Shown: positions 1 to 64,000 of the stretch, piece by piece
How positions within the stretch are numbered: position 1 is the stretch's first letter
Layout: the number at the start of each line of letters is the position of its first letter
Sequence record: NC_054912.1
Length of the DNA: 64,000 nucleotides
Strand: one strand, 5' to 3'
Source: Escherichia phage vB_EcoM_F1
Notes under the pieces: generated by a model
Seen by the model: only the letters and a program-made list of their open reading frames with translations
What the model was told of the DNA's origin: nothing
Databases searched by the model: none
Program-made: the position numbers and the translations under genes

Positions 1-191
1 ATTAGCCGTGCATTAGGAGCAGTGCACAAAACTTTGCATCCTTTGAATACGCCTTTTTGCAATTTGTATTGCTTGGGATAAAATTCGCTCAAAATGTTAT
101 TATTTGCTAAAATTTCAAAATGATTCACCAATTTATTTTTAATAGTTTTTGGTGAAAAATAAAGATATTCGAAAAGCTGTGTGTCTGTCAT
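1..191 (-). CDS. hypothetical protein, N-terminal part only (gene runs off window start)
   Basis: ATG at 191-189 overlapping the stop of the upstream gene (ATGA); frame stays open to position 1; begins MTDTQLFEYLYFSPKTIKNK. Confidence 0.4.
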   Translation of the reverse strand, partial: MTDTQLFEYLYFSPKTIKNKLVNHFEILANNNILSEFYPKQYKLQKGVFKGCKVLCTAPNARL

Positions 192-730
192 CATTGCATT
201 CCGATTACGAAAAACTGTGGACGAGTAATACCACCAATACAACATTTAATATTACAGCAGCAGTGTACAGTGTCAATATGGACACTATAAATCTTATCCA
301 TATCAGGAGATTTGACAGGCTCATCAATTATATACAAAATTCGCGAAAGCGATAAACCTCTGAACTTGCTTCCTTTATTACCGATAAAACTGCGCACAGA
401 ATCAGTAAATAAACGAAAACGTATATCATCATTAGAATAACGCGAAAATTCCTTTTTGATGCTATTTGCAGAAATTTTAGCGTAAGCTGAAGTATTAGAA
501 AGAACAATAACTGTTCCACCGTCATACAACCAATTAGCGGCAAAATTAGTTACTGCAGTTGATTTACCGGATTGACGTCCACCATCTAGTCGAAGTGTGC
601 AATACTGCTTAAGTAAGTCTTCAAATGGTGGGATATAATCGTTTTTACAAATTTCTTCTACTCTAGCATCAGAATGGTGTGTAAAAGCATTCATCAGGGA
701 TAGATAAGGACCAGTTAAAAATGTTCTCAT
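191..730 (-). CDS. hypothetical protein with Walker A-like (GGRQSGKST) and Walker B-like (LYIIDEP) motifs; possible small P-loop NTPase
   Basis: 179 aa ORF with ATG start; P-loop motifs read from translation; odd Cys-rich C-terminus. Confidence 0.45.
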   Translation of the reverse strand: MRTFLTGPYLSLMNAFTHHSDARVEEICKNDYIPPFEDLLKQYCTLRLDGGRQSGKSTAVTNFAANWLYDGGTVIVLSNTSAYAKISANSIKKEFSRYSNDDIRFRLFTDSVRSFIGNKGSKFRGLSLSRILYIIDEPVKSPDMDKIYSVHIDTVHCCCNIKCCIGGITRPQFFVIGMQ

Positions 731-882
731 TTCTTCTCTCTAAGTTTGGGCCATTCCGTGGCGCATGAATTGTCCATTTCTGTATTTACCCATTACCGCA
801 CTTGGGCTCGACCTTATTACAGGTTGGCGGGAATCCCTCACAAAATCATGAGGTCCAGGTTGTTCCCATATTTCTTATTTGC

Positions 883-1356
883 TTATTTGAATGATTTAAC
901 GTACTGAATAGAACCTTTACTATTCACGAAAGCGATTTTACCATTTTTATTATACATGGTAGCAGTACGCTGATATCCATAAGTTTGCTTACCAGATTGA
1001 TAACCAACTAATGCGAAATTATCTTCACCCATTTTATTCTGTTTAGCGCGAATGCGTTCATGACCATGTGCCATAAGAACCTTAGCATCACCCGTTGCAA
1101 TGGATCTACGAGTTTTTTCATCTTCAACTGTATTAACAAAGTCGTCAAATGAATCAAATTTAGCATGAGATTTATTATACAGTTTTCCATCTACTGCATA
1201 ATTATATCCTTGTACATCCATCTCAACTTCTGTACCATCATCCAATACAGCAGTGATTTTCTGTCCTTTTTTAAATTTCAAAAGATCAGTAAAAGATTCA
1301 GCAATAATTTGAGAATTAATAGCTGCTTCAGTAATAAATTCTTGATATGTTTTCAT
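883..1356 (-). CDS. internal-protein-like head protein with capsid-targeting-sequence-like N-terminus
   Basis: N-terminus MKTYQEFITEAA matches T4 internal protein CTS pattern; position next to lysozyme e as for T4 ipIII; 157 aa (T4 IPIII is longer). Confidence 0.6.
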   Translation of the reverse strand: MKTYQEFITEAAINSQIIAESFTDLLKFKKGQKITAVLDDGTEVEMDVQGYNYAVDGKLYNKSHAKFDSFDDFVNTVEDEKTRRSIATGDAKVLMAHGHERIRAKQNKMGEDNFALVGYQSGKQTYGYQRTATMYNKNGKIAFVNSKGSIQYVKSFK

Positions 1357-1393
1357 GTGTTTCCTTTAAATATTTTAATTAGTAACTGTGAAT

Positions 1394-1423
1394 ATACTAT
1401 CACAGTTTTAGGAGAAAGTAAAC
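1394..1423 (-). promoter_or_regulatory. early-type promoter (-35 GTTTAC, 18 nt spacer, -10 TAGTAT) overlapping a stem-loop, upstream of the IP-like gene
   Basis: minus-strand GTTTAC at 1423-1418 and TAGTAT at 1399-1394; inverted repeat aactgtga/tcacagtt 1384-1407. Confidence 0.45.
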
Positions 1424-1427
1424 AACT

Positions 1428-1958
<531 letters not shown>

Positions 1959-2414
1959 TTAAAAGAGGTTGTTCATTATTCGGTAAAGTGAAGGACCCAT
2001 CACATATTGCCACTGAGTACGAGGAATAAGAGCAAAAGCATCCATCTCTGGAATCATAACGCCATCTTTATTTTCAAAATAAGACTCGCAATGGCAATTT
2101 CTAAACATCTCATGCTCTACTGGAATCGTATAATAAAATAACTGTAAGTCTTTATTACTAGAATATTTAAATACACCTAGGTCTTCTAGAAGGTCTGGAT
2201 TATAATTGCTAAAACCGGTCTCTTCTAAGCATTCTCTTCGTGCTGCATCTAGTGCACTTAAATCAGAGTTTTCTACACGGCCCTTTGGAATATCCCAACG
2301 ATGTGCCATCATTCCAGGCTTACGAGAACCAGTAACCCGACCCATAAATAAATCTTTATCTTCTGTCATAAAGATAATACCAGCTGATAGTGTTTTCATT
2401 TTAATTTCCTGCAT
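1959..2414 (-). CDS. nudE: Nudix hydrolase (NudE/e.1-like)
   Basis: Nudix box GRVENSDLSALDAARRECLEETG; 151 aa; alternative start at second ATG (2399) has a better RBS. Confidence 0.85.
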   Translation of the reverse strand: MQEIKMKTLSAGIIFMTEDKDLFMGRVTGSRKPGMMAHRWDIPKGRVENSDLSALDAARRECLEETGFSNYNPDLLEDLGVFKYSSNKDLQLFYYTIPVEHEMFRNCHCESYFENKDGVMIPEMDAFALIPRTQWQYVMGPSLYRIMNNLF

Positions 2415-2587
2415 TCAGTGATAAAGTTATTTAAATTTTGAGTATATTTCTTTTCATCAAAAATCTTTTGCTGTCTGCGTAACCGCCATGGCATTTCAAT
2501 GAACATACGCCATATTCCTGATAATACTGCTGCTGTAAAAATATTAACAAGTATGGTTAAAAGAACCCAATCTCCTATTCTGTCCAT
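2396..2587 (-). CDS. small membrane protein (one N-terminal TM helix), unknown function
   Basis: 63 aa ORF, ATG start, hydrophobic segment WVLLTILVNIFTAAVLSGIW; C-terminus ECRKLK encoded by the downstream gene junction. Confidence 0.5.
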   Translation of the reverse strand: MDRIGDWVLLTILVNIFTAAVLSGIWRMFIEMPWRLRRQQKIFDEKKYTQNLNNFITECRKLK

Positions 2588-2883
2588 TGGATTTTTATAA
2601 AAAAGTAAAATACGAACGATGATATAGGAAGACTAATGATATACCACAGAAGAACCTTCTTATCTGTGAACCATTCAGCATTCGTTAACTTAGCGCGACC
2701 GTTTTGAATACATACGAACTTATCATCTGTTACAGTAAATGGCTTAGCTGCTTGATACCCCATTCTAAACTCCCTAATTAATCGTTTCTTTGTATCTTCA
2801 GAACAGCCGCTCCAGTCAACTCTATCAACTGAAATGCCATCGTCCCCATCATCTAAATCATACCAGCGAGTTTTTAAAATCAT
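2575..2883 (-). CDS. hypothetical protein with C-terminal TM helix
   Basis: 102 aa ORF, ATG start overlapping upstream stop (ATGA). Confidence 0.5.
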   Translation of the reverse strand: MILKTRWYDLDDGDDGISVDRVDWSGCSEDTKKRLIREFRMGYQAAKPFTVTDDKFVCIQNGRAKLTNAEWFTDKKVLLWYIISLPISSFVFYFFIKIQWTE

Positions 2884-3242
2884 TTAATTTTCCTACAATC
2901 ACTCACAAACTCTTCCATTGATTCTTTTTCAATATAAGACATATAGCTATTATATTCCTTTAATTGTATTTTGTAATCCTTTTTTCTTTGCCAATTTATT
3001 TTAAAATTATCATAATGAAAATATAACATGGTACCAAAGAATGAAAATAATGAAATTGCTATAGTATAATGAAGTTCACTCCAAACTTCTATTATATTTA
3101 CTGTGCCGTCAATGTTTAAAATAAGACAGTCAATTAACAATCCAAAAAGACTACCCGCAAGAGCTGCAGCCAACGCCACAGCAAAAATTAAAAATGACTC
3201 AGGAAACGAATATTTGACTTTATTTAGTTTTGGCTTTTGCAT
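2880..3242 (-). CDS. small membrane protein (two predicted TM helices), unknown function
   Basis: 120 aa ORF, ATG start; hydrophobic stretches; C-terminus DCRKIK from conserved junction. Confidence 0.5.
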   Translation of the reverse strand: MQKPKLNKVKYSFPESFLIFAVALAAALAGSLFGLLIDCLILNIDGTVNIIEVWSELHYTIAISLFSFFGTMLYFHYDNFKINWQRKKDYKIQLKEYNSYMSYIEKESMEEFVSDCRKIK

Positions 3243-3616
3243 CGTGATTCCTTAACAAATTTCATAATTTCATCAAATTCATACGCAGCAAGTTTAAGCT
3301 GATGTTCCTTTTTAATCTTTTTACACTGTGCTTTCCAATCACGTACGCGTTTACGATAATGCCTTCCTTGATACCAGTATCCTACCCAATTTACAGGTAC
3401 TAATAAAAGTGGAACTATTAATGGAAGAATTAGCGTTGCTCCAAATATTACACCAGATTCAATATCAGTCATAACATCTATAACTATTCCGGCAATCAGC
3501 AGAATCACAAATGATACAGCTACCACAGGACCTATTAACACATCAGTAGAAATTATCTGACGCTTTAATTCATACTTCAACGGTTTACTTGGAAGGTATA
3601 GTGATGGTTTTGACAT
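3224..3616 (-). CDS. small membrane protein (two predicted TM helices), unknown function
   Basis: track ORF starts at TTG 3637; first ATG at 3616 preceded by AAGGAA RBS; hydrophobic stretches. Confidence 0.5.
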   Translation of the reverse strand: MSKPSLYLPSKPLKYELKRQIISTDVLIGPVVAVSFVILLIAGIVIDVMTDIESGVIFGATLILPLIVPLLLVPVNWVGYWYQGRHYRKRVRDWKAQCKKIKKEHQLKLAAYEFDEIMKFVKESRCKSQN

Positions 3617-4193
3617 ATTCTCTACATTCCTTAACAAATTTTTCTAGTAATAAATCGCTTTCAAAATTGGGATTTTCTACGAATTTATCAAAAAGATCAT
3701 CAACAATAGTTAAGATATTCTTTTTGCTAAGAATACGTTTATTTTCATGCTTCGTTTCAGAGTCAACTATAAGAGTAAAGAAATATTTCTTTCCCTGAAA
3801 TTTTACCGTAGTATCAATATAAAATAAATTTGACTTTTGTAAATTACGTTTAAACCATGCGTCACTTAAACTATAAACACCGAGATAATCAAAATCGTCA
3901 TTTAAATAACAAACTGTCCATTCAGGAGAAATGAAATCAGTAAATTCAACATCAAAATCACATGTTAATGAATGAATTGATTCAATACTGTTAATAAGTA
4001 TTCCAGGACGTATTAAAGACTTTTTACCTCTGGAAAATCTTCCAGAAAGACTTTCATTAGTTTCATATGAAGAACCCCAATAATAATTACGCCCTTCTGC
4101 CATACGTTTAAGAGCATTTAATAATTGGTCTGGAACATCAACTTGTCTTTGGAACTCTTCAAACATTGAATTGAAATCATTTTGCATTCTCAT
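3585..4193 (-). CDS. hypothetical protein
   Basis: 202 aa ORF, ATG start with GGAG RBS after a GC hairpin. Confidence 0.55.
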   Translation of the reverse strand: MRMQNDFNSMFEEFQRQVDVPDQLLNALKRMAEGRNYYWGSSYETNESLSGRFSRGKKSLIRPGILINSIESIHSLTCDFDVEFTDFISPEWTVCYLNDDFDYLGVYSLSDAWFKRNLQKSNLFYIDTTVKFQGKKYFFTLIVDSETKHENKRILSKKNILTIVDDLFDKFVENPNFESDLLLEKFVKECREYVKTITIPSK

Positions 4194-4214
4194 TTCTATT
4201 TACTCCAAGTAATA

Positions 4215-4228
4215 GGGGCCGAAGCCCC
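4215..4228 (-). other. GC-rich stem-loop (ggggc-cgaa-gcccc)
   Basis: inverted repeat read directly; near-identical 24-mer recurs at 45675-45698. Confidence 0.5.
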
Positions 4229-4234
4229 TTATCA

Positions 4235-4828
4235 TTATTTCAGAGAATTAATGTATTCCTGAACATCGGCAGAGGTAGTTTCAACCCCAGAAATATTACC
4301 ATTAAAGGTTTCAACTCGAGCAAGGGTATCTTCAATATCAACCTTAGTCAGTGCTGCAATTTCAACTACATCATCGGCAGTACTAATTCCAAGGGCATTT
4401 GCCGCACGAGTTTCACGGATATATTCCAATTTAACTGCAAGCTCTTGACGAGCATCATCTAACTCAACTACTTTCTTGGCGATTTCAATTCGCATTTCAG
4501 CATAACCGTCAGCCTTAGTAGTCAACTGCTCAGCTGTTCGACGATATAGTAAACCGAGTTTAGCATGCATTGTTACATCTTGACCTTCGGAAAGAAGTTT
4601 ACGAATTTCACGCTCTTTTGATTCAGCCTGTCGATTCTTTTCGACAATAAGTTCACGAATACGTTTTTCTTCGTTAATAGATTTAACAGAAGCAGTTTTT
4701 AGATCTTTAATTTTATCAAGTAGTTTTGCTGCTGCAGCAGTATACTGTTCTTCAACAGATAGATTTTTAGCCATAGCAGAACCAAGTTTAGTGCGAATAA
4801 ACTCAACAATTTTCTTCAGTGTGTTCAT
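4235..4828 (-). CDS. coiled-coil protein, PspA/IM30-like candidate
   Basis: 197 aa, all-helical composition, N-terminal amphipathic segment [15 protein letters not shown] resembling the PspA N-terminus; own early promoter. Confidence 0.55.
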
Positions 4829-4870
4829 AGTATTTCCTTAGGTTGATTAAAAATTAAAATCTGTGGAAGA

Positions 4871-4900
4871 ATTATATCATGCTATTTAAGAGATGTAAAC
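4871..4900 (-). promoter_or_regulatory. early-type promoter GTTTAC-N18-TATAAT for the coiled-coil gene
   Basis: minus-strand GTTTAC 4900-4895, TATAAT 4876-4871. Confidence 0.5.
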
Positions 4901-5402
4901 TATTTTTAATTTTACAAATTCGTTCAGCTTCTTCAACAGCGGCGGCGATAATGCTTTTAGCTATAGGAGTACTAATACTAGTAGCTTTTACACTTAACAC
5001 GATTTCTTTATCTTTACCAGGCCAACCCCACGATTTTTCACCATGAGTGCCTTTAATTACAGCAGACACCTCAAGTGAGCATCCATTATCACATGTTTTT
5101 ACATTAACAACCCAAGGATCACTTTTCTCAACCGGTTTATCAAACGGTTTATCCCAGTAAATATTAAGAGTACGTGGGACATCAAATTTAGCAGGGCAAA
5201 TCTTAACCGTAAGACCTTCGCTTTCTAGCCAATTAATAAGAGGGCGTTCATACATGCGGCGATGTGGGCTTTGAACTCGACAAGCTTTGTACCCATTGCT
5301 TGCGGCTTCACTAAGCTCTTCTAATACCTGCTTTTGCATTATTGATAAGATACCATCAAAAGATTTTTCGGAAGTTTCATTCAGTTCGGTATAAAGAGAC
5401 AT
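4872..5402 (-). CDS. hypothetical protein
   Basis: track ORF begins at TTG 5417; first ATG at 5402 with GAGGAAA RBS; 176 aa from ATG. Confidence 0.5.
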   Translation of the reverse strand: MSLYTELNETSEKSFDGILSIMQKQVLEELSEAASNGYKACRVQSPHRRMYERPLINWLESEGLTVKICPAKFDVPRTLNIYWDKPFDKPVEKSDPWVVNVKTCDNGCSLEVSAVIKGTHGEKSWGWPGKDKEIVLSVKATSISTPIAKSIIAAAVEEAERICKIKNSLHLLNSMI

Positions 5403-5428
5403 AACAGTTTTCCTCAAATTATAGGCTC

Positions 5429-5458
5429 ATAATATCTCAATCATGAGCCTATGTAAAC
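5429..5458 (-). promoter_or_regulatory. early-type promoter plus stem-loop cassette (GTTTAC-N18-TATTAT)
   Basis: GTTTAC 5458-5453; 10 bp inverted repeat ataggctcat/atgagcctat 5421-5452. Confidence 0.45.
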
Positions 5459-5722
5459 TTATTTCATATTATTGAAATATTCTTCTGCGATTTCATCGTT
5501 ATCATGGTAAACTTTAGAAGACAGTTTAACATAACCTTCAGCAGTGAACATATTAATCACAACCTTTACAGTATACCACTGTCCGTCTTCATTACCCATT
5601 ACTGCGTAAGTTTCAAACATCGGATGGTCAGGACCGATAACTTTAATATCATTCACTGTACGACCAAAATCTTCTGAAACGCATTTCATAAAGAAGTTGA
5701 ACAGTTCGCCGTAATTATCCAT
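5459..5722 (-). CDS. hypothetical protein
   Basis: ORF 5459-5776; the first ATG lies inside the predicted promoter -10, so the ATG at 5722 with GGAGA RBS is the likelier start. Confidence 0.45.
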   Translation of the reverse strand: MDNYGELFNFFMKCVSEDFGRTVNDIKVIGPDHPMFETYAVMGNEDGQWYTVKVVINMFTAEGYVKLSSKVYHDNDEIAEEYFNNMK

Positions 5723-5766
5723 TTCATTCTCCAAGTTGTTTTTCTGTATCAGTAGTTGATAGTTGT

Positions 5767-5796
5767 ATAGTACCATGGAAGAACAGGGATGTAAAC
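5767..5796 (-). promoter_or_regulatory. early-type promoter GTTTAC-N18-TACTAT
   Basis: minus GTTTAC 5796-5791 preceded by TTTCACAAA, -10 TACTAT 5772-5767. Confidence 0.45.
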
Positions 5797-5924
5797 CATT
5801 TTGTGAAAAAAATTTTTAAAAGTTTTAGGGAATTCTAGGGAGGGATGGGCAATTAAAGGATAGGATAATATATTATAAAGGGTATAAACTAAATGATGCC
5901 TAGAGAGGTCCAGAAAGGCCTAGA

Positions 5925-5959
5925 TACCAAAAAGCCCCAACCTTTCGGCTAGGGCTAAG
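5925..5959 (-). repeat. 35 nt direct repeat copy 1 (terminator cassette)
   Basis: taccaaaaagccccaacctttcggctagggctaag; second copy at 6484-6518 with 3 mismatches. Confidence 0.8.
5928..5956 (-). terminator. rho-independent terminator hairpin with GAAA tetraloop and T-run (minus strand)
   Basis: stem agcccc...ggggct 5933-5956 with A-run 5928-5932 on plus; directly after the stop of ORF 5964-6437. Confidence 0.6.
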
Positions 5960-5963
5960 AATG

Positions 5964-6437
5964 TTATTTGATTTGTTTAGCAGACCAAATGCGGTCTTTA
6001 ATAATTTTTTGGATGTCTTCAACATACTCAAGAGAGTGAGCATGTGGGTTATCTTTGAAACTATAAGCACGAGCTAGTTTTTGGCCTTCAGTTTTGATTA
6101 CTAAAAGCTCTTTAAGGATAGCTTCATATTTGGAGATAATTCCTTTAACAATATTTTTCTCTTGTGCGACTTTAGGATCTGCTTTAGGAGCAGGTTTACC
6201 CGAAGCCTTTGCAAAAGCAGCGCCAGTAGCAACTAAACTTTTCCAGGCCATACTAACTGCATTTCCCGTAAATCCTTCCGCTTTCATGTCGCGTGCGAAC
6301 TGGAATCGTGATTCATCAGAAGCATCTTTGTAAGAATATTTACCCGCTGCAATGGCTGCTTTTGCGACAGCTTGAATTTCGGTGCTAGATGCTTCATTTA
6401 ACACCGCTTCATTTAAAAATTGAGTATATGATTTCAT
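5964..6437 (-). CDS. internal-protein-like protein with capsid-targeting-sequence-like N-terminus
   Basis: 157 aa; N-terminus MKSYTQFLNEAV resembles T4 IP CTS; Ala/Lys-rich; late promoter upstream; flanked by repeated terminators. Confidence 0.6.
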   Translation of the reverse strand: MKSYTQFLNEAVLNEASSTEIQAVAKAAIAAGKYSYKDASDESRFQFARDMKAEGFTGNAVSMAWKSLVATGAAFAKASGKPAPKADPKVAQEKNIVKGIISKYEAILKELLVIKTEGQKLARAYSFKDNPHAHSLEYVEDIQKIIKDRIWSAKQIK

Positions 6438-6477
6438 CTTATTTCCTGTTTTAATTCGTGGATTTAATATACTACTA

Positions 6478-6485
6478 TATTTATA
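6478..6485 (-). promoter_or_regulatory. T4 late-promoter box TATAAATA upstream of the IP-like gene
   Basis: minus-strand TATAAATA directly after the terminator T-run, then AGGAAA RBS and ATG at 6437. Confidence 0.55.
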
Positions 6486-6518
6486 CCAAAAAGCCCCAAC
6501 CTTTCGGTCGGGGCTAAG
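6484..6518 (-). repeat. 35 nt direct repeat copy 2 (terminator cassette)
   Basis: taccaaaaagccccaacctttcggtcggggctaag. Confidence 0.8.
6487..6515 (-). terminator. rho-independent terminator ending the tRNA / stable-RNA transcription unit
   Basis: hairpin 6492-6515 plus T-run on minus strand. Confidence 0.6.
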
Positions 6519-6824
6519 CCTTGCGGCAACCTTGTCGGGGTTCCACCTGCTAAGGCAAGTGTTTGTACGAAACGCCGGGATTCGAACCCGGTTATTAAGC
6601 AGTTGACGCTACTCAATATTTTTAAAAGGCCATATCTCGACCATATCCGAACGTTCCGTCAAAAACGCTACTCGGCTTATGGCAAAGATATTTCCTCGAA
6701 TCGATAATTCGGTGCGCCGTTTCTGCTGTGATGTAAGAGGGCATCAATAAACGCAAAGATTATTAACGCAATTCCTTACTCAGGGAACATCAGTCCGACG
6801 ACTTACCGGTAGCGACCCGGTTTC
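6516..6824 (-). ncRNA. putative small stable RNA gene(s), position of T4 rnaC/rnaD (species 1/2 RNAs)
   Basis: about 310 bp with no ORF of 60 aa or more in any frame in a dense genome; tRNA-like T-arm ccgggTTCGAATcccgg at 6578-6592; between tRNA-Arg and a terminator. Confidence 0.3.
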
Positions 6825-7175
6825 TTAATATTCTTTTAAAGAATCAATATATTCACGGCGTTTACGCCACAAATCAATTGCTTCATACGCGGATTCAGCA
6901 TTTCGAATTGGTCGGCATTTATGTAAAGACTTATGATTTTGATATTTTGTAGATAATGGAATTTTATCTAAAAGGTCTTTACGTTCAAAGTATTCGTAAC
7001 CATCTAAGCCAAATGAACGATTTTTGAGAAATTGCCAATGACCAAATTCGTTTTGAATATAAATATAATCCGCATGTTGATAAAGTAAATTAATTTCACG
7101 AAATGAGATATGTTTTTCATATTCATTGAAGTAAAATGTTAAATCATGAACTACTAAATAAACATTACCTTTCAT
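6825..7175 (-). CDS. hypothetical protein
   Basis: track ORF extends to 7223 into tRNA-Arg; ATG at 7175 with GAGGAAA RBS gives a 116 aa product without overlap. Confidence 0.45.
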   Translation of the reverse strand: MKGNVYLVVHDLTFYFNEYEKHISFREINLLYQHADYIYIQNEFGHWQFLKNRSFGLDGYEYFERKDLLDKIPLSTKYQNHKSLHKCRPIRNAESAYEAIDLWRKRREYIDSLKEY

Positions 7176-7193
7176 ATTTTCCTCACTTATAAT

Positions 7194-7270
<77 letters not shown>

Positions 7271-7273
7271 TAA

Positions 7274-7939
7274 TTAAAATTTCATTTTTCGACCTTTAAA
7301 CCATCCTTCTGGAATTGGGTCAGTTTTCTTAATACGTTTAGAAACTTTTTCATCTAATGAATGAATCCACATCATACCAAATTGGGAATTCTTTTCACCT
7401 TTCTGGTGATTATTTTTAGCGTGAATTTCTTTCATTTTATTAATAGTTTCAAGAGTATGATGCTTATTTAAAAATCTGCTATTATTTAAAAATTTTTCCC
7501 TGTATTCAGGAGTTGACCACAAGCGTTTAAATACATTTGAACCATGTTTACGATATTTTTCTTGAAGTAAAATATCATTTTTAAAACGTGACTTAAACGA
7601 TTTAGCTCCTTTTAAACTAGCGTCTTTCTTCTGGTTTAGCATCTCAGGAATATTTATATGATCCCATCCGCCTTCACCGCCAAGTTTTAAATTATACACA
7701 TCTGGTCTATTTAAAAACTCTTCTGTGACAATATTTTTCTCGGCTTCAAGCATAGATTCTTTATCATCAAAATATTCTAATATTTCTTTAGAAAAATTTT
7801 CTATACCATACCTGTCTTGGGCTCTTTTTAATAATTTACCAGAACCCATATATCCATCATCTAAATTTTCGGTAGAATGCACACCAATATAAATTTTATT
7901 ATTAATTTTATTTGTTATTTTATAAGTGTAATGGAACAT
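7274..7939 (-). CDS. segB: GIY-YIG homing endonuclease (SegB-like) within the tRNA cluster
   Basis: 221 aa; N-terminal GIY-YIG module YKITNKINNKIYIGVH..DGYMGSG; same size and position as T4 segB. Confidence 0.85.
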   Translation of the reverse strand: MFHYTYKITNKINNKIYIGVHSTENLDDGYMGSGKLLKRAQDRYGIENFSKEILEYFDDKESMLEAEKNIVTEEFLNRPDVYNLKLGGEGGWDHINIPEMLNQKKDASLKGAKSFKSRFKNDILLQEKYRKHGSNVFKRLWSTPEYREKFLNNSRFLNKHHTLETINKMKEIHAKNNHQKGEKNSQFGMMWIHSLDEKVSKRIKKTDPIPEGWFKGRKMKF

Positions 7940-7980
7940 AAATATCTCCTATTTCTAAGAGTATTTATGTTCCCAAAATA

Positions 7981-8052
7981 TGGCCCTGGGTGGAATTGAA
8001 CCACCATCTGGCGATTATGAGTCGCTTGCTTGAACCTTCCAGCTACAGGGCC
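7981..8052 (-). tRNA. tRNA with anticodon CAU (T4 tRNA-Ile position; Met not excluded)
   Basis: manual fold: acceptor GGCCCUG/CAGGGCC, anticodon loop CU-CAU-AA, T-arm GGUGG-UUCAAUU-CCACC; no encoded CCA. Confidence 0.7.
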
Positions 8053-8053
8053 T

Positions 8054-8129
8054 TGGTGCTGATTGACGGAATCGAACCGCCGACATCCTCATTACAAGTG
8101 AGGTGCTCTACCTACTGAGCTAAATCAGC
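8054..8129 (-). tRNA. tRNA-Thr (anticodon UGU)
   Basis: acceptor GCUGAUU/AAUCAGC, D-arm GCUC-AGUAGGUA-GAGC, anticodon loop CU-UGU-AA, T-loop UUCGAUU, encoded CCA. Confidence 0.85.
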
Positions 8130-8136
8130 GAAATTA

Positions 8137-8223
8137 CGGAGGCGATAGGATTTGAACCTATGAGTCGCCGGAGCGACTGCCGGTTTTCAAGACCGGTGCA
8201 TTAAACCACTCTGCCACGCCTCC
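8137..8223 (-). tRNA. tRNA-Ser (anticodon UGA), long variable arm
   Basis: acceptor GGAGGCG/CGCCUCC, anticodon loop CU-UGA-AA, long variable arm, T-loop UUCAAAU; no encoded CCA; 2 nt after tRNA-Pro. Confidence 0.8.
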
Positions 8224-8225
8224 AG

Positions 8226-8299
8226 TCTCCGCGGCAGGATTTGAACCTACGACATTCTGCTCCCAAAGCAGACGCTCTACCAAACTGAGCTACACGGAG
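8226..8299 (-). tRNA. tRNA-Pro (anticodon UGG)
   Basis: acceptor CUCCGUG/CGCGGAG, D-arm GCUC..GAGC, anticodon loop UU-UGG-GA, T-loop UUCAAAU; no encoded CCA. Confidence 0.8.
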
Positions 8300-8309
8300 T
8301 AAATTAAAT

Positions 8310-8383
<74 letters not shown>

Positions 8384-8388
8384 AAATT

Positions 8389-8475
8389 TGGTGCGAGAAG
8401 TGGGACTCGAACCCACAAGGAAATCATTCCGCAGCATTTTAAGTGCTGTGCCTTTACCAATTTGACCATTCTCGC
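8389..8475 (-). tRNA. tRNA-Leu (anticodon UAA), long variable arm
   Basis: acceptor GCGAGAA/UUCUCGC, anticodon loop CU-UAA-AA, long variable arm, T-loop UUCGAGU, encoded CCA. Confidence 0.8.
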
Positions 8476-8476
8476 G

Positions 8477-8549
8477 CTGGGAATAAAGGACTCGAACCTT
8501 TGCATCCTGGAATCAAAATCCAGTGCCTTACCAACTTGGCTAATTCCCA
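8477..8549 (-). tRNA. tRNA-Gln (anticodon UUG)
   Basis: acceptor UGGGAAU/AUUCCCA, D-arm GCCA..GGC, anticodon loop UU-UUG-AU, T-loop UUCGAGU; discriminator G, no CCA. Confidence 0.75.
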
Positions 8550-8618
8550 ATTATTAACAAAGGCTCTTAAGCAAGAACCCTTGATGATAGAGGGTATTAA
8601 TCAGTGCGATATAAGTTA

Positions 8619-8643
8619 ATAATAACAAATAATTCTTAAAGCA
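8619..8643 (-). promoter_or_regulatory. middle-type promoter (MotA box TGCTTTA plus -10 TATTAT) upstream of the tRNA cluster
   Basis: minus-strand ataTGCTTTA at 8637-8643, 12 nt spacer, TATTAT at 8624-8619. Confidence 0.4.
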
Positions 8644-8646
8644 TAT

Positions 8647-8934
8647 TTACCATTTATGATGATACATACTTACGATGCATTCAAGACCCAAAGGATTCTT
8701 GAAAATATCATATTCAAGAGGACCTTTTTCTGTTTCAATAAAGAAATCAAAATTTACTGTATTAAATTTACGGTCTTCCTTTACTAATTTAACCTGAGAA
8801 GATGAACGGTCAATGTAAACCTTTTCAACTTCAAAACACGTTAAAATGCCATAATCATCAATCAAGGCTTTGGCTGCTTCTTGATCATATTTATATCCAT
8901 TTTCAACGGATGATACTTTCGCATAAAGAATCAT
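8647..8934 (-). CDS. hypothetical protein
   Basis: 95 aa ORF with ATG start. Confidence 0.5.
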   Translation of the reverse strand: MILYAKVSSVENGYKYDQEAAKALIDDYGILTCFEVEKVYIDRSSSQVKLVKEDRKFNTVNFDFFIETEKGPLEYDIFKNPLGLECIVSMYHHKW

Positions 8935-8936
8935 TA

Positions 8937-9317
8937 TCAGCCTTCATCAACAATAGTATGAGTGTGGGCATTTACAATTTGCCACCAATCAAAGCGATTA
9001 GAACCATACATCGGTTTGTTTTCATTTTCTTTGATAATATCACGGAGTTCATCTTCGGTAGCGGCTTTCGCGATTAAATCAGCATATCCACCACGAGGAT
9101 AATAATTATCACCTGCAAAAAGTAAAAAGTTTGGTTTAATATTATTAAACTCTTCAAGAGTAATAACTGTTCCACCAGGTTGAACAATATCTACATAACT
9201 ATATCCTAATTTTTGAGCAGCATCTACTGCTTCAAGCAGGGTATCATGAGCCCATCCAATTTGGCAATCTGGCTTTTCAGATGGATTAGCCTGATAATCC
9301 GCGTACACTTTATACAT
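8937..9317 (-). CDS. hypothetical protein
   Basis: track ORF starts at GTG 9326; ATG at 9317 has AAGGTG RBS. Confidence 0.5.
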   Translation of the reverse strand: MYKVYADYQANPSEKPDCQIGWAHDTLLEAVDAAQKLGYSYVDIVQPGGTVITLEEFNNIKPNFLLFAGDNYYPRGGYADLIAKAATEDELRDIIKENENKPMYGSNRFDWWQIVNAHTHTIVDEG

Positions 9318-9318
9318 T

Positions 9319-9504
9319 CTATTCACCTTTAGAAATTTTATCCATAACGATAGCGATTAAACCAACTAAAAATGCTACTACAAGTGAAAAAACATTTTCT
9401 GCTGTAGTTAATAATCCGCATATAAATCCAACAAACATTGAAAAACTAAAAGCGGAAGCAGAAATTGCAATAGCAACATTTCGAATTAATTCACAACGTT
9501 TCAT
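9319..9504 (-). CDS. small membrane protein (two TM helices)
   Basis: 61 aa, ATG start, hydrophobic; preceded by a promoter/stem-loop cassette. Confidence 0.5.
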   Translation of the reverse strand: MKRCELIRNVAIAISASAFSFSMFVGFICGLLTTAENVFSLVVAFLVGLIAIVMDKISKGE

Positions 9505-9575
9505 TTTATTCTCCTCAGTAGTTGATAGGGTAATAGTATCACAACTAAAACCCTATGTAAACAACTTTGTGAAAA
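9505..9575 (-). promoter_or_regulatory. early promoter plus stem-loop cassette, copy A (GTTTAC-N18-TACTAT)
   Basis: TTTCACAAAGTTGTTTACAT on minus strand; GTTTAC 9562-9557; TACTAT 9538-9533; stem atagggt/accctat; about 45 nt shared with copy B. Confidence 0.5.
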
Positions 9576-9579
9576 TTTA

Positions 9580-9870
9580 TTACAAAAGATTTTTTGCAAT
9601 AATTTTAAGCTGAGCTACTGAAATATGCTTGGCTTTAAACAAAGCAGTTTCTTCAGCAGGGGAGATAACGATTGTAGCACCATCTTTCTTAGCGGACCAT
9701 CCATCACCCAGGTAAACAGTACCTTTGACTTCTTCGCCATCAACCAGACTAATCATTGGTTTACCTTCTCGTCCTTTATTTGCTTTAATAACTTCAGAAG
9801 TAAGAGTAGCTTCGGTAATAGTAGAAACCGGGGTAGTTGTAGTAGAAGTAAATTCTTTAAATGTTTTCAT
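9580..9870 (-). CDS. internal protein I-like head protein with CTS-like N-terminus
   Basis: 96 aa; N-terminus MKTFKEFTSTT..ITE; size and position (between tRNAs and 57B) as for T4 ipI; sequence diverged. Confidence 0.6.
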   Translation of the reverse strand: MKTFKEFTSTTTTPVSTITEATLTSEVIKANKGREGKPMISLVDGEEVKGTVYLGDGWSAKKDGATIVISPAEETALFKAKHISVAQLKIIAKNLL

Positions 9871-9942
9871 TTTATTTTCCTAATTAATTTTGATGAGGTA
9901 ATAGTATCACTACCTCATCAGCATGTAAACAACTTTGTGAAA

Positions 9943-9945
<3 letters not shown>
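9871..9945 (-). promoter_or_regulatory. early promoter plus stem-loop cassette, copy B (GTTTAC-N18-TACTAT)
   Basis: GTTTAC 9930-9925; TACTAT 9906-9901 inside the loop of 9 bp stem gatgaggta/tacctcatc. Confidence 0.5.
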
Positions 9946-10639
<694 letters not shown>

Positions 10640-10640
<1 letters not shown>

Positions 10641-11365
10641 TATAGTACCTTTAGTGTATTTTTAATTTTAGAAAAAAGTTCTTCAAGAGAACCATCGTTT
10701 GTAATTACTAAATCGCCATCACGAATTGGCAATCCAGCTTCTGTAATATGTGTATCATTGGATTTTTGACCAGGACGAACTACATGAATTACTGTAGCAC
10801 CCATCGCCCTAGCCGCATCCATTTCATGATCTTGACGAGTATCAGGAACGATATAATAATCATAACCTGAGTTAAATTTATCAAGATAATCTAAAGCAAA
10901 TAATTTTACCCAGTACATGCGATCGAAGTTATTAACAATCAAATCCGTACCTAGGGCTTGCATCAGACGACGGACTGACCATTGATCTTCAATATTATTT
11001 ATAACGTCAATAATCTTGTTAAATGCTACGGAATTAACTGATTCTTGTCCTTCGTCATCAAAAACAAACACACCTTTAATTGGGCTTTTACCATTAAGAT
11101 AGCAAAATGCTTGTTCCATAATCGTGATTACTTCTGATTTAGTCAGATTTAAATTAGTCTCACGATCATAGTCAATTCCTTCAAACTCTTTACGAGTTAA
11201 GCAAGGATAGTAAGTGTTTTCTGCAAATACGCCCCATGCATAAGCCAATGCATCCTTAATAGGACCAGCAAGTTGGTATTTAACTGCAGAATAATTGCTC
11301 ATGATAAAATCAGCAGTAGTATCTTTTCCACTACGCTTTACACCGCTTAAAAAGACTAGTTTCAT
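10640..11365 (-). CDS. 1: deoxynucleoside monophosphate kinase gp1
   Basis: 241 aa; N-terminal P-loop LSGVKRSGKDT; T4 gene order. Confidence 0.9.
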
Positions 11366-11414
11366 GTGTTTCTCCTCAAATTTAATTAAGATTATAACAC
11401 ATAAAACTGAAGCA

Positions 11415-11945
11415 TTAAACTTCTGCTATAATTTTACCATCTTTTTCTACTTGAAAATACGTATAAGGAATCGTTGCTGTACATACTAAAGCCGGGTCTG
11501 AATCTTCTGTGTAGCTAAATTCTACTTCAGACAGGTCAGAAACCCAAGGCTTATAAAAATTTATTGACATCACGATTTCAGTTTTGCTATTATCTAAGAT
11601 GTAAAGCGTAATGTACTCAGGACCTGTTTTTTGGGCAGTATTTTCACCTGTAAGATAGTTGCTAGTTCCTAGCATCCATTCATACATTCCTATCCACGAC
11701 TTAAGTTCTTCATCAACTATAAATCTCACAATGAGTGGATCGTACTCAAATGTAACTCCTGGACGCTGTGCTCGGCCTAGTCCAAACGGCCCAGTCACGG
11801 TATCAGTAACAGGTATTCTAATTCCTGGAATAGGAACTGACTGAGCATTTAAAGTAAAAGCAGATGTAGTATTACTATGTGGTATTGATACTACAAAGTT
11901 AGTTGTATTTGCTTGGTTAAAAATTTGTTGCAGAGCTTGCGACAT
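11415..11945 (-). CDS. 3: tail tube terminator / sheath stabiliser gp3
   Basis: track ORF starts at TTG 12026; ATG at 11945 gives 176 aa, the T4 gp3 size. Confidence 0.85.
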   Translation of the reverse strand: MSQALQQIFNQANTTNFVVSIPHSNTTSAFTLNAQSVPIPGIRIPVTDTVTGPFGLGRAQRPGVTFEYDPLIVRFIVDEELKSWIGMYEWMLGTSNYLTGENTAQKTGPEYITLYILDNSKTEIVMSINFYKPWVSDLSEVEFSYTEDSDPALVCTATIPYTYFQVEKDGKIIAEV

Positions 11946-12051
11946 ATATTCCTCATAATGCTTTATAACTGTTGGTGGTATAATGGGTCTAAGTCCCTTC
12001 CATTCAATTCCATTTAGAACAAACAACAGAAAAGAATGGAAGATAATAGAA

Positions 12052-12876
12052 TTAGATATTTGACCAGACTTTGTTTGCAGAGAAACGTTTTCCTTTTGAA
12101 ACGAACTGCTGAAGTGGCATCAACACAACGTTCGCCCAGTCTTTCGGGGCGATTTCAACAAGGCTACCCATAATATTACCAGGTATATATGCCTTAATCA
12201 TTTGGTCTGCACCCCTAAATCCTTTCACTTGACTCCAATCAATTTTTAATTTCGTTTTATTAGTAATAGTAGGTGTATTTGCATATTGCTTTAAAAGCTC
12301 TTCTAGGAATTGCTGACGAGCTTTAGGTGGAATATAGTGCAAGTTTAATCCGTACATTAAATTATGCTTACCTAAACCAAGGTAAATTATCAAAGGAAAT
12401 TTATCCCAGTAAGGAAGAGTTTCCTTGTGTTTAGCATCATAAGCAAAAGCATATATTCGTCCCGGCTGCGGGCGAACAACTTTATGTCCTTTTACTTGCT
12501 TAATAGTTTCAGCAAACCACTTTCTGGTTTTATTATTAATTGCTGCGCCTTCATTACGAATTTTATCACGCAATGTTTGTCTGAATGAATTTATCATAAG
12601 CAATTGTCTTTCTTGCTTATTGAGTTTATTCATCGGTTTTGATTCAAGCTTTTGAATCTTTTCAGCCGTTTTAATTCCTGAAGCATATTTTGACATTGCT
12701 GAAGTAAACGTAGAGTATTTGATTCCTCTTTCTTCAGCAAATTGCTTTCCTGTCATTCCTTTTGCTTTGGCCTTTTTATATTCAAGACCTATCTGAATCC
12801 ATTTCTTTTCGTTTAATGATTGCTTAACCTTTGGAACTTGGGGAGTGCTTTCATTAATTATTTGAAAAATAGCCAT
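12052..12876 (-). CDS. 2: DNA end protector protein gp2
   Basis: 274 aa, size and order as T4 gp2. Confidence 0.85.
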
Positions 12877-13328
12877 TATGCCCCCTTAAAGCCAAGAGCT
12901 CGTAATCCATCTTCTGTTAAAATTCTAAATTTTATTCCACGCTTTTCAGCTAAAGATTGTGCTGCTTTCCATTTGTCGGTGTTAACAGACCAGGTATAAA
13001 TTTCATTCATAAATCTTTTCTTCGCTGCGGTTGTTAGATGCGCCGGTTTAACTGGTGGTTGTGTTTCTTTTTTAGGTTTTATTTCAATAAAAAATTCTTG
13101 TCCAGAAGAATCTTTCATCCAAATATCCATGAAGTATCTACGTTTTTTCCCTTCTGCATTACAAAAATAAGGAATTACTGCTGTTTCACTACCCCATGCA
13201 ATAATTTCTGGATTTTTATCTAACCATTCAAAAAAGAATTTTTCCCAATTTGATCTATACGTAATTTTTTTAGGGTCACCTCTATACTTTGATATATTTT
13301 TAGGAACCCATTTTCCAGAATATGCCAT
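12876..13328 (-). CDS. 4: head completion protein gp4
   Basis: 150 aa, size and order as T4 gp4; ATGA overlap with gene 2. Confidence 0.85.
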
Positions 13329-13339
13329 TGGATTCTCCT

Positions 13340-13362
13340 TATAAATAGATAATATATTTATA
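13340..13362. promoter_or_regulatory. divergent late promoters: TATAAATA on plus (13340-13347, gene 53) and on minus (13355-13362, gene 4)
   Basis: exact TATAAATA boxes read on both strands in the 4/53 intergenic region. Confidence 0.65.
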
Positions 13363-13375
13363 AACAGGAGGGCCC

Positions 13376-13966
13376 ATGCTCTTTACATTTTTTGATCCGA
13401 TTGAATATGCGGCCAAAACGGTGAATAAAAACGCGCCGACTATTCCTATGACAGATATTTTTAGAAACTATAAAGACTATTTTAAACGCGCTCTTGCGGG
13501 ATACCGCTTACGTACTTATTATATCAAAGGTTCACCACGCCCGGAAGAATTAGCAAATACTATATATGGAAATCCACAGTTGTATTGGGTTTTATTGATG
13601 TGTAATGATAATTATGACCCGTATTATGGATGGATTACTTCACAAGAAGCAGCTTATCAAGCATCTATACAAAAATACAAAAATGTAGGTGGAGACCAAA
13701 TAGTATATCATGTGAATGAGAACGGTGAAAAATTTTATAATTTAATATCATACGATGATAATCCATATGTTTGGTATGATAAAGGTGATAAAGCTAGAAA
13801 ATATCCTCAATATGAAGGAGCACTTGCTGCTGTTAATACGTATGAAGATGCTGTTCTTGAAAATGAAAAACTTCGTCAAATAAAAATAATAGCAAAATCA
13901 GACATTAATTCATTTATGAACGACCTTATACGTATAATGGAGAAATCTTATGGAAATGATAAGTAA
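13376..13966 (+). CDS. 53: baseplate wedge protein gp53
   Basis: 196 aa, AGGAGG RBS, T4 order. Confidence 0.85.
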   Translation: MLFTFFDPIEYAAKTVNKNAPTIPMTDIFRNYKDYFKRALAGYRLRTYYIKGSPRPEELANTIYGNPQLYWVLLMCNDNYDPYYGWITSQEAAYQASIQKYKNVGGDQIVYHVNENGEKFYNLISYDDNPYVWYDKGDKARKYPQYEGALAAVNTYEDAVLENEKLRQIKIIAKSDINSFMNDLIRIMEKSYGNDK

Positions 13967-15677
13967 TAACCTTAATTGGTTTGTTGGTGTTGTTGAAGAT
14001 AGAATGGACCCATTAAAATTAGGTCGTGTTCGTGTTCGTGTGGTTGGTCTGCATCCACCTCAAAGAGCACAAGGCGATGTAATGGGTATTCCAACTGAAA
14101 AATTACCATGGATGTCAGTTATTCAACCTATAACTTCTGCAGCAATGTCTGGAATTGGAGGTTCTGTTACTGGACCGGTAGAAGGAACTAGAGTTTATGG
14201 TCATTTTTTAGACAAATGGAAAACTAACGGAATTGTCCTTGGCACGTATGGTGGAATAGTTCGCGAAAAACCGAATAGACTTGAAGGATTTTCTGACCCA
14301 ACTGGGCAATATCCTAGACGTTTAGGAAATGATACTAATGTATTAAACCAAGGCGGAGAAGTAGGATATGATTCGTCTTCTAATATTATCCAAGATAGTA
14401 ACTTAGACACTGCAATAAATCCCGATGATAGACCACTATCAGAGATTCCAACCGATGATAATCCAAATATGTCAATGGCTGAAATGCTTCGCCGTGATGA
14501 AGGATTAAGATTAAAAGTTTATTGGGATACCGAAGGATATCCGACAATTGGTATTGGTCATCTTATCATGAAGCAGCCAGTTCGTGATATGGCTCAAATT
14601 AATAAAGTTTTATCAAAACAAGTTGGTCGTGAAATTACTGGAAACCCAGGTTCTATTACGATGGAAGAGGCGACGACTTTATTTGAACGTGATTTGGCTG
14701 ATATGCAACGGGACATTAAATCACATTCTAAAGTAGGACCAGTCTGGCAAGCTGTCAACCGTTCTCGTCAAATGGCGTTAGAAAATATGGCATTTCAGAT
14801 GGGTGTTGGTGGTGTAGCTAAATTTAACACAATGTTAACTGCTATGTTAGCAGGAGATTGGGAAAAAGCGTATAAAGCCGGTCGTGATTCATTATGGTAT
14901 CAACAAACAAAAGGCCGTGCATCCCGTGTTACCATGATTATTCTTACGGGAAATTTAGAATCATATGGCGTTGAAGTGAAAACCCCAGCTAGGTCTCTAT
15001 CAGCAATGGCTGCTACTGTAGCTAAATCTTCTGACCCTGCTGACCCTCCTATTCCAAATGACTCGAGAATTTTATTCAAAGAACCAGTTTCTTCATATAA
15101 AGGTGAATATCCTTATGTGCATACAATGGAAACTGAAAGTGGACATATTCAGGAATTTGATGATACCCCTGGGCAAGAACGATACAGATTAGTTCATCCA
15201 ACTGGAACTTATGAAGAAGTATCACCGTCAGGAAGAAGAACAAGAAAAACTGTTGATAATTTGTATGATATAACCAACGCTGATGGTAATTTTTTGGTAG
15301 CCGGTGATAAAAAGACTAACGTCGGTGGATCAGAAATTTATTACAACATGGATAATCGTCTTCACCAGATAGATGGAAGCAATACAATATTTGTACGTGG
15401 CGACGAAACGAAAACTGTTGAAGGCAATGGAACTATCCTAGTTAAAGGTAATGTTACTATTGTAGTTGAAGGTAATGCTGACATTACAGTTAAAGGAGAT
15501 GCTACCACTTTAGTTGAAGGAAATCAAACTAACACAGTAAATGGAAATCTTTCTTGGAAAGTTGCTGGGACAGTTGATTGGGACGTTGGTGGTGATTGGA
15601 CAGAAAAAATGGCATCTATGAGTTCTATTTCATCTGGTCAATACACAATTGATGGATCGAGGATTGACATTGGCTAA
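13950..15677 (+). CDS. 5: baseplate central spike and tail lysozyme gp5
   Basis: 575 aa; internal lysozyme domain paralogous to e (MLRRDEGLRLKVYWDTEGYPTIGIGHL); C-terminal beta-helix repeats VEGNxT..VKGN. Confidence 0.95.
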   Translation: MEMISNNLNWFVGVVEDRMDPLKLGRVRVRVVGLHPPQRAQGDVMGIPTEKLPWMSVIQPITSAAMSGIGGSVTGPVEGTRVYGHFLDKWKTNGIVLGTYGGIVREKPNRLEGFSDPTGQYPRRLGNDTNVLNQGGEVGYDSSSNIIQDSNLDTAINPDDRPLSEIPTDDNPNMSMAEMLRRDEGLRLKVYWDTEGYPTIGIGHLIMKQPVRDMAQINKVLSKQVGREITGNPGSITMEEATTLFERDLADMQRDIKSHSKVGPVWQAVNRSRQMALENMAFQMGVGGVAKFNTMLTAMLAGDWEKAYKAGRDSLWYQQTKGRASRVTMIILTGNLESYGVEVKTPARSLSAMAATVAKSSDPADPPIPNDSRILFKEPVSSYKGEYPYVHTMETESGHIQEFDDTPGQERYRLVHPTGTYEEVSPSGRRTRKTVDNLYDITNADGNFLVAGDKKTNVGGSEIYYNMDNRLHQIDGSNTIFVRGDETKTVEGNGTILVKGNVTIVVEGNADITVKGDATTLVEGNQTNTVNGNLSWKVAGTVDWDVGGDWTEKMASMSSISSGQYTIDGSRIDIG

Positions 15678-15711
15678 TATACTTCCAATGAGCGCTGATT
15701 TAGGAGAATCC

Positions 15712-16206
15712 ATGGAAGGTTCTTCTATCGACGTCACCTTTACCGCTCAATTAGAAACAGGTGAAACGTTAGTATCTATAAATATAACTAGTTACGAAGA
15801 AACTCCTGGGGTTTTAGTAGAAGAAAATCGCTTATACGGAACATATGAATCTGTGTTTGGATTTGGAAATGACGCGTTGAAATATCGTTTAGGCGATGAA
15901 TTTAAAACTGCTGCTTCATGGGAAGAACTTCCTACTGATTCTGATACTCAGTTGTATTTATGGAAAGCTCCTCAAAACCTCCAGAAGACATTCACTTACG
16001 AAGTAACATTAATATATGACTACCAAGAACAAAGTGAATCTGGAGGTTCTGGCAGTAATTCTAGGTCATCTTCTGATACTACTGAACCGACAGATCCTCC
16101 TGCTCCAGTAAGAAAAACTCTCGTTAAAAATTATACTAAAACTATAGTTGGAAATTGGAGTCGTTGGGCTAATAAATTAAGAAGCTATGTGTATGAGAGG
16201 TCATAG
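15712..16206 (+). CDS. hypothetical protein between gp5 and the PAAR protein (T4 5.1-like position)
   Basis: track ORF starts at TTG 15649 inside gene 5; ATG at 15712 has AGGAGA RBS. Confidence 0.55.
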
Positions 16207-16500
16207 ATGTCAGGATTAAGTTATGATAAGTGTGTTACTGCCGGCCATGAAGCATGGCCTCCAACAGTTGTGAATGCTACACAAAGTAAAGTATTCACTG
16301 GAGGAATTGCTGTTCTCGTAGCAGGTGATCCAATTACAGAACATACAGAAATTAAAAAGCCATATGAAACACATGGCGGAGTGACACAACCTAGAACTTC
16401 TAAGGTATATGTCACTGGAAAGAAAGCGGTTCAAATGGCTGATCCAATATCATGCGGTGATACTGTGGCTCAGGCATCATCTAAAGTATTCATTAAATAG
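16207..16500 (+). CDS. 5.4: PAAR-repeat spike tip protein gp5.4
   Basis: 97 aa, begins [17 protein letters not shown]; immediately downstream of the gp5 region. Confidence 0.85.
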
Positions 16501-16508
16501 GATTTAAA

Positions 16509-18491
16509 ATGGCAAATACCCCTGTAAATTATCAATTAACAAGAACAGCAAATGCTATTCCCGAGATATTCGTCGGGGGTACGTTTGCTGAAATAAAACA
16601 AAACCTCATTGAATGGCTTAATGGCCAAAATGAATTTTTGGATTATGATTTTGAAGGCTCAAGATTAAACGTTCTGTGTGACCTTTTGGCTTATAATACG
16701 CTGTACATTCAACAGTTTGGTAATGCTGCTGTGTATGAAAGCTTTATGCGTACTGCTAACTTACGAAGTTCAGTTGTTCAAGCTGCACAAGATAACGGAT
16801 ATTTACCTACTTCAAAATCCGCTGCGCAGACCGAAATTATGTTAACATGCACCGACGCATTGAATAGGAATTACATTACTATTCCTCGCGGAACTCGCTT
16901 TTTAGCATATGCAAAAGATACTTCTGTTAATCCATATAACTTCGTTTCTACCGAAGACGTTATTGCTATTCGTGATAAAAATAACCAATATTTTCCGCGT
17001 TTAAAATTGGCCCAGGGACGTATAGTAAGAACTGAAATCATTTATGATAAATTAACACCTATTATCATTTATGATAAAAATATTGATAGAAACCAGGTTA
17101 AATTATACGTTGATGGAGCAGAATGGATTAACTGGACAAGAAAGTCAATGGTTCATGCTGGTTCTACATCGACAATTTACTACATGCGTGAAACTATTGA
17201 TGGAAATACTGAATTCTATTTTGGTGAAGGTGAAATTTCTGTTAATGCTTCTGAAGGAGCTTTGACCGCTAATTATATCGGAGGTCTTAAACCTACTCAG
17301 AACTCTACGATTGTTATTGAGTACATCAGTACTAATGGTGCTGACGCGAACGGAGCAGTCGGATTTTCATACGCAGATACATTAACAAATATAACTGTCA
17401 TCAATATTAATGAAAATCCAAACGATGACCCAGATTTTGTTGGGGCAGATGGCGGCGGTGATCCAGAAGATATTGAGCGTATCCGCGAATTGGGTACTAT
17501 TAAACGCGAAACCCAGCAACGCTGCGTAACTGCAACTGACTATGATACATTCGTTTCAGAAAGATTTGGTTCTATTATTCAAGCAGTTCAGACTTTCACT
17601 GATTCTACTAAACCTGGTTATGCATTTATTGCTGCTAAACCTAAATCAGGTCTGTATTTAACTACTGTACAGCGCGAAGATATTAAAAATTATCTCAAAG
17701 ACTATAATTTAGCTCCTATTACGCCATCAATTATTTCTCCTAATTATCTTTTTATTAAGACTAATTTAAAAGTCACATATGCTTTAAATAAACTGCAAGA
17801 ATCCGAACAGTGGCTCGAAGGTCAAATAATTGATAAAATTGATCGTTATTATACCGAAGATGTAGAAATTTTTAACTCGTCTTTCGCTAAATCTAAGATG
17901 TTAACTTATGTAGATGATGCAGATCATTCTATCATTGGTTCATCAGCGACAATTCAAATTGTTCGTGAAGTACAAAACTTCTATAAAACGCCTGAAGCAG
18001 GTATTAAATACAATAATCAAATAAAAGATCGTTCTATGGAATCTAATACGTTTTCATTTAATTCTGGACGAAAGGTTGTAAATCCTGATACTGGTTTAGA
18101 AGAAGATGTATTATATGACGTTCGTATAGTATCAACAGACCGAGATTCTAAAGGAATTGGTAAAGTTATTATTGGTCCATTTGCTTCCGGCGATGTTACA
18201 GAAAATGAAAACATTCAGCCGTATACAGGCAACGATTTTAACAAATTAGCAAATTCTGATGGACGCGACAAATACTATGTTATCGGTGAAATAAATTATC
18301 CGGCTGACATGATTTATTGGAATATCGCTAAAATTAATTTAACATCTGAAAAATTTGAAGTTCAAACTATTGAATTATATTCTGACCCAACCGATGATGT
18401 TATCTTTACTCGCGATGGTTCACTGATTGTATTTGAAAATGACTTACGTCCACAATACTTAACTATCGATTTGGAGCCTATATCACAATGA
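16509..18491 (+). CDS. 6: baseplate wedge protein gp6
   Basis: 660 aa, T4 size and order. Confidence 0.9.
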   Translation: MANTPVNYQLTRTANAIPEIFVGGTFAEIKQNLIEWLNGQNEFLDYDFEGSRLNVLCDLLAYNTLYIQQFGNAAVYESFMRTANLRSSVVQAAQDNGYLPTSKSAAQTEIMLTCTDALNRNYITIPRGTRFLAYAKDTSVNPYNFVSTEDVIAIRDKNNQYFPRLKLAQGRIVRTEIIYDKLTPIIIYDKNIDRNQVKLYVDGAEWINWTRKSMVHAGSTSTIYYMRETIDGNTEFYFGEGEISVNASEGALTANYIGGLKPTQNSTIVIEYISTNGADANGAVGFSYADTLTNITVININENPNDDPDFVGADGGGDPEDIERIRELGTIKRETQQRCVTATDYDTFVSERFGSIIQAVQTFTDSTKPGYAFIAAKPKSGLYLTTVQREDIKNYLKDYNLAPITPSIISPNYLFIKTNLKVTYALNKLQESEQWLEGQIIDKIDRYYTEDVEIFNSSFAKSKMLTYVDDADHSIIGSSATIQIVREVQNFYKTPEAGIKYNNQIKDRSMESNTFSFNSGRKVVNPDTGLEEDVLYDVRIVSTDRDSKGIGKVIIGPFASGDVTENENIQPYTGNDFNKLANSDGRDKYYVIGEINYPADMIYWNIAKINLTSEKFEVQTIELYSDPTDDVIFTRDGSLIVFENDLRPQYLTIDLEPISQ

Positions 18492-21400
18492 CAGTAAAAG
18501 CACCTTCAGTCACTAGTCTCAGAATTTCCAAGTTATCCGCAAATCAGGTGCAAGTACGCTGGGATGACGTTGGTGCTAATTTCTACTATTTTGTAGAAAT
18601 CGCTGAGACCAAAACAGACTCGGGGGAAAATCTCCCGAGTGATCAATATCGTTGGATTAATTTAGGGTATACAGCAAATAATAGTTTCTTTTTTGATGAT
18701 GCTGATCCACTGACATCATATGTTATTAGAGTAGCTACGGCGGCTCAAGATTTTGAGCAGTCTGACTGGATTTATACCGAAGAGTTTGAAACTTTTGCTA
18801 CGAATGCTTACACATTTCAAAACATGATTGAAATGCAATTAGCCAATAAATTCATTCAGGAAAAATTTACTCTTAACAATTCTAATTATGTCAATTTTAA
18901 TAATGACACTATAATGGCTGCATTGATGAATGAATCGTTTCAATTCAGCCCATCATATGCTGATGTCTCATCAATCAGTAATTTTATTATTGGCGAAAAT
19001 GAGTATCATGAAATACAAGGTTCTATTCAGCAAGTGTGTAAGGATATTAACCGAGTTTATTTGATGGAATCAGAAGGAATTTTGTACCTCTTTGAGCGCT
19101 ATCAACCTGTGGTTAAAGTATCTAATGATAAAGGACAAACCTGGAAAGCTGTAAAGCTCTTCAATGACCGCGTAGGATATCCTTTATCTAAGACAGTATA
19201 TTACCAATCTGCAAACACAACATACGTTCTAGGATACGACAAGATTTTCTATGGCCGTAAATCGACTGACGTTAGATGGTCAGCTGATGATGTCAGATTT
19301 AGTTCACAGGATATAACATTCGCTAAACTTGGTGACCAATTGCATCTAGGATTTGATGTAGAAATTTTTGCCACTTATGCGACTTTACCAGCGAATGTAT
19401 ACCGCATTGCAGAAGCTATTACTTGCACCGATGATTACATTTACGTTGTCGCCAGAGACAAAGTTAGATACATAAAAACGAGTAATGCACCTATAGATTC
19501 TGATCCATTATCTCCAACATATTCGGAAAGACTTTTTGAACCTGATACAATGACTATAACTGGAAATCCTAAAGCAGTATGCTATAAAATGGATTCTATT
19601 GGTGATAAAGTTTTTGCTCTTATTATTGGAGAAGTTGAAACATTAAATGCTAATCCTAGAACATCAAAAATAATTGATTCTGCTGATAAAGGAATATATG
19701 TTTTAAATCATGACACGAAAACATGGAAAAGAGTTTTTGGCAACACTGAAGAAGAAAGAAGACGTATTCAACCTGGATATGCGAATATGTCAACTGATGG
19801 TAAATTAGTTTCTCTGTCTTCGAGTAATTTTAAATTTTTAAGTGATAACGTTGTTAATGACCCTGAAACTGCAGCGAAATATCAGTTAATCGGTGCTGTT
19901 AAATATGAATTTCCTCGTGAATGGCTAGCCGATAAGCATTATCATATGATGGCATTTATAGCAGATGAAAAATCTGATTGGGAAACTTTTACGCCTCAAC
20001 CGATGAAATATTATGCAGAACCATTCTTTAACTGGTCTAAAAAATCTAACACACGTTGTTGGATAAACAACTCTGACAGAGCTGTAGTAGTTTATGCTGA
20101 TTTAAAATACACTAAAGTTATAGAAAATATTCCGGAAACATCGCCAGATAGATTAGTTCATGAATACTGGGATGATGGTGATTGTACTATAGTAATGCCA
20201 AATGTTAAATTCACTGGATTTAAAAAATACGCATCAGGAATGCTTTTCTATAAAGCCTCTGGTGAAATAATTTCTTACTATGATTTTAACTATCGTGTGA
20301 GAGATACAGTAGAAATTATTTGGAAGCCAACTGAAGTATTTTTAAAAGCATTTTTACAAAACCAAGAGCATGAGACTCCTTGGTCACCAGAAGAAGAGCG
20401 TGGACTAGCTGACCCTGATTTAAGACCATTGATTGGCACAATGATGCCTGATTCTTATTTGTTGCAGGATTCGAATTTTGAGGCATTTTGCGAAGCATAT
20501 ATTCAGTATCTTTCTGATGGATATGGAACTCAGTATAACAATTTACGAAATTTAATTCGTAATCAGTATCCACGAGAAGAGCATGCATGGGAATATTTGT
20601 GGTCAGAGATATATAAAAGAAACATTTATTTAAATGCTGACAAACGTGATGCTGTTGCAAGATTTTTTGAATCACGTAGCTACGATTTTTATTCTACTAA
20701 AGGAATTGAAGCATCATACAAATTTCTTTTTAAAGTTCTTTATAATGAAGAAGTTGAAATTGAAATTGAATCTGGGGCTGGTACTGAATATGACATAATC
20801 GTTCAATCTGATTCTTTGACTGAAGACTTAGTAGGACAAACGATTTATACGGCAACAGGAAGATGTAATGTTACTTATATAGAAAGAAGTTATTCTAATG
20901 GTAAATTGCAATGGACCGTAACTATTCATAATCTTTTGGGACGATTAATTGCTGGCCAAGAAGTTAAAGCAGAAAGACTTCCTAGTTTTGAAGGCGAAAT
21001 TATTCGTGGGGTTAAAGGAAAGGATTTGCTTCAAAACAATATAGACTATATTAATAGAAGTAGATCATACTATGTAATGAAAATTAAATCCAATTTACCT
21101 TCTTCCCGCTGGAAATCTGACGTTATTCGTTTTGTTCATCCAGTAGGATTTGGATTTATAGCAATTACCCTTTTAACAATGTTTATTAATGTTGGTTTAA
21201 CTCTTAAACATACAGAGACTATAATTAATAAATACAAAAACTATAAATGGGATTCTGGATTGCCTACTGAATATGCCGATAGAATAGCTAAATTGACTCC
21301 AACTGGTGAAATTGAGCATGATTCAGTAACAGGCGAAGCAATTTATGAGCCTGGCCCAATGGCTGGTGTAGAATATCCTCTTCCTGATGACTATAATGCT

Positions 21401-21586
21401 GAAAATAATAATTCAATATTTCAAGGTCAATTGCCGTCTGAACGACGTAAATTAATGAGTCCTTTATTTGATGCATCTGGAACAACATTTGCGCAATTTA
21501 GAGATTTAGTTAATAAACGTCTAAAAGATAATATAGGAAATCCAAGAGACCCTGAAAATCCAACACAGGTTAAAATAGATGAATGA
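18488..21586 (+). CDS. 7: baseplate wedge protein gp7
   Basis: 1032 aa, T4 size and order. Confidence 0.9.
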   Translation: MTVKAPSVTSLRISKLSANQVQVRWDDVGANFYYFVEIAETKTDSGENLPSDQYRWINLGYTANNSFFFDDADPLTSYVIRVATAAQDFEQSDWIYTEEFETFATNAYTFQNMIEMQLANKFIQEKFTLNNSNYVNFNNDTIMAALMNESFQFSPSYADVSSISNFIIGENEYHEIQGSIQQVCKDINRVYLMESEGILYLFERYQPVVKVSNDKGQTWKAVKLFNDRVGYPLSKTVYYQSANTTYVLGYDKIFYGRKSTDVRWSADDVRFSSQDITFAKLGDQLHLGFDVEIFATYATLPANVYRIAEAITCTDDYIYVVARDKVRYIKTSNAPIDSDPLSPTYSERLFEPDTMTITGNPKAVCYKMDSIGDKVFALIIGEVETLNANPRTSKIIDSADKGIYVLNHDTKTWKRVFGNTEEERRRIQPGYANMSTDGKLVSLSSSNFKFLSDNVVNDPETAAKYQLIGAVKYEFPREWLADKHYHMMAFIADEKSDWETFTPQPMKYYAEPFFNWSKKSNTRCWINNSDRAVVVYADLKYTKVIENIPETSPDRLVHEYWDDGDCTIVMPNVKFTGFKKYASGMLFYKASGEIISYYDFNYRVRDTVEIIWKPTEVFLKAFLQNQEHETPWSPEEERGLADPDLRPLIGTMMPDSYLLQDSNFEAFCEAYIQYLSDGYGTQYNNLRNLIRNQYPREEHAWEYLWSEIYKRNIYLNADKRDAVARFFESRSYDFYSTKGIEASYKFLFKVLYNEEVEIEIESGAGTEYDIIVQSDSLTEDLVGQTIYTATGRCNVTYIERSYSNGKLQWTVTIHNLLGRLIAGQEVKAERLPSFEGEIIRGVKGKDLLQNNIDYINRSRSYYVMKIKSNLPSSRWKSDVIRFVHPVGFGFIAITLLTMFINVGLTLKHTETIINKYKNYKWDSGLPTEYADRIAKLTPTGEIEHDSVTGEAIYEPGPMAGVEYPLPDDYNAENNNSIFQGQLPSERRKLMSPLFDASGTTFAQFRDLVNKRLKDNIGNPRDPENPTQVKIDE

Positions 21587-22583
21587 TTCAAGTGTTATCT
21601 ATCGTGCGATAGTTACTTCAAAATTTAGAACAGAAAAAATGTTGAATTTTTATAATTCAATTGGAAGTGGTCCGGATAAAAACACTATCTTTATCACATT
21701 TGGAAGATCAGAACCGTGGTCATCAAATGAAAATGAGGTGGGCTTTGCCCCACCTTATCCAACCGATTCTGTATTAGGCGTAACTGACATGTGGACGCAT
21801 ATGATGGGAACAGTAAAGGTTCTTCCATCAATGCTTGACGCAGTTATTCCTCGTCGAGATTGGGGAGATACTAGATATCCGGATCCATACACATTTAGAA
21901 TTAACGATATTGTAGTGTGTAACTCAGCTCCTTACAACGCTACTGAATCAGGCGCTGGCTGGTTAGTATATCGTTGTTTAGATGTTCCTGATACTGGAAT
22001 GTGCTCAATTGAGTCTTTAACTAATAAGGATGAATGCCTTAAGCTAGGTGGAAAATGGACTCCTTCTGTTAGGTCAATGACTCCTCCTGAAGGTCGAGGA
22101 GATGCTGAAGGAACAATTGAACCTGGGGACGGGTATGTATGGGAATATCTTTTTGAGATTCCACCCGATGTATCTATAAATAGATGCACGAATGAATATA
22201 TTGTGGTTCCTTGGCCTGAGGAATTAAAAGAAGACCCGACTAGATGGGGATATGAAGATAATCTCACTTGGCAGCAAGATGATTTTGGATTAATTTACCG
22301 GGTTAAGGCAAATACTATCCGTTTTAAAGCATATTTAGATTCAGTTTATTTTCCTGATGCTGCATTGCCAGGAAATAAAGGATTTAGACAAATATCAATA
22401 ATCACGAATCCTCTTGAAGCTAAAGCTCATCCAAATGACCCAAACGTTAAAGCTGAAAAGGATTATTATGACCCAGAAGATTTAATGAGGCATTCGGGCG
22501 AAATGATTTATATGGAAAATAGGCCACCTATTATCATGGCAATGGATCAGACAGAAGAAATCAATATTCTGTTTACATTTTAA
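21579..22583 (+). CDS. 8: baseplate wedge protein gp8
   Basis: 334 aa, T4 size and order. Confidence 0.9.
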   Translation: MNDSSVIYRAIVTSKFRTEKMLNFYNSIGSGPDKNTIFITFGRSEPWSSNENEVGFAPPYPTDSVLGVTDMWTHMMGTVKVLPSMLDAVIPRRDWGDTRYPDPYTFRINDIVVCNSAPYNATESGAGWLVYRCLDVPDTGMCSIESLTNKDECLKLGGKWTPSVRSMTPPEGRGDAEGTIEPGDGYVWEYLFEIPPDVSINRCTNEYIVVPWPEELKEDPTRWGYEDNLTWQQDDFGLIYRVKANTIRFKAYLDSVYFPDAALPGNKGFRQISIITNPLEAKAHPNDPNVKAEKDYYDPEDLMRHSGEMIYMENRPPIIMAMDQTEEINILFTF

Positions 22584-22588
22584 ATTAA

Positions 22589-22612
22589 GGGAGCCCATGG
22601 GCTCCCTTTTTC
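22589..22612 (+). terminator. rho-independent terminator after gene 8
   Basis: palindrome gggagccc-at-gggctccc followed by TTTTTC. Confidence 0.6.
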
Positions 22613-22614
22613 TT

Positions 22615-22622
22615 TATAAATA
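22615..22622 (+). promoter_or_regulatory. late promoter TATAAATA for gene 9
   Basis: exact TATAAATA 25 nt upstream of the gene 9 ATG. Confidence 0.6.
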
Positions 22623-22646
22623 CTATAAACTCATAAGGAAACCGCT

Positions 22647-23513
22647 ATGTTCATTCAAGAACCAAAGAAATTGATTGATACCGGCGAAATTGGTAACGCT
22701 TCTACTGGTGATATCTTATTCGACGGTGGTAATAAAATTAATAGTGATTTTAACGCAATTTATAATGCGTTTGGCGATCAGCGTAAAATGGCAGTAGCAA
22801 ATGGCACTGGAGCAGATGGTCAAATTATCCATGCTACTGGATATTATCAAAAGCACTCTATCGCGGAGTACGCAACTCCAGTGAAAGTTGGCACTAGACA
22901 TGATATTGATACCTCTACTGTAGGTGTTAAAGTTATTATTGAAAGAGGAGAACTTGGCGATTGTGTTGAATTCATTAACTCTAATGGATCAATATCAGTT
23001 ACTAATCCTTTAACGATTCAGGCTATTGATTCAATTAAAGGCGTTTCAGGTAATTTAGTAGTAACTAGTCCATATAGTAAAGTTACTTTACGTTGTATTT
23101 CATCTGATAATTCTACGTCGGTTTGGAATTATTCTATTGAAAGTATGTTTGGTCAAAAGGAATCACCGGCCGAAGGTACATGGAATATTTCTACATCTGG
23201 GTCAGTTGACATTCCATTGTTTCATCGTACTGAATATAACATGGCTAAATTGTTAGTTACATGCCAATCAGTAGATGGAAGAAAAATTAAAACGGCAGAA
23301 ATAAATATTCTTGTAGATACTGTTAATTCAGCGGTCATTTCTTCTGAATATGCTGTCATGCGGGTTGGAAATGAAACAGAAGAAGACGAAATCGCTAATA
23401 TTGCATTTAGTATTAAAGAAAATTATGTAACGGCAACTATAAGTTCTTCAACTGTCGGTATGAGAGCAGCAGTTAAAGTTATCGCTACGCAGAAAATCGG
23501 GGTGGCTCAATAA
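22647..23513 (+). CDS. 9: baseplate protein gp9 (long tail fibre socket)
   Basis: 288 aa, T4 size and order. Confidence 0.9.
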   Translation: MFIQEPKKLIDTGEIGNASTGDILFDGGNKINSDFNAIYNAFGDQRKMAVANGTGADGQIIHATGYYQKHSIAEYATPVKVGTRHDIDTSTVGVKVIIERGELGDCVEFINSNGSISVTNPLTIQAIDSIKGVSGNLVVTSPYSKVTLRCISSDNSTSVWNYSIESMFGQKESPAEGTWNISTSGSVDIPLFHRTEYNMAKLLVTCQSVDGRKIKTAEINILVDTVNSAVISSEYAVMRVGNETEEDEIANIAFSIKENYVTATISSSTVGMRAAVKVIATQKIGVAQ

Positions 23514-25318
23514 TGAAACAAAATATTAATATCGGTAATGTTGTTGATGATGGTACCGGTGACTACCTGCGTAAAGGTGGTATAAAAATAAATGAAAACT
23601 TTGATGAACTTTATTATGAACTTGGCGATGGAGATGTTCCATATTCAGCCGGTGCCTGGAAAACTTATAATGCTTCATCCGGTCAAACATTAAAAGCTAA
23701 GTGGGGAAAATCATACGCTATTAATACCTCTTCTGGAAGAGTAACTTTACAACTTCCTAAAGGAACTGTTAATGATTATAATAAAGTAATTAGAGCTAGG
23801 GATGTATTTGCAACATGGAACATTAATCCAGTTACTTTAGTAGCTGCTTCTGGGGATACAATTAAAGGGTCGTCATCGTCAGTTGAAATTAATATTCAAT
23901 TTAGTGATTTAGAGCTCGTTTATTGTGCTCCAGGACGTTGGGAATATGTCAAAAACAAACAAATTGACAAAATTATTAGTTCAGATATTAGTAATGTAGC
24001 ACGTAAAGAATTTTTAGTCGAAGTTCAAGGACAAACAGACTTTTTAGATGTTTTCCGTGGAACTAGCTATAATGTTAATAACATCCGAGTAAAACACCGC
24101 GGTAATGAATTATATTATGGCGATGTATTTAGTGAAAACAGTGACTTTGGCTCTCCTGGGGAAAATGAAGGAGAATTGATTCCTCTTGATGGATTTAACA
24201 TTCGATTAAGACAGCCTTGTAATATTGGTGACACCGTTCAAATTGAAACATTTATGGATGGTGTATCACAATGGAGAAGTTCATATACAAGACGCCAAAT
24301 AAAAGTATTAGATTCAAAATTAACGTCAAAAACTTCTTTAGAAGGAAGTATTTACGTTACTGATTTATCGGCGATGAAATCAATTCCATTCTCTGCATTT
24401 GGATTAATTCCTGGAGAACCTATTAATCCTAATTCTCTTGAAGTTCGTTTTAATGGAATTTTACAACAACAAGCTGGAACAGCCGGATATCCTCTGTTTT
24501 TGTGTGAAGGTGCTAATTCAGATACGCAAGCAGGATGTATATCTCTTGGCGGTGAATGGAAAGAATCGAATACAGATTATTCTATAGAATATGAAGATGG
24601 AAAACCTACCAGTCTTTTATTTGATAGAAAATTTGAATCCGGTGACATTATCGTTATAACATGGTTCAATAATGATTTAGGAACTCTTTTAGAAAAAGAT
24701 GACATCATTGAATTGACTGATGACCGTTATGTTAGCAAAGGATCATCTACCGAAGTTACTGGTGATGTAGCCTTAACAGATTTTGATAAAATCGGTTGGC
24801 CAAATGTTGAAAAAGTTGATTCTTATACTAGAACGTATAATTCAATATCATCTATTTTCGATAGCATTTATCCTGTAGGTTCAATTTATGAAAATGCTAT
24901 AAATCCAAATAATCCGGTGACTTATATGGGATTTGGTTCATGGAAATTATTTGGTAAAGGACAAGTTTTAGTAGGATGGAATGATGATGTTACGGATCCA
25001 AACTTTGCTTTAAACAATAATGATTTAGATTCTAGCGGAAATCCTTCACATACTGCAGGTGGAACAGTTGGAACAACATCAGTAACGCTTGAAAACGCAA
25101 ATCTTCCTGCAACTAAAACCGACGAAAGAGTTTTAATTGAAGACGAAAATGGATCGGTTATTATTGGAGGTTGCCAATATGACCCAGATGAAACTGGTCC
25201 TATATATACAAAATATCGTGAAGACTACGCAACAACAAACTCTTCACATACTCCTCCTGCTAATATTAGTAATATTCAACCGTCTATTACTGTATACCGT
25301 TGGATAAGGATTGCATAA
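23513..25318 (+). CDS. 10: baseplate wedge protein gp10
   Basis: 601 aa, T4 size and order. Confidence 0.9.
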
Positions 25319-25977
25319 TGAGTTTACTTAATAATAAAGCGGGAGTTATTTCCCGCTTAGCAGATTTTCTTGGTTTTAGAACTAAGAAAAATGATATTTC
25401 GGTTATGAATAATCAGCCAGTAGGCGCTGTAACAATTTCACAAATAGCAAAAGGTTTTTATGACCCAAATGTAGAATCTGCTATCAATGATGTTAGAAAT
25501 ATGGCAGAGCAACAGGTTGGAGCTGTATTAGTTAATATAAGCGGCGTATCTCCTACTGGCGTGCAACAAACAGACTATTGGTCATTTGAAGGAACTGTTA
25601 CTGATACTTCAGCCAAACCAGGTGACCCAGTTATTGTTAATATGTTTGGCATTCCTGTTAAAGCTACTAATGGAATGACTTCAATCGAATTTACCAGTGC
25701 CGTTAGAACAGCTCTGCAGGAAATGGTTGCAAAATTTATTGCAATTGATTCATTTGAAGACCATCCTACCATAGGAAATAAAATACAAGTTAAGTATTTA
25801 GATAACCAAGAACATATCTTAGAACAATACTCTGATAAAGGAATTACTTTCAAACAAGAAATAATTTCTCCTTCTAAACCTGGATACGGAACTTGGCAAT
25901 TATTAGGTGCGCAAACTGTCACGCTAGATAGTCACACACAACCTACGGTATTTTATTATTTTGAGAGAATAGCATGA
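25318..25977 (+). CDS. 11: baseplate wedge / short tail fibre attachment protein gp11
   Basis: ATG at 25318 overlaps gene 10 stop (TAATG); 219 aa as T4 gp11; track ORF began at upstream TTG. Confidence 0.9.
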
Positions 25978-27524
25978 GTAACAATACATATCAGCACGTA
26001 TCAAATGAATCAAAATATGTTAAATTCGATCCTACTGGATCGAATTTTCCTGACACTGTCACGACAGTGCAGTCTGCATTATCAAAAATAAGTAATATCG
26101 GCGTAAATGGTATTCCTGATGCAACTATGGAAGTTAAAGGAATAGCAATGATTGCGTCAGAGCAAGAGGTTTTAGATGGAACTAATAATTCTAAAATCGT
26201 TACACCCGCTACATTAGCAACAAGATTATTGTATCCAAATGCTACTGAAACTAAGTATGGTTTAACGCGCTATTCAACAAATGAAGAAACATTAGAAGGC
26301 TCAGATAATAATTCATCAATAACGCCGCAAAAACTGAAATACCATACTGACGATGTGTTCCAAAATAGATATTCGTCTGAGTCATCAAACGGGGTTATTA
26401 AAATATCATCTACACCTGCAGCTTTAGCTGGAGTTGATGATACTACGGCAATGACTCCACTGAAAACACAAAAACTTGCAATAAAATTAATTTCACAAAT
26501 AGCTCCTTCCGAAGATACTGCATCAGAATCTGTGAGAGGTGTAGTTCAATTATCTACTGTTGCGCAAACACGTCAAGGAACTCTCCGCGAAGGATATGCA
26601 ATTTCTCCGTATACATTTATGAATTCTGTTGCAACACAAGAATATAAGGGCGTTATACGTTTAGGAACACAATCGGAAATTAACAGTAATTTAGGAGATG
26701 TTGCAGTAACAGGTGAAACACTAAATGGTCGAGGAGCTACCGGTTCTATGCGTGGGGTAGTAAAATTAACGACGCAAGCCGGTATTGCCCCTGAAGGTGA
26801 TAGCTCTGGAGCATTAGCATGGAACGCAGATGTAATTAATACTCGTGGTGGACAAACTATTAATGGTTCTTTAAATTTAGACCATCTTACAGCAAACGGA
26901 ATTTGGTCGCGCGGCGGAATGTGGAAAAATGGCGATCAACCTGTTGCCACTGAAAGATATGCGTCCGAAAGAGTTCCAGTTGGAACTATTATGATGTTTG
27001 CGGGTGATTCAGCACCTCCAGGTTGGATTATGTGTCATGGTGGAACTGTGTCAGGAGACCAATATCCTGATTATAGAAACACTGTTGGAACAAGATTTGG
27101 TGGGGATTGGAATAATCCAGGGATTCCTGATATGCGAGGTCTTTTTGTTAGAGGAGCGGGCACAGGTGGTCATATTTTAAATCAGCGAGGACAAGATGGT
27201 TATGGGAAGGATAGACTTGGTGTAGGATGTGATGGAATGCATGTTGGTGGTGTTCAAGCACAACAAATGTCATACCATAAACATGCTGGTGGTTGGGGAG
27301 AATATAACAGAAGTGAAGGTCCATTTGGCGCGTCTGTTTATCAAGGATATCTTGGAACTAGAAAATATTCCGACTGGGATAACGCTTCATACTTCACCAA
27401 TGATGGATTTGAATTAGGTGGACCGAGAGATGCCCTTGGTACACTTAATCGTGAAGGATTAATTGGTTATGAAACTAGACCATGGAATATATCATTAAAC
27501 TATATTATTAAAATTCATTACTAA
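25974..27524 (+). CDS. 12: short tail fibre protein gp12
   Basis: 516 aa (T4 is about 527), order after gp11. Confidence 0.85.
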
Positions 27525-27533
27525 GGATTACAA

Positions 27534-28991
27534 ATGATTGAATTAAAAGATTTACCTTTTGTTGATAGCGTTCCTGGCGAAGGTCAGGAACGTATTTCAT
27601 GGATTAAAAATGGTGAAGAAATATTAGGAGCTAGTACTAAGTATGGAAACGATGGATCAATGAATAGACCAACTGTTTCCGTGTTTAAAAATGTCGAGGT
27701 TCTCGACGAAAATGTAGGAATTCTTAAAACAGCATTAGAAACATCCCAGGAAGATATTAAAACCATTCAGGGTATCTTAGATGTATCTGGTGATATAGAA
27801 GCTTTATCGCAAATAAGTATCAATAAAAAGGATATCACTGATCTTAAAACGCTTACGAGTGAACATACCGAAATATTAAATGGAACTAATAATACTGTCG
27901 ATAGCATTCTTGCTGACATTGGTCCATTTAATTCGCAAGCAAATTCAGTTTATAGAACGATTAGAAATGATTTGTTATGGATTAAAAGGGAATTAGGACA
28001 ATATGCTGGGCAAGACATTAATGGTCTTCCTGTTGTAGGAAATAGCAGCACGGGTATGAAGCACCGCATCATTAATAATACAGATGCTATAACTTCCCAA
28101 GGAATACGTCTAAGTGATTTGGAAGAAAAATTTATTGAATCTGATGTAGGTTCACTGACAATTGAAGTCGGAAATCTTAGACAAGAACTTGGACAAAGAC
28201 CATCTTCATTCAGTGAAAGCATATATTCACGTGTGCATAATTTAGATCAATCTCAGATTAATCTTAGTTCCGAAATTAAATCTATCAAAACTTCTATTGG
28301 ATATCCAGGAAATACTTCAATAATCACAGATGTTAACACTAATACCCAAGAAATTTCAGCTTTAAATGATGAACTAAATAAAAGCGGAGGTATTAAACAA
28401 CGATTGACTGTCATTGAAACATCAATTGGCTCAGATGATATTCCTTCTAGTATTAAAGGTCAAATTAAAGATAATACTACCTCTATTGAGTCTTTAAATG
28501 GAATTGTAGGTGAAAACACCTCGTCTGGTTTAAGAGCTAATGTTTCGTGGTTAAACCAAATTGTTGGAACTGATTCTAGCGGTGGACAACCTTCTCCTCC
28601 TGGGTCTCTTTTAAATAGAATTTCAACAGTTGAAACTTCCGTTAATAGATTGAACAATGATGTTCAAAACTTACAAGTTGAAATTGGTAATAACAATTCC
28701 GGAATTAAAGGACAAGTTGTAGCATTAAATAAATTAGTAAATGGAACAAATCCAAATGGCTCAACTGTCGAAGAACGCGGATTGACTAATTCAATAAAAG
28801 CTAATGAGACTAACATTGCTTCAATTAATCAAGAGATTCGTAGCATTAAAAGCGATGTATCTTCATTACAAAGGGATGTTCAGACTTTACAGGAAGCAGG
28901 TTATATCCCTGAAGCTCCAAAAGATGGCCAAGCTTACGTTCGTAAAGACGGCGAATGGGTACTACTTTCTACCTTTTTATCACCAGCATAA
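27534..28991 (+). CDS. wac: fibritin (whisker) Wac
   Basis: 485 aa coiled-coil with C-terminal foldon [27 protein letters not shown]. Confidence 0.95.
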
Positions 28992-28994
28992 CAT

Positions 28995-29010
28995 GGGGCC
29001 GCAAGGCCCC
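28995..29010 (+). other. GC stem-loop (ggggcc-gcaa-ggcccc) after wac
   Basis: inverted repeat read directly; no T-run. Confidence 0.4.
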
Positions 29011-29022
29011 AAAGGATTTTAA

Positions 29023-31532
<2,510 letters not shown>

Positions 31533-31573
31533 TAAATATTATAAACTAATTAAAGCCCAGATTAGGAGAAATC

Positions 31574-34711
<3,138 letters not shown>

Positions 34712-34742
34712 ATATATTAAAGCATATTAAAGAGGATTAAAA

Positions 34743-36722
34743 ATGACTTTATTATCTCCGGGCATTGAGCTCAAAGAAACTACGGTTCAAAGCACCGTGG
34801 TTAATAACTCTACTGGTACAGCAGCTTTGGCCGGTAAATTCCAGTGGGGTCCTGCTTTTCAGATTAAACAGGTTACAAATGAAGTAGATTTAGTTAATAC
34901 TTTTGGTCAACCAACCGCTGAAACTGCTGACTATTTTATGTCTGCGATGAATTTCTTGCAGTACGGAAATGACTTACGAGTAGTTCGTGCTGTTGATAGA
35001 GATACCGCTAAAAACTCATCTCCGATTGCCGGTAATATTGAATACACAATTTCTACCCCAGGTAGTAACTACGCAGTTGGAGATAAAATCACGGTCAAAT
35101 ATGTTTCAGATGCTATTGAAACTGAAGGTAAAATTACTGAAGTAGACGTAGATGGAAAAATTAAGAAAATTAATATTCCTACTGCAAAAATTATCGCTAA
35201 AGCTAAAGAAGTCGGTGAATATCCAGCACTAGGTTCTAACTGGACTGCGGAAATTTCTTCATCTTCCTCTGGTTTAGCTGCAGTAATAACTCTTGGAAAA
35301 ATTATTACTGATTCTGGTATTTTATTAGCTGAAATTGAAAATGCTGAAGCTGCTATGACAGAGGTTGGCTTTCAAGCAAATCTCGAAAAATACGGAATTC
35401 CAGGAGTAGTAGCTCTTTATCCAGGCGAATTAGGCGATAAAATTGAAATTGAAATAGTATCTAAAGCTGACTATGCAAAAGGAGCTTCTGCATTACTCCC
35501 AATTTATCCAGGTGGTGGTACTCGTGCATCTACTGCCAAAGCAGTGTTTGGATATGGACCACAAACTGATTCACAATACGCTATTATAGTTCGTCGCAAT
35601 GATGCTATTGTTCAAAGTGTTGTTCTTTCAACTAAGCGTGGTGAAAAAGATATTTACGATAGTAACATCTATATCGATGACTTTTTCGCAAAAGGTGGTT
35701 CAGAATATATTTTTGCAACTGCACAAAACTGGCCAGAAGGCTTCTCTGGAATTTTAACTCTGTCTGGTGGATTATCATCAAATGCTGAAGTATCAGCAGG
35801 AGATTTGATGGAAGCTTGGGACTTCTTTGCTGACCGTGAATCCGTTGATGTTCAACTGTTTATTGCAGGTTCTTGTGCCGGTGAATCTTTAGAAACAGCA
35901 TCTACTGTCCAAAAACACGTCGTTTCAATTGGGGATGCTCGCCAAGATTGCTTAGTATTGTGCTCTCCTCCGCGTGAAACTGTAGTTGGAATTCCTGTAA
36001 CCCGTGCTGTTGATAACTTAGTCAATTGGAGAACTGCGGTAGGTTCATACACTGATAATAACTTTAATATCAGTTCAACCTATGCAGCAATTGATGGTAA
36101 CTATAAGTATCAGTATGACAAATATAATGATGTGAATCGTTGGGTTCCATTAGCAGCTGATATTGCTGGTTTATGCGCAAGAACTGATAACGTATCTCAG
36201 ACTTGGATGTCTCCAGCGGGTTATAAGCGTGGCCAAATTTTGAACGTTATTAAACTGGCTATTGAAACTCGCCAGGCTCAGCGCGACCGTTTATACCAAG
36301 AAGCTATCAACCCGGTAACCGGTACAGGTGGTGATGGTTACGTATTGTATGGTGATAAAACAGCTACTTCTGTTCCTTCTCCGTTTGATCGTATTAACGT
36401 TCGTCGTCTGTTTAATATGTTGAAAACGAATATCGGACGTAGTTCAAAATATCGTTTGTTCGAATTAAACAACGCGTTTACTCGTTCATCATTCCGCACA
36501 GAAACTGCTCAGTACTTACAGGGAATTAAAGCTCTCGGTGGAATTTATGAATATCGTGTAGTTTGCGATACAACAAATAATACTCCATCAGTAATTGATA
36601 GAAATGAGTTTGTTGCAACATTCTACATCCAACCGGCGCGCAGTATAAATTATATCCAGCTTAACTTCGTTGCGACTGCTACTGGTGCAGATTTCGATGA
36701 GTTAACTGGTCTTGCAGGTTAA
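34743..36722 (+). CDS. 18: tail sheath protein gp18
   Basis: 659 aa, T4 size and order. Confidence 0.92.
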   Translation: MTLLSPGIELKETTVQSTVVNNSTGTAALAGKFQWGPAFQIKQVTNEVDLVNTFGQPTAETADYFMSAMNFLQYGNDLRVVRAVDRDTAKNSSPIAGNIEYTISTPGSNYAVGDKITVKYVSDAIETEGKITEVDVDGKIKKINIPTAKIIAKAKEVGEYPALGSNWTAEISSSSSGLAAVITLGKIITDSGILLAEIENAEAAMTEVGFQANLEKYGIPGVVALYPGELGDKIEIEIVSKADYAKGASALLPIYPGGGTRASTAKAVFGYGPQTDSQYAIIVRRNDAIVQSVVLSTKRGEKDIYDSNIYIDDFFAKGGSEYIFATAQNWPEGFSGILTLSGGLSSNAEVSAGDLMEAWDFFADRESVDVQLFIAGSCAGESLETASTVQKHVVSIGDARQDCLVLCSPPRETVVGIPVTRAVDNLVNWRTAVGSYTDNNFNISSTYAAIDGNYKYQYDKYNDVNRWVPLAADIAGLCARTDNVSQTWMSPAGYKRGQILNVIKLAIETRQAQRDRLYQEAINPVTGTGGDGYVLYGDKTATSVPSPFDRINVRRLFNMLKTNIGRSSKYRLFELNNAFTRSSFRTETAQYLQGIKALGGIYEYRVVCDTTNNTPSVIDRNEFVATFYIQPARSINYIQLNFVATATGADFDELTGLAG

Positions 36723-36738
36723 TACGGTGCATTCTAAA

Positions 36739-36756
36739 GGCCTGTTTCGGCAGGCC
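36739..36756 (+). other. stem-loop ggcctg-tttcgg-caggcc after gene 18
   Basis: inverted repeat; followed directly by a late promoter box. Confidence 0.4.
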
Positions 36757-36758
36757 AT

Positions 36759-36824
36759 ATAAATACACTATATCCTTAATTCTTTAATTCTATATGCCCT
36801 AGGTTAAACATAGGGATATAAATA
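36759..36824 (+). promoter_or_regulatory. two late promoter boxes TATAAATA (36759-36766 and 36817-36824) for gene 19
   Basis: exact TATAAATA twice upstream of the ATG at 36839. Confidence 0.6.
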
Positions 36825-36838
36825 CTACAGAGGCTAAT

Positions 36839-37330
36839 ATGTTTGTAGATGATGTAACACGAGCGTTTGAATCTGGTGATTTTGCTCGACCTAACTTATT
36901 TCAAGTAGAAATTTCTTATCTTGGACAAAATTTTACGTTTCAATGTAAAGCCACTGCTTTACCAGCTGGTATTGTAGAAAAAATTCCAGTCGGATTTATG
37001 AACCGTAAAATTAACGTAGCAGGCGATCGTACATTCGATGACTGGACTGTTACAGTAATGAACGATGAGGCACATGATGCTCGCCAGAAGTTCGTTGATT
37101 GGCAAAGCATTGCTGCGGGACAAGGAAACGAAATTACTGGTGGAAAACCTGCAGAGTATAAAAAGAGCGCTATCGTTCGTCAATATGCTCGTGACGCTAA
37201 AACAGTAACAAAAGAAATTGAAATTAAAGGTCTGTGGCCTACTAACGTGGGTGAACTTCAATTAGATTGGGATTCAAACAATGAAATCCAAACATTTGAA
37301 GTAACTCTTGCTCTCGATTATTGGGAATAA
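36839..37330 (+). CDS. 19: tail tube protein gp19
   Basis: 163 aa, T4 size and order. Confidence 0.92.
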   Translation: MFVDDVTRAFESGDFARPNLFQVEISYLGQNFTFQCKATALPAGIVEKIPVGFMNRKINVAGDRTFDDWTVTVMNDEAHDARQKFVDWQSIAAGQGNEITGGKPAEYKKSAIVRQYARDAKTVTKEIEIKGLWPTNVGELQLDWDSNNEIQTFEVTLALDYWE

Positions 37331-37362
37331 AATGAATGGGGAGAAATCCCCATCCTGCTTAA

Positions 37363-38987
<1,625 letters not shown>

Positions 38988-38988
<1 letters not shown>

Positions 38989-39227
38989 TGGAAGGTTTAA
39001 TTGAAGCTATTAAATCAAACGACCTCGTAGCCGCTCGTAAATTATTTGCTGAAGCCATGGCTGCAAGAACGATTGATTTAATTAAAGAAGAAAAAATCGC
39101 TATCGCTCGTAATTTCTTAATCGAAGGTGAAGAACCTGAAGACGAGGATGAAGATGATGACGAAGATAGCGATGATAAAGACGACAAAAAAGACAAAGAC
39201 TCTGACGAAGACGAGGATGATGAATAA
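38988..39227 (+). CDS. 67: prohead core protein gp67
   Basis: 79 aa with acidic C-terminus; T4 order. Confidence 0.85.
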
Positions 39228-39652
39228 TGCTTCTGATCCCTGAAACTCATGAATTAGTTCTCGAGAATGTCGAAGCACTTATTCCTGAAGCACAGGGTCG
39301 CTTTGACGAATTGTCTTCTGCTTTAAATAAAGACGATATAAATACAATTGTCGAGAATATGCTTGATGATGAAACTGATTTAGCAGTTGCATTAGCTTCT
39401 ATTAATGAAAACATGCCGTTAAATGAATTCATTGTTAAGCACGTTTCAGCTCGTGGTGAAATTACACGTACTAAAGACCGCAAAACACGTGAACGTAATG
39501 CATTTCAAACCACTGGGCTGTCTAAAGCAAAACGTAGACAAATTGCTCGTAAAGCTACCAAAACGAAGATTGCCAATCCAGCAGGTCAATCTCGTGCTCA
39601 GCGTAAGCGTAAAAAAGCTCTTAAACGCCGTAAAGCATTAGGATTAAGCTAA
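39227..39652 (+). CDS. 68: prohead core protein gp68
   Basis: 141 aa, basic C-terminus, T4 order. Confidence 0.85.
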
Positions 39653-40290
39653 TGAATGAACCCCAATTACTAATTGAAACTTGGGGTCAACCTGGCGAAA
39701 TTATTGATGGCGTACCAATGCTTGAATCTCATGATGGAAAAGACTTAGGTTTAAAACCGGGTTTATACATCGAAGGAATATTCATGCAAGCGGAAGTTGT
39801 CAATAGAAATAAACGTCTTTATCCAAAACGCATATTAGAAAAAGCGGTAAAAGACTATATTAATGAGCAAGTTTTAACTAAACAAGCTCTCGGAGAATTA
39901 AATCATCCTCCACGCGCTAATGTTGACCCGATGCAAGCCGCTATCATTATAGAAGATATGTGGTGGAAAGGAAATGACGTATACGGACGAGCTCGTGTTA
40001 TTGAAGGTGACCATGGTCCTGGAGATAAATTAGCAGCTAATATTCGTGCCGGATGGATTCCAGGAGTTTCTTCTCGTGGATTAGGTTCATTGACTGACAC
40101 AAATAAAGGTTATCGTATCGTAAACGAAGGATTCAAATTAACTGTAGGTGTTGATGCGGTATGGGGTCCAAGTGCTCCAGATGCATGGGTAACTCCTAAG
40201 GAAATTACCGAATCACAGACGGCGGAAGCCGATACAAGTGCCGATGACGCCTATATGGCTCTCGCAGAGGCCATGAAAAAAGCGTTATAA
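39652..40290 (+). CDS. 21: prohead core protease gp21
   Basis: 212 aa, T4 size and order. Confidence 0.9.
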   Translation: MNEPQLLIETWGQPGEIIDGVPMLESHDGKDLGLKPGLYIEGIFMQAEVVNRNKRLYPKRILEKAVKDYINEQVLTKQALGELNHPPRANVDPMQAAIIIEDMWWKGNDVYGRARVIEGDHGPGDKLAANIRAGWIPGVSSRGLGSLTDTNKGYRIVNEGFKLTVGVDAVWGPSAPDAWVTPKEITESQTAEADTSADDAYMALAEAMKKAL

Positions 40291-40320
40291 ATATTATTAT
40301 CTAAACAACAGGACTACAAA

Positions 40321-41130
40321 ATGCTTAAAGAACAACTGATTGCCGAAGCGCAGAAAATTGATGCTTCCGTTGCTCTTGATAGTATTTTCGAATCAGTTAA
40401 TATTTCTCCGGAAGCAAAAGAAACTTTCGGCACTGTATTCGAAGCTACCGTCAAGCAGCACGCCGTTAAATTAGCTGAATCTCATATCGCTAAAATTGCT
40501 GAAAAAGCAGAAGAAGAAGTAGAAAAAAATAAAGAAGAAGCCGAAGAAAAAGCTGAGAAGAAAATCGCTGAGCAAGCTTCTAAATTCATTGACCATCTTG
40601 CAAAAGAATGGCTCGCTGAAAATAAATTAGCAGTTGATAAAGGCATCAAAGCCGAACTGTTTGAATCCATGCTTGGTGGATTAAAAGAGCTCTTTGTTGA
40701 ACACAACGTTGTTGTTCCAGAAGAATCAGTTGATATTGTAGCTGAAATGGAAGAAGAGCTGCAAGAACATAAAGAAGAATCAGCTCGTCTGTTCGAAGAA
40801 CTCAGCATGCGCGACGCATATATCAATTATGTGCAGCGTGAAGTGGCATTGAGCGAAAGTACTAAAGATCTGACTGAGTCTCAAAAAGAAAAAGTCTCTG
40901 CTCTGGTCGAAGGTATGGATTATTCAGATGCATTCTCAAGTAAATTGAGTGCAATCGTAGAAATGGTGAAGAAATCTAATAAAGATGAAAGCACTATTAC
41001 TGAGAGTATAAATACTCCTGATACTGAAGCAGCCGGACTGAATTTCGTCACTGAAGCTGTAGAAGATAAAGCTGCACAGGGTGCAGAAGATATTGTAAGT
41101 GTATATGCGAAAGTCGCATCTCGTTTCTAA
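40321..41130 (+). CDS. 22: prohead core scaffold protein gp22
   Basis: 269 aa, acidic coiled-coil, T4 order. Confidence 0.9.
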   Translation: MLKEQLIAEAQKIDASVALDSIFESVNISPEAKETFGTVFEATVKQHAVKLAESHIAKIAEKAEEEVEKNKEEAEEKAEKKIAEQASKFIDHLAKEWLAENKLAVDKGIKAELFESMLGGLKELFVEHNVVVPEESVDIVAEMEEELQEHKEESARLFEELSMRDAYINYVQREVALSESTKDLTESQKEKVSALVEGMDYSDAFSSKLSAIVEMVKKSNKDESTITESINTPDTEAAGLNFVTEAVEDKAAQGAEDIVSVYAKVASRF

Positions 41131-41148
41131 TTTTAAAGGTTAACACAA

Positions 41149-42714
41149 ATGACTATCAAAACTAAAGCTGAACTTTTGAACAAATGGAAGCCATTACTGG
41201 AAGGTGAAGGTTTACCGGAAATTGCTAATAGCAAACAAGCGATTATCGCTAAAATCTTTGAAAACCAGGAAAAAGATTTCCAGACAGCTCCGGAATATAA
41301 AGACGAAAAAATTGCTCAGGCATTCGGTTCTTTCTTAACAGAAGCTGAAATCGGTGGTGACCACGGCTACAATGCTACCAACATCGCTGCAGGTCAGACT
41401 TCTGGCGCAGTAACTCAGATTGGCCCGGCTGTTATGGGTATGGTACGTCGTGCTATTCCTAACCTGATTGCTTTCGATATTTGTGGTGTTCAGCCGATGA
41501 ACAGCCCGACTGGCCAGGTATTCGCAATGCGCGCAGTATATGGTAAAGACCCGGTCGCTTCTGGTGCTAAAGAAGCATTCCACCCAATGTATGGTCCAGA
41601 TGCAATGTTCTCTGGTCAGGGTGCTGCTAAGAAATTCACAGCTCTGGCTGCTAGCACACAAACCACAGCAGGTGATATCTATACTCACTTCTTCCAGGAC
41701 ACTGGTACTGTGTATCTGCAAGCTTCTGCTCAAGTAACAATTAGTGCAAGCGCAACTGATGCAGCTAAATTAGATGCTGAAATTAAGAAACAAATGGAAG
41801 CTGGTGTACTGGTAGAAATCGCTGAAGGTATGGCTACTTCTATCGCTGAACTCCAGGAAAGTTTCAACGGTTCTACCGATAACCCATGGAATGAAATGGG
41901 CTTCCGTATCGATAAACAAGTTATCGAAGCTAAATCTCGTCAGTTGAAAGCTGCTTACTCTATTGAATTAGCACAAGACCTTCGCGCTGTTCACGGTATG
42001 GATGCTGATGCTGAACTGTCTGGTATTCTGGCTACCGAAATTATGCTGGAAATCAACCGCGAAGTTGTTGATTGGATTAACTACTCCGCTCAGGTTGGTA
42101 AATCTGGTATGACCCTGACTCCGGGTTCTAAAGCTGGTGTATTTGACTTCCAGGACCCAATCGATATTCGTGGTGCTCGCTGGGCAGGTGAATCCTTTAA
42201 AGCTCTGTTGTTCCAGATTGACAAAGAAGCAGTTGAAATTGCTCGTCAGACTGGTCGCGGCGAAGGTAACTTCATTATCGCTTCCCGTAACGTAGTTAAC
42301 GTTCTGGCTTCAGTTGATACCGGCATTTCTTATGCTGCACAAGGTCTGGCTACTGGCTTTAACACTGATACTACCAAGTCAGTATTTGCTGGTGTTCTGG
42401 GTGGTAAATACCGTGTATATATCGACCAGTATGCTAAACAGGATTATTTCACCGTAGGTTATAAAGGTCCGAACGAAATGGATGCTGGTATTTACTATGC
42501 TCCATATGTAGCTCTGACTCCGCTGCGTGGTTCCGATCCGAAGAACTTCCAACCGGTAATGGGATTCAAAACTCGTTACGGTATCGGTATCAACCCATTT
42601 GCAGAATCCGCTGCTCAGGCTCCGGCTTCTCGCATCCAGAGCGGTATGCCTTCTATTCTGAATAGCCTTGGTAAAAACGCTTACTTCCGCCGTGTATATG
42701 TTAAAGGTATCTAA
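41149..42714 (+). CDS. 23: major capsid protein gp23
   Basis: 521 aa, codon usage typical of highly expressed genes, T4 order. Confidence 0.95.
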   Translation: MTIKTKAELLNKWKPLLEGEGLPEIANSKQAIIAKIFENQEKDFQTAPEYKDEKIAQAFGSFLTEAEIGGDHGYNATNIAAGQTSGAVTQIGPAVMGMVRRAIPNLIAFDICGVQPMNSPTGQVFAMRAVYGKDPVASGAKEAFHPMYGPDAMFSGQGAAKKFTALAASTQTTAGDIYTHFFQDTGTVYLQASAQVTISASATDAAKLDAEIKKQMEAGVLVEIAEGMATSIAELQESFNGSTDNPWNEMGFRIDKQVIEAKSRQLKAAYSIELAQDLRAVHGMDADAELSGILATEIMLEINREVVDWINYSAQVGKSGMTLTPGSKAGVFDFQDPIDIRGARWAGESFKALLFQIDKEAVEIARQTGRGEGNFIIASRNVVNVLASVDTGISYAAQGLATGFNTDTTKSVFAGVLGGKYRVYIDQYAKQDYFTVGYKGPNEMDAGIYYAPYVALTPLRGSDPKNFQPVMGFKTRYGIGINPFAESAAQAPASRIQSGMPSILNSLGKNAYFRRVYVKGI

Positions 42715-42728
42715 TCTTTGACGATTTA

Positions 42729-42760
42729 AGGGACCTTCGGGTCCCTTTAGTTGTTTTTAT
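42729..42760 (+). terminator. terminator hairpin (agggacc-ttcg-ggtccct) plus T-rich tail after gene 23
   Basis: inverted repeat 42729-42746 followed by ttagttgttttt. Confidence 0.6.
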
Positions 42761-42762
42761 GG

Positions 42763-42770
42763 TATAAATA
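42763..42770 (+). promoter_or_regulatory. late promoter TATAAATA for gene 24
   Basis: exact box upstream of the ATG at 42798. Confidence 0.6.
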
Positions 42771-42797
42771 AATCATATAAACTGAAAGGAAAGCGCA

Positions 42798-44081
42798 ATG
42801 GCTAAAATCAACGAACTTCTGCGCGAATCAACCACAACGAATAGCAACTCAATCGGTCGCCCAAATCTCGTTGCTTTGACTCGCGCTACCACTAAATTAA
42901 TATATTCTGACATTGTAGCAACGCAAAGAACTAATCAACCTGTTGCTGCTTTTTATGGTATCAAATACCTTAACCCAGACAACGAATTTACGTTTAAAAC
43001 TGGTGCTACTTACGCTGGCGAAGCCGGATATGTAGACCGAGAACAAATCACAGAATTAACAGAAGAGTCTAAATTAACTCTCAATAAAGGCGATTTATTC
43101 AAATATAATAATATCGTTTATAAAGTATTAGAAGATACACCATTTGCTGATATTGAAGAAAGTGATTTAGAATTAGCTCTTCAGATTGCAATTGTTCTTT
43201 TAAAGGTTCGTCTATTTTCTGATGCTGCAGTAACAAGCAAATTTGAAAGCTCTGATAGCGAAATTGCGGATGCTAGATTCCAGATTAATAAATGGCAAAC
43301 CGCAGTTAAATCTCGTAAACTTAAAACTGGCATTACAGTTGAATTAGCACAAGATTTAGAAGCAAATGGATTCGATGCTCCTAATTTCTTGGAAGATTTG
43401 CTTGCAACCGAAATGGCAGATGAAATCAATAAAGATATTCTGCAGTCTTTGATTACAGTGTCAAAACGTTATAAAGTTGCAGGAATTACTGATACTGGAT
43501 TCATTGATTTGAGTTATGCATCTGCACCTGAAGCGGGTCGTTCATTATATCGAATGGTATGTGAAATGGTTTCACATATCCAAAAAGAATCAACTTATAC
43601 AGCAACGTTCTGTGTTGCTTCAGCTCGTGCTGCTGCGATTCTTGCTGCATCAGGTTGGTTAAAACATAAACCAGAAGATGATAAATATCTTTCACAAAAT
43701 GCCTACGGGTTCTTAGCTAATGGTTTACCGCTTTATTGCGATACTAACAGCCCATTAGATTATGTAATCGTTGGTGTAGTAGAAAATATCGGTGAAAAAG
43801 AAATTGTTGGATCAATTTTCTATGCTCCGTATACAGAAGGTCTCGACTTAGATGACCCTGAACATGTAGGTGCATTTAAAGTTGTTGTTGACCCAGAAAG
43901 TTTGCAGCCATCTATCGGTTTATTAGTTAGATATGCTTTATCAGCAAATCCTTACACCGTAGCAAAAGATGAAAAAGAAGCAAGAGTAATTGATGGTGGA
44001 GACATGGATAAAATGGCGGGTCGTTCAGATTTGTCTGTTTTATTAGGTGTTAAGCTACCAAAAATTATCATTGATGAATAA
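42798..44081 (+). CDS. 24: capsid vertex protein gp24
   Basis: 427 aa, paralog of gp23, T4 order; no ORF between 23 and 24. Confidence 0.92.
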   Translation: MAKINELLRESTTTNSNSIGRPNLVALTRATTKLIYSDIVATQRTNQPVAAFYGIKYLNPDNEFTFKTGATYAGEAGYVDREQITELTEESKLTLNKGDLFKYNNIVYKVLEDTPFADIEESDLELALQIAIVLLKVRLFSDAAVTSKFESSDSEIADARFQINKWQTAVKSRKLKTGITVELAQDLEANGFDAPNFLEDLLATEMADEINKDILQSLITVSKRYKVAGITDTGFIDLSYASAPEAGRSLYRMVCEMVSHIQKESTYTATFCVASARAAAILAASGWLKHKPEDDKYLSQNAYGFLANGLPLYCDTNSPLDYVIVGVVENIGEKEIVGSIFYAPYTEGLDLDDPEHVGAFKVVVDPESLQPSIGLLVRYALSANPYTVAKDEKEARVIDGGDMDKMAGRSDLSVLLGVKLPKIIIDE

Positions 44082-44086
44082 AACAA

Positions 44087-44108
44087 AGGGACCTTTCGGT
44101 CCCTTTTT
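44087..44108. terminator. bidirectional terminator hairpin (agggacc-tttc-ggtccct) between gene 24 and rnlB
   Basis: hairpin with T-run on plus and T-rich sequence on minus; convergent gene ends. Confidence 0.65.
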
Positions 44109-44110
44109 AT

Positions 44111-45115
44111 TTAACTTACCAATTCAATCCAAGCCGGACGAAGTACATCTTGTACCATTTTAACTAATTCCTTTTTAATCAAAGAAGGATTATCCGCTTG
44201 AGTTAGAGTAATACCTTCACGAGAAGTTTCTTCCAAAATATCTTGAACAGTTAGTCCCATCACCTTTCCAAAATCTTTTGGACCAATTTCGCCAATTTTA
44301 GAAATAACGTTATTTACTCGGTTCAGTGTAACGTAACAAGCTAAAATTCCCACCAATTTGTTATCAGCTTCTGATAGTTCAACTTTAGCTTTAATAGGCT
44401 TATCAGACTTTTTCTTTTCACTAAATTTGGAATTCTTGCATTTAATCGCTACACGATTTCCATTATGAAGCCAAGAAGGATAACAAGGTTTCAATACATA
44501 TCCTTCAGCGGTAAATACTTCGCCTTTTGCTTCGGCATTCCAAACGCATTTATTTGCATCAACTAATCCAGCATGGTCTACTGTAAAATTATAAGACGGA
44601 ACAACAGAATCCAAATCATTTGGAAGTTTAATAAGATCTTCAAATTTACCACGACCCAAAAGTGGAGCGATTTTAAACCCAAATGAATTACAAAACGATT
44701 CCATCATGTAATCATCAACATAAGTTACATCACCACTTTCGGTAGTGACAATAATGTCAAATACATAAAAATCTTTATCGCCATAATCAACATTCTTCTG
44801 AATGCCAGGTCCAGCGAATTCGCCAAAAACTTGATAAGTCACAACAGCTGAAGTTTCCATAATTTCTTGGACAGCTTTAATAGAATCTTCGTAATTCTTT
44901 AAAATAATTTCATAACCGAAGAAATCTTCAGCAGGAAGAATTGGTCCAGTACGTTTAGCGCAAGTTACTTTATCACGCTCAATAATCAATGAGAAATTTG
45001 TGCCGTGAATCTTTTCACGAGCTACCCATTCGCCGCCAGTCAATCCCAAGCTATAAAGTTTTTCAATAAATTTAGAGTTGTAATGATTTTCAAGACTGCT
45101 ATACTTTTTAAACAT
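44111..45115 (-). CDS. rnlB: RNA ligase 2 (RnlB)
   Basis: 334 aa, begins [16 protein letters not shown]; nucleotidyltransferase motif EKIHGTNF. Confidence 0.92.
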
Positions 45116-45124
45116 AATTAATCC

Positions 45125-45403
45125 TCAAAATGTAATTTCTAACCAATCACCATCACGCTGATCACTATTAACTTTAAAGCTGAATCCTTCTTTTCTCAGC
45201 CAATCACCAATTTCTTCAGTAATCAATTTATCGCGAGCAGTACAATAATAACTAAAATATGTTTTACCTTGTTCAGCTGCTTTATTAGCAAGTTCCGAAA
45301 AATCTTTAATAAAACACTCTAGCTTAAACTGTTTACTTTTGAATGCTTTTTCGCGTAATTGATTAGCAAAAGATTCATTTTCATAAAGATCATACTGTTC
45401 CAT
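45125..45403 (-). CDS. hypothetical protein (T4 24.2 position)
   Basis: 92 aa ORF, ATG start. Confidence 0.6.
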   Translation of the reverse strand: MEQYDLYENESFANQLREKAFKSKQFKLECFIKDFSELANKAAEQGKTYFSYYCTARDKLITEEIGDWLRKEGFSFKVNSDQRDGDWLEITF

Positions 45404-45605
45404 TTTTCACCTTTTTATTAATATGTCTTTTTCTATAGACAACTTTTTCTCGAGTTTCAAATTTATTCTTAGCAGTCATAGCTCGAGCCCATAATACAGC
45501 CACTTCTTTTGCCTGTAAGTTCAATTCACGAGCAATTTCAATGAATGACTTTCCAGACTCATGGAGAGTAAACACCACAACCTCAGTTCTCATAATCAAT
45601 CTCAT
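45390..45605 (-). CDS. hypothetical protein, possible helix-turn-helix (T4 24.3 position)
   Basis: 71 aa ORF; HTH-like segment KSFIEIARELNLQAKEV. Confidence 0.55.
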   Translation of the reverse strand: MRLIMRTEVVVFTLHESGKSFIEIARELNLQAKEVAVLWARAMTAKNKFETREKVVYRKRHINKKVKNGTV

Positions 45606-45674
45606 GTTATCGAGTTGGTGCCATTATATACATCATTTTCTGAGTGTGTTTTGTGTGCTTTCAAAATGAAGAAA

Positions 45675-45688
45675 GGGGCCGAAGCCCC
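45675..45688 (-). terminator. terminator hairpin (ggggc-cgaa-gcccc) after hoc
   Basis: hairpin followed by T-rich run on minus strand. Confidence 0.55.
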
Positions 45689-45694
45689 TTATGA

Positions 45695-46825
45695 TTATGG
45701 ATAGGTATAGATGATACCAGTTTCTAAAGCAGTTTTATGAATGATGTATCCATTACGCGATTCTTGGACATCAACTTCTGGATAGTCTTTCATCATCTTC
45801 TGAAGAGTGTAACGATGCAGGTAGTATTTACTATCTGGATCGTCAGTTTTCCAATCTTTACCTTCTTCGGTCATTTTTTGGATTTCATCCATAACCCACC
45901 AACCGCACCAGATGTAAGCTGAAGTGCGATGTGGAAGAGGATGAACATAAGGCAATTCACCTTCTGGTTCTGGAGCAACTTTATCAGTTACCTGAACTTG
46001 ACCTTCTGCTGTAATAGTTTTGCTATCATAATCAGTTGCTGTAACGACAGCAGTAACTTCAATAGTTTGACTTCCAACAGATGAGGTATCGACAGTATAC
46101 ACATTAGTCGATCCTTCTACAGGAGAAGAATCTTTCTTCCATGAATAAGTAATTTGCGCTGCTTCAGGTGCGCCAGTGACATTAGCGGTAAATGTAGCCG
46201 AAGCATCTTGCTGAACGTTAATAGAAGGAGGAGTCAATGTAACCTGTGGATTCATTGTCTTCTTATTAACTGTTAATGATACTTCATTAGAAGTAACGCT
46301 CAGTGCATCGTAATCTGTCGCGGTTACTTGGGCTACGCATTTAATTTTTTTAACTCCACTTGTAGTTGGAGTGTAATTGAATGTAGCGGAAGTTGCTTCG
46401 TCCACAGGAGAACCGTCAACGTACCACTGATATGTGGCGTTTGCGCCCGATGGCTGCGAAGCTAAAGCGGCAGTAAATTCAATAGCTGTTCCAATCACTC
46501 CAGCCGCAGGACTAGCAGGAGTTACGGCTAAGGTAGTCGTCTGTGTCTTATTTTTAACTGTGATAGTTGTTGTCGCTTCAGCCGTTTCCGGGCCTCCTTC
46601 AGAAAGTGTATTTGTTGCAACTACTTTAATAGTCTTTTGACCGGCAGGTCCTTTTAATACATAACTAAAAGTTGCTTCAGCTCCATCTTGTGGAACATCA
46701 TCTACAGTCCAAACATATGTAATAGGTCCATCTCCAGTTTGACCACTGGGTGTAGCAGTAAACTGCTGAGTCTGATCTATAACTCCAGTAGGTGTTTTAG
46801 GAGTTATATCAACTGTAAAAGCCAT
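45695..46825 (-). CDS. hoc: head outer capsid protein Hoc (Ig-like domains)
   Basis: 376 aa, Thr/Val-rich Ig-like repeat composition, T4 size and order. Confidence 0.9.
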   Translation of the reverse strand: MAFTVDITPKTPTGVIDQTQQFTATPSGQTGDGPITYVWTVDDVPQDGAEATFSYVLKGPAGQKTIKVVATNTLSEGGPETAEATTTITVKNKTQTTTLAVTPASPAAGVIGTAIEFTAALASQPSGANATYQWYVDGSPVDEATSATFNYTPTTSGVKKIKCVAQVTATDYDALSVTSNEVSLTVNKKTMNPQVTLTPPSINVQQDASATFTANVTGAPEAAQITYSWKKDSSPVEGSTNVYTVDTSSVGSQTIEVTAVVTATDYDSKTITAEGQVQVTDKVAPEPEGELPYVHPLPHRTSAYIWCGWWVMDEIQKMTEEGKDWKTDDPDSKYYLHRYTLQKMMKDYPEVDVQESRNGYIIHKTALETGIIYTYP

Positions 46826-46834
46826 AAGTTATCC

Positions 46835-47515
46835 TTATTTTAATGTTACGAAAGAAGAATTGCGTGTTTCACGAATTAAAACTGATCCATCACGATTAAT
46901 GTAATAAATTAAGCTAAATAAAGTTTGGTGTGCTGACGCATGCTCAAAACTTGTTGGGTGAGATTTCCAATCCGGAGTTTCAGCAATCCATTGATAAATC
47001 CACCAAGGAACAGTGCAGAATCCTGGATTTTTTCCAATCAGCTGAAGATTCGGACTAAAGTTTTCCGGAAGAGTAAATACAGACGGCTTTTCAGATTCAA
47101 TAATCTCAGCTACAGCCTGTTCAAATTTTTCTTCAACAAAAGGAGTATCTTCAATCAAAACATCGGTATTTTCAGGAATTTTATCCTTTTCTACTACTTC
47201 AATTTTAATGTCAGATTTAACCGGAGAATCAATCAGAAGTGCTGCTTCTGGATTGACTTCTTCATCGTCATATTTTAATCCCTCTGCGGCATCAGCAGCA
47301 TCAATTAAGTCTTTAATAGATAACCCATCAGTCTCTGGCATAGGTTCACTAGCGAGCTTCTGGAGGGCTTCTTCAATATCAGCAACGATATTATCAAAAG
47401 ATTTATTCTTTTTGACCTTTATACCAAACTGTTCAGCATATTCAGCTAATTTAGCTTTAGCTTCTTTGTTATCATCAAGAGCCTTCAGCTCTGCAATATA
47501 ATCTTTATCTATCAT
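46835..47515 (-). CDS. inh: Inh, inhibitor of prohead protease
   Basis: 226 aa, T4 size and order. Confidence 0.85.
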   Translation of the reverse strand: MIDKDYIAELKALDDNKEAKAKLAEYAEQFGIKVKKNKSFDNIVADIEEALQKLASEPMPETDGLSIKDLIDAADAAEGLKYDDEEVNPEAALLIDSPVKSDIKIEVVEKDKIPENTDVLIEDTPFVEEKFEQAVAEIIESEKPSVFTLPENFSPNLQLIGKNPGFCTVPWWIYQWIAETPDWKSHPTSFEHASAHQTLFSLIYYINRDGSVLIRETRNSSFVTLK

Positions 47516-47528
47516 AATATTTCCTCAG

Positions 47529-47536
47529 TATAAATA
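47529..47536 (+). promoter_or_regulatory. late promoter TATAAATA for uvsW
   Basis: exact box 30 nt upstream of the ATG at 47566. Confidence 0.55.
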
Positions 47537-47565
47537 TAGATATATTTATTACATGGTATTTAGAC

Positions 47566-49077
47566 ATGACTGACATTAAAGTACATTTTTATGATTTTAG
47601 TCACGTGAGAATTGATTGTGAAGAAAGTACATTTCATGAACTCCGTGATTTCTTTAGCTTTGAAGCTGATGGGTATCGTTTTAATCCGAAGTACAGATAT
47701 GGCCACTGGGATGGACGAATCCGTCTGTTAGATTATAATCGTCTTCTTCCATTCGGCTTAGTCGGGCAAATTAAAAAGTTCTGTGATAACTTTGGCTATA
47801 AAGCTTGGATTGACCCGCAAATTAACGAAAAAGAAGAATTATCAAGAAAAGATTTCGATGAATGGCTTTCTAAATTAGAAATCTATTCAGGAAATAAAAG
47901 AATTGAACCGCACTGGTATCAAAAAGATGCAGTGTTCGAAGGATTAGTTAATCGTCGTAGAATTCTTAATCTTCCAACATCCGCTGGTAAATCGTTAATT
48001 CAAGCTTTGCTTGCGCGATATTATTTGGAAAATTATGAAGGTAAAATTCTTATCATTGTTCCAACAACGGCTCTGACAACTCAGATGGCTGATGACTTCG
48101 TTGACTATCGTTTATTCAGTCATGCAATGATAAAGAAAATTGGTGGCGGAGCATCAAAAGATGATAAATATAAAAATGATGCACCAGTCGTTGTTGGTAC
48201 ATGGCAAACTGTAGTTAAACAACCGAAAGAATGGTTCTCACAGTTTGGAATGATGATGAATGATGAATGCCATCTTGCTACAGGAAAAAGTATTTCATCC
48301 ATCATATCAGGTTTAAATAACTGCATGTTCAAATTCGGTTTGTCTGGTTCATTACGTGATGGCAAAGCCAATATCATGCAGTATGTTGGAATGTTTGGTG
48401 AAATATTTAAGCCAGTAACGACTTCTAAATTAATGGAAGATGGACAAGTAACTGAGCTAAAAATTAATAGTATTTTTCTTCGCTATCCCGATGAGTTCAC
48501 TACTAAATTAAAGGGAAAAACTTATCAAGAAGAAATAAAAATTATTACTGGGCTCAGTAAAAGAAATAAATGGATCGCTAAATTAGCTATTAAGCTTGCA
48601 CAAAAAGATGAAAACGCTTTTGTCATGTTTAAACATGTATCGCACGGTAAAGCTATTTTCGATTTAATTAAAAATGAATACGATAAAGTTTATTACGTAT
48701 CAGGGGAAGTTGATACCGAAACCCGCAATATAATGAAAACCTTAGCTGAAAATGGTAAAGGAATAATTATAGTAGCGAGTTATGGTGTATTTTCTACTGG
48801 TATTTCAGTTAAAAATCTGCATCATGTTGTTTTAGCGCACGGCGTTAAATCAAAAATCATTGTATTACAAACAATCGGTCGTGTATTACGTAAGCATGGT
48901 TCTAAAACAATCGCAACTGTCTGGGACCTCATAGATGATTGCGGTGTTAAGCCAAAATCTGCTAATACTAAAAAGAAATATGTTCATTTGAACTATCTTT
49001 TAAAACACGGCATTGATCGTATTCAGCGCTACGCAGATGAAAAATTTAATTACGTAATGAAAACAGTTAATTTATAA
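47566..49077 (+). CDS. uvsW: UvsW DNA helicase
   Basis: 503 aa; begins MTDIKVHFYDFSHVRIDCEE; helicase motifs PTSAGKS and DECH. Confidence 0.92.
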   Translation: MTDIKVHFYDFSHVRIDCEESTFHELRDFFSFEADGYRFNPKYRYGHWDGRIRLLDYNRLLPFGLVGQIKKFCDNFGYKAWIDPQINEKEELSRKDFDEWLSKLEIYSGNKRIEPHWYQKDAVFEGLVNRRRILNLPTSAGKSLIQALLARYYLENYEGKILIIVPTTALTTQMADDFVDYRLFSHAMIKKIGGGASKDDKYKNDAPVVVGTWQTVVKQPKEWFSQFGMMMNDECHLATGKSISSIISGLNNCMFKFGLSGSLRDGKANIMQYVGMFGEIFKPVTTSKLMEDGQVTELKINSIFLRYPDEFTTKLKGKTYQEEIKIITGLSKRNKWIAKLAIKLAQKDENAFVMFKHVSHGKAIFDLIKNEYDKVYYVSGEVDTETRNIMKTLAENGKGIIIVASYGVFSTGISVKNLHHVVLAHGVKSKIIVLQTIGRVLRKHGSKTIATVWDLIDDCGVKPKSANTKKKYVHLNYLLKHGIDRIQRYADEKFNYVMKTVNL

Positions 49078-49089
49078 GGGCTTCGGCCC
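49078..49089 (+). other. UUCG-tetraloop stem-loop (gggc-ttcg-gccc) between uvsW and uvsW.1
   Basis: inverted repeat directly after the uvsW stop. Confidence 0.45.
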
Positions 49090-49102
49090 TTTGGAGAAAA
49101 AG

Positions 49103-49333
49103 ATGTTACTAGAATTTAAACAATTTCTTTATGAAGCTTCTATTGATGAATTTATGGGTAAAATTGCCTCTTGTCAAACATTAGAAGGTTTAGAAGAACT
49201 TGAAGCTTATTATAAGAAAAGAGTCAAAGAAACTGAATTAAAAGATACTGATGACATCTCTGTGAGAGATGCTTTGGCAGGAAAAAGAGCTGAATTAGAA
49301 GATTCAGACGATGAAGTAGAAGAAAGTTTTTAA
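49103..49333 (+). CDS. uvsW.1: small acidic protein UvsW.1
   Basis: ATG at 49103 with GGAGA RBS, 76 aa; track ORF began at upstream TTG. Confidence 0.7.
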   Translation: MLLEFKQFLYEASIDEFMGKIASCQTLEGLEELEAYYKKRVKETELKDTDDISVRDALAGKRAELEDSDDEVEESF

Positions 49334-49388
49334 ATTAAAAAAGGCCCAACCAAAAAGGAAGGGCCAAAACTATAGACTAAAGGTCACA

Positions 49389-49556
49389 CTATAGCAAAAG
49401 TTGTGTTTCATTTAATTGTTCTTCCGAACTTTCTGAAACTGGTAGTTCTTTAATGTAATTATAGCAAGGCCCAGGATGTACAGGACCTTTGTCTGTTTCA
49501 ACAACCAATGCAGAATCGATTGGAGTTTTACAGACAACACAAATCTTATCTGACAT
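49389..49556 (-). CDS. small Cys-containing ORF (55 aa), not in the ORF track
   Basis: manual translation MSDKICVVCKTPIDSALVVETDKGPVHPGPCYNYIKELPVSESSEEQLNETQLLL; fills an otherwise non-coding gap. Confidence 0.35.
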   Translation of the reverse strand: MSDKICVVCKTPIDSALVVETDKGPVHPGPCYNYIKELPVSESSEEQLNETQLLL

Positions 49557-49584
49557 GATTGTCTCCTCTGAATTATATATCTAT

Positions 49585-49809
49585 TTATACAACTCTCATA
49601 TGCATATCAATGCCCATATCTTTAGAATAAAAATATTCATCAAGATATCCGGCAAATTTTCCTTTAATATAAAGAACATCTTCACCGCACGGGTGGTCGG
49701 CCAGAATACGAATATCCTGACGCTTAAGATTATGCTTTTTCATTAAGAATTGAATTTCCGTTTCAAATTCTTCTTCATAATTAAAAGCATCATCAATGCT
49801 ATATCTCAT
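49585..49809 (-). CDS. hypothetical protein downstream of uvsY (uvsY.-1 position)
   Basis: 74 aa ORF, ATG overlapping the uvsY stop. Confidence 0.6.
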   Translation of the reverse strand: MRYSIDDAFNYEEEFETEIQFLMKKHNLKRQDIRILADHPCGEDVLYIKGKFAGYLDEYFYSKDMGIDMHMRVV

Positions 49810-50222
49810 TATTTTCCAGCCTCAAATGCTCGCATGTCTTGAATATGCTTAATAGCAAATCCACGTGATTTAATAGCATCAAGAGCTCCGCTACAGAAAT
49901 CCAATAAAATCCCCCAATACTGTAACGAGGTATCAACCTTTAAAACATCCTTATCAGCTGATAGAACTGTCTTCATTTCTGATTTCTCGTAACGATCCAT
50001 ACTAAATTCATCACCATCTCCTCGTCCCGAGTAGTAGTCTAATCTAGCTTTAAGAGCAACTTTTTTCTGTGCGTCAATTCTAAGCATTTCCTTTTTAATA
50101 CTTGAATGCTTATTAAGCCATTTACTATATAACATCACATTATTAGCTGCTTCATACTGTAATTTAGTCGAATCTATAAACACATCTTTCTTCAATTCTT
50201 CTTGAAGATCTTCTAATCTCAT
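49809..50222 (-). CDS. uvsY: UvsY recombination mediator
   Basis: 137 aa, begins MRLEDLQEELKKDVFIDSTKLQYEAANN. Confidence 0.92.
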   Translation of the reverse strand: MRLEDLQEELKKDVFIDSTKLQYEAANNVMLYSKWLNKHSSIKKEMLRIDAQKKVALKARLDYYSGRGDGDEFSMDRYEKSEMKTVLSADKDVLKVDTSLQYWGILLDFCSGALDAIKSRGFAIKHIQDMRAFEAGK

Positions 50223-50262
50223 ATTGTTCTCTATTCAATTGTTATTGGATGGACTTAGATTC

Positions 50263-50291
50263 ATTATACCACGTTTATACGTGAAGCATTA
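50263..50291 (-). promoter_or_regulatory. middle-type promoter (MotA box TGCTTCA plus -10 TATAAT) upstream of uvsY; oriF-equivalent position
   Basis: minus-strand taaTGCTTCA at 50282-50291, 13 nt spacer, TATAAT 50268-50263. Confidence 0.45.
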
Positions 50292-50687
50292 TACTCTATT
50301 ACTGGAAGCAAGTTGCAGTTTTATCTGCTCAATATCATCGGGGTTATCGATGACCGAAAAGCGTATTTCTACTATCAGAGTATAATCATCATAAACGGGT
50401 ATCACATTAACTGATAATTTATCAATACGTGGCTCATAGTTTCTTACTGCGCTTTCGATATTGCGCTCAACTGTGTCAGCAGTAAGAGGAGTCATATTTT
50501 CAAAAAGCTGGTCTGATAAATCACATCCAAATTCAGGGTCAAACGGTCTTGAACCTTTTCTTGTTGTAATAATTCCCAAAAGACTGTTTTTAATTGACCT
50601 TAATCCAAGTGATCTGGAAACATCTTTGTTCCAATCCATTTTCATTTCCGGGTCAATATCAGAATAAAGCTTATTAATATTTGCCAT
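50289..50687 (-). CDS. 25: baseplate wedge protein gp25
   Basis: 132 aa, T4 size and order. Confidence 0.9.
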   Translation of the reverse strand: MANINKLYSDIDPEMKMDWNKDVSRSLGLRSIKNSLLGIITTRKGSRPFDPEFGCDLSDQLFENMTPLTADTVERNIESAVRNYEPRIDKLSVNVIPVYDDYTLIVEIRFSVIDNPDDIEQIKLQLASSNRV

Positions 50688-51313
50688 TATAGTAACTCAA
50701 AGAACTCTTTGAGGCCTCTTATTACATGAGCATGGGTTTTTCCACACTCTGGACACTTAATTGGAACAGCCAAATAAACGGTAGGTTTTAAAAGCATATC
50801 TTTTATAGCTACAATATCTGACTCTGTGATGATAGAATATAAATCTTCTAGTTCCTTTTCATTTAAGTCTTCAACTGGAATGCTTTCCCCGTTAGCATGA
50901 ATCGTTTCTATGCATGATACTATCATGTGGGCTATATTTTTATCATCAAAAATTTTAGGGTATCGGAATTTAATTTTAATGTCACCCAGTGTATACCAGA
51001 GGTCTTCTGGTGCATCTATTTGTGTATGTAATAGATTTATATGGGTTGGTATTTCAGTTCCACAGGTGCACTTCCAGGAGTTTTCGTGATTAACTTCGCC
51101 GAGAGAATGTGCCCATAAATGAATCAGCAGTAGTTCTGATTCTTGGCGGTTTAAATCTTTTGCATTTGTGCAGTCTTTGATTAGCTTTTTAACAATTACT
51201 TCTACAGAACCATTATTTTTGGCAGTAATAAGTTCTAGATATTCTTTAAGCGTGAATGCGCGACAATTGATTATTTTAGAACCAACTCTCACATCAAATT
51301 TGTATTCATACAT
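50687..51313 (-). CDS. 26: baseplate hub protein gp26
   Basis: 208 aa, T4 size and order. Confidence 0.85.
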
Positions 51314-51334
51314 ATTTAGCTCCTTTATTTATCA

Positions 51335-51346
51335 TATTTATAAATA
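51335..51346. promoter_or_regulatory. overlapping divergent late promoter boxes (TATTTATAAATA) for genes 26 and 51
   Basis: TATAAATA readable on both strands, 51335-51342 (minus) and 51339-51346 (plus). Confidence 0.6.
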
Positions 51347-51363
51347 GAATAAAAGGAGCATCT

Positions 51364-52113
51364 ATGGCAAACATTATTCGTTGTAAATTACCAGATGGTG
51401 TTCATCGTTTTAAACCATTTACGGTAGAAGATTATCGAGATTTTTTGTTAGTTCGAAACGATATAGAACATCGGTCACCACAAGAACAAAAAGAAATAAT
51501 TACTGATTTAATTGATGATTATTTTGGAGACTATCCGAAGACTTGGCAACCATTTATATTTTTGCAGGTATTTGTAGGGTCGATAGGTAAAACTAAAGTA
51601 CCGGTCACATTTGTATGTCCAAAATGTAAAAAAGAAAAGACAGTTCCATTTGAAATATATCAAAAAGAATTAAAGGAACCTGTTTTTGATGTAGCTAATG
51701 TTAAAATTAAATTAAAGTTTCCTTCTGAGTTTTATGAAAATAAAGCAAAGATGATTACTGAAAATATTCATTCTGTTCAAGTAGATGAAATTTGGTATGA
51801 TTGGAAGGAAATTAGCGAGTCCAGTCAAATAGAACTAGTTGACGCCATCGAGATAGAAACACTAGAAAAAATTCTCGATGCAATGAATCCTATTAATTTA
51901 ACTCTACATATGTCATGCTGTAATAAGTACATTAAAAAATACACTGATATAGTAGACGTGTTTAAGCTATTAGTTAACCCAGATGAGATATTTACTTTTT
52001 ATCAAATTAATCACACACTCGTAAAAAGTAATTATAGCTTAAATTCAATAATGAAAATGATTCCTGCTGAGCGCGGATTCGTATTAAAACTGATTGAGAA
52101 GGATAAACAATAA
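51364..52113 (+). CDS. 51: baseplate hub assembly protein gp51
   Basis: 249 aa, T4 size and order. Confidence 0.88.
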
Positions 52114-53288
52114 TGAGTATGTTGCAACGCCCCGGATATCCAAATCTCAGCGTTAAATTATTTGATAGCTACGACGCTTGGAGTAATAATAGATTTGTTG
52201 AATTAGCTGCTACTATTACAACATTAACTATGCGGGATTCTCTTTATGGCCGAAATGAAGGAATGCTGCAGTTTTATGATTCTAAAAACATCCATACAAA
52301 AATGGATGGAAATGAAATAATTCAGATTTCTGTAGCTAATGCAAATGATATTAATAATGTTAAAACACGAATTTATGGATGTAAGCATTTTTCCGTGTCA
52401 GTAGATTCAAAAGGTGATAACATCATTGCTATTGAATTGGGAACTATTCATTCTATAGAAAATCTTAAATTTGGTAGACCATTTTTCCCTGATGCAGGTG
52501 AATCTATAAAAGAAATGCTTGGCGTCATTTATCAAGACCGTACATTATTAACTCCAGCGATAAATGCTATAAATGCTTATGTTCCTGATATTCCATGGAC
52601 TAGCACATTTGAAAACTATTTGTCATATGTAAGAGAAGTTGCTCTAGCTGTAGGAAGCGACAAATTTGTATTTGTATGGCAAGACATCATGGGAGTTAAC
52701 ATGATGGACTATGATATGATGATAAATCAAGAACCATATCCAATGATTGTCGGCGAGCCATCTTTAATAGGTCAATTCATCCAAGAATTAAAATATCCAT
52801 TAGCATATGATTTTGTTTGGTTGACTAAATCGAATCCTCACAAACGTGACCCAATGAAAAATGCTACTATCTATGCTCATTCATTTTTAGATTCTTCATT
52901 GCCAATGATTACTACAGGAAAGGGCGAAAACTCTATTGTAGTGTCAAGGTCAGGTGCTTATTCTGAAATGACTTATAGGAATGGATATGAAGAAGCTATT
53001 CGTCTTCAAACTATGGCACAATATGACGGTTATGCTAAATGTTCTACTGTCGGTAATTTTAACTTGACTCCTGGCGTTAAAATTATTTTTAATGATAGTA
53101 AAAACCAATTTAAAACAGAATTTTACGTTGATGAAGTTATCCATGAATTATCCAATAATAATTCAGTAACTCATCTATATATGTTCACTAATGCAACGAA
53201 ACTGGAAACAATAGACCCAGTTAAGGTTAAAAATGAATTTAAATCTGATACTACCACTGAAGAAAGTAGTTCTTCCAATAAGCAATAA
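52113..53288 (+). CDS. 27: baseplate hub protein gp27
   Basis: 391 aa, T4 size and order. Confidence 0.9.
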
Positions 53289-53766
53289 AGAAGTTTCTAT
53301 TCCTAAAATGGGTCTTAAACATTATAACATTTTAAAAGATGTTAAAGGTCCTGATGAAAATTTAAAACTTCTTATTGATTCTATTTGTCCGAATTTATCA
53401 CCGGCAGAAGTTGATTTCGTTTCTATTCATTTATTGGAATTTAATGGAAAGATTAAATCTCGTAAAGAAATAGATGGCTATACTTATGACATTAATGATG
53501 TTTATGTGTGCCAAAGATTAGAATTTCAATACCAAGGAAATACATTTTATTTTAGACCTCCTGGAAAATTTGAACAATTTTTAACGGTGAGCGATATGTT
53601 ATCTAAATGCTTGCTTAAGGTCAATGATGAAGTTAAAGAAATTAATTTTCTTGAGATGCCAGCATTCGTTTTAAAATGGGCAAATGATATTTTTACAACT
53701 TTAGCAATTCCTGGCCCTAATGGTCCAATAACTGGAATTGGCAATATTATTGGATTATTTGAATGA
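53233..53766 (+). CDS. 28: baseplate hub distal subunit gp28
   Basis: 177 aa, ATG start, overlaps the gene 27 3' end. Confidence 0.85.
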
Positions 53767-55535
53767 AAAAGCCACAAGAAATGCAAACGATGCGTAGAAA
53801 AGTTATTTCAGATAATAAACCAACACAGGAAGCGGCTAAATCCGCTTCTAATACTTTATCTGGACTTAATGATATATCTACGAAATTGGATGATGCTCAA
53901 GCTGCTTCTGAATTAATAGCTCAAACTGTCGAAGAAAAATCGAATGAAATAATTGGAGCAATTGATAACGTAGAAAGCGCAGTGAGTGATACTACTGCCG
54001 GTTCTGAGTTAATTGCTGAAACTGTCGAAATTGGCAACAATATTAATAAAGAAATTGGTGAATCACTCGGAAGCAAATTAGATAAATTAACGAGTTTATT
54101 AGAACAAAAAATTCAGACAGCTGGAATTCAACAGACTGGGACTAGTTTAGCCACAGTTGAAAGCGCTATTCCTGTTAAAGTCGTTGAGGATGATACTGCT
54201 GAATCTGTGGGTCCTTTATTACCAGCTCCCGAAGCAGTTAATAATGATCCTGACGCTGATTTTTTCCCTACCCCTCAACCAGTTGAACCCAAACAAGAAT
54301 CACCAGAAGAAAAACAGAAAAAAGAAGCATTTAACTTAAAATTATCTCAAGCTTTAGATAAATTAACAAAGACAGTTGATTTTGGATTTAAGAAATCCAT
54401 TTCAATTACTGATAAAATATCAAGCATGCTATTTAAGTACACCGTCAGTGCTGCTATTGAAGCTGCTAAAATGACTGCAATGATATTGGCTGTTGTTGTT
54501 GGAATAGACCTGTTGATGGTTCACTTTAAATATTGGTCAGATAAATTTTCGCAGGCTTGGGATTTGTTTAGTACAGACTTTACTAAATTCTCTAGCGAAA
54601 CCGGAACATGGGGTCCTTTATTACAGAGCATCTTTAGTTCTATTGATGAAATTAAAAAGTTCTGGGAAGCGGGAGATTGGGGTGGATTAACAGTAGCTAT
54701 TGTTGAAGGGCTTGGAAAGGTTCTTTTTAATTTAGGTGAACTTATTCAGCTTGGAATGGCTAAATTATCTGCTGCAATTCTTCGAGTCATTCCTGGCATG
54801 AAGGATACTGCTGATGAAGTAGAAGGAAGAGCACTAGAAAATTTCCAAAATTCTACTGGAGCATCTCTCAATAAAGAAGACCAGGAAAAAGTTGCAAATT
54901 ATCAAGATAAACGAATGAATGGAGACCTTGGTCCGATAGCAAAAGGATTAGATAAAATTGCTAATTGGAAAACTCGTGCATCTAATTGGATTCGTGGGGT
55001 TGATAATAAAGAAGCACTGACTACCGACGAAGAACGTGCAGCAGAAGAAGAAAAATTAAAGCAACTTTCACCTGAAGAAAGAAAAAATGCTTTAATGAAG
55101 GCTAATGAAGCCCGTGCCGCAATGATTCGCTTTGAAAAATATGCTGATTCAGCTGATATGAGTAAAGACTCAACGGTTAAATCAGTTGAATCTGCCTATG
55201 AAGACCTTAAAAAACGGATGGATGACCCGGATTTAAACAATTCACCGGCAGTTAAAAAAGAACTTGCTGCTAGATTTTCTAAAATTGATGCTACTTATCA
55301 AGAGCTCAAGAAAAATCAGCCTAATGCCAAACCTGAAACTTCTGCTAAATCGCCAGAAGCGAAACAGGTCCAGGTTATTGAAAAGAACAAAGCACAGCAA
55401 GCTCCTGTTCAGCAAGCATCTCCTTCAATCAATAATACTAATAATGTTATTAAGAAAAATACTGTCGTTCATAATATGACACCTGTCACAAGCACAACTG
55501 CTCCTGGTGTATTTGATGCGACTGGAGTTAATTAA
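53763..55535 (+). CDS. 29: tail length tape-measure / baseplate hub protein gp29
   Basis: 590 aa, T4 size and order. Confidence 0.9.
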   Translation: MKKPQEMQTMRRKVISDNKPTQEAAKSASNTLSGLNDISTKLDDAQAASELIAQTVEEKSNEIIGAIDNVESAVSDTTAGSELIAETVEIGNNINKEIGESLGSKLDKLTSLLEQKIQTAGIQQTGTSLATVESAIPVKVVEDDTAESVGPLLPAPEAVNNDPDADFFPTPQPVEPKQESPEEKQKKEAFNLKLSQALDKLTKTVDFGFKKSISITDKISSMLFKYTVSAAIEAAKMTAMILAVVVGIDLLMVHFKYWSDKFSQAWDLFSTDFTKFSSETGTWGPLLQSIFSSIDEIKKFWEAGDWGGLTVAIVEGLGKVLFNLGELIQLGMAKLSAAILRVIPGMKDTADEVEGRALENFQNSTGASLNKEDQEKVANYQDKRMNGDLGPIAKGLDKIANWKTRASNWIRGVDNKEALTTDEERAAEEEKLKQLSPEERKNALMKANEARAAMIRFEKYADSADMSKDSTVKSVESAYEDLKKRMDDPDLNNSPAVKKELAARFSKIDATYQELKKNQPNAKPETSAKSPEAKQVQVIEKNKAQQAPVQQASPSINNTNNVIKKNTVVHNMTPVTSTTAPGVFDATGVN

Positions 55536-55543
55536 GGAATAAT

Positions 55544-56638
55544 ATGGCAATTGTTAAAGAAATAACTACTGATTTAATTAAAAAGTCCGGTGAGAAAATT
55601 TCAGCCGGACAGAGCACTAAATCAGAAGTAGTAACTAAAACATACACTGCCCAGTTTCCAACTGGGCGTGCTAGTGGTAATGACACTACAGGGGACTTCC
55701 AGGTAACAGATCTATATAAGAATGGATTATTATTTACTGCATACAATATGTCATCTAGGGATTCTGGAAGTCTTAGATCGATGAGATCTAACTACTCTTC
55801 TGCGTCTTCGGGTATTTTGAGTACAGCTAAAAACACTATTAGTAGTACAGTATCAAAACTATCAAATGGATTAATATCAAATAATAATTCAGGAACAATA
55901 AGTAAAGCTCCTGTCGCAAACATTCTTTTACCGAGATCTAAATCTGATGTTGATACATCAACACATAGATTTAATGATGTTCAAGAAAGCCTTATCAGTA
56001 GAGGCGGAGGTACTGCTACTGGTGTGCTAAGTAATATTGCTTCAACCGCAGTATTTGGGGCACTGGAAAGTATAACACAAGGTATAATGGCTGATAATAA
56101 TGAACAGATTTATACGACAGCCAGAAGTATGTATGGTGGTGCTGAAAATAGAACTAAAGTGTTTACATGGGATTTGACTCCACGTTCAACAGAAGATTTA
56201 ATGGCTATTATTAATATCTATCAATATTTTAACTATCTTTCTTATGGTGAAACAGGTAAATCTCAATACGCTGCTGAAATAAAGGGGTATTTAGATGATT
56301 GGTATCGTTCTACGTTAATTGAACCTTTATCTCCGGAAGACGCAGCTAAAAATAAAACATTATTTGAGAAAATGACAGCAAGTTTAACGAACGTTCTTGT
56401 AGTTTCAAACCCGACAGTTTGGATGGTGAAAAACTTTGGTGCAACATCTAAGTTTGATGGAAAAACGGAAATATTTGGTCCATGCCAAATACAGAGCATT
56501 AGATTTGATAAAACACCTAATGGTAACTTTAACGGATTAGCTATTGCTCCAAACCTCCCTAGTACATTTACTCTCGAGATTACTATGAGAGAAATTATCA
56601 CGTTAAACCGTGCTTCTTTATATGCGGGGACTTTTTAA
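55544..56638 (+). CDS. 48: baseplate tail-tube junction protein gp48
   Basis: 364 aa, T4 size and order. Confidence 0.9.
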   Translation: MAIVKEITTDLIKKSGEKISAGQSTKSEVVTKTYTAQFPTGRASGNDTTGDFQVTDLYKNGLLFTAYNMSSRDSGSLRSMRSNYSSASSGILSTAKNTISSTVSKLSNGLISNNNSGTISKAPVANILLPRSKSDVDTSTHRFNDVQESLISRGGGTATGVLSNIASTAVFGALESITQGIMADNNEQIYTTARSMYGGAENRTKVFTWDLTPRSTEDLMAIINIYQYFNYLSYGETGKSQYAAEIKGYLDDWYRSTLIEPLSPEDAAKNKTLFEKMTASLTNVLVVSNPTVWMVKNFGATSKFDGKTEIFGPCQIQSIRFDKTPNGNFNGLAIAPNLPSTFTLEITMREIITLNRASLYAGTF

Positions 56639-57561
56639 TGTATTCTTTAGAGGAATTTAATAATCAAGCAATAAACGCAGATTTCCAACGTAATAATATG
56701 TTTAGCTGCGTTTTTGCAACAACTCCATCAACTAAAAGCTCTTCGTTGATAAGTTCAATTAGCAACTTTTCTTATAATAACTTGGGCCTAAATTCAAATT
56801 GGTTAGGATTAACTCAAGGTGATATTAATCAGGGAATTACCACGCTAATTACAGCTGGCACACAAAAACTGATAAGAAAATCAGGGGTTAGTAAATATCT
56901 TATTGGTGCCATGAGTCAACGTACTGTCCAGAGTTTATTAGGCTCATTTACAGTTGGTACATATTTAATTGACTTCTTTAACATGGCATATAACTCATCT
57001 GGATTGATGATATACTCTGTAAAAATGCCAGAGAATAGATTATCCTATGAAACTGACTGGAACTATAATTCTCCTAATATTCGTATAACTGGGAGAGAAT
57101 TAGACCCTTTGGTTATTTCATTTAGAATGGATTCAGAAGCTTGTAACTATCGTGCAATGCAAGACTGGGTTAACTCCGTTCAAGACCCAGTAACTGGATT
57201 ACGTGCTTTGCCACAAGATGTCGAGGCAGATATTCAGGTTAATCTTCATTCTCGTAATGGATTGCCTCATACTGCGGTGATGTTCACCGGATGCATTCCA
57301 ATATCAGTGAGCGCTCCTGAGTTATCATATGATGGAGATAACCAAATAACTACATTTGATGTTACTTTTGCGTATAGAGTGATGCAGGCTGGAGCAGTTG
57401 ATAGGCAAGCTGCGCTTGAATGGCTTGAATCTGCTGCTATAAATGGTATTCAAAGCGTTCTCGGAAATAGTGGAGGTGTTACTGGACTATCTAATTCGCT
57501 TTCACGACTTAGTAGACTAGGAGGAACCTCAGGAAGCATTTCAAATATTAGTATACTATGA
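56638..57561 (+). CDS. 54: baseplate tail-tube initiator gp54
   Basis: 307 aa, order after gp48. Confidence 0.88.
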   Translation: MYSLEEFNNQAINADFQRNNMFSCVFATTPSTKSSSLISSISNFSYNNLGLNSNWLGLTQGDINQGITTLITAGTQKLIRKSGVSKYLIGAMSQRTVQSLLGSFTVGTYLIDFFNMAYNSSGLMIYSVKMPENRLSYETDWNYNSPNIRITGRELDPLVISFRMDSEACNYRAMQDWVNSVQDPVTGLRALPQDVEADIQVNLHSRNGLPHTAVMFTGCIPISVSAPELSYDGDNQITTFDVTFAYRVMQAGAVDRQAALEWLESAAINGIQSVLGNSGGVTGLSNSLSRLSRLGGTSGSISNISIL

Positions 57562-57609
57562 CAGGGATTGTCAATTCGCAGAGTAAAATATTAGGAGCAA
57601 TATAACAAT

Positions 57610-57640
57610 GGGGACCTTTCGGTCCCCATATTTTTATTTA
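57610..57640. terminator. bidirectional terminator hairpin (ggggacc-tttc-ggtcccc) after gene 54
   Basis: hairpin 57610-57627 followed by ATATTTTTATTT; convergent gene ends. Confidence 0.65.
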
Positions 57641-57924
57641 CGGAATGAAATGAAAGCAGAAACTGAAGCAACTAAACTGTCTTCAATATAAACTTCAATT
57701 TTTACCGGAGCTTCTGACTCAAATTTACCTGTTACTACACCCTGAAAAATACTTTCAGTCTGTTCTGGCTTTGAAAAATTTTCAGAAGGAAAAATTCCAA
57801 ACTTTTTATCTGTTCCGAAAATTTTGATAAATTCATCATAAACTGCTTCATTAAAAGCATTATCAGCAGGAATAACGCCTTCAACTACAAGTTCTTGACC
57901 TAAAAAGCGTAAAGAAGATTTCAT
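57634..57924 (-). CDS. hypothetical protein downstream of alt
   Basis: 96 aa ORF, ATG start. Confidence 0.55.
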   Translation of the reverse strand: MKSSLRFLGQELVVEGVIPADNAFNEAVYDEFIKIFGTDKKFGIFPSENFSKPEQTESIFQGVVTGKFESEAPVKIEVYIEDSLVASVSAFISFRK

Positions 57925-57956
57925 TTTGTGTTCCTCATGTTATGTCAGTAAGACTA

Positions 57957-58336
57957 CTATAACACAACACGAGGGACTTGTAAACTACATTTTGAACTTT
58001 TTAGTACGCGTAATAGGCATGCGTCGATTTTATACTGTTTCATTGTTTGAAGAGCAGTATCAAAAACAGCATTAATGACACCAATTGGATTTCCACCCAA
58101 CTTAACTAATGATAGTTTCTCATTAACACCTATCATTACGATATGCATCATTTTGTCGCCTGGTTTAACGTTTTATTTGTATCACCGCCAGAGGTGTATG
58201 TACAAAATCTAAATCCAGGAAGCACGCTTTCTTCGCCGGCTTGAATAGCAAAAATTTGTGGTATTTTATGCTTAGGATTTAAGTTAACAACCGGCGCCGA
58301 AGCGCCGTCAAATAATTATGTAATAAGTTCCATGAT
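57957..58336 (-). pseudogene. degenerate tandem copy of the alt 5' region (premature stop and frame disruption)
   Basis: nucleotide alignment to 60000-60388; reads ATG GAA CTT ATT ACA TAA against alt ATG ATG GAA CTA ATT ACA GAA; the 64 aa track ORF aligns to alt residues about 55-115. Confidence 0.7.
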
Positions 58337-60388
58337 TTATCCTTGAACGAACTTGTAAGGCATGTTTGCAATATCTATGCAAGACGCAATAATTCCAAGA
58401 GATGATTCTACTTTCTGTTTAACATTTGATGAAACAAATGATGCAAAGTCAACTCTGTCTTCTATATCACCTGTCATTGTAACCAATTCACCAGTTTCCA
58501 TTAAATGGTCTCCGTCATAGATTACCGATTCGGTGAGTTCTTCTGTGGTCATAACTTCAGCTTGAATAAGCTTGTTGTTAGTTCTAACTGTTCCATCGTT
58601 GTAAGATGCATCAGTTATTTTATTAACTTTGACCATTAATCCACGTGGCAAAATGACTTCCATTTCATTTGAAGGCGCTAAACTTCCACCGGGTAAAACA
58701 ACATTGACCTTATCAGCCCCAGTAATAACCCATCCAATTCCAACTAAATTATCGCTAGAATTTACTAGTCCTTCATCAGTTTTATCAATAGAAACGCTTA
58801 GACGCTTTTCGTCTGGTAAAACACCTATAGATGAATCAGTCATCCAAGTACCAAAAATATTTGGATATAATGATGTTGACACAAAGTTTCTAAAATAAAA
58901 AACTCGATTTTTTACCATTGCTTCATATATTGAAGGTAACATTCGTTGTGAACGATACAAAGTAATACCTTTTGGTAATCGTTCACCATTTTTAAAGGCT
59001 GAATCTAAATTATCAATGGCTTGTTCTATTTCAGATGCTGTTAAAATACTTGTACGCTCATCTGGATTATATAATCCCAAAAGAGCATTATTCATGTCTA
59101 CATATCCTGAACCTACATATTCACGAATTCCGCGTTTTTGCGCTGGTGTGTATTTAGATGAATCTTTATTTTCGACTATAGGATGTAATGACCATCCAGC
59201 GGTAAGAGCATATCCACGTAATTCTCTTCGAATAATCTTTGTTTTTATTGCATTCCAAGAATTTTGTACTAACTCATTTGCAGCATCTTGGTTTAAATGC
59301 GAATGTCTGTTAATATTTCTTTCAAACCAAGCACCTTTATATTTTTCTAAAGTATCATCGACGATAGAAGCAATAGTTTCTAAAGTTTTTATTGAAGTAA
59401 TAGATTCTTTTCGTAATTTTTCTAAAGCTTTATTTTTTATTTCTGCATTAATAATGGATTCTTTATCTTCAGGAATTATAGAAGCTTCTCTGAATGTCAT
59501 TCCAGCTGTAACACTGCTAAGAGCATTCTCTAGTGCAAATCCTGAAGTAGAAATAACAGTTAATTCATTAGCATCAGAAATTAAAGGAGCGTCAGCAGGT
59601 TTATTTAATTCTGCTGCTGAAGCCTCAAATTTTTGAAACATCGGCGTTTCAAATCTAGAAGATTCCAACGACTGACTTTGTGCAATTGCTCTACGTGAAA
59701 TTTTAACTTTAACGATTACAGCTTGGTCAGAACGTTTATCATTTTCTTGTGCAATAGATGCTGCAATTGCCTCATTTTTAGTTACTTGAGCTCCAGTATC
59801 TTTATTGATATAAACATCACCGACCTTCGATTCAACTTTAGTAAAGAGCTCGGTACTAATTTCCGGAACTCCTGGAATGTCTTCTAGTGATACATTTTTG
59901 CGATGTATAAGAATATATGCATACTTTTTATCATAATCCCAGAGTTCCTTAAGAAGGACGTATCTGCCACCTGAACGACTACGGATAAGTCTATCAGCAA
60001 TAACTTGAATTTGTCGAGCTTGGCCAGCAGTTTTAGACTTAAGAATACGAAGCATACAAGCATCAATTTTATACTGACGCATTGTTTGCATTGCAACAGT
60101 AAAAACCGAATTGATATAATTAATTGGGCTTGGACCAAGACCTTTCAATTTAGCAATTGAACCTTTAGCAGTTAATGTAAAAGGAACAATATGCATCATT
60201 TTATCGCCCATCTTTAAATCGCGATTAGTATCACCTCCAGATGTATAGGTACATAAACGAAAGCCTGGTTGTTCAATTGCATCATCAACATGAACTGAAA
60301 AAATTTGCGGTATTTTCTTCTTTGGATTTAAGTTTGTAATTGGAAGAGTAGTATCTTCGTCAAATAATTCTGTAATTAGTTCCATCAT
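58337..60388 (-). CDS. alt: Alt ADP-ribosyltransferase (head-packaged)
   Basis: 683 aa, begins MMELITELFDEDTTLPI; late promoter upstream; T4 size and order. Confidence 0.9.
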   Translation of the reverse strand: MMELITELFDEDTTLPITNLNPKKKIPQIFSVHVDDAIEQPGFRLCTYTSGGDTNRDLKMGDKMMHIVPFTLTAKGSIAKLKGLGPSPINYINSVFTVAMQTMRQYKIDACMLRILKSKTAGQARQIQVIADRLIRSRSGGRYVLLKELWDYDKKYAYILIHRKNVSLEDIPGVPEISTELFTKVESKVGDVYINKDTGAQVTKNEAIAASIAQENDKRSDQAVIVKVKISRRAIAQSQSLESSRFETPMFQKFEASAAELNKPADAPLISDANELTVISTSGFALENALSSVTAGMTFREASIIPEDKESIINAEIKNKALEKLRKESITSIKTLETIASIVDDTLEKYKGAWFERNINRHSHLNQDAANELVQNSWNAIKTKIIRRELRGYALTAGWSLHPIVENKDSSKYTPAQKRGIREYVGSGYVDMNNALLGLYNPDERTSILTASEIEQAIDNLDSAFKNGERLPKGITLYRSQRMLPSIYEAMVKNRVFYFRNFVSTSLYPNIFGTWMTDSSIGVLPDEKRLSVSIDKTDEGLVNSSDNLVGIGWVITGADKVNVVLPGGSLAPSNEMEVILPRGLMVKVNKITDASYNDGTVRTNNKLIQAEVMTTEELTESVIYDGDHLMETGELVTMTGDIEDRVDFASFVSSNVKQKVESSLGIIASCIDIANMPYKFVQG

Positions 60389-60408
60389 ATCCTCTCTAGT
60401 GTTTATTC

Positions 60409-60416
60409 TATTTATA
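60409..60416 (-). promoter_or_regulatory. late promoter TATAAATA for alt
   Basis: minus-strand TATAAATA, then GAGAGGAT and the ATG at 60388. Confidence 0.6.
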
Positions 60417-60421
60417 AAATT

Positions 60422-60439
60422 AAAGGCCCGAAGGCCTTT
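60422..60439 (-). terminator. terminator hairpin aaaggcc-cgaa-ggccttt after the alt.1-like ORF
   Basis: inverted repeat followed by T-rich sequence on minus strand. Confidence 0.5.
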
Positions 60440-60626
60440 AATAATCTAACGGTAAGAGAGTACGATATATTTCAAACTTTGGACCTTTTTCATAGGCATC
60501 AAATGTTTCTGTGAATTTATTATAAGCATATGCATCTACAAATTCGAGAATGACTTGTGATACAGAAGTAGAAACATCTCCACCTTCTTTTTGAGCAATG
60601 ACAATTGTTTCTAAGTAAGCTTTCAT
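60438..60626 (-). CDS. hypothetical protein (T4 alt.1 position)
   Basis: 62 aa ORF, ATG start overlapping the ligase stop. Confidence 0.55.
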   Translation of the reverse strand: MKAYLETIVIAQKEGGDVSTSVSQVILEFVDAYAYNKFTETFDAYEKGPKFEIYRTLLPLDY

Positions 60627-62086
60627 AGACCAGTTACCTCATGAAAATCACCAAATACATCCTCGAATGTATTAGCTTTAGTTTTATCTTCGCGTAAACG
60701 AATCGCAATCGGAAGAAATAATTTAACGTAATCAGTGCGGCCATCAGATTTTAACCAACCGTTGCATTCGCACTCTAGAATTTTTCCAATATAATAATTT
60801 TGGTTTTCCATAATGCGAGTACGGTCAAGTTCATGTGATTTTACGCCGGCTTTATCTTTTAAGCCTGAACCAGCATTTACCTTAATTTTTCCACACTCTG
60901 ACTCAAGAATAAATCCACCTGCTTTAGTAGGGTCTTTACGGTGAGGATAAATTCCTACAATTTTTAAATCAACATCAATTACTTCTTTAAATTTATAGAG
61001 ATTTTTTGAACGAGCATTTTCCCATAATCCATCGATATTTTTGAGAATAATACCTTCAAGACCTTGGTCAATATACTTTTTATAAATTACCTTAGCTTCA
61101 TCTAGGTTATTTACTACCTGGTTTTCAATTAAAATTACTTTATCATAGCCTGATGTCATTTGTTCTAGTTTAGAAAAACGTACATCATATTTCAAACGAA
61201 ATGCAGGAAGACCGTATATTTCTACCAACGGGACATAATCCCAAACCTGAAACTTCATGCATTGAGCTTCTTTTTCAGAAATGGTTCCCTTTAAAGATTT
61301 ATTAGCGATTCCATTAGAAGTAGTACGTGATTCAGCTACTTCGGCGAATTCTTTGGCTTTACTAATTTCAGGATAAGCATCAAAAAGAAAATCTAGGCCT
61401 TCTGGCTCCTTTTTAACTTGCTCATGGTATACCAATTCGCCATCAATTAACACGCCTTCTGGATGAATCTGGCGGGCTTCAGCGGTCATTTTGATTAATT
61501 CTTCCTTAAGAAGATCTAATCCTAGATATTCATTACCAGCTCGTGATAAAAGACGAACATCATCTAATTCATCACCTCTGACTTCGGCAAAGCACCGAGC
61601 CCCATCAGCTTTTAACTGGGCAAAGGCTGGAAATTTGATATTCTTATTAATGCCTTTTTCATCATAAGAACTTGCAAGCATTTGAGGTTGTTCAGGAATT
61701 AAACCTGACCAAACTTTGTTTGCAATAGATACTGAAGCACCACATTCAAGGTCTCGCATCATCACTCGACGCAAAACTTCAACATCATCTTTTTTACCAT
61801 CGGTGATATATCCAGTTAATTCCTCAATTGCTGCATTTCCAGTCAATTTCCGAGTAGCTAATGTGAATTCAATGAAGTCAAGCATATCGGTAAGAGTCAA
61901 CATTCCAAAACTCTGGGTAGCAATACCAGGTTTAGGCCATTTCTTGATATAATACTGCAACCCACGAGAATAAGTCAGACGATATACTCGTTTAAGCAAT
62001 TCATTATCTTTATTCTTTTCAAGAATTGCTTGCTTCTGCTTAGTTGAACCAATAGATGCTATTTCGTTCAGAATTTTAAGAATCAT
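60623..62086 (-). CDS. 30: ATP-dependent DNA ligase gp30
   Basis: 487 aa, begins MILKILNEIASIGSTKQKQAILEKNKDNELLKRVYRL; adenylation motif KADGARC. Confidence 0.95.
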   Translation of the reverse strand: MILKILNEIASIGSTKQKQAILEKNKDNELLKRVYRLTYSRGLQYYIKKWPKPGIATQSFGMLTLTDMLDFIEFTLATRKLTGNAAIEELTGYITDGKKDDVEVLRRVMMRDLECGASVSIANKVWSGLIPEQPQMLASSYDEKGINKNIKFPAFAQLKADGARCFAEVRGDELDDVRLLSRAGNEYLGLDLLKEELIKMTAEARQIHPEGVLIDGELVYHEQVKKEPEGLDFLFDAYPEISKAKEFAEVAESRTTSNGIANKSLKGTISEKEAQCMKFQVWDYVPLVEIYGLPAFRLKYDVRFSKLEQMTSGYDKVILIENQVVNNLDEAKVIYKKYIDQGLEGIILKNIDGLWENARSKNLYKFKEVIDVDLKIVGIYPHRKDPTKAGGFILESECGKIKVNAGSGLKDKAGVKSHELDRTRIMENQNYYIGKILECECNGWLKSDGRTDYVKLFLPIAIRLREDKTKANTFEDVFGDFHEVTGL

Positions 62087-62352
62087 TATTCATCCTTCAG
62101 AGTTTGGTTTACAGCTCTATTATAAATCAATTCATCATTAAGCTCAGTCAAAGACTTATGATATGTGGTTCTAACTTTATTTCCTTGCATCCAGTGCTTG
62201 ATATAAATGAAACCTTGCTCTACGCATTTTTTAAAAATTCGTTCGTCTTTTTGAGCTCGGAATTCTGGATTGCATCTAAAAAATTGATTTACGTGACCGT
62301 AATCACGTGTAGTATTACCTTCATTTTCATAAATAGTATGAACAACAAACAT
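62086..62352 (-). CDS. hypothetical protein (30.1 position)
   Basis: 88 aa ORF, ATG start. Confidence 0.55.
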   Translation of the reverse strand: MFVVHTIYENEGNTTRDYGHVNQFFRCNPEFRAQKDERIFKKCVEQGFIYIKHWMQGNKVRTTYHKSLTELNDELIYNRAVNQTLKDE

Positions 62353-63191
62353 TAGAACGCTCCTTGAAAAATATTATCACCACTAGTAGGTCTATTATAC
62401 AAATACTCTATGCCACCAGGTTTAATATAGTTCCATGTCTGAAACGGATGCGTCTGATATGGATGATATAGATGATTATAAGGATTAAATCCAGGAGTTC
62501 TCCAGGTAGTGTTCCAAGGAAAAGAATCGTTTTTAATCATCTTTTCAATTACATCTTTTATAGCTTTTTCACTATCAAAACTTTCTTTATTTTCCTTTGG
62601 TGAAAAAAGCTTATTCTCTACATCGTTCCATGTATAAACTCGCTGAGCAGTTTTTGGAATATTGTCACGCTCCCCTCGAGCCATCCAATAAACAGGAACA
62701 TTTAATATTTCACTCGCGTGATCGCAGTGGTGAGCGAGATCGTCAATATAACAAATTACGTTATATTTCTCTTTTGCCTTTTTGAACAACTCTTCTTTTG
62801 AAGAATCATGACCACACATCATTACTTCTGAGAAGGCACCAGGAAAAAGAGCATTTAAATTAAATTGACGATTCAGCAGAGCGTCAATAGAATCACCCAA
62901 TGCTGTAACAGCTACAAAATTATAATCTTCTTTTAATTTGTTAATTACACACAGAGCATCTTTATATGGAGACAAGTAACGAATAAAATCTGAACGATTG
63001 TATTTTTCAATTAACTTGACGCCAAGTTCTTCGTCACAATTAAAGAGTTTACCAGGAGAAATAAATTTCTCATCTTGGATCATTTTTAAAATATGTTCTA
63101 ACGGAAGATTATATTTCTGAGCAAAATAAGGAAGGCCTGATTGCCAGCTTAAACATACTCCATCAATATCAGTTAAAATAGTAGGCTTCAT
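62352..63191 (-). CDS. HAD-superfamily hydrolase-like protein (30.2 position)
   Basis: 279 aa; N-terminal motif I ILTDIDGV (DxDG[TV]); later YIDD. Confidence 0.6.
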   Translation of the reverse strand: MKPTILTDIDGVCLSWQSGLPYFAQKYNLPLEHILKMIQDEKFISPGKLFNCDEELGVKLIEKYNRSDFIRYLSPYKDALCVINKLKEDYNFVAVTALGDSIDALLNRQFNLNALFPGAFSEVMMCGHDSSKEELFKKAKEKYNVICYIDDLAHHCDHASEILNVPVYWMARGERDNIPKTAQRVYTWNDVENKLFSPKENKESFDSEKAIKDVIEKMIKNDSFPWNTTWRTPGFNPYNHLYHPYQTHPFQTWNYIKPGGIEYLYNRPTSGDNIFQGAF

Positions 63192-63646
63192 AGAGAGTCT
63201 CTTAATAGGTTTAACACATCAATAAATTCAGCTTCGGTTAGTATTGTATCATCTTTTGTTAGACCACTAGCCATGCTGTGCTTCAAAACTTTTCCTTTCG
63301 AGGCTTGTAATGCATCACGAAAGCCCTTGTTTTGGATCGCTGCTTCAAAATATGCATTTGTGTATAATTCTTTCCACGCCGGGGAGTATCTTGAAAACGG
63401 AACTCCAAGCCAGAAGAGGGTCCCACGGTCCTGAGCTCTAGCATAAGACCTTCCAGCTTGTTGAGCGGAAAGCCCGGATAACCCAAATATACGACGTTGT
63501 TGTTCAACGTTTTTCACCTTGCATCCTTGGAGGAATCCTTCAAGACCTCCAAATTGAATACCATCCATAACGAAAGGCCATTGGGCGAAATTACTTAATG
63601 CACATGATGGCCACCTAAAATTACTTCTAATCTCTAACTCAGACAT
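63188..63646 (-). CDS. NADAR (YbiA-like, DUF1768) domain protein (30.3 position)
   Basis: ATG at 63646 (track ORF began at TTG 63652); segment LSNFAQWPFVMDGIQFGGLEGFLQGCKV closely matches the E. coli YbiA core FSNFAAWPIKVDGKTWPTSEHYFQAQKF. Confidence 0.65.
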   Translation of the reverse strand: MSELEIRSNFRWPSCALSNFAQWPFVMDGIQFGGLEGFLQGCKVKNVEQQRRIFGLSGLSAQQAGRSYARAQDRGTLFWLGVPFSRYSPAWKELYTNAYFEAAIQNKGFRDALQASKGKVLKHSMASGLTKDDTILTEAEFIDVLNLLRDSL

Positions 63647-63845
63647 TTTCAATGCTTATAATTTCAACATCAGCCCAATGACCATAGTTTGGTAGACGAA
63701 ATTCAACTGGCCAGTTAGGGTCCTTTTCTAATATAATAGACTCAACTCGTGGTTCTTCATGTTCATCAGTATATGGATTTTTATCTGTTACTTTATATGT
63801 GACCTTAATGTACTGAATTCCAAAAATCTTATTAATTATATTCAT
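63639..63845 (-). CDS. hypothetical protein
   Basis: 68 aa ORF, ATG start. Confidence 0.5.
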   Translation of the reverse strand: MNIINKIFGIQYIKVTYKVTDKNPYTDEHEEPRVESIILEKDPNWPVEFRLPNYGHWADVEIISIENV

Positions 63846-64000
63846 ACTAATTCCTTTAATCCGTAAATAGGAGATAATTCATCACCCATACGAAGGTCTT
63901 CATTTCCATCTACCCAGGAAACAATATAAGCCTCTTTTATTTGAACACCACTCCATTTAAATGGAGGTAGAACCTTAGAAATTAATCCAGGTATACCAAC
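63842..64000 (-). CDS. hypothetical protein, C-terminal part only (gene starts beyond window end)
   Basis: open frame from the window edge to a TGA at 63844-63842 overlapping the next ATG; 52 codons. Confidence 0.4.
   Translation of the reverse strand, partial: VGIPGLISKVLPPFKWSGVQIKEAYIVSWVDGNEDLRMGDELSPIYGLKELV

Follow-up and report, generated by a model that had tools for sequence, protein, structure and literature searches.

The P-loop reading frame beside the Ip4 gene of Escherichia phage vB_EcoM_FN: an orthologue of T4 vs.8, and a structured RNA motif upstream of it

At one end of the window (the whole stretch of 64,000 nucleotides that was analysed), a reading frame with Walker motifs adjoins a gene resembling those of internal virion proteins, which raises the question of what it encodes and whether it is read in the right frame. 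An earlier note, made from the sequence alone, had described it as a P-loop-containing ORF where T4 carries internal protein genes, with an uncertain frame at its 3' end and an odd Cys-rich C-terminus.

Gene identity, locus and reading frame

The window is identical (100% match) to bases 64001-128000 of Escherichia phage vB_EcoM_FN (FN), MZ170041.1. The ORF is present exactly as the earlier note gave it, at 191..730 on the minus strand, with an ATG start, 179 amino acids and a TGA stop at 191-193, and MZ170041.1 annotates it as hypothetical protein QYW00487.1. Its product is 96.6% identical to T4 Vs.8 over all 179 residues and matches the phrog_1488 profile with E 1.1e-79 (protein 3-179 on profile 2-177 of 177); the gene name vs.8 is used in the RB32, ime09 and T4 annotations. 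Homologues of Vs.8 are present in 1008 phage records; the family, which accounts for 50 clusters in a set of 1.84 billion representative proteins, is found in phages only. ORF 191..730 is the FN orthologue of T4 vs.8, a genuine coding gene running from M1 (MRTFL) to Q179, and, in agreement with the note, it is neither ipII nor denV. The gene had been annotated before, is non-essential and represents no anomaly.

The gene order is vs.7-vs.8-denV-ipII-ipIII-e in T4 and vs.7-vs.8-Ip4-e in FN, where denV and ipII are missing from this locus and Ip4 stands in place of IpIII. Since T4 has the same gene in the same relative place, the FN ORF is no replacement for internal-protein genes, contrary to what its description as lying where T4 carries them implied; the two phages differ in the genes upstream of vs.8, not in ORF 191..730. 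The adjoining gene is that of the internal virion protein Ip4 (883..1356, minus strand; DUF7412, phrog_3155). Ip4 begins with MKTYQEFITE and Vs.8 with MRTFLTGPYLSL, which bears out the reported absence of a capsid-targeting sequence (CTS) from the ORF. Because it lacks this prohead-protease-cleaved sequence of the MKTYQEFI.E type, Vs.8 is not an internal protein like IPI, IPII, IPIII or Ip4, and it has no IP-family matches. In the other direction, vs.8 is the first gene of the minus-strand block vs.8-vs.7-vs.6...vs.3, and the order nudE-e-[ip/denV]-vs.8-...-Gly_radical(vs.6)-regB-vs-tk persists down to 24-29% identity; the FN gene has its place in this early block after e/ip/denV and before vs.7-vs.6-regB-vs-tk.

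The 5' part of vs.7 occupies 1..194 on the minus strand and continues beyond the window. Its ATG, at 194-192, overlaps the vs.8 stop by 4 nt (ATGA), and the same overlap occurs in T4, in the Karamvirus KMB20 and in Klebsiella phage Roth01, the record of which gives no genus. This arrangement suggests, from sequence, translational coupling of the two genes, and in closer T4-like phages Vs.8 would probably act with Vs.7. A homologue search with Vs.7 returned only 9 proteins, mostly fragments, and Vs.7 as an obligatory or universal partner was rejected, distant Vs.8 homologues (L007 and L009) having unrelated downstream genes.

The doubt about the reading frame came from overlapping ORFs in alternative frames. 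Such ORFs do exist, at 205..327 and 328..543 on the minus strand and at 149..355 and 312..440 on the plus strand, with lengths of 40-71 amino acids, but coding support for them is absent. Among six close vs.8 genes the variable sites fall at the three codon positions of the annotated frame as 19/15/69, and in the last 49 codons as 8/4/23; since this third-position bias follows the vs.8 frame, the alternative ORFs are unsupported. At the very end of the protein, the strand FFVIGMQ (residues 173-179, 194..214, minus strand; model strand E172-176) is retained in homologues at 24-40% identity, and G177 and Q179 are invariant among 23 closer homologues. This conservation up to the stop, together with the bias in the tail, confirms the frame to the 3' end and removes the suspected uncertainty, and in the comparison with relatives that the note had proposed it speaks against a frameshift. 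A wrong 3' frame, or a chance ORF with coincidental Walker motifs, would find its only footing in the short overlapping ORFs; set against a sequence conserved over its full length in more than 1000 phage records, a C-terminus kept in distant homologues, codon-position bias that includes the tail and detection of the T4 Vs.8 protein by proteomics, it has practically no probability.

The upstream spacer and its RNA motif

Between Ip4 and vs.8 lies a non-coding spacer of 152 nt (731..882, minus strand), in which the upstream frames are closed in FN. The T4 reference CDS of vs.8, in contrast, comprises 219 amino acids, its start being placed 120 nt further upstream so that a 40-residue extension reaches into the conserved spacer, and N-terminally extended versions are also annotated in RB32 (189 aa), KMB20 (254 aa) and P0001 (195 aa). 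A TAG closes the frame of the T4 extension in FN, where the other upstream frame is displaced by 1 nt. We rejected the extension as coding sequence: the frames used differ between phages, FN has stops in both of them, and the differences in spacer length are not multiples of 3. Judging from these sequence comparisons, the T4 reference start very probably lies 120 nt further upstream than it should. By our arithmetic the CRISPRi-ART guides for vs.8, at T4 64887-64937, are placed ahead of the conserved start (64792) by 95-145 nt, and their 'Not Fit' call therefore says little about Vs.8.

Within the spacer, about 49 nt at 781..829 on the minus strand form a conserved structured RNA motif, matched by a covariance model at 70.7 bits (E 1.7e-19). 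It consists of a P1 closing helix, a P2 hairpin of the form ACCU-GUNNNA-AGGU and an almost invariant 18-nt strand, CGAGCCMAAGUGCGGUAA, and it shows covariation; an alternative helix pairing GAGCC with GGNUC was rejected, covariation being absent from it. The element GUGCGGUAA may resemble parts of two other RNAs, RNase P RNA and the 530 loop of 16S. Searches of E. coli genomes and of 185,579 prokaryotic genomes did not find the motif, and an Rfam search of the spacer gave no family at E<=1. The minimum free energy of the whole spacer is no better than that of shuffled sequences (z = 0.82), and neither a sigma-70-like promoter nor a terminator-like site was found in 731..882. The motif is a feature of the context, outside the protein, although the T4 reference annotation reads it as part of vs.8. 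Because it is conserved, covarying and common to unrelated lytic coliphages, we regard it as the more novel object at this locus; it is previously undescribed, and its sequence had been mistaken for coding.

The predicted NTPase and its possible role

The Walker A and Walker B-like motifs that had drawn attention to the ORF are real, lie at the places given for them and are conserved among 23 and 37 homologues. Walker A, read from sequence, is GGRQSGKS (residues 50-57, 560..583, minus strand) and follows the pattern GxxxxGK[ST]. The Walker B strand with its catalytic Glu, ILYIIDEP (residues 131-138, including D136 and E137; 317..340, minus strand; model strand E131-136), has the form hhhhD followed directly by Glu and aligns with D255-E256 of the T4 large terminase gp17. 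Just before it stands a nearly invariant RG, R124-G125 (356..361, minus strand), aligned with gp17 R245-G246. Ten residues (D49, G50, G51, R52, Q53, S54, G55, K56, E137 and P138) are invariant in the 23 homologues down to 39% identity, and across 37 members, down to 20% identity, conservation reaches at least 90% for G51, R52, Q53, G55, K56, R113, R124 and G125. Conserved family-wide are Walker A as DGGRQSGK[ST], Walker B as ILYIIDEP, R113 and R124-G125; in some distant members the Walker A Lys is replaced by His.

An AlphaFold model of Vs.8 (pLDDT 82.1, pTM 0.83) has one alpha/beta NTPase domain; in its secondary structure, helices alternate with five strands, the first of which is followed by the P-loop. 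The homology and fold search that the earlier note had recommended returned RecA-like NTPase folds and profile homology to the terminase large subunit (TerL) ATPase, in agreement with its reading of a P-loop NTPase-type protein. The best Foldseek matches in the PDB are the SF1 helicases DSH9, SLFN11 and RecD, the P74-26 TerL ATPase and phi29 gp16; as TM-scores to solved NTPases are only 0.4-0.5, the specific affinity to TerL rests on profile comparisons of moderate strength. Vs.8 matches a PHROG of terminase large subunits with E 1.9e-6. The best PDB match of the family profile is T4 gp17 (E 2.8e-5; Vs.8 28-141 against gp17 141-263), and hhalign against the phage's own TerL (window 32879-34711) gives a probability of 92.5% and E 4.8e-7, pairing GRQSGKS with SRQLGKT, FRGLSL with VRGNSF and LYIIDE with MIYIDE. 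Single-sequence and family-model searches were less telling. Pfam and NCBIfam have no model over threshold for Vs.8, with AAA_14 best at 17.3 bits (cut-off 27) and nothing in NCBIfam; Pfam Terminase_6N reaches 14.2 bits (cut-off 22) and is matched, below threshold, by 17 of 37 family members. PADLOC gave marginal ATPase matches only (PtuA, E 0.0087), and a PDB search with the single sequence gave insignificant matches only (TcpA coupling protein, E 0.055). The prediction for Vs.8 is thus a stand-alone P-loop NTPase of one domain, most likely belonging to the ASCE division because the Walker B Asp is directly followed by Glu, and a remote homologue of the N-terminal ATPase core of gp17.

This kinship, seen also in the weak PHROG and Pfam terminase matches and in the 'terminase large subunit' label of the Klebsiella phage Roth01 protein (PQ657785.1), might be taken to mean that Vs.8 is a second, functional large terminase or packaging ATPase. 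However, Vs.8 stays below the Terminase_6N threshold and stops at residue 179, only a single strand beyond Walker B, with neither a lid subdomain nor a C-terminal RNaseH-like nuclease, and for want of the nuclease domain it is not a terminase. The phage already has a complete TerL (Terminase_6N, E 5.9e-57; Terminase_6C, E 9.3e-33), and vs.8 is early and non-essential rather than a late essential packaging gene, whereas gene 17 tolerates no insertions. This reading is effectively refuted and keeps only a trace of probability. Another name in public records, 'endoribonuclease' (P0004, P0006, H48 and H50), is unsupported and has virtually nothing to recommend it: Vs.8 matches neither REGB_T4 (PF10715) nor any nuclease family, its predicted fold is that of an NTPase, and regB is a separate gene downstream. 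As other non-RegB genes of the cluster bear the same label, it looks propagated from nearby regB.

The Cys-rich segment HCCCNIKCC (residues 156-164, 239..265, minus strand) is real as well, albeit as a lineage-specific variable loop and not as a feature of the family. A function-defining metal site (Zn or Fe-S), possibly linked to the glycyl-radical neighbour Vs.6, might be suspected from the 5 Cys and 2 His that FN has within 14 residues (H151, H156, C157-159, C163-164), from the near invariance of H151 among closer homologues and from the conserved position of vs.6 (Gly_radical) nearby. We consider such a site unlikely, since the Cys positions are conserved only among close, Tequatrovirus-level relatives, distant members having 0-2 Cys, and the loop is the part of the model with the lowest confidence (pLDDT about 51, and below 50 for residues 165-168). 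Moreover, the known glycyl-radical activases are radical-SAM enzymes and none is a P-loop protein.

As to its role, a literature search on vs.8, vs.7, P13318, NP_049732 and T4p119 found no functional study. Both the RNA and the protein of T4 vs.8 are early, the gene being classed as 'early-RNA_early-Protein' (PMC9697503, supplementary files 4 and 6); under laboratory conditions T4 can do without it. In the portion of the T4 transposon data drawn on here, insertions occur at 59 of 59 TA sites of vs.8, with 0 reads in gene 17, and a comparison of two independently made T4 libraries gives log2FC 0.01 for vs.8; it is not among the T4 hits that the main text of the source names for RexAB, RnlAB, CBASS, DarTG1, DarTG2 or minimal medium. 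T4 vs.8 is not the anti-Thoeris-IV gene; expressed singly, it did not inhibit type IV Thoeris. The same early cluster holds an Acb2 domain in vs.4 and the counter-defence genes TadIV-1 (vs.3; PMC13243611) and AdfM (tk.4; bioRxiv 10.1101/2025.11.20.689424).

In this setting, one may speculate that Vs.8 is an early mimic of the terminase ATPase that acts by binding, either as a decoy or inhibitor of terminase-sensing immunity or as a modulator of gp17 or gp16. Some host immunity systems, namely the Avs-type sensors, sense the large terminase, and remote homology to the gp17 ATPase core, early expression, the company of Acb2, TadIV-1 and AdfM and restriction to phages would all fit. However, a protein serving purely as a decoy could do without the catalytic residues K56, D136 and E137, yet all three are strictly retained; a TerL look-alike made early should set off terminase sensors instead of blocking them; and over 111 columns only about 17% of positions are identical to gp17. 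We hold this proposal to be improbable, and find just as improbable its extended form, in which the look-alike, produced by T4-like phages within the first minutes of infection so as to interfere with whatever recognises or uses the TerL ATPase (TerL-sensing immunity, or packaging under early control), is governed by the upstream RNA motif at 781..829.

We favour the NTPase itself as the working part. Vs.8 would bind and hydrolyse ATP or another NTP, as its motifs and model suggest, and would most likely do so as a homo-oligomer in which R124, a candidate arginine finger, completes the active site of the neighbouring subunit in trans. R124 corresponds to gp17 R245, the position of the proven arginine finger of P74-26 TerL (PMC5727402). 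The terminal FFVIGMQ strand could possibly be a motif-III-like phosphate sensor, by sequence resemblance. Our guess at the role, drawn only from the gene neighbourhood, is an accessory early function, such as host take-over or counter-defence, rather than packaging. We consider the explanation as a whole (a genuine vs.8 orthologue encoding a TerL-related P-loop NTPase, putatively oligomeric and with an accessory early role) to be likely.

For ORF 191..730 itself little changes, as it was correctly called and is the already annotated orthologue of T4 vs.8, and the interpretation that first singled it out is partly supported. The description of Vs.8, on the other hand, is sharpened beyond 'conserved hypothetical' to a predicted P-loop NTPase, most likely ASCE and related to the TerL core, and this reading offers direct mutational targets in K56, E137 and R124. 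The field served by the points on vs.8, the start codon and the RNA motif is work on the 'dark matter' of T4.

Comparison with known systems

The nearest known counterpart is T4 Vs.8 (T4p119, NP_049732.1, UniProt P13318, PHROG 1488), encoded on the same strand and in the same early-gene block, with vs.7 downstream and the conserved spacer upstream as in FN; further upstream, T4 has denV-ipII-ipIII and FN has Ip4.

With N-subdomain I of the gp17 ATPase (Terminase_6N; PDB 3ezk, 2o0h, 3cpe), Vs.8 has three elements in common: a P-loop of the form R-Q-x-G-K-[ST], an RG that precedes Walker B by about 12 residues, and a Walker B of the type hhhhDE that includes the catalytic Glu. In contrast to gp17, it has no counterpart of residues 1-140, of anything past the aligned end at 265 or of the nuclease, and gp17's adenine-binding Q motif is not retained.

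Domain 1A of the SF1 helicases (DSH9, 8jx6; RecD/RecD2; SLFN11), which gave the best PDB matches in Foldseek (E 3e-4 to 2e-2), has a RecA-like core, Walker A and a DE Walker B in common with Vs.8, and the strand with G and a terminal Q that follows Walker B in Vs.8 may resemble SF1 motif III. SF1 helicases, however, have two RecA-like domains and accessory domains, whereas Vs.8 has a single domain of 179 residues; its fold matches span the 1A domain only, and a match at sequence level is absent.

Small stand-alone P-loop proteins (about 140-185 aa) of T4-like, Aeromonas/Vibrio and jumbo phages, for example BFVD A0A1B0VVW7, A0A2I6PFN6, E1A261 and B3FJV4, have the size and the predicted fold of Vs.8 (TM 0.5-0.8). 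The closer of them keep the Vs.8 motifs, whereas the distant ones share 12-25% identity and in some cases lie in another genomic context, as with L008, located between topoisomerase and rII genes.

Identity, reading frame and start of the ORF

Window 1-1500 is 100% identical to MZ170041.1 64001-65500 of Escherichia phage vB_EcoM_FN (FN), a Tequatrovirus (T4-like). The ORF reported in the earlier note is present there as described (191..730, minus strand, 179 aa) and is annotated as hypothetical protein QYW00487.1. It is already known as vs.8, the name it bears in RB32, where the order is vs.7, vs.8, Ip4 and e. The T4 Vs.8 protein is 96.6% identical to the FN product over all 179 residues; the ORF had been placed where T4 carries internal protein genes, and this placement is wrong, as T4 has the very same gene. 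The claim that it does not encode an internal protein stands. Homologues of the 179-aa protein were found in 1008 phage records by tblastn, and the match of FN Vs.8 to PHROG 1488 ('unknown function') spans the whole length (E 1.1e-79).

The reading frame at the 3' end had been considered uncertain. In an alignment of 23 homologues, down to 39% identity, all are collinear with Vs.8 from M1 to the last residue, with F173, G177 and Q179 invariant, and the FFVIGMQ ending is still kept to the stop when the set is widened to 37 sequences, some as little as 20% identical. A comparison of six close vs.8 genes puts the variable sites at 19/15/69 for the first, second and third codon positions in the annotated frame, and at 8/4/23 in the last 49 codons, the very part in doubt. 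The overlapping ORFs in alternative frames do exist, but are chance ORFs because this codon-position bias, including that of the tail, fits the annotated frame. Furthermore, the T4 vs.8 product has been detected in a time-resolved transcriptome and proteome, where both vs.8 and vs.7 are classified as 'early-RNA_early-Protein' (PMC9697503, supplementary files 4 and 6).

The T4 reference CDS of vs.8 is 219 aa long and starts 120 nt further upstream, within the spacer between Ip4 and vs.8. This extension (NC_000866 64793-64912; 5794-5913 of L004, our T4 locus) corresponds to window 731-850, which is conserved non-coding spacer. Extended forms are also annotated in RB32 (189 aa), Enterobacter phage KMB20 (254 aa) and the public record P0001 (195 aa, N-terminus MDNSCATEWPK..), in frames that differ between records. 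In FN, a TAG closes the T4 extension frame, and the MDNSC frame ends at a TGA one base off register with the vs.8 ATG; stops in the region of the T4 extension frame are also found in most relatives. Spacer lengths differ between phages by non-multiples of three, and the protein start MRTFL/MK.(F/Y)LT is conserved in all lineages of both the 23- and 37-sequence sets. On these grounds we rejected the extension as coding sequence and conclude that the 179-aa form is the real vs.8 product, the T4 reference start very probably lying 120 nt too far upstream. The start also matters for a CRISPRi-ART screen that scored vs.8 as 'Not Fit' (PMC11879866, supplementary file 15), with guides that bracket the annotated start (T4 64887-64937). 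By our own arithmetic, the conserved start (T4 64792) is 95-145 nt downstream of them; thus the real ribosome-binding site of vs.8 was not targeted, and the score is weak evidence.

Walker motifs, predicted fold and similarity to the large terminase

All 23 sequences of the first alignment share the Walker A of Vs.8, D49-G-G-R-Q-S-G-K56-[ST]. Walker B, I-L-Y-I-I-D136-E137-P138, has four invariant residues (I134, I135, E137 and P138) and two with a conservation of 90% or more (Y133 and D136); elsewhere in the protein, R113, R124-G125 and P171 are near-invariant. The odd Cys-rich C-terminus pointed out earlier (HCCCNIKCC, residues 156-164) is indeed present in FN, but is restricted to close relatives, distant family members having zero to two Cys in this region, and it is the least confident part of the AlphaFold2 model. 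It is a lineage-specific loop and not a defining feature, although a local Zn site in Tequatroviruses is conceivable.

The AlphaFold2 model, built from the 23-sequence alignment, has a mean pLDDT of 82.1 and a pTM of 0.83. Two N-terminal helices are followed by strand 45-48, the P-loop, helix 53-69, strand 73-78, helix 81-96, strand 107-111, helix 112-117, the Walker B strand 131-136, helix 144-158, a variable loop and strand 172-176. Foldseek matches in the PDB are RecA-like NTPase domains, with TM-scores of only 0.4-0.5: the SF1 helicases DSH9 (E 2.8e-4), SLFN11 and RecD/RecD2, the P74-26 large terminase ATPase domain and phi29 gp16. Many uncharacterised proteins of 140-185 aa from T4-like, Aeromonas, Vibrio and jumbo phages matched among predicted viral structures. 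Pfam gave only sub-threshold matches (AAA_14, 17.3 bits; AAA_30; Terminase_6N, 14.2 bits, where the cut-off is 22), and PHROGs a 'terminase large subunit' match (E 1.9e-6). The best PDB match of the 37-member profile is T4 gp17, the large terminase (TerL), with an E of 2.8e-5 and Vs.8 28-141 aligned to gp17 141-263. The phage's own TerL (window 32879-34711; Terminase_6N, E 5.9e-57, plus Terminase_6C) is matched by the same profile in hhalign with a probability of 92.5% and an E of 4.8e-7, pairing GRQSGKS with SRQLGKT, FRGLSL with VRGNSF and LYIIDE with MIYIDE. These homology and fold searches, which the earlier note had proposed, together with the conserved Walker motifs, uphold its P-loop NTPase reading. 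Only 50 clusters were found at E<=1e-3 when 1.84 billion representative proteins were compared all-against-all by HMM; thus Vs.8 represents a small, phage-restricted family.

Vs.8 is predicted to be a minimal P-loop NTPase in which every catalytic element that acts in cis is present. It would belong to the ASCE division given the Asp-Glu of Walker B. RecA-like domains that occur singly normally form a complete active site only with the help of another subunit or domain. Because Vs.8 is a lone RecA-like domain, and its near-invariant R124, located after the third helix and ahead of the Walker B strand, aligns with gp17 R245, it may act as a homo-oligomeric ATPase in which R124 is a candidate trans-acting arginine finger. 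The G-x-Q that ends the protein beyond its final strand presumably resembles helicase motif III. Vs.8 itself was rejected as a terminase because it has no nuclease domain, is expressed early rather than late, and is dispensable. As to the last point, T4 vs.8 is classed as 'Non-essential' since all 59 of 59 TA sites carried transposon insertions, and two independent libraries differed by a log2FC of 0.01 (both in supplementary file 7 of bioRxiv 10.1101/2025.11.20.689424).

A probable RNA structure in the spacer upstream of vs.8

At 731-882, the 152-nt spacer has a higher G+C content than its surroundings. It is found in conserved form in 1115 phage records, mostly without annotation. Unrelated phages share its core, which is intergenic in every case; among them are Vequintavirus MaxTheCat, the 45-kb phage Ivi and contigs of 39-148 kb. 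The core is co-oriented with the flanking genes wherever there is annotation (FN, MaxTheCat and Ivi), the remaining contigs being unannotated. Its 16 distinct versions could be aligned with no gaps, and the motif of ~49 nt (781-829, minus strand) was tested as an RNA model with a closing helix P1, a P2 hairpin ACCU-GUNNNA-AGGU and an almost invariant 18-nt strand CGAGCCMAAGUGCGGUAA; a 2-bp P3 may also form. All 16 versions can form the innermost P1 pair, using five pair types between them, with a covariation score of 0.257 against 0.086 in shuffles (0/500 as high); a rival helix showed no covariation.

A covariance model found one copy in the window, at 781-829 (-) with 70.7 bits; across the fetched loci it also found 42, of which 38 are distinct. 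Each of these 38 has the innermost P1 position paired (AU 18, UA 8, CG 6, UG 5, GC 1), with a covariation of 0.292 against 0.092 (0/500 shuffles as high). Support for this pair is good but not conclusive, because the 38-copy alignment is model-fitted and a slide of +1 also scores 0.231, the latter owing to a bulge in one lineage. A weak, truncated match at 42547-42571 (+) (14.3 bits, E 0.061) retains P1 and CGGUAA only, with 26 model positions deleted, and is probably due to chance.

Some phages carry two tandem copies ~110 nt apart upstream of vs.8, as in KMB20 (L005 3767-3815 and 3881-3927) and two further fetched loci (L040 5200-5248 and 5089-5135; L043 831-880 and 917-965). The second copy is more divergent and holds the only compensatory P2 change seen (GCCU/AGGC). 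Outside T4-like phages the motif is not adjacent to a vs.8 homologue, and in Klebsiella phage Roth01 and locus L024 it lies upstream of an Ip gene. The spacer matched no Rfam family at E<=1, and no copy of the motif was found among 5,426 E. coli genomes or 185,579 prokaryotic genomes. Candidate roles are those of a leader, of an intercistronic element for processing or stability, or of a binding site for a protein or ligand. The RNA motif is a more novel object than the ORF, whose interest, as an already annotated vs.8, seems low to moderate.

Gene neighbourhood and comparison with T4

The order nudE, e, [ip/denV], vs.8, small gene(s), Gly_radical (vs.6), ..., regB, vs.1, vs and tk is kept from nudE to tk even where Vs.8 identity is down to 24-29%; one distant family member is located outside it. 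The vs.7 gene (5' part at window 1-194, minus strand; 3865-4194 of the FN locus L001) has an ATGA overlap with the end of vs.8 in FN, KMB20 (a Karamvirus) and Roth01, and unrelated genes take its place in distant relatives. Vs.7 had no match in the Pfam-A copy searched, and PF26834 is a precomputed Pfam domain for its homologues. It has two G(P/V)FKG-type repeats (GVFKGCKVL.., DGPFKGLIT..), which we take to be reminiscent of KOW/SH3-like motifs.

Product names at this locus can mislead, as in PQ657785.1 (L006, Roth01, 3992-4525), the public records P0004/P0006, KP869101.1, OP870147.1 and MZ170041.1 65428-65922. Homologues of vs.8 are labelled 'terminase large subunit' or 'endoribonuclease', the FN soluble lysozyme e (window 1428..1922; MZ170041.1 65428-65922) 'baseplate hub + tail lysozyme', and FN vs.6 'pyruvate formate-lyase'.

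The early cluster also holds vs.4 (Acb2/Tad1 hairpin domain), vs.3, which is TadIV-1, and tk.4, given as AdfM in bioRxiv 10.1101/2025.11.20.689424. Purely from this company, one might guess at a role of Vs.8 in counter-defence or host take-over. When Vs.3-Vs.8 were expressed singly, type IV Thoeris was inhibited by vs.3 alone (PMC13243611), and vs.8 is absent from the main-text conditional hits for RexAB, RnlAB, CBASS, DarTG1, DarTG2 and minimal medium (bioRxiv 10.1101/2025.11.20.689424).

The interval between vs.8 and e (window 731-1427; L001 4731-5427) is a hot spot of shuffling, with the conserved spacer on its flank. It holds only Ip4 in FN (883..1356; DUF7412/phrog_3155), and Ip4 plus denV in the T4-evolved relative T4_ev151. 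In T4, by contrast, the order is vs.7, vs.8, denV, ipII, ipIII and e; FN thus differs from T4 in that denV and ipII are missing from this locus and Ip4 replaces IpIII.

Follow-up and report, generated by a model that had tools for sequence, protein, structure and literature searches.

An Ip4/ipIV internal protein gene between lysozyme gene e and vs.8 in a T-even phage: a conserved cassette and a candidate injected inhibitor of host defence

Organization of the e-ip4-vs.8 locus

The window, that is, the whole stretch of 64,000 nucleotides analysed here, is 100% identical to Escherichia phage vB_EcoM_FN (MZ170041.1, genus Tequatrovirus), with window position 1 at about position 64001 of that record. 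Close to its beginning, a small gene with the leader of a T-even internal protein lies between the lysozyme gene e and a homologue of vs.8. The features of the locus, together with the second leader-bearing gene of the window, are the following:

191-730, minus strand: vs.8 homologue, downstream neighbour of ip4 (179 aa; 97% identical to residues 41-219 of T4 Vs.8; PHROG 1488)
731-882, minus strand: ip4-vs.8 spacer (152 nt), which stays constant at the right-hand edge of the variable ip region, with a very strongly conserved core at about 790-827 (about 38 nt)
883-1356, minus strand: ip4 (ipIV) CDS, from the ORF list (157 aa; ATG start, TAA stop at 883-885)
886-1296, minus strand: predicted mature Ip4 (residues 21-157; computed values 15.5 kDa and pI 9.3)
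1297-1356, minus strand: capsid-targeting sequence and propeptide (residues 1-20), with predicted prohead-protease sites after E10 (ITE) and E20 (IAE)
1357-1383, minus strand: leader with the Shine-Dalgarno region, AAAGGAAACAC ahead of the ATG, common to ip genes
1384-1423, minus strand: early promoter and hairpin, a PeSL-type cassette, assigned from sequence and conservation
1428-1922, minus strand: gene e, soluble lysozyme, upstream neighbour of ip4 (97% identical to T4 lysozyme; Pfam Phage_lysozyme)
1956-1949 and 1943-1936, minus strand: two TATAAATA late-promoter motifs upstream of e, found by pattern search
9580-9870, minus strand: Ip1 homologue (96 aa; residues 23-96 about 96% identical to T4 IPI)

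The protein encoded by ORF 883-1356 begins with MKTYQEFITEAAINSQIIAE in translation. It is spanned along its whole length by the Pfam family DUF7412 (PF24183; E 5.7e-96, 319 bits against a curated cut-off of 27), residues 1-157 aligning to profile positions 1-158, and it is also matched by PHROG 3155 (phrog_3155, "internal virion protein") with an E-value of 6e-102. Its place agrees with this family too, since it sits between e and vs.8 in the variable ip region. All 157 of its 157 residues are identical to those of Ip4 from phage T2, and the best match of its AlphaFold model in the viral structure library (BFVD) was "Ip4 [Enterobacteria phage K3]" (UniProt Q38388, 99% identity). The same label is given to the homologue in the records of Shfl2, SA20RB, Salmonella phage S16 and Klebsiella phage phiA85, the Shfl2 record adding a similarity to RB51, RB70, RB32, RB14, and T2L, and the gene name ipIV appears in the RefSeq records of PP01 and Kha5h. 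When the mature part (residues 21-157) was used as a tblastn query, 469 phage records were recovered, 290 of them at 99% identity or more.

Judged by its sequence, ORF 883-1356 is thus Ip4/ipIV of the T2-like phages, a known and annotated family and not a new one, and it is reportedly Repoila and co-workers who originally described it, in 1994. The initial annotation, made before any database search, had taken the gene for a variant cassette of the variable internal protein locus carrying an effector domain; this is supported, with the addition that the cassette already has its names (Ip4/ipIV, DUF7412, PHROG 3155). The gene itself adds little, being a named family present in T2 and in hundreds of relatives.

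Relationship to T4 IPII, IPIII and Ip1

An alternative explanation for the gene, raised in the initial annotation itself, would be that it is a mere length variant or allele of T4 IPIII or IPII, as these have a leader in common with it and ipIII is preceded by the same kind of promoter and hairpin. Weak profile-profile matches (hhalign) point in the same direction, with 63% probability for IPIII over 59 columns and 88% for IPII, the latter driven by the leader; neither was accepted as homology. Similarity in the mature domain was found with neither protein. A tblastn search of IPIII against the window matched residues 1-13 alone, and for IPII the similarity, which starts at the common leader, was weak (33% identity over 79 residues, E 1.7e-4). 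Global alignment of Ip4 with T4 IPII and IPIII gives 27-29% identity, concentrated in the leader, Ip4 has Pfam and PHROG families of its own, and in Shfl2 the genes ipIII and ip4 stand side by side. We therefore regard allelism with IPIII or IPII as most improbable, the proteins being unrelated beyond the leader. As to size, the roughly 190 aa given for T4 IPIII in the initial annotation was right (T4 ipIII encodes 193 aa, and ipII 100 aa), and the gene is non-canonical in length when set against T4 IPIII; the description fails beyond that, since IPIII is a different gene.

The gene had also been counted as the third with such a leader, a number that has to be lowered. A search of the window with the leader pattern found two ORFs, ip4 and the Ip1 homologue at 9580-9870, whose N-terminus reads MKTFKEFTSTTTTPVSTITE followed by ATLTSEV. 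The window carries Ip1 and Ip4, without Ip2 or Ip3.

Promoter, hairpin and transcription

The e-ip4 intergenic region has 71 nt, and the early promoter and hairpin proposed there from the start, next to the stop codon of e, could be located precisely. Reading along the minus strand, the e stop codon TAA (1430-1428) is followed by GTTTAC at 1423-1418 and TAGTAT at 1399-1394, and the 8-bp hairpin arms AACTGTGA (1407-1400) and TCACAGTT (1391-1384) enclose the -10 element. After GTTTAC come 14 nt and then gtgaTAgtaT, ending at 1394, which fits the T4 early-promoter form GTTTAC N14 gtggTAttaT as quoted in the SA20RB annotation. Read as TTTACT N17 TAGTAT, the element differs by one mismatch, in the -10 hexamer, from the T-even PeSL consensus TTTACW N17 TAYWAT, and it combines this early promoter with a stem-loop at the border of a variable gene, as PeSL cassettes do.

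Conservation is the main support for both promoter and hairpin, because the fold of the whole 71 nt upstream of ip4 is not significantly stable (z -1.5) and a generic sigma-70 scan did not report the ip4 promoter (GTTTAC/TAGTAT scores 8/12). The element is identical before ipIII in Shfl2 and nearly identical in T4, where one pair of the stem is altered on both sides with respect to the window (C-G to T-A), a compensatory change. An early promoter and a terminator are annotated in the SA20RB record at the element upstream of ip4; our terminator scan called no terminator at the 1384-1423 hairpin, and Rfam and tRNA scans of the ip4 region returned nothing.

The leader that follows the hairpin is also repeated among ip genes: in Shfl2, ipIII and ip4 both carry ATTTAAAGGAAACACATGAAAAC without any change, and T4 ipII and ipIII have a nearly identical stretch. 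Upstream of e, the SA20RB record annotates a late promoter at the place matching the two late-promoter motifs found in the window, and these late promoters are a probable source of transcripts that would reach ip4 by read-through.

The best sigma-70-like match of the region lies elsewhere, at 1503-1531 on the minus strand (TTAACT, 17 nt, TATAAT, with an upstream TG; 10/12), inside the 3' end of the e CDS and about 150 nt upstream of ip4. Such sigma-70-like matches are no more numerous in the region than expected by chance.

Capsid-targeting leader and predicted processing

The near-perfect capsid-targeting sequence noticed in the initial annotation stood up to comparison. The first 10 residues of Ip4, MKTYQEFITE, are identical at nine of ten positions to the leader MKTYQEFIAE of T4 IPII and IPIII, and the two possible (L/I)xE sites pointed out at the same time could be placed, as ITE (residues 8-10) and IAE (residues 18-20). 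Ip4 thus has the arrangement of the T-even internal proteins, with the leader MKTYQEF(I/L)xE and a (L/I)xE protease site after it. In T4 head assembly, gp21, the prohead protease, cleaves on the C-terminal side of the Glu in (L/I)xE motifs. Both E10 and E20 are nearly invariant across the Ip4 family. The leader of the T4 internal proteins directs them to the prohead core and is removed by the prohead protease, and the proteins are injected with the DNA (PMC3012670, PMC9391042).

Three distant relatives of Ip4 carry a different leader (MNFxxFLNE...), yet the LNE site is kept at its end, which supports a conserved link between this domain and targeting to the head. The possibility that the leader is vestigial, and Ip4 simply an early protein of the cytoplasm that stays out of the virion, has to be considered in this context. 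A strong early promoter directly 5' of ip4 would suit such a protein, and so would the outcome of a search for virion proteomics on Ip4, which found none. In the searchable literature on Ip4, ipIV, and DUF7412, no experiment on packaging, cleavage or injection was found, a point against an injected Ip4, and no paper on function. We think that a vestigial leader is very unlikely, given that purifying selection maintains the leader and the two cleavage motifs in different genera, that a variant of the leader persists in the distant relatives, and that in T4 the 10 residues of the leader are enough to bring foreign proteins inside the head (Mullaney and Black 1996, cited in PMC3012670 and PMC9391042).

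Gene order and cassette exchange

The order of genes is e-ip4-vs.8 in the window and e-ipIII-ipII-denV-vs.8 in T4; ipII, ipIII and denV (endonuclease V) are absent from the ip4 locus (731-1427, set against 2914-4503 of the T4 stretch used for comparison) and from the whole 64-kb window. The order seen in the window is likewise that of T2, RB3 and others, of S16 (Gelderlandvirus) and of phiA85 (Jiaodavirus), and it is therefore T4, and not the phage of the window, that has the variant arrangement. The comparison with other T-even phages that the initial annotation had called for thus shows an e-ip4 junction common among these relatives. Retention of ip4 beside e extends to phages of Escherichia, Klebsiella, Salmonella, and Serratia. 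The vs.8 homologue that closes the locus carries a P-loop (GGRQSGKS) and gives weak AAA/terminase-N matches.

A further arrangement, e-ipIII-ip4-vs.8, is found in Shfl2, relative to which the window lacks exactly ipIII. The junction between presence and absence of ipIII falls within ATTTAAAGGAAACACATGAAAAC, the stretch common to both leaders in that phage. Conserved promoter, stem-loop and leader sequences have been proposed to mediate the shuffling of cassettes in T4-type phages (PMC2839356, PMC4122927), and the position of the ipIII junction fits this idea, recombination at that point being what we infer from the comparison of genomes. The difference may have arisen by deletion or by insertion of ipIII. 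The comparison shows a mode of ip cassette exchange, with the junction placed inside the repeat formed by the common leader and targeting sequence.

Two annotation slips were seen in relatives with the same gene order. In phiA85, the "putative IpIII internal head protein" after ip4 (3080-3613 of the stretch compared) is a P-loop Vs.8-like protein with no internal-protein leader, located where the window has vs.8, and in S16 the Ip4 CDS (2402-2902 of the stretch compared) is annotated from eight codons upstream of its MKTYEDF start, overlapping e.

A conserved spacer downstream of ip4

The ip4-vs.8 spacer forms the vs.8 leader; its T4 counterpart separates denV from the ATG of vs.8. The GC content of the spacer is 45%, compared with 32-36% in its flanks. 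Conservation of the spacer extends to 1031 phage records, whereas fewer than half as many contain ip4. The core, ACCTGTAATAAGGTCGAGCCnAAGnGCGGTAA, is invariant at 31 of 32 nucleotides in the 15 distinct sequences compared, which were drawn from T4-like genera, rV5-like phages and one Pseudomonas phage; synonymous sites of the adjoining coding sequence are saturated over the same comparisons. At 91-95% identity, copies of the core also stand next to the tRNA cluster in Vequintavirus (rV5-like) phages and within that of Pseudomonas phage PsgM04F; by count only, the core is present in Campylobacter phage records as well. The exact 21-mer searched for this element did not occur in any of 185,579 bacterial genomes.

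Covariation is seen at one base pair next to the core (A-U in eight sequences, U-G in four, C-G in two and U-A in one), and this pair is never broken; it falls within a possible helix, CCN-ACC / GGU-AA-N'GG. The fold of the spacer is no more stable than that of shuffled sequence, and Rfam and tRNA scans gave no match for the element. Taken together, the core may be an undescribed RNA motif or a DNA site. A protein-coding explanation for the element was rejected, as the conserved nucleotides fall in different frames in different phages.

The T4 record extends the vs.8 CDS (2254-2913 of the T4 stretch used for comparison) across this non-coding element, adding 40 N-terminal codons to Vs.8. These codons are open solely through an insertion of about 11 nt that puts them in frame, and the start of T4 vs.8 is probably annotated too far upstream.

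Selective constraint, family breadth and predicted structure

Comparison of ip4 with its counterparts in SA20RB, Shfl2, and T2 revealed 6, 8 and 13 synonymous differences, respectively, and no non-synonymous one. Accordingly, dN/dS is 0 within Tequatrovirus, and it is 0.12-0.15 against the copies of Jiaodavirus (Klebsiella) and Gelderlandvirus (Salmonella), where dS exceeds 1.4. Because of these values and of the Pfam match, ip4 can be regarded as a real, constrained and functional gene.

The family has a narrow range. When 1.84 billion representatives were searched exhaustively with a profile, 7 hits came back, all of them members or fragments of members, and a search of IMG/VR for more distant Ip4 loci returned close relatives alone. 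Searches with Ip4 against PADLOC and NCBIfam produced nothing. The initial annotation had recommended a profile and a structure search; the former led to DUF7412 and PHROG 3155, and the latter returned no significant fold match. The AlphaFold2 model (mean pLDDT 73, pTM 0.65) has an N-terminal helix over residues 4-25, corresponding to the leader, a beta hairpin at 33-55, three helices at 70-102 and four strands at 113-156, that is, two beta regions around a helical insert. Foldseek comparison of this model with the PDB gave nothing below an E-value of 0.4, and a sequence search of the PDB gave no significant match; its best candidate, the dsRNA-binding domain of RNA helicase A (E 0.53), was rejected as a chance similarity.

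Two members from Klebsiella phages are unusual. In vB_Kpn_AM_K5 the C-terminus is swapped for unrelated sequence, giving a protein of 184 aa, and in vB_Kpn_AM_K6 (a 261-kb record) the first third of the mature part alone is present. Both are probably frameshifts or assembly artefacts.

A possible role in countering host defence

Internal proteins with this type of leader have recently been connected to host defence systems. The T4 proteins Ip1, Ip2, and Ip3 each act on one GmrSD type IV restriction enzyme: Ip1 inhibits the GmrSD of CT596, Ip2 the GmrSD/BrxU of ECOR21, and Ip3 that of ECOR17, which is of the two-gene kind. None of the three cross-protects, and the leader is the sole part that they have in common (PMC12373910). 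IPIII acts in the cytoplasm even without its targeting sequence (PMC9391042). Such cassettes also hit defences other than GmrSD, as shown by the leader-bearing Bas37_0260, which blocks McrBC (HIDEN-SEQ preprint, 10.1101/2025.11.20.689424). The ip4 gene is one more interchangeable T-even ip cassette, and its product is probably packaged, trimmed by the protease and injected, and would, by analogy with these proteins, disable a host defence.

If T4 biology applies, ip4 would be transcribed early from its own promoter and, at late times, on transcripts that start at the late promoters of e and read through into it. The leader would take Ip4 into the scaffolding core of the prohead, and gp21 would trim it after E10 and probably after E20, leaving a basic protein of 137 residues and about 15.5 kDa that would stay with the packaged DNA and be injected with it. 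On the model of Ip1, Ip2, Ip3, and Bas37_0260, injected Ip4 would then bind and disable a host defence acting on the incoming modified DNA. It would work as a stoichiometric inhibitor, and its target would be none of the GmrSD variants tested so far.

This last qualification comes from published work, in which ip4-10 were assayed against active GmrSD variants without any reproducible inhibition (PMC12373910, Supplementary Fig. 9). In the same study, T2 was restricted by the GmrSD systems of CT596, ECOR21, and ECOR17 (PMC12373910); T2 carries an Ip4 identical to the protein of the window and is restricted nonetheless by these three characterised systems. The near-invariance of Ip4 also speaks against the proposed role, because identities of at least 99% in 290 records are odd for a gene engaged in an arms race.

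The main rival to an injected inhibitor is a DNA-associated, non-specific role, in which Ip4 would be mainly structural, neutralising charge, helping condensation or ejection, or shielding the entering DNA end, with no specific host enzyme as its target. The composition of the predicted mature protein would be suitable for this, with a pI of 9.3 and 22 Lys+Arg among 137 residues, and the internal proteins of T4 number about 1000 copies and contact DNA phosphates through their lysines (review PMC3012670). The very high conservation of Ip4 would suit an unchanging target like DNA, and the lack of a GmrSD target for Ip4 goes in the same direction. Other observations weigh on the opposite side. 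The ip locus is a hotspot of gene swapping, and no general structural role can need ip4, because many T-even phages, T4 included, do without it. Moreover, all four leader-bearing internal proteins of known function (4/4) are specific enzyme inhibitors, and the fold matches of Ip4 were not significant. On balance, a mainly structural Ip4 appears unlikely to us.

Coming back to Ip4 as an injected inhibitor, its near-invariance and its presence in phages of four host genera suggest that the target is conserved. A tentative, narrower proposal, which we put forward as a possibility with rather low confidence, is that Ip4 disables a more conserved function, other than GmrSD, that meets glucosyl-hmC DNA, either another modification-dependent nuclease or a conserved host factor. 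A conserved non-GmrSD target would explain the failure against GmrSD, the near-invariance across hundreds of Tequatrovirus genomes and the retention beside e. If found, the target of Ip4 would add to the picture of how T-even phages and the defences of enterobacteria compete in their arms race, and it could aid the prediction of host range for therapeutic T4-like phages.

Comparison with known systems

The closest counterparts are the Ip4 proteins of T2, K3, RB3, Shfl2, wV7, and S16 (DUF7412, PHROG 3155), which represent the same gene as the ORF of the window. The T2-type locus is like that of the window in the leader, in its place 3' of e, in the downstream spacer and in vs.8, and the protein shows no difference. 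The e-ip4 leader of the window lacks a 17-nt stretch found in SA20RB and in the T4 e-ipIII leader, and equals the e-ipIII leader of Shfl2.

T4 IPII (Ip2) and IPIII (Ip3) resemble Ip4 in their location between e and vs.8, in the promoter and hairpin cassette, in the leader and in the targeting sequence; their mature domains are unrelated to that of Ip4. T4 IPI* (Ip1) is, like Ip4, a small protein with an N-terminal targeting leader encoded at a hypervariable locus. Its propeptide of about 20 residues ends in a second xxE site, as predicted for Ip4, and IPI* is injected with the DNA. It differs in its mature part, which has no sequence similarity to Ip4, in its location near gene 57B, and in having a known target, the GmrSD of E. 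coli CT596. Bas37_0260 is described as a leader-bearing internal protein, like Ip4, that inhibits McrBC, and it sits at the ipI locus.

Finally, the element upstream of ip4 can be compared to the PeSL (promoter-early stem-loop) cassettes of T4-type phages (Arbiol 2010; Comeau 2014), which also consist of a TTTACW N17 TAYWAT early promoter and a stem-loop. As in these, it is located at the edge of a variable gene and is repeated between neighbouring ip genes, with the difference that in the window the stem encloses the -10 element instead of standing before the promoter.

Follow-up and report, generated by a model that had tools for sequence, protein, structure and literature searches.

The minus-strand ORFs spanning positions 2396-5776 of the window (the complete 64,000-nucleotide stretch of Escherichia phage vB_EcoM_F1, NC_054912.1, that was analyzed) are, as judged by sequence, the e.2–e.8 early-gene block of Tequatrovirus, which is long known in T4 and uncharacterised. 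Its gene e.6 is described here for the first time as a divergent PspA/IM30 (Vipp1) homologue of the ESCRT-III superfamily, an assignment based on profile comparisons and a structural model. We consider it an even chance that the block is a phage-borne Psp/Lia-like module for inner-membrane maintenance that is organised around e.6.

Organization of the e.2–e.8 block

All eight consecutive minus-strand ORFs of a preliminary description were recovered in the window at the same positions, but the block contains seven genes rather than eight, because ORFs 2396-2587 and 2575-2883 are two halves of the single gene e.2, which had been counted twice; in addition, the last start lies at 5722 and not at 5776 (Table 1). 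The early-transcribed genes follow the order e.8, e.7-slot gene, e.6, e.5, e.4, e.3 and e.2, immediately upstream of nudE and the lysozyme gene e (1428-1922). Downstream of e.6, the genes e.5, e.4, e.3 and e.2 are translationally coupled, and the tight overlaps that had been described were confirmed, with 32 nt shared by e.5/e.4, 19 nt by e.4/e.3 and an ATGA junction at e.3/e.2. The stop codon of the C-terminal e.2 piece overlaps the start of nudE in the same manner (ATGA).

Table 1. Features of the e.2–e.8 block, listed in the direction of transcription; functional assignments are predictions
Feature	Position	Strand	Description
T4-early-type promoter (GTTTACAT...TGGTACTAT)	5767..5796	-	upstream of e.8; sigma-70 scan 9/12, TG-extended
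e.8	5459..5722	-	87 aa, acidic soluble protein, phrog_2678
T4-early-type promoter	5429..5458	-	upstream of e.7-slot gene; sigma-70 scan 10/12
e.7-slot gene	4872..5402	-	176 aa, RB32ORF130c/RB69ORF146c type
T4-early-type promoter	4871..4900	-	upstream of e.6; sigma-70 scan 11/12, TG-extended, best of the region
e.6	4235..4828	-	197 aa, divergent PspA/IM30 (Vipp1) family, ESCRT-III superfamily
GC-rich hairpin, UUCG loop	4212..4232	-	between e.6 and e.5; mRNA AGGGGC-UUCG-GCCCCU
e.5	3585..4193	-	202 aa, soluble; FVKECR in C-terminal region
e.4	3224..3616	-	130 aa, two-TM protein, predicted N-in/C-in; FVKESRC at the end of the basic cytoplasmic tail
e.3	2880..3242	-	120 aa, two TM helices, basic tail ending FVSDCRKIK
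e.2 N-terminal fragment	2575..2883	-	102 aa, soluble domain and TM1; corresponds to T4 e.2 as annotated
e.2 frameshift site, A5 tract	2592..2596	-	1 nt fewer than the A6 of RB51 (alignment)
e.2 C-terminal fragment	2396..2587	-	63 aa, TM2 and basic tail ending FITECRKLK

The earlier guess that this region corresponds to T4 e.2-e.8 was right by orthology. Six of the seven genes are one-to-one orthologues of the conserved hypothetical early genes e.2, e.3, e.4, e.5, e.6 and e.8 of T4 (NC_000866, T4p125-T4p131), present in the same order and with protein identities of 87-99% (99% for e.6 and e.8, 87-88% for e.3 and e.4). The e.2 frameshift and the layout of early promoters are common to both phages, and e.2, e.3 and e.4 are already annotated as 'predicted membrane protein' in T4. 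The two differ in the e.7 slot, occupied here by an unrelated 176-aa gene of the RB32ORF130c type, and in the 63-aa e.2 remnant, which is intact in this phage and carries a second indel in the T4 reference. Real variability was seen at two places only, e.2 and the e.7 slot. The term accessory island is right in part only, and the one-to-one orthology without variability that had been named as counterevidence to such an island was found in part only.

e.6 is a divergent relative of PspA and Vipp1

As single sequences, the ORFs of the block had no match in Pfam, NCBIfam, PADLOC or PDB sequences, in line with the earlier statement that they carry no recognisable catalytic motifs; at the profile level this statement does not hold for e.6. 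The e.6 protein of this phage alone did not match Pfam even at E<=1 or any PDB sequence, and a narrow family profile (A2) reached an hhalign probability of just 9% and E>1 against PDB sequences. With a broad family profile (A5) searched against 177,635 PDB sequences, the top seven matches were all Vipp1/PspA (E=7.9e-5 to 6.3e-4), in a collinear alignment of positions 1-146 with 1-147 that left the C-terminal 50 residues of e.6 unalignable. Alignment of A5 to E. coli PspA plus Synechocystis Vipp1 using hhalign gave a probability of 88.6% (E=2.7e-6) over 135 columns starting from residue 1. Two e.6 family members, P0130 (35.1 bits) and P0131 (39.0 bits), passed the curated Pfam threshold for PF04012 PspA_IM30 (33.9 bits), the former also having a precomputed match to this model, and both are clear full-length relatives of e.6 by the narrow profile (E=1.5e-21 and 2.9e-20, respectively). 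The PspA_IM30 model was matched at E<=0.01 by 4 of 43 family members. Vipp1 scored 26.2 bits against the e.6 profile, compared to -4.1 bits when reversed and a maximum of 6.2 bits among 1,000 residue or heptad-block shuffles, while E. coli PspA scored 6.4 bits, inside the block-shuffle range; by score, e.6 is nearer to Vipp1 than to E. coli PspA. A two-sequence PspA/Vipp1 profile ranked e.6 first among the 143 ORFs of the window. When an e.6 profile was run exhaustively against 1.84 billion representatives, it recovered 45 proteins about 200 aa in length, and canonical PspA was not among them.

The AF2 model of e.6 consists of a helix α0 (residues 3-22), a hairpin (25-80 and 86-145) and short C-terminal helices, a predicted layout shared with PspA/IM30 proteins (E. 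coli PspA, cyanobacterial/chloroplast Vipp1; bacterial ESCRT-III members), which are likewise ~200 aa in length. In a Foldseek comparison of this model to PDB, ranks 1-8 were occupied by Vipp1, followed by archaeal CdvB2. The helix α0 is amphipathic (hydrophobic moment 0.45, versus 0.49 in PspA). In contrast to the known family, e.6 belongs to a virulent phage; most e.6 proteins, including the one analyzed here, remain under the Pfam threshold, and a PspF-type regulator is absent. Homologues were found in 1,105 phage records with more than 30 host-genus names and down to 33% identity, a distribution that makes e.6 a near-core gene of T4-like phages.

Promoters and early expression

The preliminary description had ascribed promoters of their own to several of the ORFs, and a pattern search for GTTTACAT-N-TAnnAT located three minus-strand sites directly upstream of ORF starts in the block. 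Nine such sites were counted in the window versus 4.3 expected; because 9 was reached by 3 of 100 shuffles, this count is weak by itself, and it is the placement of the sites that is persuasive. The hairpin between e.6 and e.5 is not followed by a T-run. Hairpins with CUUCGG are well known from T4 intercistronic regions.

The T4 orthologues of the block genes are all early RNAs and have all been detected as proteins (PMC9697503), so that the lack of expression named earlier as counterevidence was not observed. T4 e.8 is early as both RNA and protein, while the early RNA of e.3 is accompanied by late protein accumulation (PMC9697503). According to the HIDEN-SEQ and CRISPRi-ART supplements, all block genes of T4 are dispensable in laboratory conditions, which leaves a function without a phenotypic anchor, while gene e is essential in the same screen that scores them as non-essential.

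Two-TM paralogues linked to e.6

Profile comparisons identify e.2, e.3 and e.4 as paralogous two-TM proteins that are predicted to be N-in/C-in and whose cytoplasmic tail is basic. The TM helices that had been noted for these small proteins were borne out by Kyte-Doolittle analysis at residues 31-49 and 55-73 of e.4, at 19-37 (strong) and ~58-76 (weaker) of e.3, and at 78-96 (the C-terminus) of the 2575-2883 piece and 7-25 of the 2396-2587 piece of e.2. A profile of the two-TM proteins encoded after e.6 in phages of Yersinia and Serratia and in one metagenomic phage retrieved e.4 (E=1e-4; 2.6e-6 with a combined profile), e.3 (1.6e-4) and the C-terminal piece of e.2 (1.4e-3) as the top three among the 143 window ORFs. 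Direct comparison of e.3 and e.4 gave a weak collinear match (E=0.038), and in Yersinia and Serratia phages the two-TM proteins after e.6 are tandem paralogues within each phage. Among the 117 window ORFs that reach 60 aa, the motif F[VI]xxCR was found in three places, all of them C-termini (e.2, e.3 and e.5). The codons for its Cys and Arg differ among phages; since part of the motif coincides with the Shine-Dalgarno sequence that serves the following gene (AGGAAA, in both e.3 and e.2), its conservation may be partly at the nucleotide level.

In seven of the ten contexts inspected, a TM protein adjoined e.6, even where e.6 identity had fallen to 18%; it was missing in Aeromonas phage 31, L014 and L015. 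These three contexts are in keeping with the reading that the block consists of unrelated ORFans in a plastic region, with an e.6 of PspA/Vipp1 descent that now serves as a generic coiled-coil scaffold or has some other use. The divergence of e.6, which leaves few members reaching the Pfam threshold, the absent laboratory phenotype and the e.7 slot and e.2, which behave like cassettes that can be exchanged one without the other and have a promoter or frameshift of their own, would also agree with it. We regard this reading as quite improbable, however: the conservation of e.6, from 99% identity in T4 to the most distant of its phage records, shows purifying selection on a specific function, the protein still has α0 and the hairpin and remains collinear with Vipp1 over its full length, and small membrane proteins repeatedly adjoin it. 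Also against it, the label 'host specificity protein' attached to e.6 in some records comes with no evidence in any record seen.

A proposed membrane-maintenance module

In the module proposed here, e.6 would be made early in infection from its own early promoter, bind the inner membrane via its N-terminal amphipathic helix α0 and polymerise like PspA/Vipp1, whereby the membrane would be stabilised or resealed and the proton-motive force preserved. The two-TM proteins would act through their cytoplasmic tails as membrane adaptors or sensors for e.6, in parallel to PspB/PspC and LiaI, which recruit PspA and LiaH. Membrane binding, polymerisation, contact between e.6 and its adaptors and the physiological role are what we infer. 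In Psp/Lia operons, as in the phage, the transcript of a PspA-like gene also carries genes for small integral membrane proteins with cytoplasmic helical tails, and co-migration of PspA with small membrane partners is common (PMC11237479). The phage proteins differ in that they form an array of paralogues whose copy number varies, have a C-terminal F[VI]xxCR motif of their own and lack detectable homology to PspB, PspC and LiaI-LiaF-TM; the searches likewise revealed no homology of the e.6 neighbor genes to PspB, PspC, PspF or LiaI. The shut-off of host transcription by T4, which leaves the host psp operon unable to respond, would give a phage reason to encode its own copy; this operon is induced weakly by T4 and strongly by PhiX174 (PMC12795941). 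If the proposal is true, the phage carries its own membrane-maintenance kit.

The preliminary description had suggested superinfection-exclusion or anti-defence factors instead, which would make e.2, e.3 and e.4 independent proteins of the inner membrane, like T4 Imm, and e.6 functionally unrelated to them. Such a role is unlikely in our view, even though these genes combine the typical traits of arms-race genes: early expression, membrane location, dispensability in the laboratory, faster evolution (87-88% identity to T4 for e.3 and e.4 versus 99% for e.6 and e.8) and a two-TM copy number that ranges from 0 to 5 among phages, with tandem paralogy and with e.2 lost or frameshifted in some lineages. 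T4 Imm and Sp are also small, early, non-essential envelope/membrane proteins, but they differ from e.2, e.3 and e.4 in that the latter are linked to a PspA homologue. The recurrence of the two-TM family directly 3' of the PspA-like gene, as one translationally coupled unit in very divergent phages, argues for a function shared with e.6. A literature search found no exclusion or anti-defence phenotype for e.2, e.3 or e.4, and these proteins were without similarity to PADLOC, Pfam and NCBIfam models, the PADLOC result being weak in this respect because PADLOC covers defence systems and not anti-defence proteins. Taken by sequence, the PspA/Vipp1 homologue e.6 and its linked two-TM paralogue family point to an organising principle other than exclusion or anti-defence.

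A role of the two-TM proteins as holin/antiholin-like regulators of lysis timing, beside the endolysin gene e, appears very improbable. In T4, t, e, rI, rIII and the spanins already explain lysis, and neither arrays of up to five paralogues nor a linkage to a PspA homologue is familiar from holins. The two TM helices, N-in/C-in topology and charged C-terminal tail do correspond to the layout of class II holins and pinholins, the block does lie next to nudE and e, and the late appearance of the T4 e.3 protein despite its early RNA (PMC9697503) would suit such a role. The early promoters and early RNA class, the non-essentiality of all block genes in the screen in which e is essential, and the failure to match any holin family in Pfam or PHROGs speak against it.

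Gene boundaries of e.2, e.8 and the e.7 slot

By sequence comparison, e.2 is a single gene divided in two by the loss of 1 nt from an A-run, which is A5 in this phage and T4 and A6 in RB51, where e.2 is undivided and encodes 162 aa. Both pieces align to the same PHROG, 2575-2883 to positions 1-103 and 2396-2587 to positions 106-166, and the 63-aa piece lacks its own Shine-Dalgarno sequence. Frameshifted versions are a minority (two clusters of 102 aa versus ~42 clusters of 162 aa), and e.2 is absent from some genomes. The gene is broken in T4 and in this phage without obvious cost.

For e.8, a start at 5776 was rejected in favor of the ATG at 5722, because the PHROG alignment spans residues 19-105 of the longer ORF, the T4 and RB51 annotations are 264 nt long, GGAG lies upstream of 5722 and the -10 element of the promoter (5767-5772) is located downstream of the ATG at 5776, a codon that lies inside the promoter. 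The e.7-slot gene starts at the ATG at 5402, preceded by GAGGAAA. It is unrelated to T4 e.7, and its product showed no similarity to the T4 e.7 protein; it is 94% identical to RB51 ORF138 and consists of two modules (1-86 and 89-167) that are found apart in other phages.

Identity and composition of the e.2-e.8 block

The window matches hundreds of Tequatrovirus genomes at 90-99%, and comparison with the T4-style annotation of RB51 and with the T4 reference identifies 2396-5776 as the minus-strand block e.2-e.8, which lies on one strand between nudE/e and the tRNA/segB region, the position of the block in T4. Because the region corresponds to this annotated T4/RB51 block, its ORFs have been on record from the time of the T4 genome sequence, and e.2, e.3 and e.4 appear as 'predicted membrane protein' in the T4 annotation contained in the supplements of PMC9697503 and PMC11879866. 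The eight consecutive ORFs of the preliminary description are all present, but two of them belong to one split gene, the last starts at 5722, and the ORF in the e.7 position is not T4 e.7; the annotation should accordingly show e.2 as one frameshifted gene, the shorter e.8 and a polymorphic e.7 slot. Hydropathy agrees with the transmembrane (TM) helices proposed for the small ORFs, tight overlaps run along e.5, e.4, e.3, e.2 and nudE, each overlapping the next gene, and the promoters that had been suggested for several of the ORFs correspond to three sites of the T4 early type, one immediately in front of each of e.8, the e.7-slot gene and e.6. The view that the region is unassignable holds in that the block is already known as T4 'unknowns', but profile methods place e.6 with PspA/Vipp1. 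What is new is a probable, near-core phage homologue of these proteins together with co-travelling small membrane proteins.

Coordinates of the e.2-e.8 block and neighbouring features in the window
Feature	Coordinates	Strand	Remarks
Ip4	883-1356		internal protein
e	1428-1922		neighbour of block
nudE	1959-2414	-	neighbour of block
e.2, 63-aa piece	2396-2587	-	half of split gene
e.2, 102-aa piece	2575-2883	-	half of split gene
e.2 frameshift site	2592-2604	-	T6-A-T-A5
e.3	2880-3242	-	two TM helices
e.4	3224-3616	-	two TM helices
e.5	3585-4193	-	narrow family
UUCG-tetraloop hairpin	4212-4232	-	between e.6 and e.5
e.6	4235-4828	-	197 aa
e.7-slot gene	4872-5402	-	RB32ORF130c/RB69ORF146c type
e.8	ATG at 5722	-	87 aa
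Promoter	5767-5796		-10 element downstream of the 5776 ATG
Hairpin	5933-5956		terminator
ORF 5964-6437	5964-6437	-	157 aa, phrog_2280
Hairpin	6492-6515		terminator
segB-like	7274-7939		neighbour of block

The start of nudE itself is ambiguous (2399 versus 2414, minus strand). The T4 annotation uses the upstream ATG (151 aa) and RB51 the downstream one (146 aa), which is better supported because AGGAAA precedes it and it forms an ATGA overlap with the e.2 stop.

Conservation was uneven across the block. Identity to T4 was 99% for e.6 and e.8, 97% for the N-terminal piece of e.2, 95% for e.5 and 87-88% for e.3 and e.4, so that six of seven genes have T4 orthologues at 87-99% identity, while the gene in the e.7 slot is unrelated, which makes the block an RB32/RB51-type variant of that of T4. 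The possibility that all ORFs are one-to-one T4 orthologues devoid of variability, which would have spoken against an accessory island, is therefore borne out for these six genes but not for the e.7 slot, and e.2 varies as well. By coverage, the 544 phage records matching the region formed three classes: complete, about 84% where the e.7 slot differs, and about 68% where e.2 is missing as well. Most of the block is therefore conserved, two slots being variable. The e.6 gene was found in 1,105 phage records with hosts including Escherichia, Klebsiella, Aeromonas, Yersinia, Serratia and many others, the lowest identity among them being 33% in RB43, and e.4 was narrower (669 records). Many records, as well as UniRef, label e.6 'host specificity protein' (ACLAME 1259); nothing in support of this label turned up in them, and it looks like a propagated annotation.

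Gene models for e.2, e.8, the e.7 slot and e.5

The 102-aa and 63-aa ORFs are the two halves of e.2: they match the same PHROG at positions 1-103 and 106-166, RB51 carries a single e.2 of 162 aa, the 63-aa piece has no Shine-Dalgarno sequence, and in the DNA alignment vB_EcoM_F1 and T4 have a run of five A at window 2592-2596 where RB51 has six. Among the clusters of the protein collection, about 42 contained intact e.2 of 162 aa (several of these exceeding 100 members), two (30 members) the 102-aa form and four a 122-aa form, and the split is for this reason regarded as a derived minority allele common to vB_EcoM_F1 and T4. Precomputed annotations for e.2 comprise the newer Pfam family PF26896 and, in one variant, PF26873.

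The T4 reference (NC_000866, 3474-3961) carries a second 1-nt difference in the remnant of the C-terminal half of e.2, at column 366 of the e.2 DNA alignment, where an extra base (TATCTAGGG versus TATC-AGGA) shortens this remnant to about 30 codons. Both an 'orf 102aa' and an 'orf 63aa' are present in the old T4 record X57093, and the discrepancy between the T4 records stems either from strain variation or from their sequencing. Hypothetically, a -1 slip of tRNA-Lys on A-AAA-A at the frameshift site would recreate the RB51 frame exactly (...FFIKNPMDR...), and transcriptional slippage adding one A would equally restore it. Programmed frameshifting was considered but found no support; the T4 reference has the further lesion downstream.

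For e.8, the start at 5722 instead of 5776 agrees with a PHROG alignment covering residues 19-105 of the longer ORF, with homologues of 264 nt in the T4 and RB51 annotation, with a GGAG upstream of the ATG and with the position of the promoter relative to the 5776 ATG. BLASTP found no similarity between the e.7-slot protein and T4 e.7, and a relationship was rejected; it consists of two modules (residues 1-86 and 89-167) that are found apart in other phages. Its C-terminal module (window 4872-5130) has a counterpart in a Serratia phage, a 131-aa protein encoded immediately upstream of e.6 (locus L011, 4518-4913), and their tails are alike (ARRICRVKNK in Serratia, AERICKIKNS in vB_EcoM_F1), each with a Cys followed by a basic residue. 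Neither e.8 nor the e.7-slot protein could be assigned to a family in Pfam or PHROG.

The e.5 family is narrow, and its structure model was poor and gave no meaningful structural match; a precomputed annotation assigns e.5 to the newer Pfam family PF26876. An IMG/VR scan with e.5 returned four loci, too few for a census, which was therefore based on protein-cluster sizes and the phage collection. The stable, GC-rich hairpin between e.6 and e.5 is not followed by a T-run and probably serves RNA stability or processing, not termination.

e.6 as a probable homologue of PspA/Vipp1

Searched singly, none of the block proteins gave anything significant in Pfam, NCBIfam, PADLOC or PDB sequences. This includes e.6, which had no match in Pfam, NCBIfam or PDB sequences and in vB_EcoM_F1 did not match PF04012 even at E<=1, below every automatic threshold; the Pfam gathering threshold serves automatic annotation and is not a homology test. 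The starting lead was a resemblance of the e.6 sequence to PspA. With a narrow family profile (identity of at least 47%), PDB sequences yielded weak collinear Vipp1 matches (E 1.4-3.4) and hhalign a probability of 9%. This profile was too shallow, and widening it with members at 18-35% identity was required, which were supplied by an exhaustive profile search of 1.84 billion representatives that returned 45 proteins, the full-length ones of about 200 aa, and no canonical PspA. The N-termini of these divergent members (MSIFQRLKSIF, MGILSRIKEF) are like that of PspA (MGIFSRFADIV).

Aligned by hhalign with E. coli PspA (sequence checked against 4WHE) and Synechocystis Vipp1, the broad profile reached 88.6% and E=2.7e-6 over columns 4-141 versus 1-139, and in an hmmsearch against all PDB sequences ranks 1-7 were all Vipp1/PspA (E=7.9e-5 to 6.3e-4, 1-146 aligned to 1-147). 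Independent support came from two family members related to e.6 at E about 1e-21: P0130 and P0131 scored 35.1 and 39.0 bits with PF04012 (gathering score 33.9), and P0130, which also has a precomputed PspA_IM30 match, comes from a 156-kb T4-like contig that also encodes UvsX, a DNA ligase and a DnaB-type helicase. The PspA_IM30 model was matched at E<=0.01 by 4 of 43 family members. Vipp1 scored 26.2 bits against the e.6 profile in the forward direction and -4.1 when reversed, and the maximum over 1,000 residue or heptad-block shuffles was 6.2 bits; because these controls were clean, an artefact of coiled-coil composition is excluded. A two-sequence PspA/Vipp1 profile ranked e.6 top among the 143 window ORFs. 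E. coli PspA scored 6.4 bits against the e.6 profile, which was counted against homology.

Comparison of predicted structures, which together with sensitive homology searches had been proposed for these ORFs, led to the same proteins. The AF2 model of e.6 (pLDDT 74.7) has a helix α0 (3-22), a hairpin (25-80 and 86-145) and short C-terminal helices, and a Foldseek search of 350,542 PDB chains placed Vipp1 at ranks 1-8 (E 1e-3 to 1.5e-2), followed by archaeal CdvB2. The predicted α0 is amphipathic (hydrophobic moment 0.45, versus 0.49 in PspA), with a single hydrophobic face flanked by Lys and Arg, as expected for an N-terminal membrane-binding helix. Judged from these profile and model comparisons, e.6 is very probably homologous to bona fide PspA/Vipp1.

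The literature searched contained no paper connecting e.6 or T4-like phages with PspA, although prior notice beyond it is possible. In two genome-wide T4 screens of 2025 (PMC11879866; bioRxiv 10.1101/2025.11.20.689424) e.6 is still a hypothetical protein of unknown function, and a large comparative survey of PSP systems (PMC11237479), which extends over bacteria, archaea and eukaryotes, makes no mention of bacteriophages.

Small membrane proteins accompanying e.6

The e.4, e.3 and intact e.2 proteins are predicted to have the same layout, with two TM helices between a basic N-terminus and a basic cytoplasmic tail of 40-50 residues. The alignment of e.3 and e.4 is collinear but weak (E=0.038), and tandem paralogy of such 2-TM proteins was seen within each phage. 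In Yersinia phage fHe-Yen9-01 the genes after e.6 (52% identity) encode a soluble protein of 93 aa and two 2-TM proteins, in a Serratia phage a soluble protein of 273 aa and a single 2-TM protein, and in a metagenomic T4-like contig (L012, 913-2657; 47% identity) five consecutive 2-TM paralogues of 101-135 aa. The most divergent e.6 members (18-23% identity) are flanked by single- or multi-TM proteins, and a TM neighbour was absent in three contexts (Aeromonas phage 31 and loci L014 and L015). A profile of the Yersinia and Serratia 2-TM proteins had e.4 (1e-4), e.3 (1.6e-4) and the C-terminal part of e.2 (1.4e-3) as its top three among the 143 window ORFs, and a combined profile recovered e.4 at E=2.6e-6; a profile from L012 only was not specific to the e-block. 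Membership of the single-TM neighbours in loci L010 and L013 in the e.2/e.3/e.4 family received no profile support. Homology to e.5 was likewise not supported (BLASTP and profile negative) for the larger proteins that come next to e.6 on its downstream side in phages of Aeromonas, Serratia and others, which share with e.5 only a tail motif.

This C-terminal motif, F[VI]xxCR, ends e.2, e.3 and e.5, with the variant FVKESRC in e.4. Among window ORFs of 60 aa or more (117 in all), its exact form is limited to three occurrences, at the C-termini of e.2, e.3 and e.5; the Yersinia, Serratia and Aeromonas neighbours carry it too, with other Cys and Arg codons. The tails of the L012 paralogues are of the type [RK]SI[IK]FA[KR]..K instead. 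The constraint on the motif may be partly at the nucleotide level, since in e.2 and e.3 the 'CRK' codons also form the Shine-Dalgarno sequence (AGGAAA) for the gene that follows. As a full explanation the Shine-Dalgarno role was rejected because the codons vary and because 8-10 residues separate the motif from the stop in several proteins, although in e.2 and e.3 it still contributes in part. The ends of e.5 and e.4 (3590-3616 and 3228-3250, minus strand) have an identical 16-nt sequence, AAATTTGTTAAGGAAT, that codes for KFVKE and contains the Shine-Dalgarno sequence of the following gene; this suggests that gene junctions were duplicated or homogenised along with the tails.

The 2-TM proteins could be independent superinfection-exclusion or anti-defence factors, as their faster evolution and varying copy number would suggest, but direct support is absent, PADLOC (defence systems) gave no match, and no exclusion or anti-defence phenotype of e.2-e.8 was found in the papers searched.

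Expression and dispensability

A silent block had been named as an outcome that would overturn the interest in these genes, and the T4 orthologues contradict it: the supplements of PMC9697503 list e.2-e.8 as early RNAs and every protein as detected, with early timing for the e.4, e.5, e.7 and e.8 proteins, middle for e.2 and e.6, and late for e.3. In CRISPRi-ART all are classed as 'Unknown', and the retrieved guide rows carry the flag 'Not Fit' (PMC11879866), which we read as no fitness effect. HIDEN-SEQ scores e.2-e.8 as non-essential in T4, with 27/27, 37/37, 42/43, 52/53, 43/43, 30/30 and 23/23 insertion sites recovered, unlike e, which scores as essential (bioRxiv 10.1101/2025.11.20.689424).

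These data bear on whether the 2-TM proteins could be holin-like. Their layout of two TM helices, predicted N-in/C-in topology and charged C-terminal tail resembles class II holins and pinholins, and they adjoin e; however, holins are late and required for lysis, whereas the block genes are dispensable and early, as judged from promoters and T4 early RNAs, which contradicts such a function.

A possible phage-borne membrane-stress system

Starting from the homology of e.6 and the architecture, synteny and expression of the block, we infer, as the most likely mechanism, a series of steps in which e.6 would be made early from its own promoter, bind the inner membrane via α0 and polymerise like PspA/Vipp1, stabilising the membrane and the proton-motive force, while the 2-TM proteins would be membrane adaptors or sensors acting via their cytoplasmic tails. 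T4 shuts off host transcription, so that a phage-borne copy would substitute for a host response that is no longer inducible. The proposed adaptors would parallel PspB/PspC and LiaI, which recruit PspA and LiaH. In Pfam and NCBIfam, e.2 to e.5 had no homology to PspB/PspC/PspF or LiaI/LiaF, and for lack of such matches the locus is not a canonical Psp or Lia operon; its likeness to these is architectural only. PspA commonly co-migrates with small membrane partner domains (PMC11237479), and host psp is induced strongly by PhiX174 and only weakly by T4 (PMC12795941). On this reading, the energisation of the inner membrane after T4 DNA injection, through hours of lysis inhibition and under repeated superinfection with host stress responses off would become testable with one small gene set, and the PspA field would gain a compact, highly diverged family and a new class of candidate membrane adaptors.

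The complete proposal, that T4-like phages carry their own 'phage shock' system in which an ESCRT-III/PspA-type e.6 polymer and a diversifying array of small membrane adaptors (e.2, e.3, e.4 and paralogues) docking via the C-terminal F[VI]xxCR tail reseal or shield membranes, is speculative and on balance unlikely; the block could also be a gathering of unrelated ORFans in which e.6 is used otherwise. If a 'phage shock' system did exist, it would protect the inner membrane against depolarising or perforating abortive-infection effectors or damage by superinfecting phages, a counter-defence by membrane repair and not by inhibition of defence proteins, and the copy-number variation and faster evolution of the adaptors would reflect an arms race.

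A neighbouring ORF

ORF 5964-6437, which occupies the rnaC/rnaD position of T4, begins with MKSYTQFLNEA, resembling the capsid-targeting peptide of T4 internal proteins; the N-terminus of Ip4 is MKTYQEFITEA. A paralogous relationship to Ip4 was rejected, as only about 11 N-terminal residues are alike and the rest is unrelated (BLASTP E=3.6). The ORF lies between two nearly identical terminator hairpins (AGCCC..GAAAGGTTGGGGCT-TTTTGG) and may encode one more injected internal protein, carried by a small mobile cassette.

Follow-up and report, generated by a model that had tools for sequence, protein, structure and literature searches.

Translationally coupled genes that overlap at ATGA and carry the downstream Shine-Dalgarno (SD) sequence within the upstream ORF are common in T4 and other phages, and small membrane anchors accompany PspA-family proteins, as PspB and PspC do with PspA and LiaI with LiaH. 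PeSLs are intergenic, non-coding, regulatory elements that combine sigma70 -35/-10 boxes with a G/C stem-loop (PMC2839356; Comeau et al. 2014, PMC4122927). For non-PeSL indels in T4-like phages, PMC4122927 cites deletion between short direct repeats (Albertini et al. 1982).

The locus compared here with these systems lies in a 64-kb stretch of DNA, the whole of which was analyzed and is referred to as the window. The window phage is a T4 relative, and the genes of the cluster are all encoded on the minus strand. A first-pass annotation had described near-identical sequences at the junctions of several adjacent small ORFs, and had read them as the mark either of gene assembly by recombination or of a shared translational-coupling module. 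Its ORFs, referred to by coordinates, are amended here to the names of the T4 annotation, as follows.

1959..2399, minus strand: nudE, Nudix hydrolase, with its start taken at the SD-proximal ATGA (2399)
2396..2587, minus strand: e.2b, 63 aa, TM2 and cytoplasmic tail of e.2, ending in NLNNFITECRKLK
2575..2883, minus strand: e.2a, 102 aa, N-terminal part of e.2 (soluble domain and TM1), truncated by a frameshift
2592..2596, minus strand: A5 run, which is A6 in phages with an intact e.2, one A having been lost
2880..3242, minus strand: e.3, 120 aa, predicted two-TM hairpin (ORF and T4 annotation), ending in SMEEFVSDCRKIK
3224..3616, minus strand: e.4, 130 aa, Pfam Phage_T4_Y06O (ORF and T4 annotation), ending in EIMKFVKESRCKSQN
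3585..4193, minus strand: e.5, 202 aa, soluble, Pfam Phage_T4_Y06P (ORF, T4 annotation and precomputed Pfam tag), ending in LLEKFVKECREYVKTITIPSK
4235..4828, minus strand: e.6, 197 aa, the directly upstream neighbor of the cluster

These genes meet at four consecutive look-alike junctions: e.5/e.4, e.4/e.3, e.3/e.2a and e.2b/nudE. The e.4 product is a predicted two-TM hairpin with a basic cytoplasmic C-terminal region, no TM segment is predicted in e.5, and e.3 is a paralog of e.4 (hhalign E=3e-8 over the full length and 3.9e-5 without the tail described below). The e.2a product matches positions 1-103 of PHROG 2203, Pfam Phage_T4_Y06M being found on the intact 162-aa e.2. Judged from sequence, e.2a and e.2b are a single 162-aa gene, e.2, split where a homopolymer run has become one A shorter, and e.2b is a real conserved coding region missing in the T4 wild-type record. 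The gene is frameshifted in T4 as well as in the window phage; e.2b has no entry in the T4 wild-type annotation, and the T4T record annotates both e.2a and e.2b. For nudE, the T4 annotation uses an upstream ATG (2414) with no SD sequence, and the start is probably the SD-proximal ATG.

The four proteins encoded upstream of these junctions end in one short conserved tail. Their C-termini are those given by the first-pass annotation, namely FITECRKLK (e.2b), FVSDCRKIK (e.3), FVKESRCKSQN (e.4) and FVKECREYVKTITIPSK (e.5), each running up to the stop codon, and the core residues are encoded as follows.

3621..3638, minus strand: e.5 tail codons, TTT GTT AAG GAA TGT AGA, F V K E C R
3242..3259, minus strand: e.4 tail codons, TTT GTT AAG GAA TCA CGA, F V K E S R (Ser variant)
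2892..2909, minus strand: e.3 tail codons, TTT GTG AGT GAT TGT AGG, F V S D C R
2408..2425, minus strand: e.2b tail codons, TTT ATC ACT GAA TGC AGG, F I T E C R

The tail consensus, hydrophobic(-3)-[E/N/D]-x-F-[I/V]-x-[E/D]-C-[R/K], lies 1-25 residues before the stop codon. A search for F[IV]xxC[RK] in six frames of the 168-kb genome returned four matches, three of them these tails and one in a non-coding frame; e.4, as the Ser variant, falls outside this count. Across 28 loci, all 64 matches of the strict motif lie within 25 aa of the stop codon and none is internal. The motif occurs in 10 Straboviridae lineages (Tequatro-, Mosig-, Gapriver-, Dhaka-like, Kanagawa-, Jiaoda-, Moon-, Biquarta-, Ishiguro- and Pseudotevenvirus), and its codons vary over the 28 loci (TTT/TTC; ATT/ATC/ATA/GTT/GTG/GTA; TGT/TGC; six Arg codons and AAA), as do the residues at the x-x positions, which are free to change between lineages (EQ, RN, QM, KY, NL, DY, HS, AK). 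Furthermore, no 9-aa window in the alignments of e.2, of e.3 and of distant e.5 proteins is better conserved than the tail.

Once the tail is cut off, the tail-bearing proteins fall into at least eight BLAST clusters. Comparison of these bodies with hhalign links e.3 with e.4 and the e.5 clusters with one another, and e.2, e.3/e.4 and e.5, which are separate Pfam families, align over the tail alone. A BLASTP comparison of T4-type e.5 with VR25 gp145 had matched only the tail, suggesting that the e.5 body had been replaced; this was ruled out by profile comparison, which joins both bodies to a Klebsiella/Aeromonas e.5-like cluster, and on these profiles e.5 is one fast-diverging family. The check proposed in the first-pass annotation, whether the C-terminal residues are conserved as protein independently of the junction nucleotides, was run and gave a clear yes. 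As families, these comparisons show, the e.2-e.5 proteins have nothing in common but their tail, whose amino acids are under purifying selection, and the junctions look alike because the proteins end in this one conserved peptide. No description of the tail was found in literature on e.2-e.6, the UniProt-style names Y06M-Y06P and PF26876. A resemblance of FITE in the e.2b tail to MKTYQEFITEA of internal proteins was considered as a capsid-targeting signal and dropped, since the match is a four-residue coincidence and membrane proteins are unlikely capsid cargo.

At the nucleotide level, the junctions carry two pairs of repeats, which overlap the tail codons.

3626..3641, minus strand: 16-mer AAATTTGTTAAGGAAT, copy 1, K-F-V-K-E codons of e.5, 10 nt upstream of the e.4 ATG (3616)
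3247..3262, minus strand: 16-mer AAATTTGTTAAGGAAT, copy 2, in the e.4 tail, containing the e.3 SD
2881..2900, minus strand: junction repeat GATTGTAGGAAAATTAAATG, end of the e.3 tail, SD AGGAAAA (2888-2894) and ATGA overlap with e.2a
2397..2416, minus strand: junction repeat GAATGCAGGAAATTAAAATG, end of the e.2b tail, SD AGGAAA (2405-2410) and ATGA overlap with nudE

All sequences quoted in the first-pass annotation were recovered in the window: the 16-mer ATTCCTTAACAAATTT is exact at 3247-3262 and 3626-3641, and TGCAGGAAATTAAAATG (2397-2413) and TGTAGGAAAATTAAATG (2881-2897) are both on the minus strand. Extension of the latter pair to 20 nt (GAATGCAGGAAATTAAAATG and GATTGTAGGAAAATTAAATG) gives a gapless alignment with 16/20 identical positions, and no third copy of the 16-mer was found in the 64-kb window with up to two mismatches tolerated.

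Like PeSLs, these are short repeats at gene boundaries in a hyperplastic region of a T4-like phage; they include the downstream SD and start, border indels the size of a gene by which close relatives differ, and are reduced by recombination to one hybrid copy, the presence or absence of e.2 and e.4 being bounded by them. Unlike PeSLs, they code for a conserved peptide, and recombination between them keeps the reading frame and makes the protein tail a chimera. There is no intergenic DNA at the four junctions, all of which overlap by 4-32 nt, and no sigma70-like promoter at 2397-2416, 2881-2900, 3247-3262 or 3626-3641, the number of promoter-like sites (18) comparing with 14.3 +/- 3.8 in shuffles. 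Nor was any terminator-like site detected at the junctions, the only strong stem-loop (4214-4229) lying between e.6 and e.5. Membership of the PeSL class was rejected for junctions that have neither intergenic DNA nor promoter nor stem-loop.

The indels themselves are visible in related genomes. In many Tequatroviruses, among them AREG1, PP01, RB32 and PST, e.2 is absent exactly between two junctions, the recombination sites of this cassette being 2881..2900 on the left and 2397..2416 on the right. BLAST alignments of AREG1 and PP01 stop at window position 2880 and restart at 2425, with 30 nt common to both that align to 2909-2880 as well as to 2425-2396. The junction that remains is a hybrid, of e.3 type up to GAT and of e.2b type thereafter (GAT followed by TGCAGGAAATTAAAATGAAAAC), and the same contiguous e.2-less junction occurs in at least 30 records; a paper comparing PST and T4 makes no mention of this indel. 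Similarly, e.4 is absent in the Dhakavirus-like L015, L017 and L019 relative to VR25, with a jump from 2503 to 2828, a 21-nt overlap and again a hybrid junction. The protein tails become hybrid accordingly, e.3 gaining CRKLK from e.2b and e.5 gaining EVQNGTA at its end from e.4. The genome comparisons show that a crossover within the junction repeats can remove or insert exactly one gene, restoring tail, SD and start.

With two similar flanking repeats and one hybrid copy remaining, these events resemble short-direct-repeat deletions, in which the missing segment is flanked by similar direct repeats of 20-30 nt. They differ in that the repeats are not chance homologies, being kept by selection on the tail peptide and the SD, and in that they lie exactly at gene boundaries, so that the events are cassette-exact, at homologous sites in two genera. 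The junctions are not used by every indel of the region, since a deletion in UFV06 (window 3524 to 2629) has its breakpoints at a 6-nt microhomology off the junction repeats, and no e.4-less Tequatrovirus arising from recombination at the exact 16-mer was seen among the best matches of 502 records.

These indels also bear on the strongest competitor of a selected tail, namely that shuffling or gene conversion copied the tail together with the junction between neighboring genes, with no selection on the peptide. The two natural cassette indels do break inside the junction repeats and give hybrid tails, and a tail on otherwise unrelated bodies needs either transfer of a module or convergence. 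The closest pairs depend on the genus (e.5 with e.4 and e.3 with e.2b in Tequatrovirus, e.5 with e.3 in Mosigvirus, at 17/18 nt), as would be compatible with occasional conversion. However, the same four residues recur across subfamilies in different codons and without nucleotide identity of the tails, and copying leaves unexplained why the tail should be the best-conserved part of fast-evolving proteins. Repeats of 16-30 nt are a poor substrate for conversion, and identity of the codons is already predicted at about 0.1-0.16 from the peptide, codon bias and SD constraint. We therefore regard this origin as unlikely. The recombinational assembly suggested by the first-pass annotation fails as a cause, the tail persisting as protein across genera while its nucleotides diverge, and holds as a consequence, in that e.2 or e.4 is missing exactly between look-alike junctions with a hybrid left behind.

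The second proposal of that annotation concerned translation. The e.5/e.4, e.4/e.3 and e.2a/e.2b pairs overlap by 32, 19 and 13 nt, respectively, and ATGA stop/start overlaps are found at e.3/e.2a and e.2b/nudE. The SD of e.3, AAGGAA (3248-3253), lies 5 nt before its ATG (3242), which sits within CGA TGC of e.4; those of e.2a and nudE, AGGAAA(A), lie 5-6 nt before the ATG. For e.4, AAGGAA is 10 nt upstream of the start and a weaker GAGAA is nearer, and no SD of its own was found for e.2b. With overlaps of 4-32 nt, the SD and start of the next gene are forced into the tail codons, and inspection of these codons shows that the downstream SDs are formed by minor codons of the tail, AAG-GAA providing AAGGA and AGG-AAA providing AGGA. 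AAG makes up 18% of Lys codons and AGG 3% of Arg codons, and both are used in both copies of the respective pair. Given an identical KFVKE, the probability of identical codons is ~0.09 with the SD constraint left aside, and ~0.1-0.16 when peptide identity, codon bias and SD constraint are taken together; the 16-20-mers are near-identical because the same peptide is encoded with the same AT-rich codon bias and the same need for an SD.

In distant phages, too, downstream genes that overlap have their SDs within the tail (AAGGAG, TAGGAG, ATGGAG, AAAGAGG), and the next start lies between -7 and +38 nt from the Arg codon across lineages. The motif is also kept where the next annotated gene is 29, 67 or 243 nt away, in proteins of pKp20 (102 aa), 44RR2 (262 aa) and ZPAH1 (80 aa), respectively. 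Downstream starts that overlap upstream stops, with SDs within the upstream ORF at a functional distance, make these junctions similar to those of ordinary coupled genes, with which they share ATGA, 19-nt and 32-nt overlaps; ordinary coupling junctions lack a conserved upstream peptide, whereas here the peptide is conserved and the SD is fitted into it in differing registers.

A conserved ribosome-binding cassette of SD, spacer and ATGA, with the similar C-termini as its passive by-product, would account for the stop/start overlap and tail-embedded SD at all junctions of the window, for the minor AAG and AGG codons in both copies of each pair and for the embedded SDs of distant phages. As the sole cause it is largely refuted, and we consider it improbable: the fixed F, I/V, C and R/K positions use all synonymous codons while the SD-forming positions vary freely, the SD is taken from different positions of the motif with the next start at -7 to +38 nt, and the motif is kept where no downstream gene overlaps. 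Thus, the coupling module of the first-pass annotation stands insofar as each junction consists of a stop/start overlap with an SD from minor tail codons, but not as a single fixed nucleotide module, as SD and start take different registers relative to the motif from one junction or lineage to another, and the motif is retained where no gene overlaps downstream.

Selection on the peptide itself raises the question of what the tail does. The amino acids are conserved independently of their codons on unrelated bodies, as expected of a short linear motif, and the arrangement recalls docking peptides, where several proteins with no other relationship carry the same short motif. The mean helical hydrophobic-moment z of the tails is 1.5, their TM and charge patterns fit cytoplasmic tails, and in an AlphaFold2 model of e.5 the tail (181-196) is helical, at low confidence with a shallow alignment (pLDDT 57.6). 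The tail may thus be a short amphipathic helix on the cytoplasmic side, with e.2, e.3 and e.4 predicted as N-in/C-in membrane hairpins and e.5 as a soluble protein, and through it these proteins, unrelated in other respects, would dock to the same partner. From these predictions we infer a docking helix, in the cytoplasm, for a partner that the four proteins would share.

Alternatively, the tail might act as a C-terminal degron and mark all four early proteins for rapid degradation by a host protease (ClpXP, Lon or FtsH), so that they would be equally short-lived; its C-terminal, cytoplasmic position and the basic residues that often follow (CRKLK, CRKIK, VRRK, CRK) would allow this. Basic C-terminal ClpX signals resemble these residues superficially, but known C-terminal degrons act at the extreme terminus and up to 25 residues follow the motif in the RB43 and e.5 types, which makes a degron improbable. 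Less probable still is action of the tail in cis as a nascent peptide, by which ribosomes would stall shortly before the end of each ORF and termination-reinitiation on the overlapping start would be favored. In support of this reading, the motif is nearly always no more than about 40 nt from the next start codon, it is conserved as peptide in the manner of arrest peptides, and the operon relies on coupling at least once, given that e.2b has no SD of its own. Against it, the motif lies 1-25 residues before the stop, its spacing to the next start varies between -7 and +38 nt or more, and for at least three genes that encode a tail no start lies directly downstream. The i, i+1, i+4, i+5 pattern, with its hydrophobic residue at -3, describes the face of an amphipathic helix and resembles no arrest motif known to us. 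Chance similarity in AT-rich DNA, for which the GC content of 36% and the many short imperfect repeats of the region might speak, is refuted and its probability practically nil: the degenerate 20-mer pattern has two matches in the window, both at these junctions, where shuffles expect 0.02, the motif is confined to these C-termini in 168 kb, and all 64 cross-lineage matches are C-terminal.

Taken together, these data make it fairly probable that a shared tail under selection, with the downstream SD embedded in it, gave rise to repeats that are used by recombination, and that this tail docks a common partner. Both earlier readings of the junctions are partly right, the primary cause being the tail at the protein level.

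The best candidate for the partner, by inference, is possibly e.6, which is the upstream neighbor of the cluster in all lineages examined. It is predicted to consist of an N-terminal helix and a long helical hairpin, and the ten best Foldseek matches of the predicted structure are all Vipp1/PspA. In sequence and profile searches, e.6 gave no Pfam match at E<=1 and no significant match to PspA/Vipp1/IM30 (ESCRT-III superfamily); the Vipp1 matches of its profile against the PDB are weak (E=1.5-3.4) and colinear over about 140 residues. The structural predictions are suggestive of a PspA/Vipp1-like protein. Small membrane hairpins with predicted cytoplasmic C-termini, encoded beside a PspA/Vipp1-like e.6, would be reminiscent of the anchors of PspA-family proteins, although Pfam and PHROG scans matched none of the e.2-e.5 sequences to PspB, PspC or LiaI.

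By analogy with those anchors, it is conceivable, if rather unlikely, that T4-like phages carry a PspA/Vipp1-type (ESCRT-III-like) membrane module of their own, in which e.6 would form the polymer and the tails would dock onto it the soluble factor e.5 and a variable set of anchors (e.2, e.3, e.4 and lineage-specific relatives). In such a module, the docking tail would encode the next ribosome-binding site, the anchor genes would therefore be flanked by near-identical in-frame repeats, and the anchors would for that reason be exchangeable as cassettes. This would be a coding-sequence counterpart of PeSL shuffling, with function, expression signal and recombination site in the same 20-30 nucleotides.

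The genes e.2-e.6 are conserved T4 ORFans. The analysis corrects their annotation with respect to e.2b, the e.2 frameshift in T4 and the window phage, and the start of nudE, and flags e.6 as a possible phage PspA/Vipp1 homolog. If one cytoplasmic tail is common to four of their products, these probably work on or through a single partner, for which the tail peptides would be a simple bait. One short sequence is here constrained at three levels, as peptide motif, Shine-Dalgarno sequence and recombination site, and the idea of modular shuffling in hyperplastic regions of T4-type phages is thereby widened to include, beside intergenic promoter/terminator cassettes, coding junctions that recombine in frame.

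Window positions 1900-4250 are 100% identical to Escherichia phage vB_EcoM_FN (FN, a Tequatrovirus) and about 95% identical to T4. Every gene considered here lies on the minus strand, and the locus reads as follows, with nudE and the lysozyme gene e located downstream of e.2b.

Genes of the locus, in window positions
4235-4828, minus strand: e.6, upstream of e.5 (T4 annotation)
3585-4193, minus strand: e.5, 202 aa (T4 annotation)
3224-3616, minus strand: e.4, 130 aa (T4 annotation)
2880-3242, minus strand: e.3, 120 aa (T4 annotation)
2575-2883, minus strand: e.2 (here e.2a), 102 aa (T4 annotation)
2396-2587, minus strand: e.2b, 63-aa ORF without annotation in the T4 wild-type record

Between e.6 and e.5, a 41-nt gap holds a perfect G/C stem-loop (AGGGGCCGAAGCCCCT, 4214-4229), which is called a terminator in some related records and has no T-run after it on the coding (minus) strand. 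The start of nudE is ambiguous: the T4 record uses an upstream ATG at 2414 (151 aa) that has no Shine-Dalgarno (SD) sequence and sits within the E-C codons at the end of e.2b, and other annotations and gene callers prefer the ATGA start at 2399 (146 aa), with AGGAAA 5 nt upstream.

The first-pass annotation had described near-identical sequences at the junctions between these small genes. The exact 16-mer shared by 3247-3262 and 3626-3641 is present, as are both reported 17-mers, which lengthen to a gapless 16/20 match (2397-2416 versus 2881-2900), and the translations give the four protein ends exactly as written there. In coding orientation, the 16-mer is AAA TTT GTT AAG GAA T and encodes K-F-V-K-E in both e.5 and e.4; the 20-mers are GA(A/T) TG(C/T) AGG AAA (TTA/ATT) AAA TG(A), giving e.2b and e.3 the ending [E/D]-C-R-K-[L/I]-K-stop, whose stop codon overlaps the following ATG. 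A background repeat frequency can be dismissed, given that shuffled sequences yield an expectation of 0.02 matches to the 20-mer pattern and that each pattern is found at these sites alone in the 64-kb window. The junction similarity is thus confirmed, far beyond chance. Furthermore, F-[I/V]-x-[E/D]-[C/S]-R lies near the C-terminus of all four proteins; a strict form, F[IV]xxC[RK], occurs four times in six frames of the FN genome (168 kb), three times in these tails and once in a non-coding frame, the e.4 tail being a Ser variant.

The small ORF bearing the FITECRKLK tail is the C-terminal half of a frameshifted e.2 gene, because the 166-position profile of PHROG 2203 spans both the 102-aa ORF (positions 1-103) and the 63-aa ORF (106-166), e.2 is one unbroken ORF in most Tequatroviruses (162 aa when rebuilt), and the A-run at 2592-2596 is A5 in FN and T4 versus A6 in intact e.2 genes. 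The T4T record annotates both halves, as e.2a and e.2b. The e.2b ORF has no SD, and its ATG stands 13 nt ahead of the e.2a stop; the intact protein (...FFIKNPMDR...) would be regained by a -1 slip of tRNA-Lys on AUA AAA AUC.

We collected syntenic loci, mostly anchored on the well-conserved e.6, from ten lineages (Tequatrovirus, Mosigvirus, Gaprivervirus, Dhakavirus-like, Kanagawavirus, Jiaodavirus, Moonvirus, Biquartavirus, Ishigurovirus and Pseudotevenvirus RB43). In each, one to four genes directly downstream of e.6 end with the motif. Among forward-frame segments of at least 50 aa from 28 loci, all 64 strict matches fall within 25 residues of the stop codon and none is internal. The fixed positions use TTT or TTC, six Ile/Val codons, TGT or TGC, and all six Arg codons or AAA, and the two x positions, K-E in the window, are free to vary (EQ, RN, QM, KY, NL, DY, HS, AK). 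The consensus of the 56 unique tails has a hydrophobic residue at -3 (51/56), followed by [E/N/D]-x-F (F in 54/56), [I/V] (56/56), x, [E/D], C (43/56, with V, S, I or M in the remainder) and [R/K] (56/56). This nine-residue stretch is the most conserved window in alignments of e.2, e.3 and distant e.5 proteins, and well above average in the others. The protein-level conservation of the C-terminal residues that the first-pass annotation proposed to check is therefore present, with varied codons, in ten lineages. The C-terminal confinement, the use of all synonymous codons, the free x positions and the conservation peak together indicate that the tail is maintained by selection on the peptide.

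With the tail cut off, the proteins that bear it fall by BLAST into at least eight clusters and some singletons. Profile-profile comparison identifies e.3 and e.4 as paralogs (E=3e-8; 3.9e-5 without the tail) and joins, through their bodies, three clusters of e.5-position proteins unrelated by BLAST, so e.5 is one rapidly diverging family; an impression of body replacement at e.5, drawn from a tail-only BLASTP alignment, was dropped for this reason. Between e.2, e.3/e.4 and e.5, mutual matches are confined to 10-30 tail residues. Pfam holds separate uncharacterised families (Y06M, Y06O and Y06P) and none for e.3, and no description of the shared tail was found in the searchable literature.

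Taken together, these comparisons indicate that the primary cause of the junction similarity is a previously undescribed protein-level C-terminal tail common to the e.2, e.3, e.4 and e.5 families across Straboviridae, and the nucleotide identity is the joint footprint of this peptide, AT-rich codon bias and embedded SD sequences. The two explanations offered in the first-pass annotation, a shared translational-coupling module and assembly by recombination, are both partly right, as consequences, and neither is the cause.

At the level of translation, gene overlaps of 4-32 nt place the downstream SD and start inside the upstream tail. At e.4/e.3, the SD is formed by the K-E codons AAG GAA, with the ATG within CGA TGC; at e.3/e.2a and e.2b/nudE, it is formed by the R-K codons AGG AAA, followed by an ATGA overlap. 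In long ORFs of FN, AAG accounts for 18% of the codons for Lys and AGG for 3% of those for Arg, and their presence in both copies of each pair implies that synonymous choice is bent toward making an SD. Across lineages, however, the SD is drawn from varied motif positions (AAGGAG, TAGGAG, ATGGAG, AAAGAGG), the next start lies -7 to +38 nt from the Arg codon, and the motif is kept where the next annotated gene stands 29, 67 or 243 nt off, which argues that the peptide is primary and the SD fitted into it. Between two identical peptides, the KFVKE codons would agree in about 9% of cases through codon bias alone, and more often under a requirement for AAG GAA, so no special mechanism is needed to account for the exact 16-mer.

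Recombination at the conserved junctions likewise stands as a consequence, with the e.2 and e.4 cassettes missing precisely between junctions in some phages. Several Tequatroviruses align to the region as two pieces. In UFV-AREG1 and PP01, the alignment stops at window position 2880 and restarts at 2425, with 30 nt of query matching both junctions; the entire e.2 cassette is missing, and e.3, which adjoins nudE in PP01, ends in CRKLK with the SD and ATGA overlap intact. Their junction joins an e.3-type left part, GAG TTT GTG AGT GAT, to an e.2b-type right part, TGC AGG AAA TTA AAA TGA AAA, placing the crossover within the common TGYAGGAAA core. At least 30 records (RB32, RB33, PST, PP01, Ozark, IME340 and others) match a 136-nt probe over this hybrid junction without a break, and e.2-containing phages match it as two pieces spanning 136 + 484 nt. 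The same e.2-less junction is found in LR597657.1 (Escherichia phage T4_ev240, named as an evolved T4 derivative). Similarly, e.4 is missing from three Dhakavirus-like loci (L015, L017 and L019) when they are compared with Gaprivervirus VR25. Their alignment leaves off at VR25 position 2503 and continues at 2828, the two parts overlapping by 21 nt; the joint, GCTAAAGAGGTTCAAAATGGAACGGCC, is a hybrid of the e.5/e.4 junction GCTAAAGGGGTTCAAAATGCGAACG and the e.4/e.3 junction ATCAAGGAGGTTCGTAATGGAACGG, and e.5 takes over the ...EVQNGTA end of e.4. These alignments demonstrate that whole cassettes have been lost or gained in frame through the boundary repeats. UFV06 (locus L034) is a counter-example, in which an 895-nt in-frame deletion (window 3524 to 2629) at a 6-nt CCTGTG microhomology in TM segments, off-junction, removed e.3 and left a 106-aa hybrid membrane protein in which residues 1-31 of e.4 run into the C-terminal portion of e.2, with the FITECRKLK tail retained. 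No recombinant of the kind predicted between the exact 16-mers was seen among the best database matches.

In L011 (8852-9157 and 9845-10336), a Mosigvirus-like contig, an e.2 homolog (163 aa, ending ...RFITECRNLR) and an extra tail-bearing protein (101 aa, ending ...NFIKECRGK) sit 3-4 kb farther from e.3, on its downstream side, than in T4, so the positions of tail-bearing cassettes differ between genera. Another tandem family, whose very C-terminus is conserved and closes with Cys, occupies T4's e.2 and nudE position in Mosig-, Gapriver-, Kanagawa- and Moonvirus, where three to five small genes after e.3 all end W-[V/I/F/A]-x-S-S-x-x-C-stop (e.g. GAWVSSSALC, GGWVSSSMEC, WQPSSC; L002 3231-4025; L003 3191-4441; L022 5716-6790 and 7130-7330; L024 6066-6835).

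The recombination cassettes known in T4-type hyperplastic regions, PeSLs, are intergenic and carry sigma70 -35/-10 boxes, an AT-rich tract and a G/C stem-loop (PMC2839356). The junctions described here also mediate cassette indels but lack intergenic DNA, their promoter and terminator signals do not rise above background, and they are not members of the PeSL family. For non-PeSL indels, the same authors invoke deletion between short direct repeats (PMC4122927), the closest mechanistic precedent, from which the present repeats differ in being maintained by selection and placed exactly at gene boundaries.

Hydropathy and charge distribution predict an N-in/C-in membrane hairpin for e.3, e.4 and intact e.2, each with a basic C-terminal region in the cytoplasm, and no TM segment for e.5. 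The spacing of the conserved residues (-3, 0, +1, +4, +5) places them along one helix face, and the helical hydrophobic moment of the tails exceeds that of shuffled controls on average (mean z 1.5), with 3 of 18 tested tails as exceptions. In an AF2 model of e.5, at low confidence, a disordered linker leads into the tail, which forms the terminal helix. In the e.4 lineage the Cys gives way to S, V, I or M, which favours a role in packing over thiol chemistry. The FITE shared by the e.2b tail and the start of ORF 883-1356 (MKTYQEFITEA) was judged coincidental; this ORF and 5964-6437 (MKSYTQFLNEA) are internal-protein-like, with starts resembling the capsid-targeting sequence. In the simplest reading, the tail would be a docking helix through which unrelated proteins bind one cytoplasmic partner. 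The locus combines features of known kinds, namely a common short motif, translational-coupling junctions and short-repeat recombination, and would be of greater interest if a phage PspA/Vipp1-type membrane module used the tail as its docking signal.

Follow-up and report, generated by a model that had tools for sequence, protein, structure and literature searches.

A terminator-bounded late cassette of T-even phages encodes a probable accessory internal head protein

Introduction

Of all phage proteins, the internal proteins enter the cytoplasm first, and the locus described here raises the question whether T-even phages encode a further one outside the two loci named in the literature. In the 64,000 nucleotides of the Tequatrovirus Escherichia phage vB_EcoM_F1 that we analysed (NC_054912.1; hereafter the window), a short open reading frame, termed gene A in the following, is enclosed by two copies of a repeat downstream of the tRNA/stable-RNA unit. 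A first-pass annotation had read gene A as coding for an internal-protein-like product with a capsid-targeting sequence (CTS), inserted by recombination within a terminator repeat and possibly acting as a new injected anti-defence effector.

Two sets of known systems bear on this reading. On the protein side, Ip1, Ip2 and Ip3 act as inhibitors of GmrSD type IV restriction enzymes, with a different enzyme for each (Silas et al. 2025, PMC12373910), and a fourth leader-bearing protein, Bas37_0260, encoded at the ipI locus, was demonstrated by knockout to inhibit McrBC (HIDEN-SEQ preprint, bioRxiv 10.1101/2025.11.20.689424). All four characterised internal proteins disarm type IV restriction and therefore set host range. 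On the DNA side, PeSL is a variable ORF between two regulatory repeats, of which a relative carries a single one, and excised mini-circles have been demonstrated for it (Arbiol et al. 2010, PMC2839356). According to our analysis, gene A is real, belongs to a known kind as an ordinary, uncharacterised member, and is well suited to experimental work.

Architecture of the gene A locus

The proposed ORF with its CTS-like start was recovered on the minus strand (Table 1), where its translation begins MKSYTQFLNEAVLNEASS. Its ribosome binding site is kept as AGGAAA in all gene A loci compared.

Table 1 Features of the gene A locus in the window.
Feature	Position	Strand	Description	Values
Gene A	5964-6437	minus	ORF of 157 aa, ATG at 6437, N-terminus MKSYTQFLNEAVLNE	
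Leader	6393-6437	minus	MKSYTQFLNE/AVLNE/, codons 1-15 of gene A, CTS match	
Shine-Dalgarno sequence	6444-6447	minus	AGGA, 6 nt before the gene A ATG	
Late box	6478-6485	minus	TATAAATA, T4 late-promoter -10 element, 41 nt upstream of the gene A ATG	
Distal repeat copy	5924-5959	minus	Predicted gene A terminator, hairpin 5933-5956, GAAA loop, TTTTT	-18.5 kcal/mol, z -3.7
rnaC-proximal repeat copy	6483-6518	minus	Predicted intrinsic terminator, hairpin 6492-6515, GAAA loop, TTTTT	-21.6 kcal/mol, z -3.8
rnaC (species 1 stable RNA)	6566-6704	minus	139 nt	97.8% to T4 rnaC, 98.6% to RB68 rnaC
rnaD	6710-6828	minus	Homology with T4 and RB68	

The ORF is flanked by a direct repeat of 35 nt with 3 mismatches (5925-5959 and 6484-6518), to which one further base can be added to give the 36 nt listed in Table 1; the window contains 2 matches to it, against 0 in 100 dinucleotide-preserving shuffles. 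The supposed folding of this repeat as a GAAA-tetraloop terminator was confirmed: on the minus strand, each copy forms a 10-bp hairpin that has a GAAA loop and runs into TTTTT, and both are terminator-like by scan. All three mismatches are confined to the 5' arm, where pairing is kept via wobble (C-G to U-G, G-U to A-U and A-U to G-U). The distal copy starts 5 nt past the stop codon of gene A. Directly upstream of the cassette lies rnaC, the last gene of the tRNA/stable-RNA unit, which is annotated in both RB68 and T4. Since the 3' end of rnaC falls at 6566, the upstream repeat copy represents a terminator approximately 50 nt beyond this gene, and the corresponding element is labelled a potential terminator in T4 record X03016, in agreement with the earlier proposal that this copy also ends the tRNA/stable-RNA unit. 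Rfam contains no family for rnaC, rnaD or the terminator.

The late box TATAAATA that had been noted in the first-pass annotation is present as well and extends over the final two bases of the upstream repeat, where the terminator T-tract ends. This octamer occurs 25 times in the window, compared to 9.8 expected occurrences, so that its placement, and not its presence, carries weight. In 16 of 17 gene A loci, across genera, a (T/A)ATAAATA sequence is found a few bases past the upstream T-run and before the start codon, the late box in Mosigvirus being AATAAATA and not TATAAATA. There is no late box at the T4 empty site described below, and neither 6438-6530 on the minus strand nor the distal repeat copy yielded a sigma-70-like promoter (-35/-10). 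Judging from these sequence elements, gene A appears to be expressed from a late-type promoter, as would be expected of prohead components. While ipI of the window has an early-type promoter repeat, gene A apparently has a late promoter only.

A conserved leader of the internal-protein type

In the CTS of IPIII, MKTYQEFIAE, targeting depends on positions 4 and 7 and processing on positions 8 and 10 (PMC9026906). The leader of gene A matches this CTS at 4 of the 4 mapped positions (Y4, F7, L8 and E10) and contains two putative cleavage sites with the L-x-E motif of the prohead protease gp21, L8-N9-E10 and L13-N14-E15. The family alignment, which includes homologues with as little as 37% identity, shows no variation at M1, F7 and L8 and either Y or F at position 4. 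Residues 9-17, next to the leader core, vary and carry indels, and no other short segment of the family is as well conserved as the leader. This family-wide conservation and the match to the mapped IPIII positions back the reading of gene A as CTS-bearing and internal-protein-like.

A leader pattern that was composed after the sequences had been seen (M-K-S/T-aromatic-x-x-F-hydrophobic-x-E/T) was matched by 3 of the 594 Met-initiated ORFs of at least 40 aa in the window, namely ipI (9580-9870), an internal virion protein (883-1356) and gene A. The product of 883-1356 also comprises 157 aa, and direct BLASTP revealed no homology between it and the gene A product. The AlphaFold model of the latter has a pLDDT below 50 at residues 6-15 and is uninformative either way on the leader.

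Detection of an orthologue in virions

The virion proteomics that had been proposed as a check has, with regard to presence, been published for an orthologue: g140 of phage fD1, a protein of 157 aa that is 98.7% identical to the gene A product, was found by LC-MS/MS in purified virions (dataset PXD026812). In this dataset, g140 is classified as an upper-case PPAP, a class for which two or more peptides and a mean spectral count no lower than 2 are required; the virions had been purified by ultracentrifugation. The fD1 virion list is permissive, as 113 of the 277 gene products are on it, among them DenV, lysozyme, NudE and thymidine kinase, and the presence of such plainly non-structural proteins makes detection alone a weak proof of packaging.

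These enzymes on the particle list would also be compatible with a gene A product that is no functional head cargo at all, with a leader likeness that is inherited or fortuitous, an action late in the cytoplasm and a virion detection that reflects carry-over. We consider this very improbable: the leader is the best-conserved segment of a family that diverges to 37% identity, it agrees with IPIII at every mapped position, and it is common to gene B, a second gene of this locus (see below), despite a dissimilar N-terminal half. In addition, the putative late-type promoter is as expected of a prohead component, and the product of e.8, encoded next to the gene A orthologue, was not detected in the same fD1 virions. 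Packaging of the gene A protein in the head has, in our judgement, high likelihood, and the gene A product is probably an accessory member of the T-even Ip class of internal head proteins, made from a self-contained late cassette consisting of late promoter, ribosome binding site, ORF and terminator.

The likeness to the T-even Ip proteins (Mullaney & Black 1996; PMC12373910) comprises small size and a leader some 10 residues long, in which position 4 is aromatic and F7 is followed by L/I-x-E at positions 8-10. Gene A is likewise non-essential and variably present, flanked by repeated regulatory elements and represented by an orthologue in virions. It differs from these proteins in its mature part, which has neither sequence nor fold similarity to theirs, and in its position between e.8 and rnaC rather than at the ipI or ipII/ipIII loci.

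The empty site and the direction of change

T4 carries an empty site, i.e. a single repeat copy with the same outer flanks as the cassette. On its left, this single copy is flanked exactly as the distal copy is, and on its right exactly as the proximal copy is, and this match on both sides places the junction inside the repeat. The stem of the T4 copy is identical to that of the proximal copy and is not a hybrid. The comparison of the same locus in related T-even phages thus upheld the description as a cassette between duplicated terminators, with T4 as the reciprocal empty site. Of the proposed insertion by recombination in a terminator repeat, the junction inside the repeat was borne out, but not the direction. 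Gene A is absent from T4, T2, RB10 and PST, and it is found in 510 of the approximately 820 records that have the shared flank. In Tequatrovirus, Mosigvirus and Yersinia phage fHe-Yen9-01, its locus is constant, with the tRNA cluster upstream and e.8/e.6 downstream, and because this tRNA-to-e.6 locus is the same in two genera and a Yersinia T4-like phage, loss in T4, T2 and PST is no less likely than gain.

The opposite direction, in which a terminator site that was empty at first received the cassette, e.g. by integration of an excised mini-circle, instead of the cassette being ancestral and lost from T4, agrees with the exactly reciprocal topologies of filled and empty sites, with a late promoter that moves together with the cassette and with the reversibility of the mini-circle model (PMC2839356). 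The proximal-type, non-hybrid stem of the T4 copy also speaks for it, but a deletion would likewise leave a proximal-type copy if its crossover lay on the 3' side of all three variable positions in the stem. The frequency of gene A among the flank-sharing records speaks against insertion, as does its identical position in three or more genera, some of them distant and with terminators that have diverged, and we regard insertion as a conceivable but rather doubtful course of events.

As in PeSL and PmSL (PMC2839356; Comeau et al. 2014, PMC4122927), the ORF is bracketed by two terminator-hairpin motifs, an ORF-less relative has one, and excision or insertion by recombination is the model. In contrast to these systems, the repeat at gene A consists of terminator hairpin and T-tract only, and the late TATAAATA is located at the upstream copy only and, save for the overlapping bases, outside the repeat. 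The composite repeat of PeSL contains a sigma-70-like early promoter, to which no match was found at gene A. A terminator-bounded cassette with a late promoter widens the PeSL idea to another class of regulatory repeat.

In some genomes, e.g. OE5505, gene A is broken or leaderless, which points to a dispensable gene, sequencing error being the alternative.

Protein family and possible function

The sequence of gene A turned out not to be new: it belongs to the RB32ORF132c family, falls in phrog_2280 and is carried by approximately 510 phage records, nearly always with the annotation 'hypothetical protein', and the GenBank record of RB51 already describes the gene as 'flanked by 34 bp imperfect direct repeat'. 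UniProt lists a homologue from a Klebsiella phage under the name 'Internal head protein'. No literature was found under the names RB32ORF132c, RB69ORF149c and RB51ORF140, a literature search for Ip4-Ip7 as internal proteins matched inositol-phosphate papers only, and the sequences of genes A and B are not among the contents of the Silas 2025 supplements. A HMMER search with gene A against 1.8 billion representatives gave only 11 matches. Three of these, the Ig-like repeat proteins P0017-P0019, were discarded as spurious, since they match via a repeated 'AAGSYSYKA' motif.

The mature product is predicted to have a mass of about 15.5-16 kDa and a pI of about 9.5, with 24 K+R. According to the AlphaFold model, the protein is all-alpha; its predicted three-helix N domain (residues 18-71) is joined by a Pro/Lys-rich linker (75-87) to a helical hairpin at the C-terminus (88-154). 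Clear homology to a structural or housekeeping protein lacking a CTS, which would have spoken against the first-pass reading, was not found in Pfam, PDB profiles or Foldseek. Pfam contains no family for gene A; its sole line, Shikimate_dh_N, was rejected as noise (E = 0.12). PF11634 (IPI_T4) gave no match for gene A and 172.9 bits for ipI of the window, and PADLOC returned nothing. The sequence-profile search of the PDB retrieved designed coiled coils only, with E values of at least 0.025, and Foldseek with the gene A model yielded nothing at E <= 0.001 against the PDB and only its own family against BFVD.

With no fold or sequence match pointing to a function, it is the analogy to Ip1-3 and Bas37_0260 alone that suggests an anti-restriction role. 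Similar to gene A, Bas37_0260 is a T-even gene that is recognised only by its N-terminal packaging signal and that replaces or adds to the Ip set of T4; it resides at another locus, and its anti-restriction role was demonstrated by knockout, whereas that of gene A is proposed by analogy. On these grounds, the gene A protein might neutralise a host defence acting on incoming modified DNA, e.g. a variant of type IV restriction, a role that we consider the likeliest one but for which we see the balance as close to even, with a slight lean towards doubt. The dN/dS of gene A is 0.05-0.21, indicating coding constraint and strong purifying selection; such a low overall value is unlike the expectation for a fast arms race and counts against the anti-defence model.

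A conserved physical role would fit this dN/dS better. The packaged protein would then be a generic DNA-associated internal protein that contributes to charge neutralisation, DNA condensation or ejection and has no specific defence target, in line with its basic character, its Lys/Pro-rich linker and simple helical architecture, and with NMR of T4 heads, in which lysines of internal proteins touch DNA phosphates (review PMC3012670). We nevertheless consider such a role unlikely, since T4, T2 and PST do without gene A, so that no general packaging role is required, and since IPII and IPIII, long seen as generic basic proteins, proved to be specific GmrSD inhibitors (PMC12373910).

Proposed course of expression and delivery

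Based on the sequence and the T4 annotation, transcription of the tRNA/rnaD/rnaC unit would halt at the hairpin 6492-6515. Late in infection, TATAAATA would fire a short monocistronic mRNA that ends at the hairpin 5933-5956. The leader MKSYTQFLNE, by its match to that of IPIII and supported by the orthologue in virions, would steer the protein into the prohead's scaffolding core, where gp21 may, as judged from the motif, cut it off after L-N-E at residue 10 and/or 15. The resulting N-termini would be represented by the peptides AVLNEASSTEIQAVAK (after E10) or ASSTEIQAVAK (after E15), as opposed to the N-terminal peptide SYTQFLNEAVLNEASSTEIQAVAK of the uncut protein. The basic mature protein would stay with the packaged DNA and enter the cell together with it. 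Finally, the two terminator copies could serve as substrates for homologous recombination, by which the cassette would be either deleted, as in the single-copy sites of T4, T2 and PST, or moved, as in the PeSL-like model.

Gene B and a probable third internal-protein locus

The e.8-rnaC interval of the T-even phages contains gene A, gene B, both or neither. Gene B, a paralogue of gene A of the RB69ORF149c type, codes for 187 aa, is found in 165 records and is located at the same locus in RB69, phiC120, RB14 and others. Its leader is MKTYAEFLTEA and its product has a similar Pro-rich linker; the gene has its own ATAAATA box and terminator and ends at a different hairpin (CCCTATC-taaat-GATAGGG). 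In BLASTP, the products of genes A and B align over 11 leader residues only, and their N-terminal domains are unrelated. By profile comparison, in contrast, the C-terminal hairpins are homologous (93.9% probability, E 1.5e-7), and gene B also falls in phrog_2280.

The presence of the leader-bearing genes A and B at one locus probably makes this interval a third internal-protein locus beside the two named in the literature. We tentatively propose, as an option that we consider less than probable, that e.8-rnaC is an unrecognised third Ip locus with a modular family, in which a common leader, a swappable N domain setting target specificity, a Pro/Lys linker and a common hairpin would make up injected inhibitors of defences lacking a known phage counter, e.g. 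further GmrSD/type IV variants, and in which the terminator repeats would enable the swaps. The position of gene A outside the 'two Ip loci' argues for scans of whole T-even genomes for leaders, beyond the classical loci. The records of genes A and B include many phages isolated for therapy or biocontrol, and yet gene A is nearly always annotated as hypothetical. In addition, gene A is a concrete candidate to account for unexplained plating differences between T4 and T2, which are without it, and phages of the RB32/RB51 type, which carry it. Among the Bas phages, Bas40 and Bas42 carry gene A, and Bas46 carries both genes A and B.

Architecture of the gene A cassette

Gene A, a member of the RB32ORF132c family, carries an AGGA ribosome-binding site 6 nt before its ATG and lies in the accessory block that extends from the lysozyme gene e to gene 57B. 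It is enclosed by a 36-nt direct repeat with three mismatches, for which none of 100 shuffles of the sequence gave even a single match. On the minus strand, each copy folds into a hairpin with a 10-bp stem, a GAAA loop and a trailing TTTTT tract, and both copies were classed as terminator-like in a terminator scan (folding energies of -21.6 and -18.5 kcal/mol, z about -3.8). All three mismatches fall in the 5' arm and keep the base pair each time via a G-U wobble, so that both hairpins are being maintained. The late box abuts the T-tract of the proximal copy. ORF, direct repeat, terminator hairpins and late box were thus all found where the first-pass annotation had placed them. The proximal copy had also been proposed to terminate the tRNA/stable-RNA unit; this agrees with its position about 50 nt beyond the 3' end of rnaC and with its counterpart in T4, a potential terminator annotated after species 1 RNA (X03016).

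Features of the window around gene A (window position = genome position - 64000)
Feature	Position	Strand	Remarks
Internal-protein gene	883-1356	-	157 aa
e (lysozyme)	1428-1922	-	e.x genes next in order
176-aa ORF	4872-5402	-	RB32ORF130c / RB69ORF146c type
e.8	5459-5722	-	
Distal repeat copy	5924-5959	-	beyond gene A stop codon
Gene A	5964-6437	-	157 aa
Late box	6478-6485	-	TATAAATA
Proximal repeat copy	6483-6518	-	rnaC side
rnaC	6566-6704	-	
rnaD	6710-6828	-	
116-aa ORF	6825-7175	-	RB51ncORF141c / RB69ORF150c type; phrog_3355, no assigned function
tRNA-Arg		-	
segB-type ORF	7274-7939	-	GIY-YIG homing endonuclease
Seven tRNAs		-	
tRNA.2-4 ORFs		-	
ipI direct repeat, first copy	9535-9590	-	
ipI	9580-9870	-	beyond tRNA.2-4 ORFs
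ipI direct repeat, second copy	9880-9935	-	

In a nucleotide comparison, window 5400-7300 was 100% identical to vB_EcoM_FN (MZ170041, Tequatrovirus), and hundreds of T-even genomes showed 94-97% identity. The 176-aa ORF stands where T4 has e.7 (111 aa), so that e.7 has been replaced within the same accessory block as gene A. Since rnaD and tRNA-Arg are adjacent in T4, the 116-aa ORF between them represents another indel within the stable-RNA transcription unit. The segB-type ORF lies between tRNA-Arg and tRNA-Met(CAU)/Ile, like in T4; RB51 and RB68 carry a truncated SegB-like gene elsewhere in the tRNA cluster, as well as tRNAs for Asn and Tyr that are absent from the window.

States of the e.8-rnaC locus

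In T4, no gene is present between e.8 and rnaC, and the interval contains exactly one repeat copy, whose left flank is that of the distal and whose right flank is that of the proximal copy in the window. The filled and the empty locus differ by one repeat plus gene A, with the junction within the repeat. This junction speaks for the proposed recombination within a terminator repeat, but not for insertion as its direction: because several genera carry gene A at this very position, its loss in T4 is no less likely than its gain in the lineage of the window. The filled/empty topology is shared with the PeSL-flanked ORFs of RB49 and phi1, for which excised mini-circles were demonstrated by inverse PCR (PMC2839356). 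Unlike PeSLs, the cassette repeat is a terminator hairpin plus T-tract in which a promoter scan found no sigma-70-type promoter, and the late box accompanies the upstream (proximal) copy only, the distal copy having none.

Gene A was detected by tblastn in 510 phage records, at 75-100% identity in Escherichia, Shigella, Yersinia, Salmonella and Citrobacter phages and partially in Klebsiella T4-like phages; the rnaC flank is common to about 820 records. Comparison of the locus across related T-evens showed it in at least four states: empty (T4, T2, RB10, PST), gene A alone (window, RB32, RB51, RB68, Bas40, Bas42), gene B alone (RB69) and A followed by B (phiC120, OE5505, Bas46, two IMG/VR genomes). 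Gene B, of the RB69ORF149c type, encodes 187 aa with the N-terminus MKTYAEFLTEAAKL and occurs in 165 records. In Yersinia phage fHe-Yen9-01, B-like and A-like genes lie back to back between the tRNA cluster and an e.6 homologue. Of the gene A copies at 17 loci, all but the one directly following B have a terminator and then [T/A]ATAAATA ahead of the start codon. On the other side, a hairpin and T-run lie only a few bases from the gene at every locus, the hairpin sequence differing between genera. Gene B possesses a box of its own, [A/G]ATAAATA, and a different terminal hairpin, which has only the ...GGGCTTTTTGGTATCTAGGCC tail in common with that of gene A.

Some cassette genes are broken: in OE5505 (L004 988-1868), gene A lacks the leader (ORF start MKHLAPKF...) and gene B is shortened to 106 aa, and in RB69 (L005 765-1327) gene B is split into ORF148c/149c. 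Such copies result from the decay of genes that the phages can do without, or else from frameshift errors in sequencing. In two IMG/VR T4-like genomes (L012 3019-3573; L015 2904-3563), a different ORF of 184-219 aa follows gene A, enclosed by a variant terminator-repeat pair (AGGCCCTTCCGAAAGGTTGGGCC); with its hydrophobic N-terminus (MKLLKYLSWVLLVPLDF...) and no leader, it adds a third passenger type to those of this locus.

Leader and virion presence of the gene A protein

The first ten residues of the T4 internal protein IPIII are enough for packaging, residues 4 and 7 mainly determining targeting and residues 8 and 10 processing by the prohead protease gp21, which cleaves after L/I-x-E (PMC9026906, a review of Black's work). 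The gene A protein has all four positions (Y4, F7, L8, E10), in line with the capsid-targeting sequence predicted for it, and L-x-E motifs as candidate cleavage sites at residues 8-10 and 13-15. Across ten aligned homologues, the most distant at 37% identity, M1, F7 and L8 never vary and position 4 holds Y or F. Indels occur at residues 9-17, the pattern to be expected where a leader is attached to a body that varies. Klebsiella homologues begin with MKFKEFLAE and a metagenomic homologue at 53% identity with MLKFNEFLAE. Only three of the 594 window ORFs match the leader pattern: gene A, ipI (PF11634, 172.9 bits) and the internal virion protein gene next to e.

Virion presence, likewise implied in the first-pass annotation, is supported by LC-MS/MS on fD1 (phiD1), a T4-like Yersinia phage whose virions had been purified by ultracentrifugation (Skurnik et al. 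2021, PMC8309999). The protein g140 (67942-68415, 157 aa), whose gene is 98.7% identical to gene A by tblastn, is listed as upper-case 'PPAP' in Table S3 (two or more peptides, mean spectral count of 2 or higher), with a remark that T4 lacks a similar protein; the product of the adjacent gene e.8 went undetected in the virions. As the particle list is broad (113 of 277 gene products, DenV, lysozyme and NudE among them), this detection supports packaging without proving it. In UniProt, one Klebsiella-phage homologue is named 'Internal head protein', the other names seen being 'hypothetical'.

An apparently modular protein family

Gene A is under purifying selection (dN/dS 0.05-0.21), and its family, a small one found in T4-like phages only, has 11 representatives, three of them spurious, among 1.8 billion sequences. 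In the AlphaFold2 model (pLDDT 77.5), which is all-alpha, the leader forms a helix of low confidence. Three helices make up the N domain (18-71), and a disordered Pro/Lys linker (75-87) leads from it to a helical hairpin of considerable length (88-154). The predicted mature protein has about 15.5-16 kDa and a pI of about 9.5. BLASTP alignment of the A and B proteins is confined to the 11-residue leader; profile-profile comparison shows that their C-terminal hairpins are homologous (93.9% probability, E 1.5e-7), and phrog_2280 takes in both proteins. The family therefore looks modular, with a common leader, different N domains and a common C hairpin.

Proposed packaging and function

In the route that we propose and consider well supported, the gene A protein would be made late in infection, targeted to the prohead core, trimmed by gp21 and co-injected with the DNA. 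Each of the three proteins IPI, IPII and IPIII inhibits a GmrSD type IV restriction enzyme of its own, and all proteins of 'the two Ip loci' are expected by the same authors to target GmrSD variants (PMC12373910); a newly described phage Bas37 protein, also with the leader, acts as an inhibitor of McrBC (bioRxiv 10.1101/2025.11.20.689424). Because gene A lies outside both named Ip loci, we regard it as probably encoding a packaged internal protein, and a specific anti-defence activity after injection, by analogy with these precedents, as conceivable, at somewhat less than even chances; the main alternative is a generic DNA-associated role.

An Ip protein in a repeat-bounded cassette is of a well-known kind, of which gene A is an uncharacterised member. 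It had been put forward as a possible new anti-defence effector; as a sequence it is not new, being present in hundreds of genomes, the GenBank record of RB51 from 2009 describes RB32ORF132c as 'flanked by 34 bp imperfect direct repeat', and the virion detection dates from 2021. Its interest is moderate, chiefly as a ready experimental candidate. Taken together, these facts make RB32ORF132c and RB69ORF149c paralogues with a common leader at a probable third Ip locus, which terminator repeats delimit. Among the sources read, to which Comeau et al. 2007 with its reported list of over 30 Ip variants does not belong, none describes them as such.

Other internal-protein genes in the window

An early-type promoter (TTTACA-17-TACTAT) lies within the direct repeat bracketing ipI (TTTCACAAAGTTGTTTACAT...GTGATACTATTACC), accompanied, in the upstream copy at least, by an inverted repeat (TGATGAGGTA...TACCTCATCA). 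A PeSL-like arrangement is said to have been described at Ip loci by Repoila et al. 1994; the ipI repeat is of this kind, in contrast to the terminator/late-promoter repeat of the gene A cassette. The protein encoded next to e, where T4 has ipIII/ipII, shows a textbook leader (MKTYQEFITE/AAINSQIIAE/) and no relationship to the gene A protein. It matches DUF7412 (PF24183) as well as phrog_3155, which is annotated as 'internal virion protein'; its homologue g129 was detected in fD1 virions and called 'head protein' (PMC8309999).
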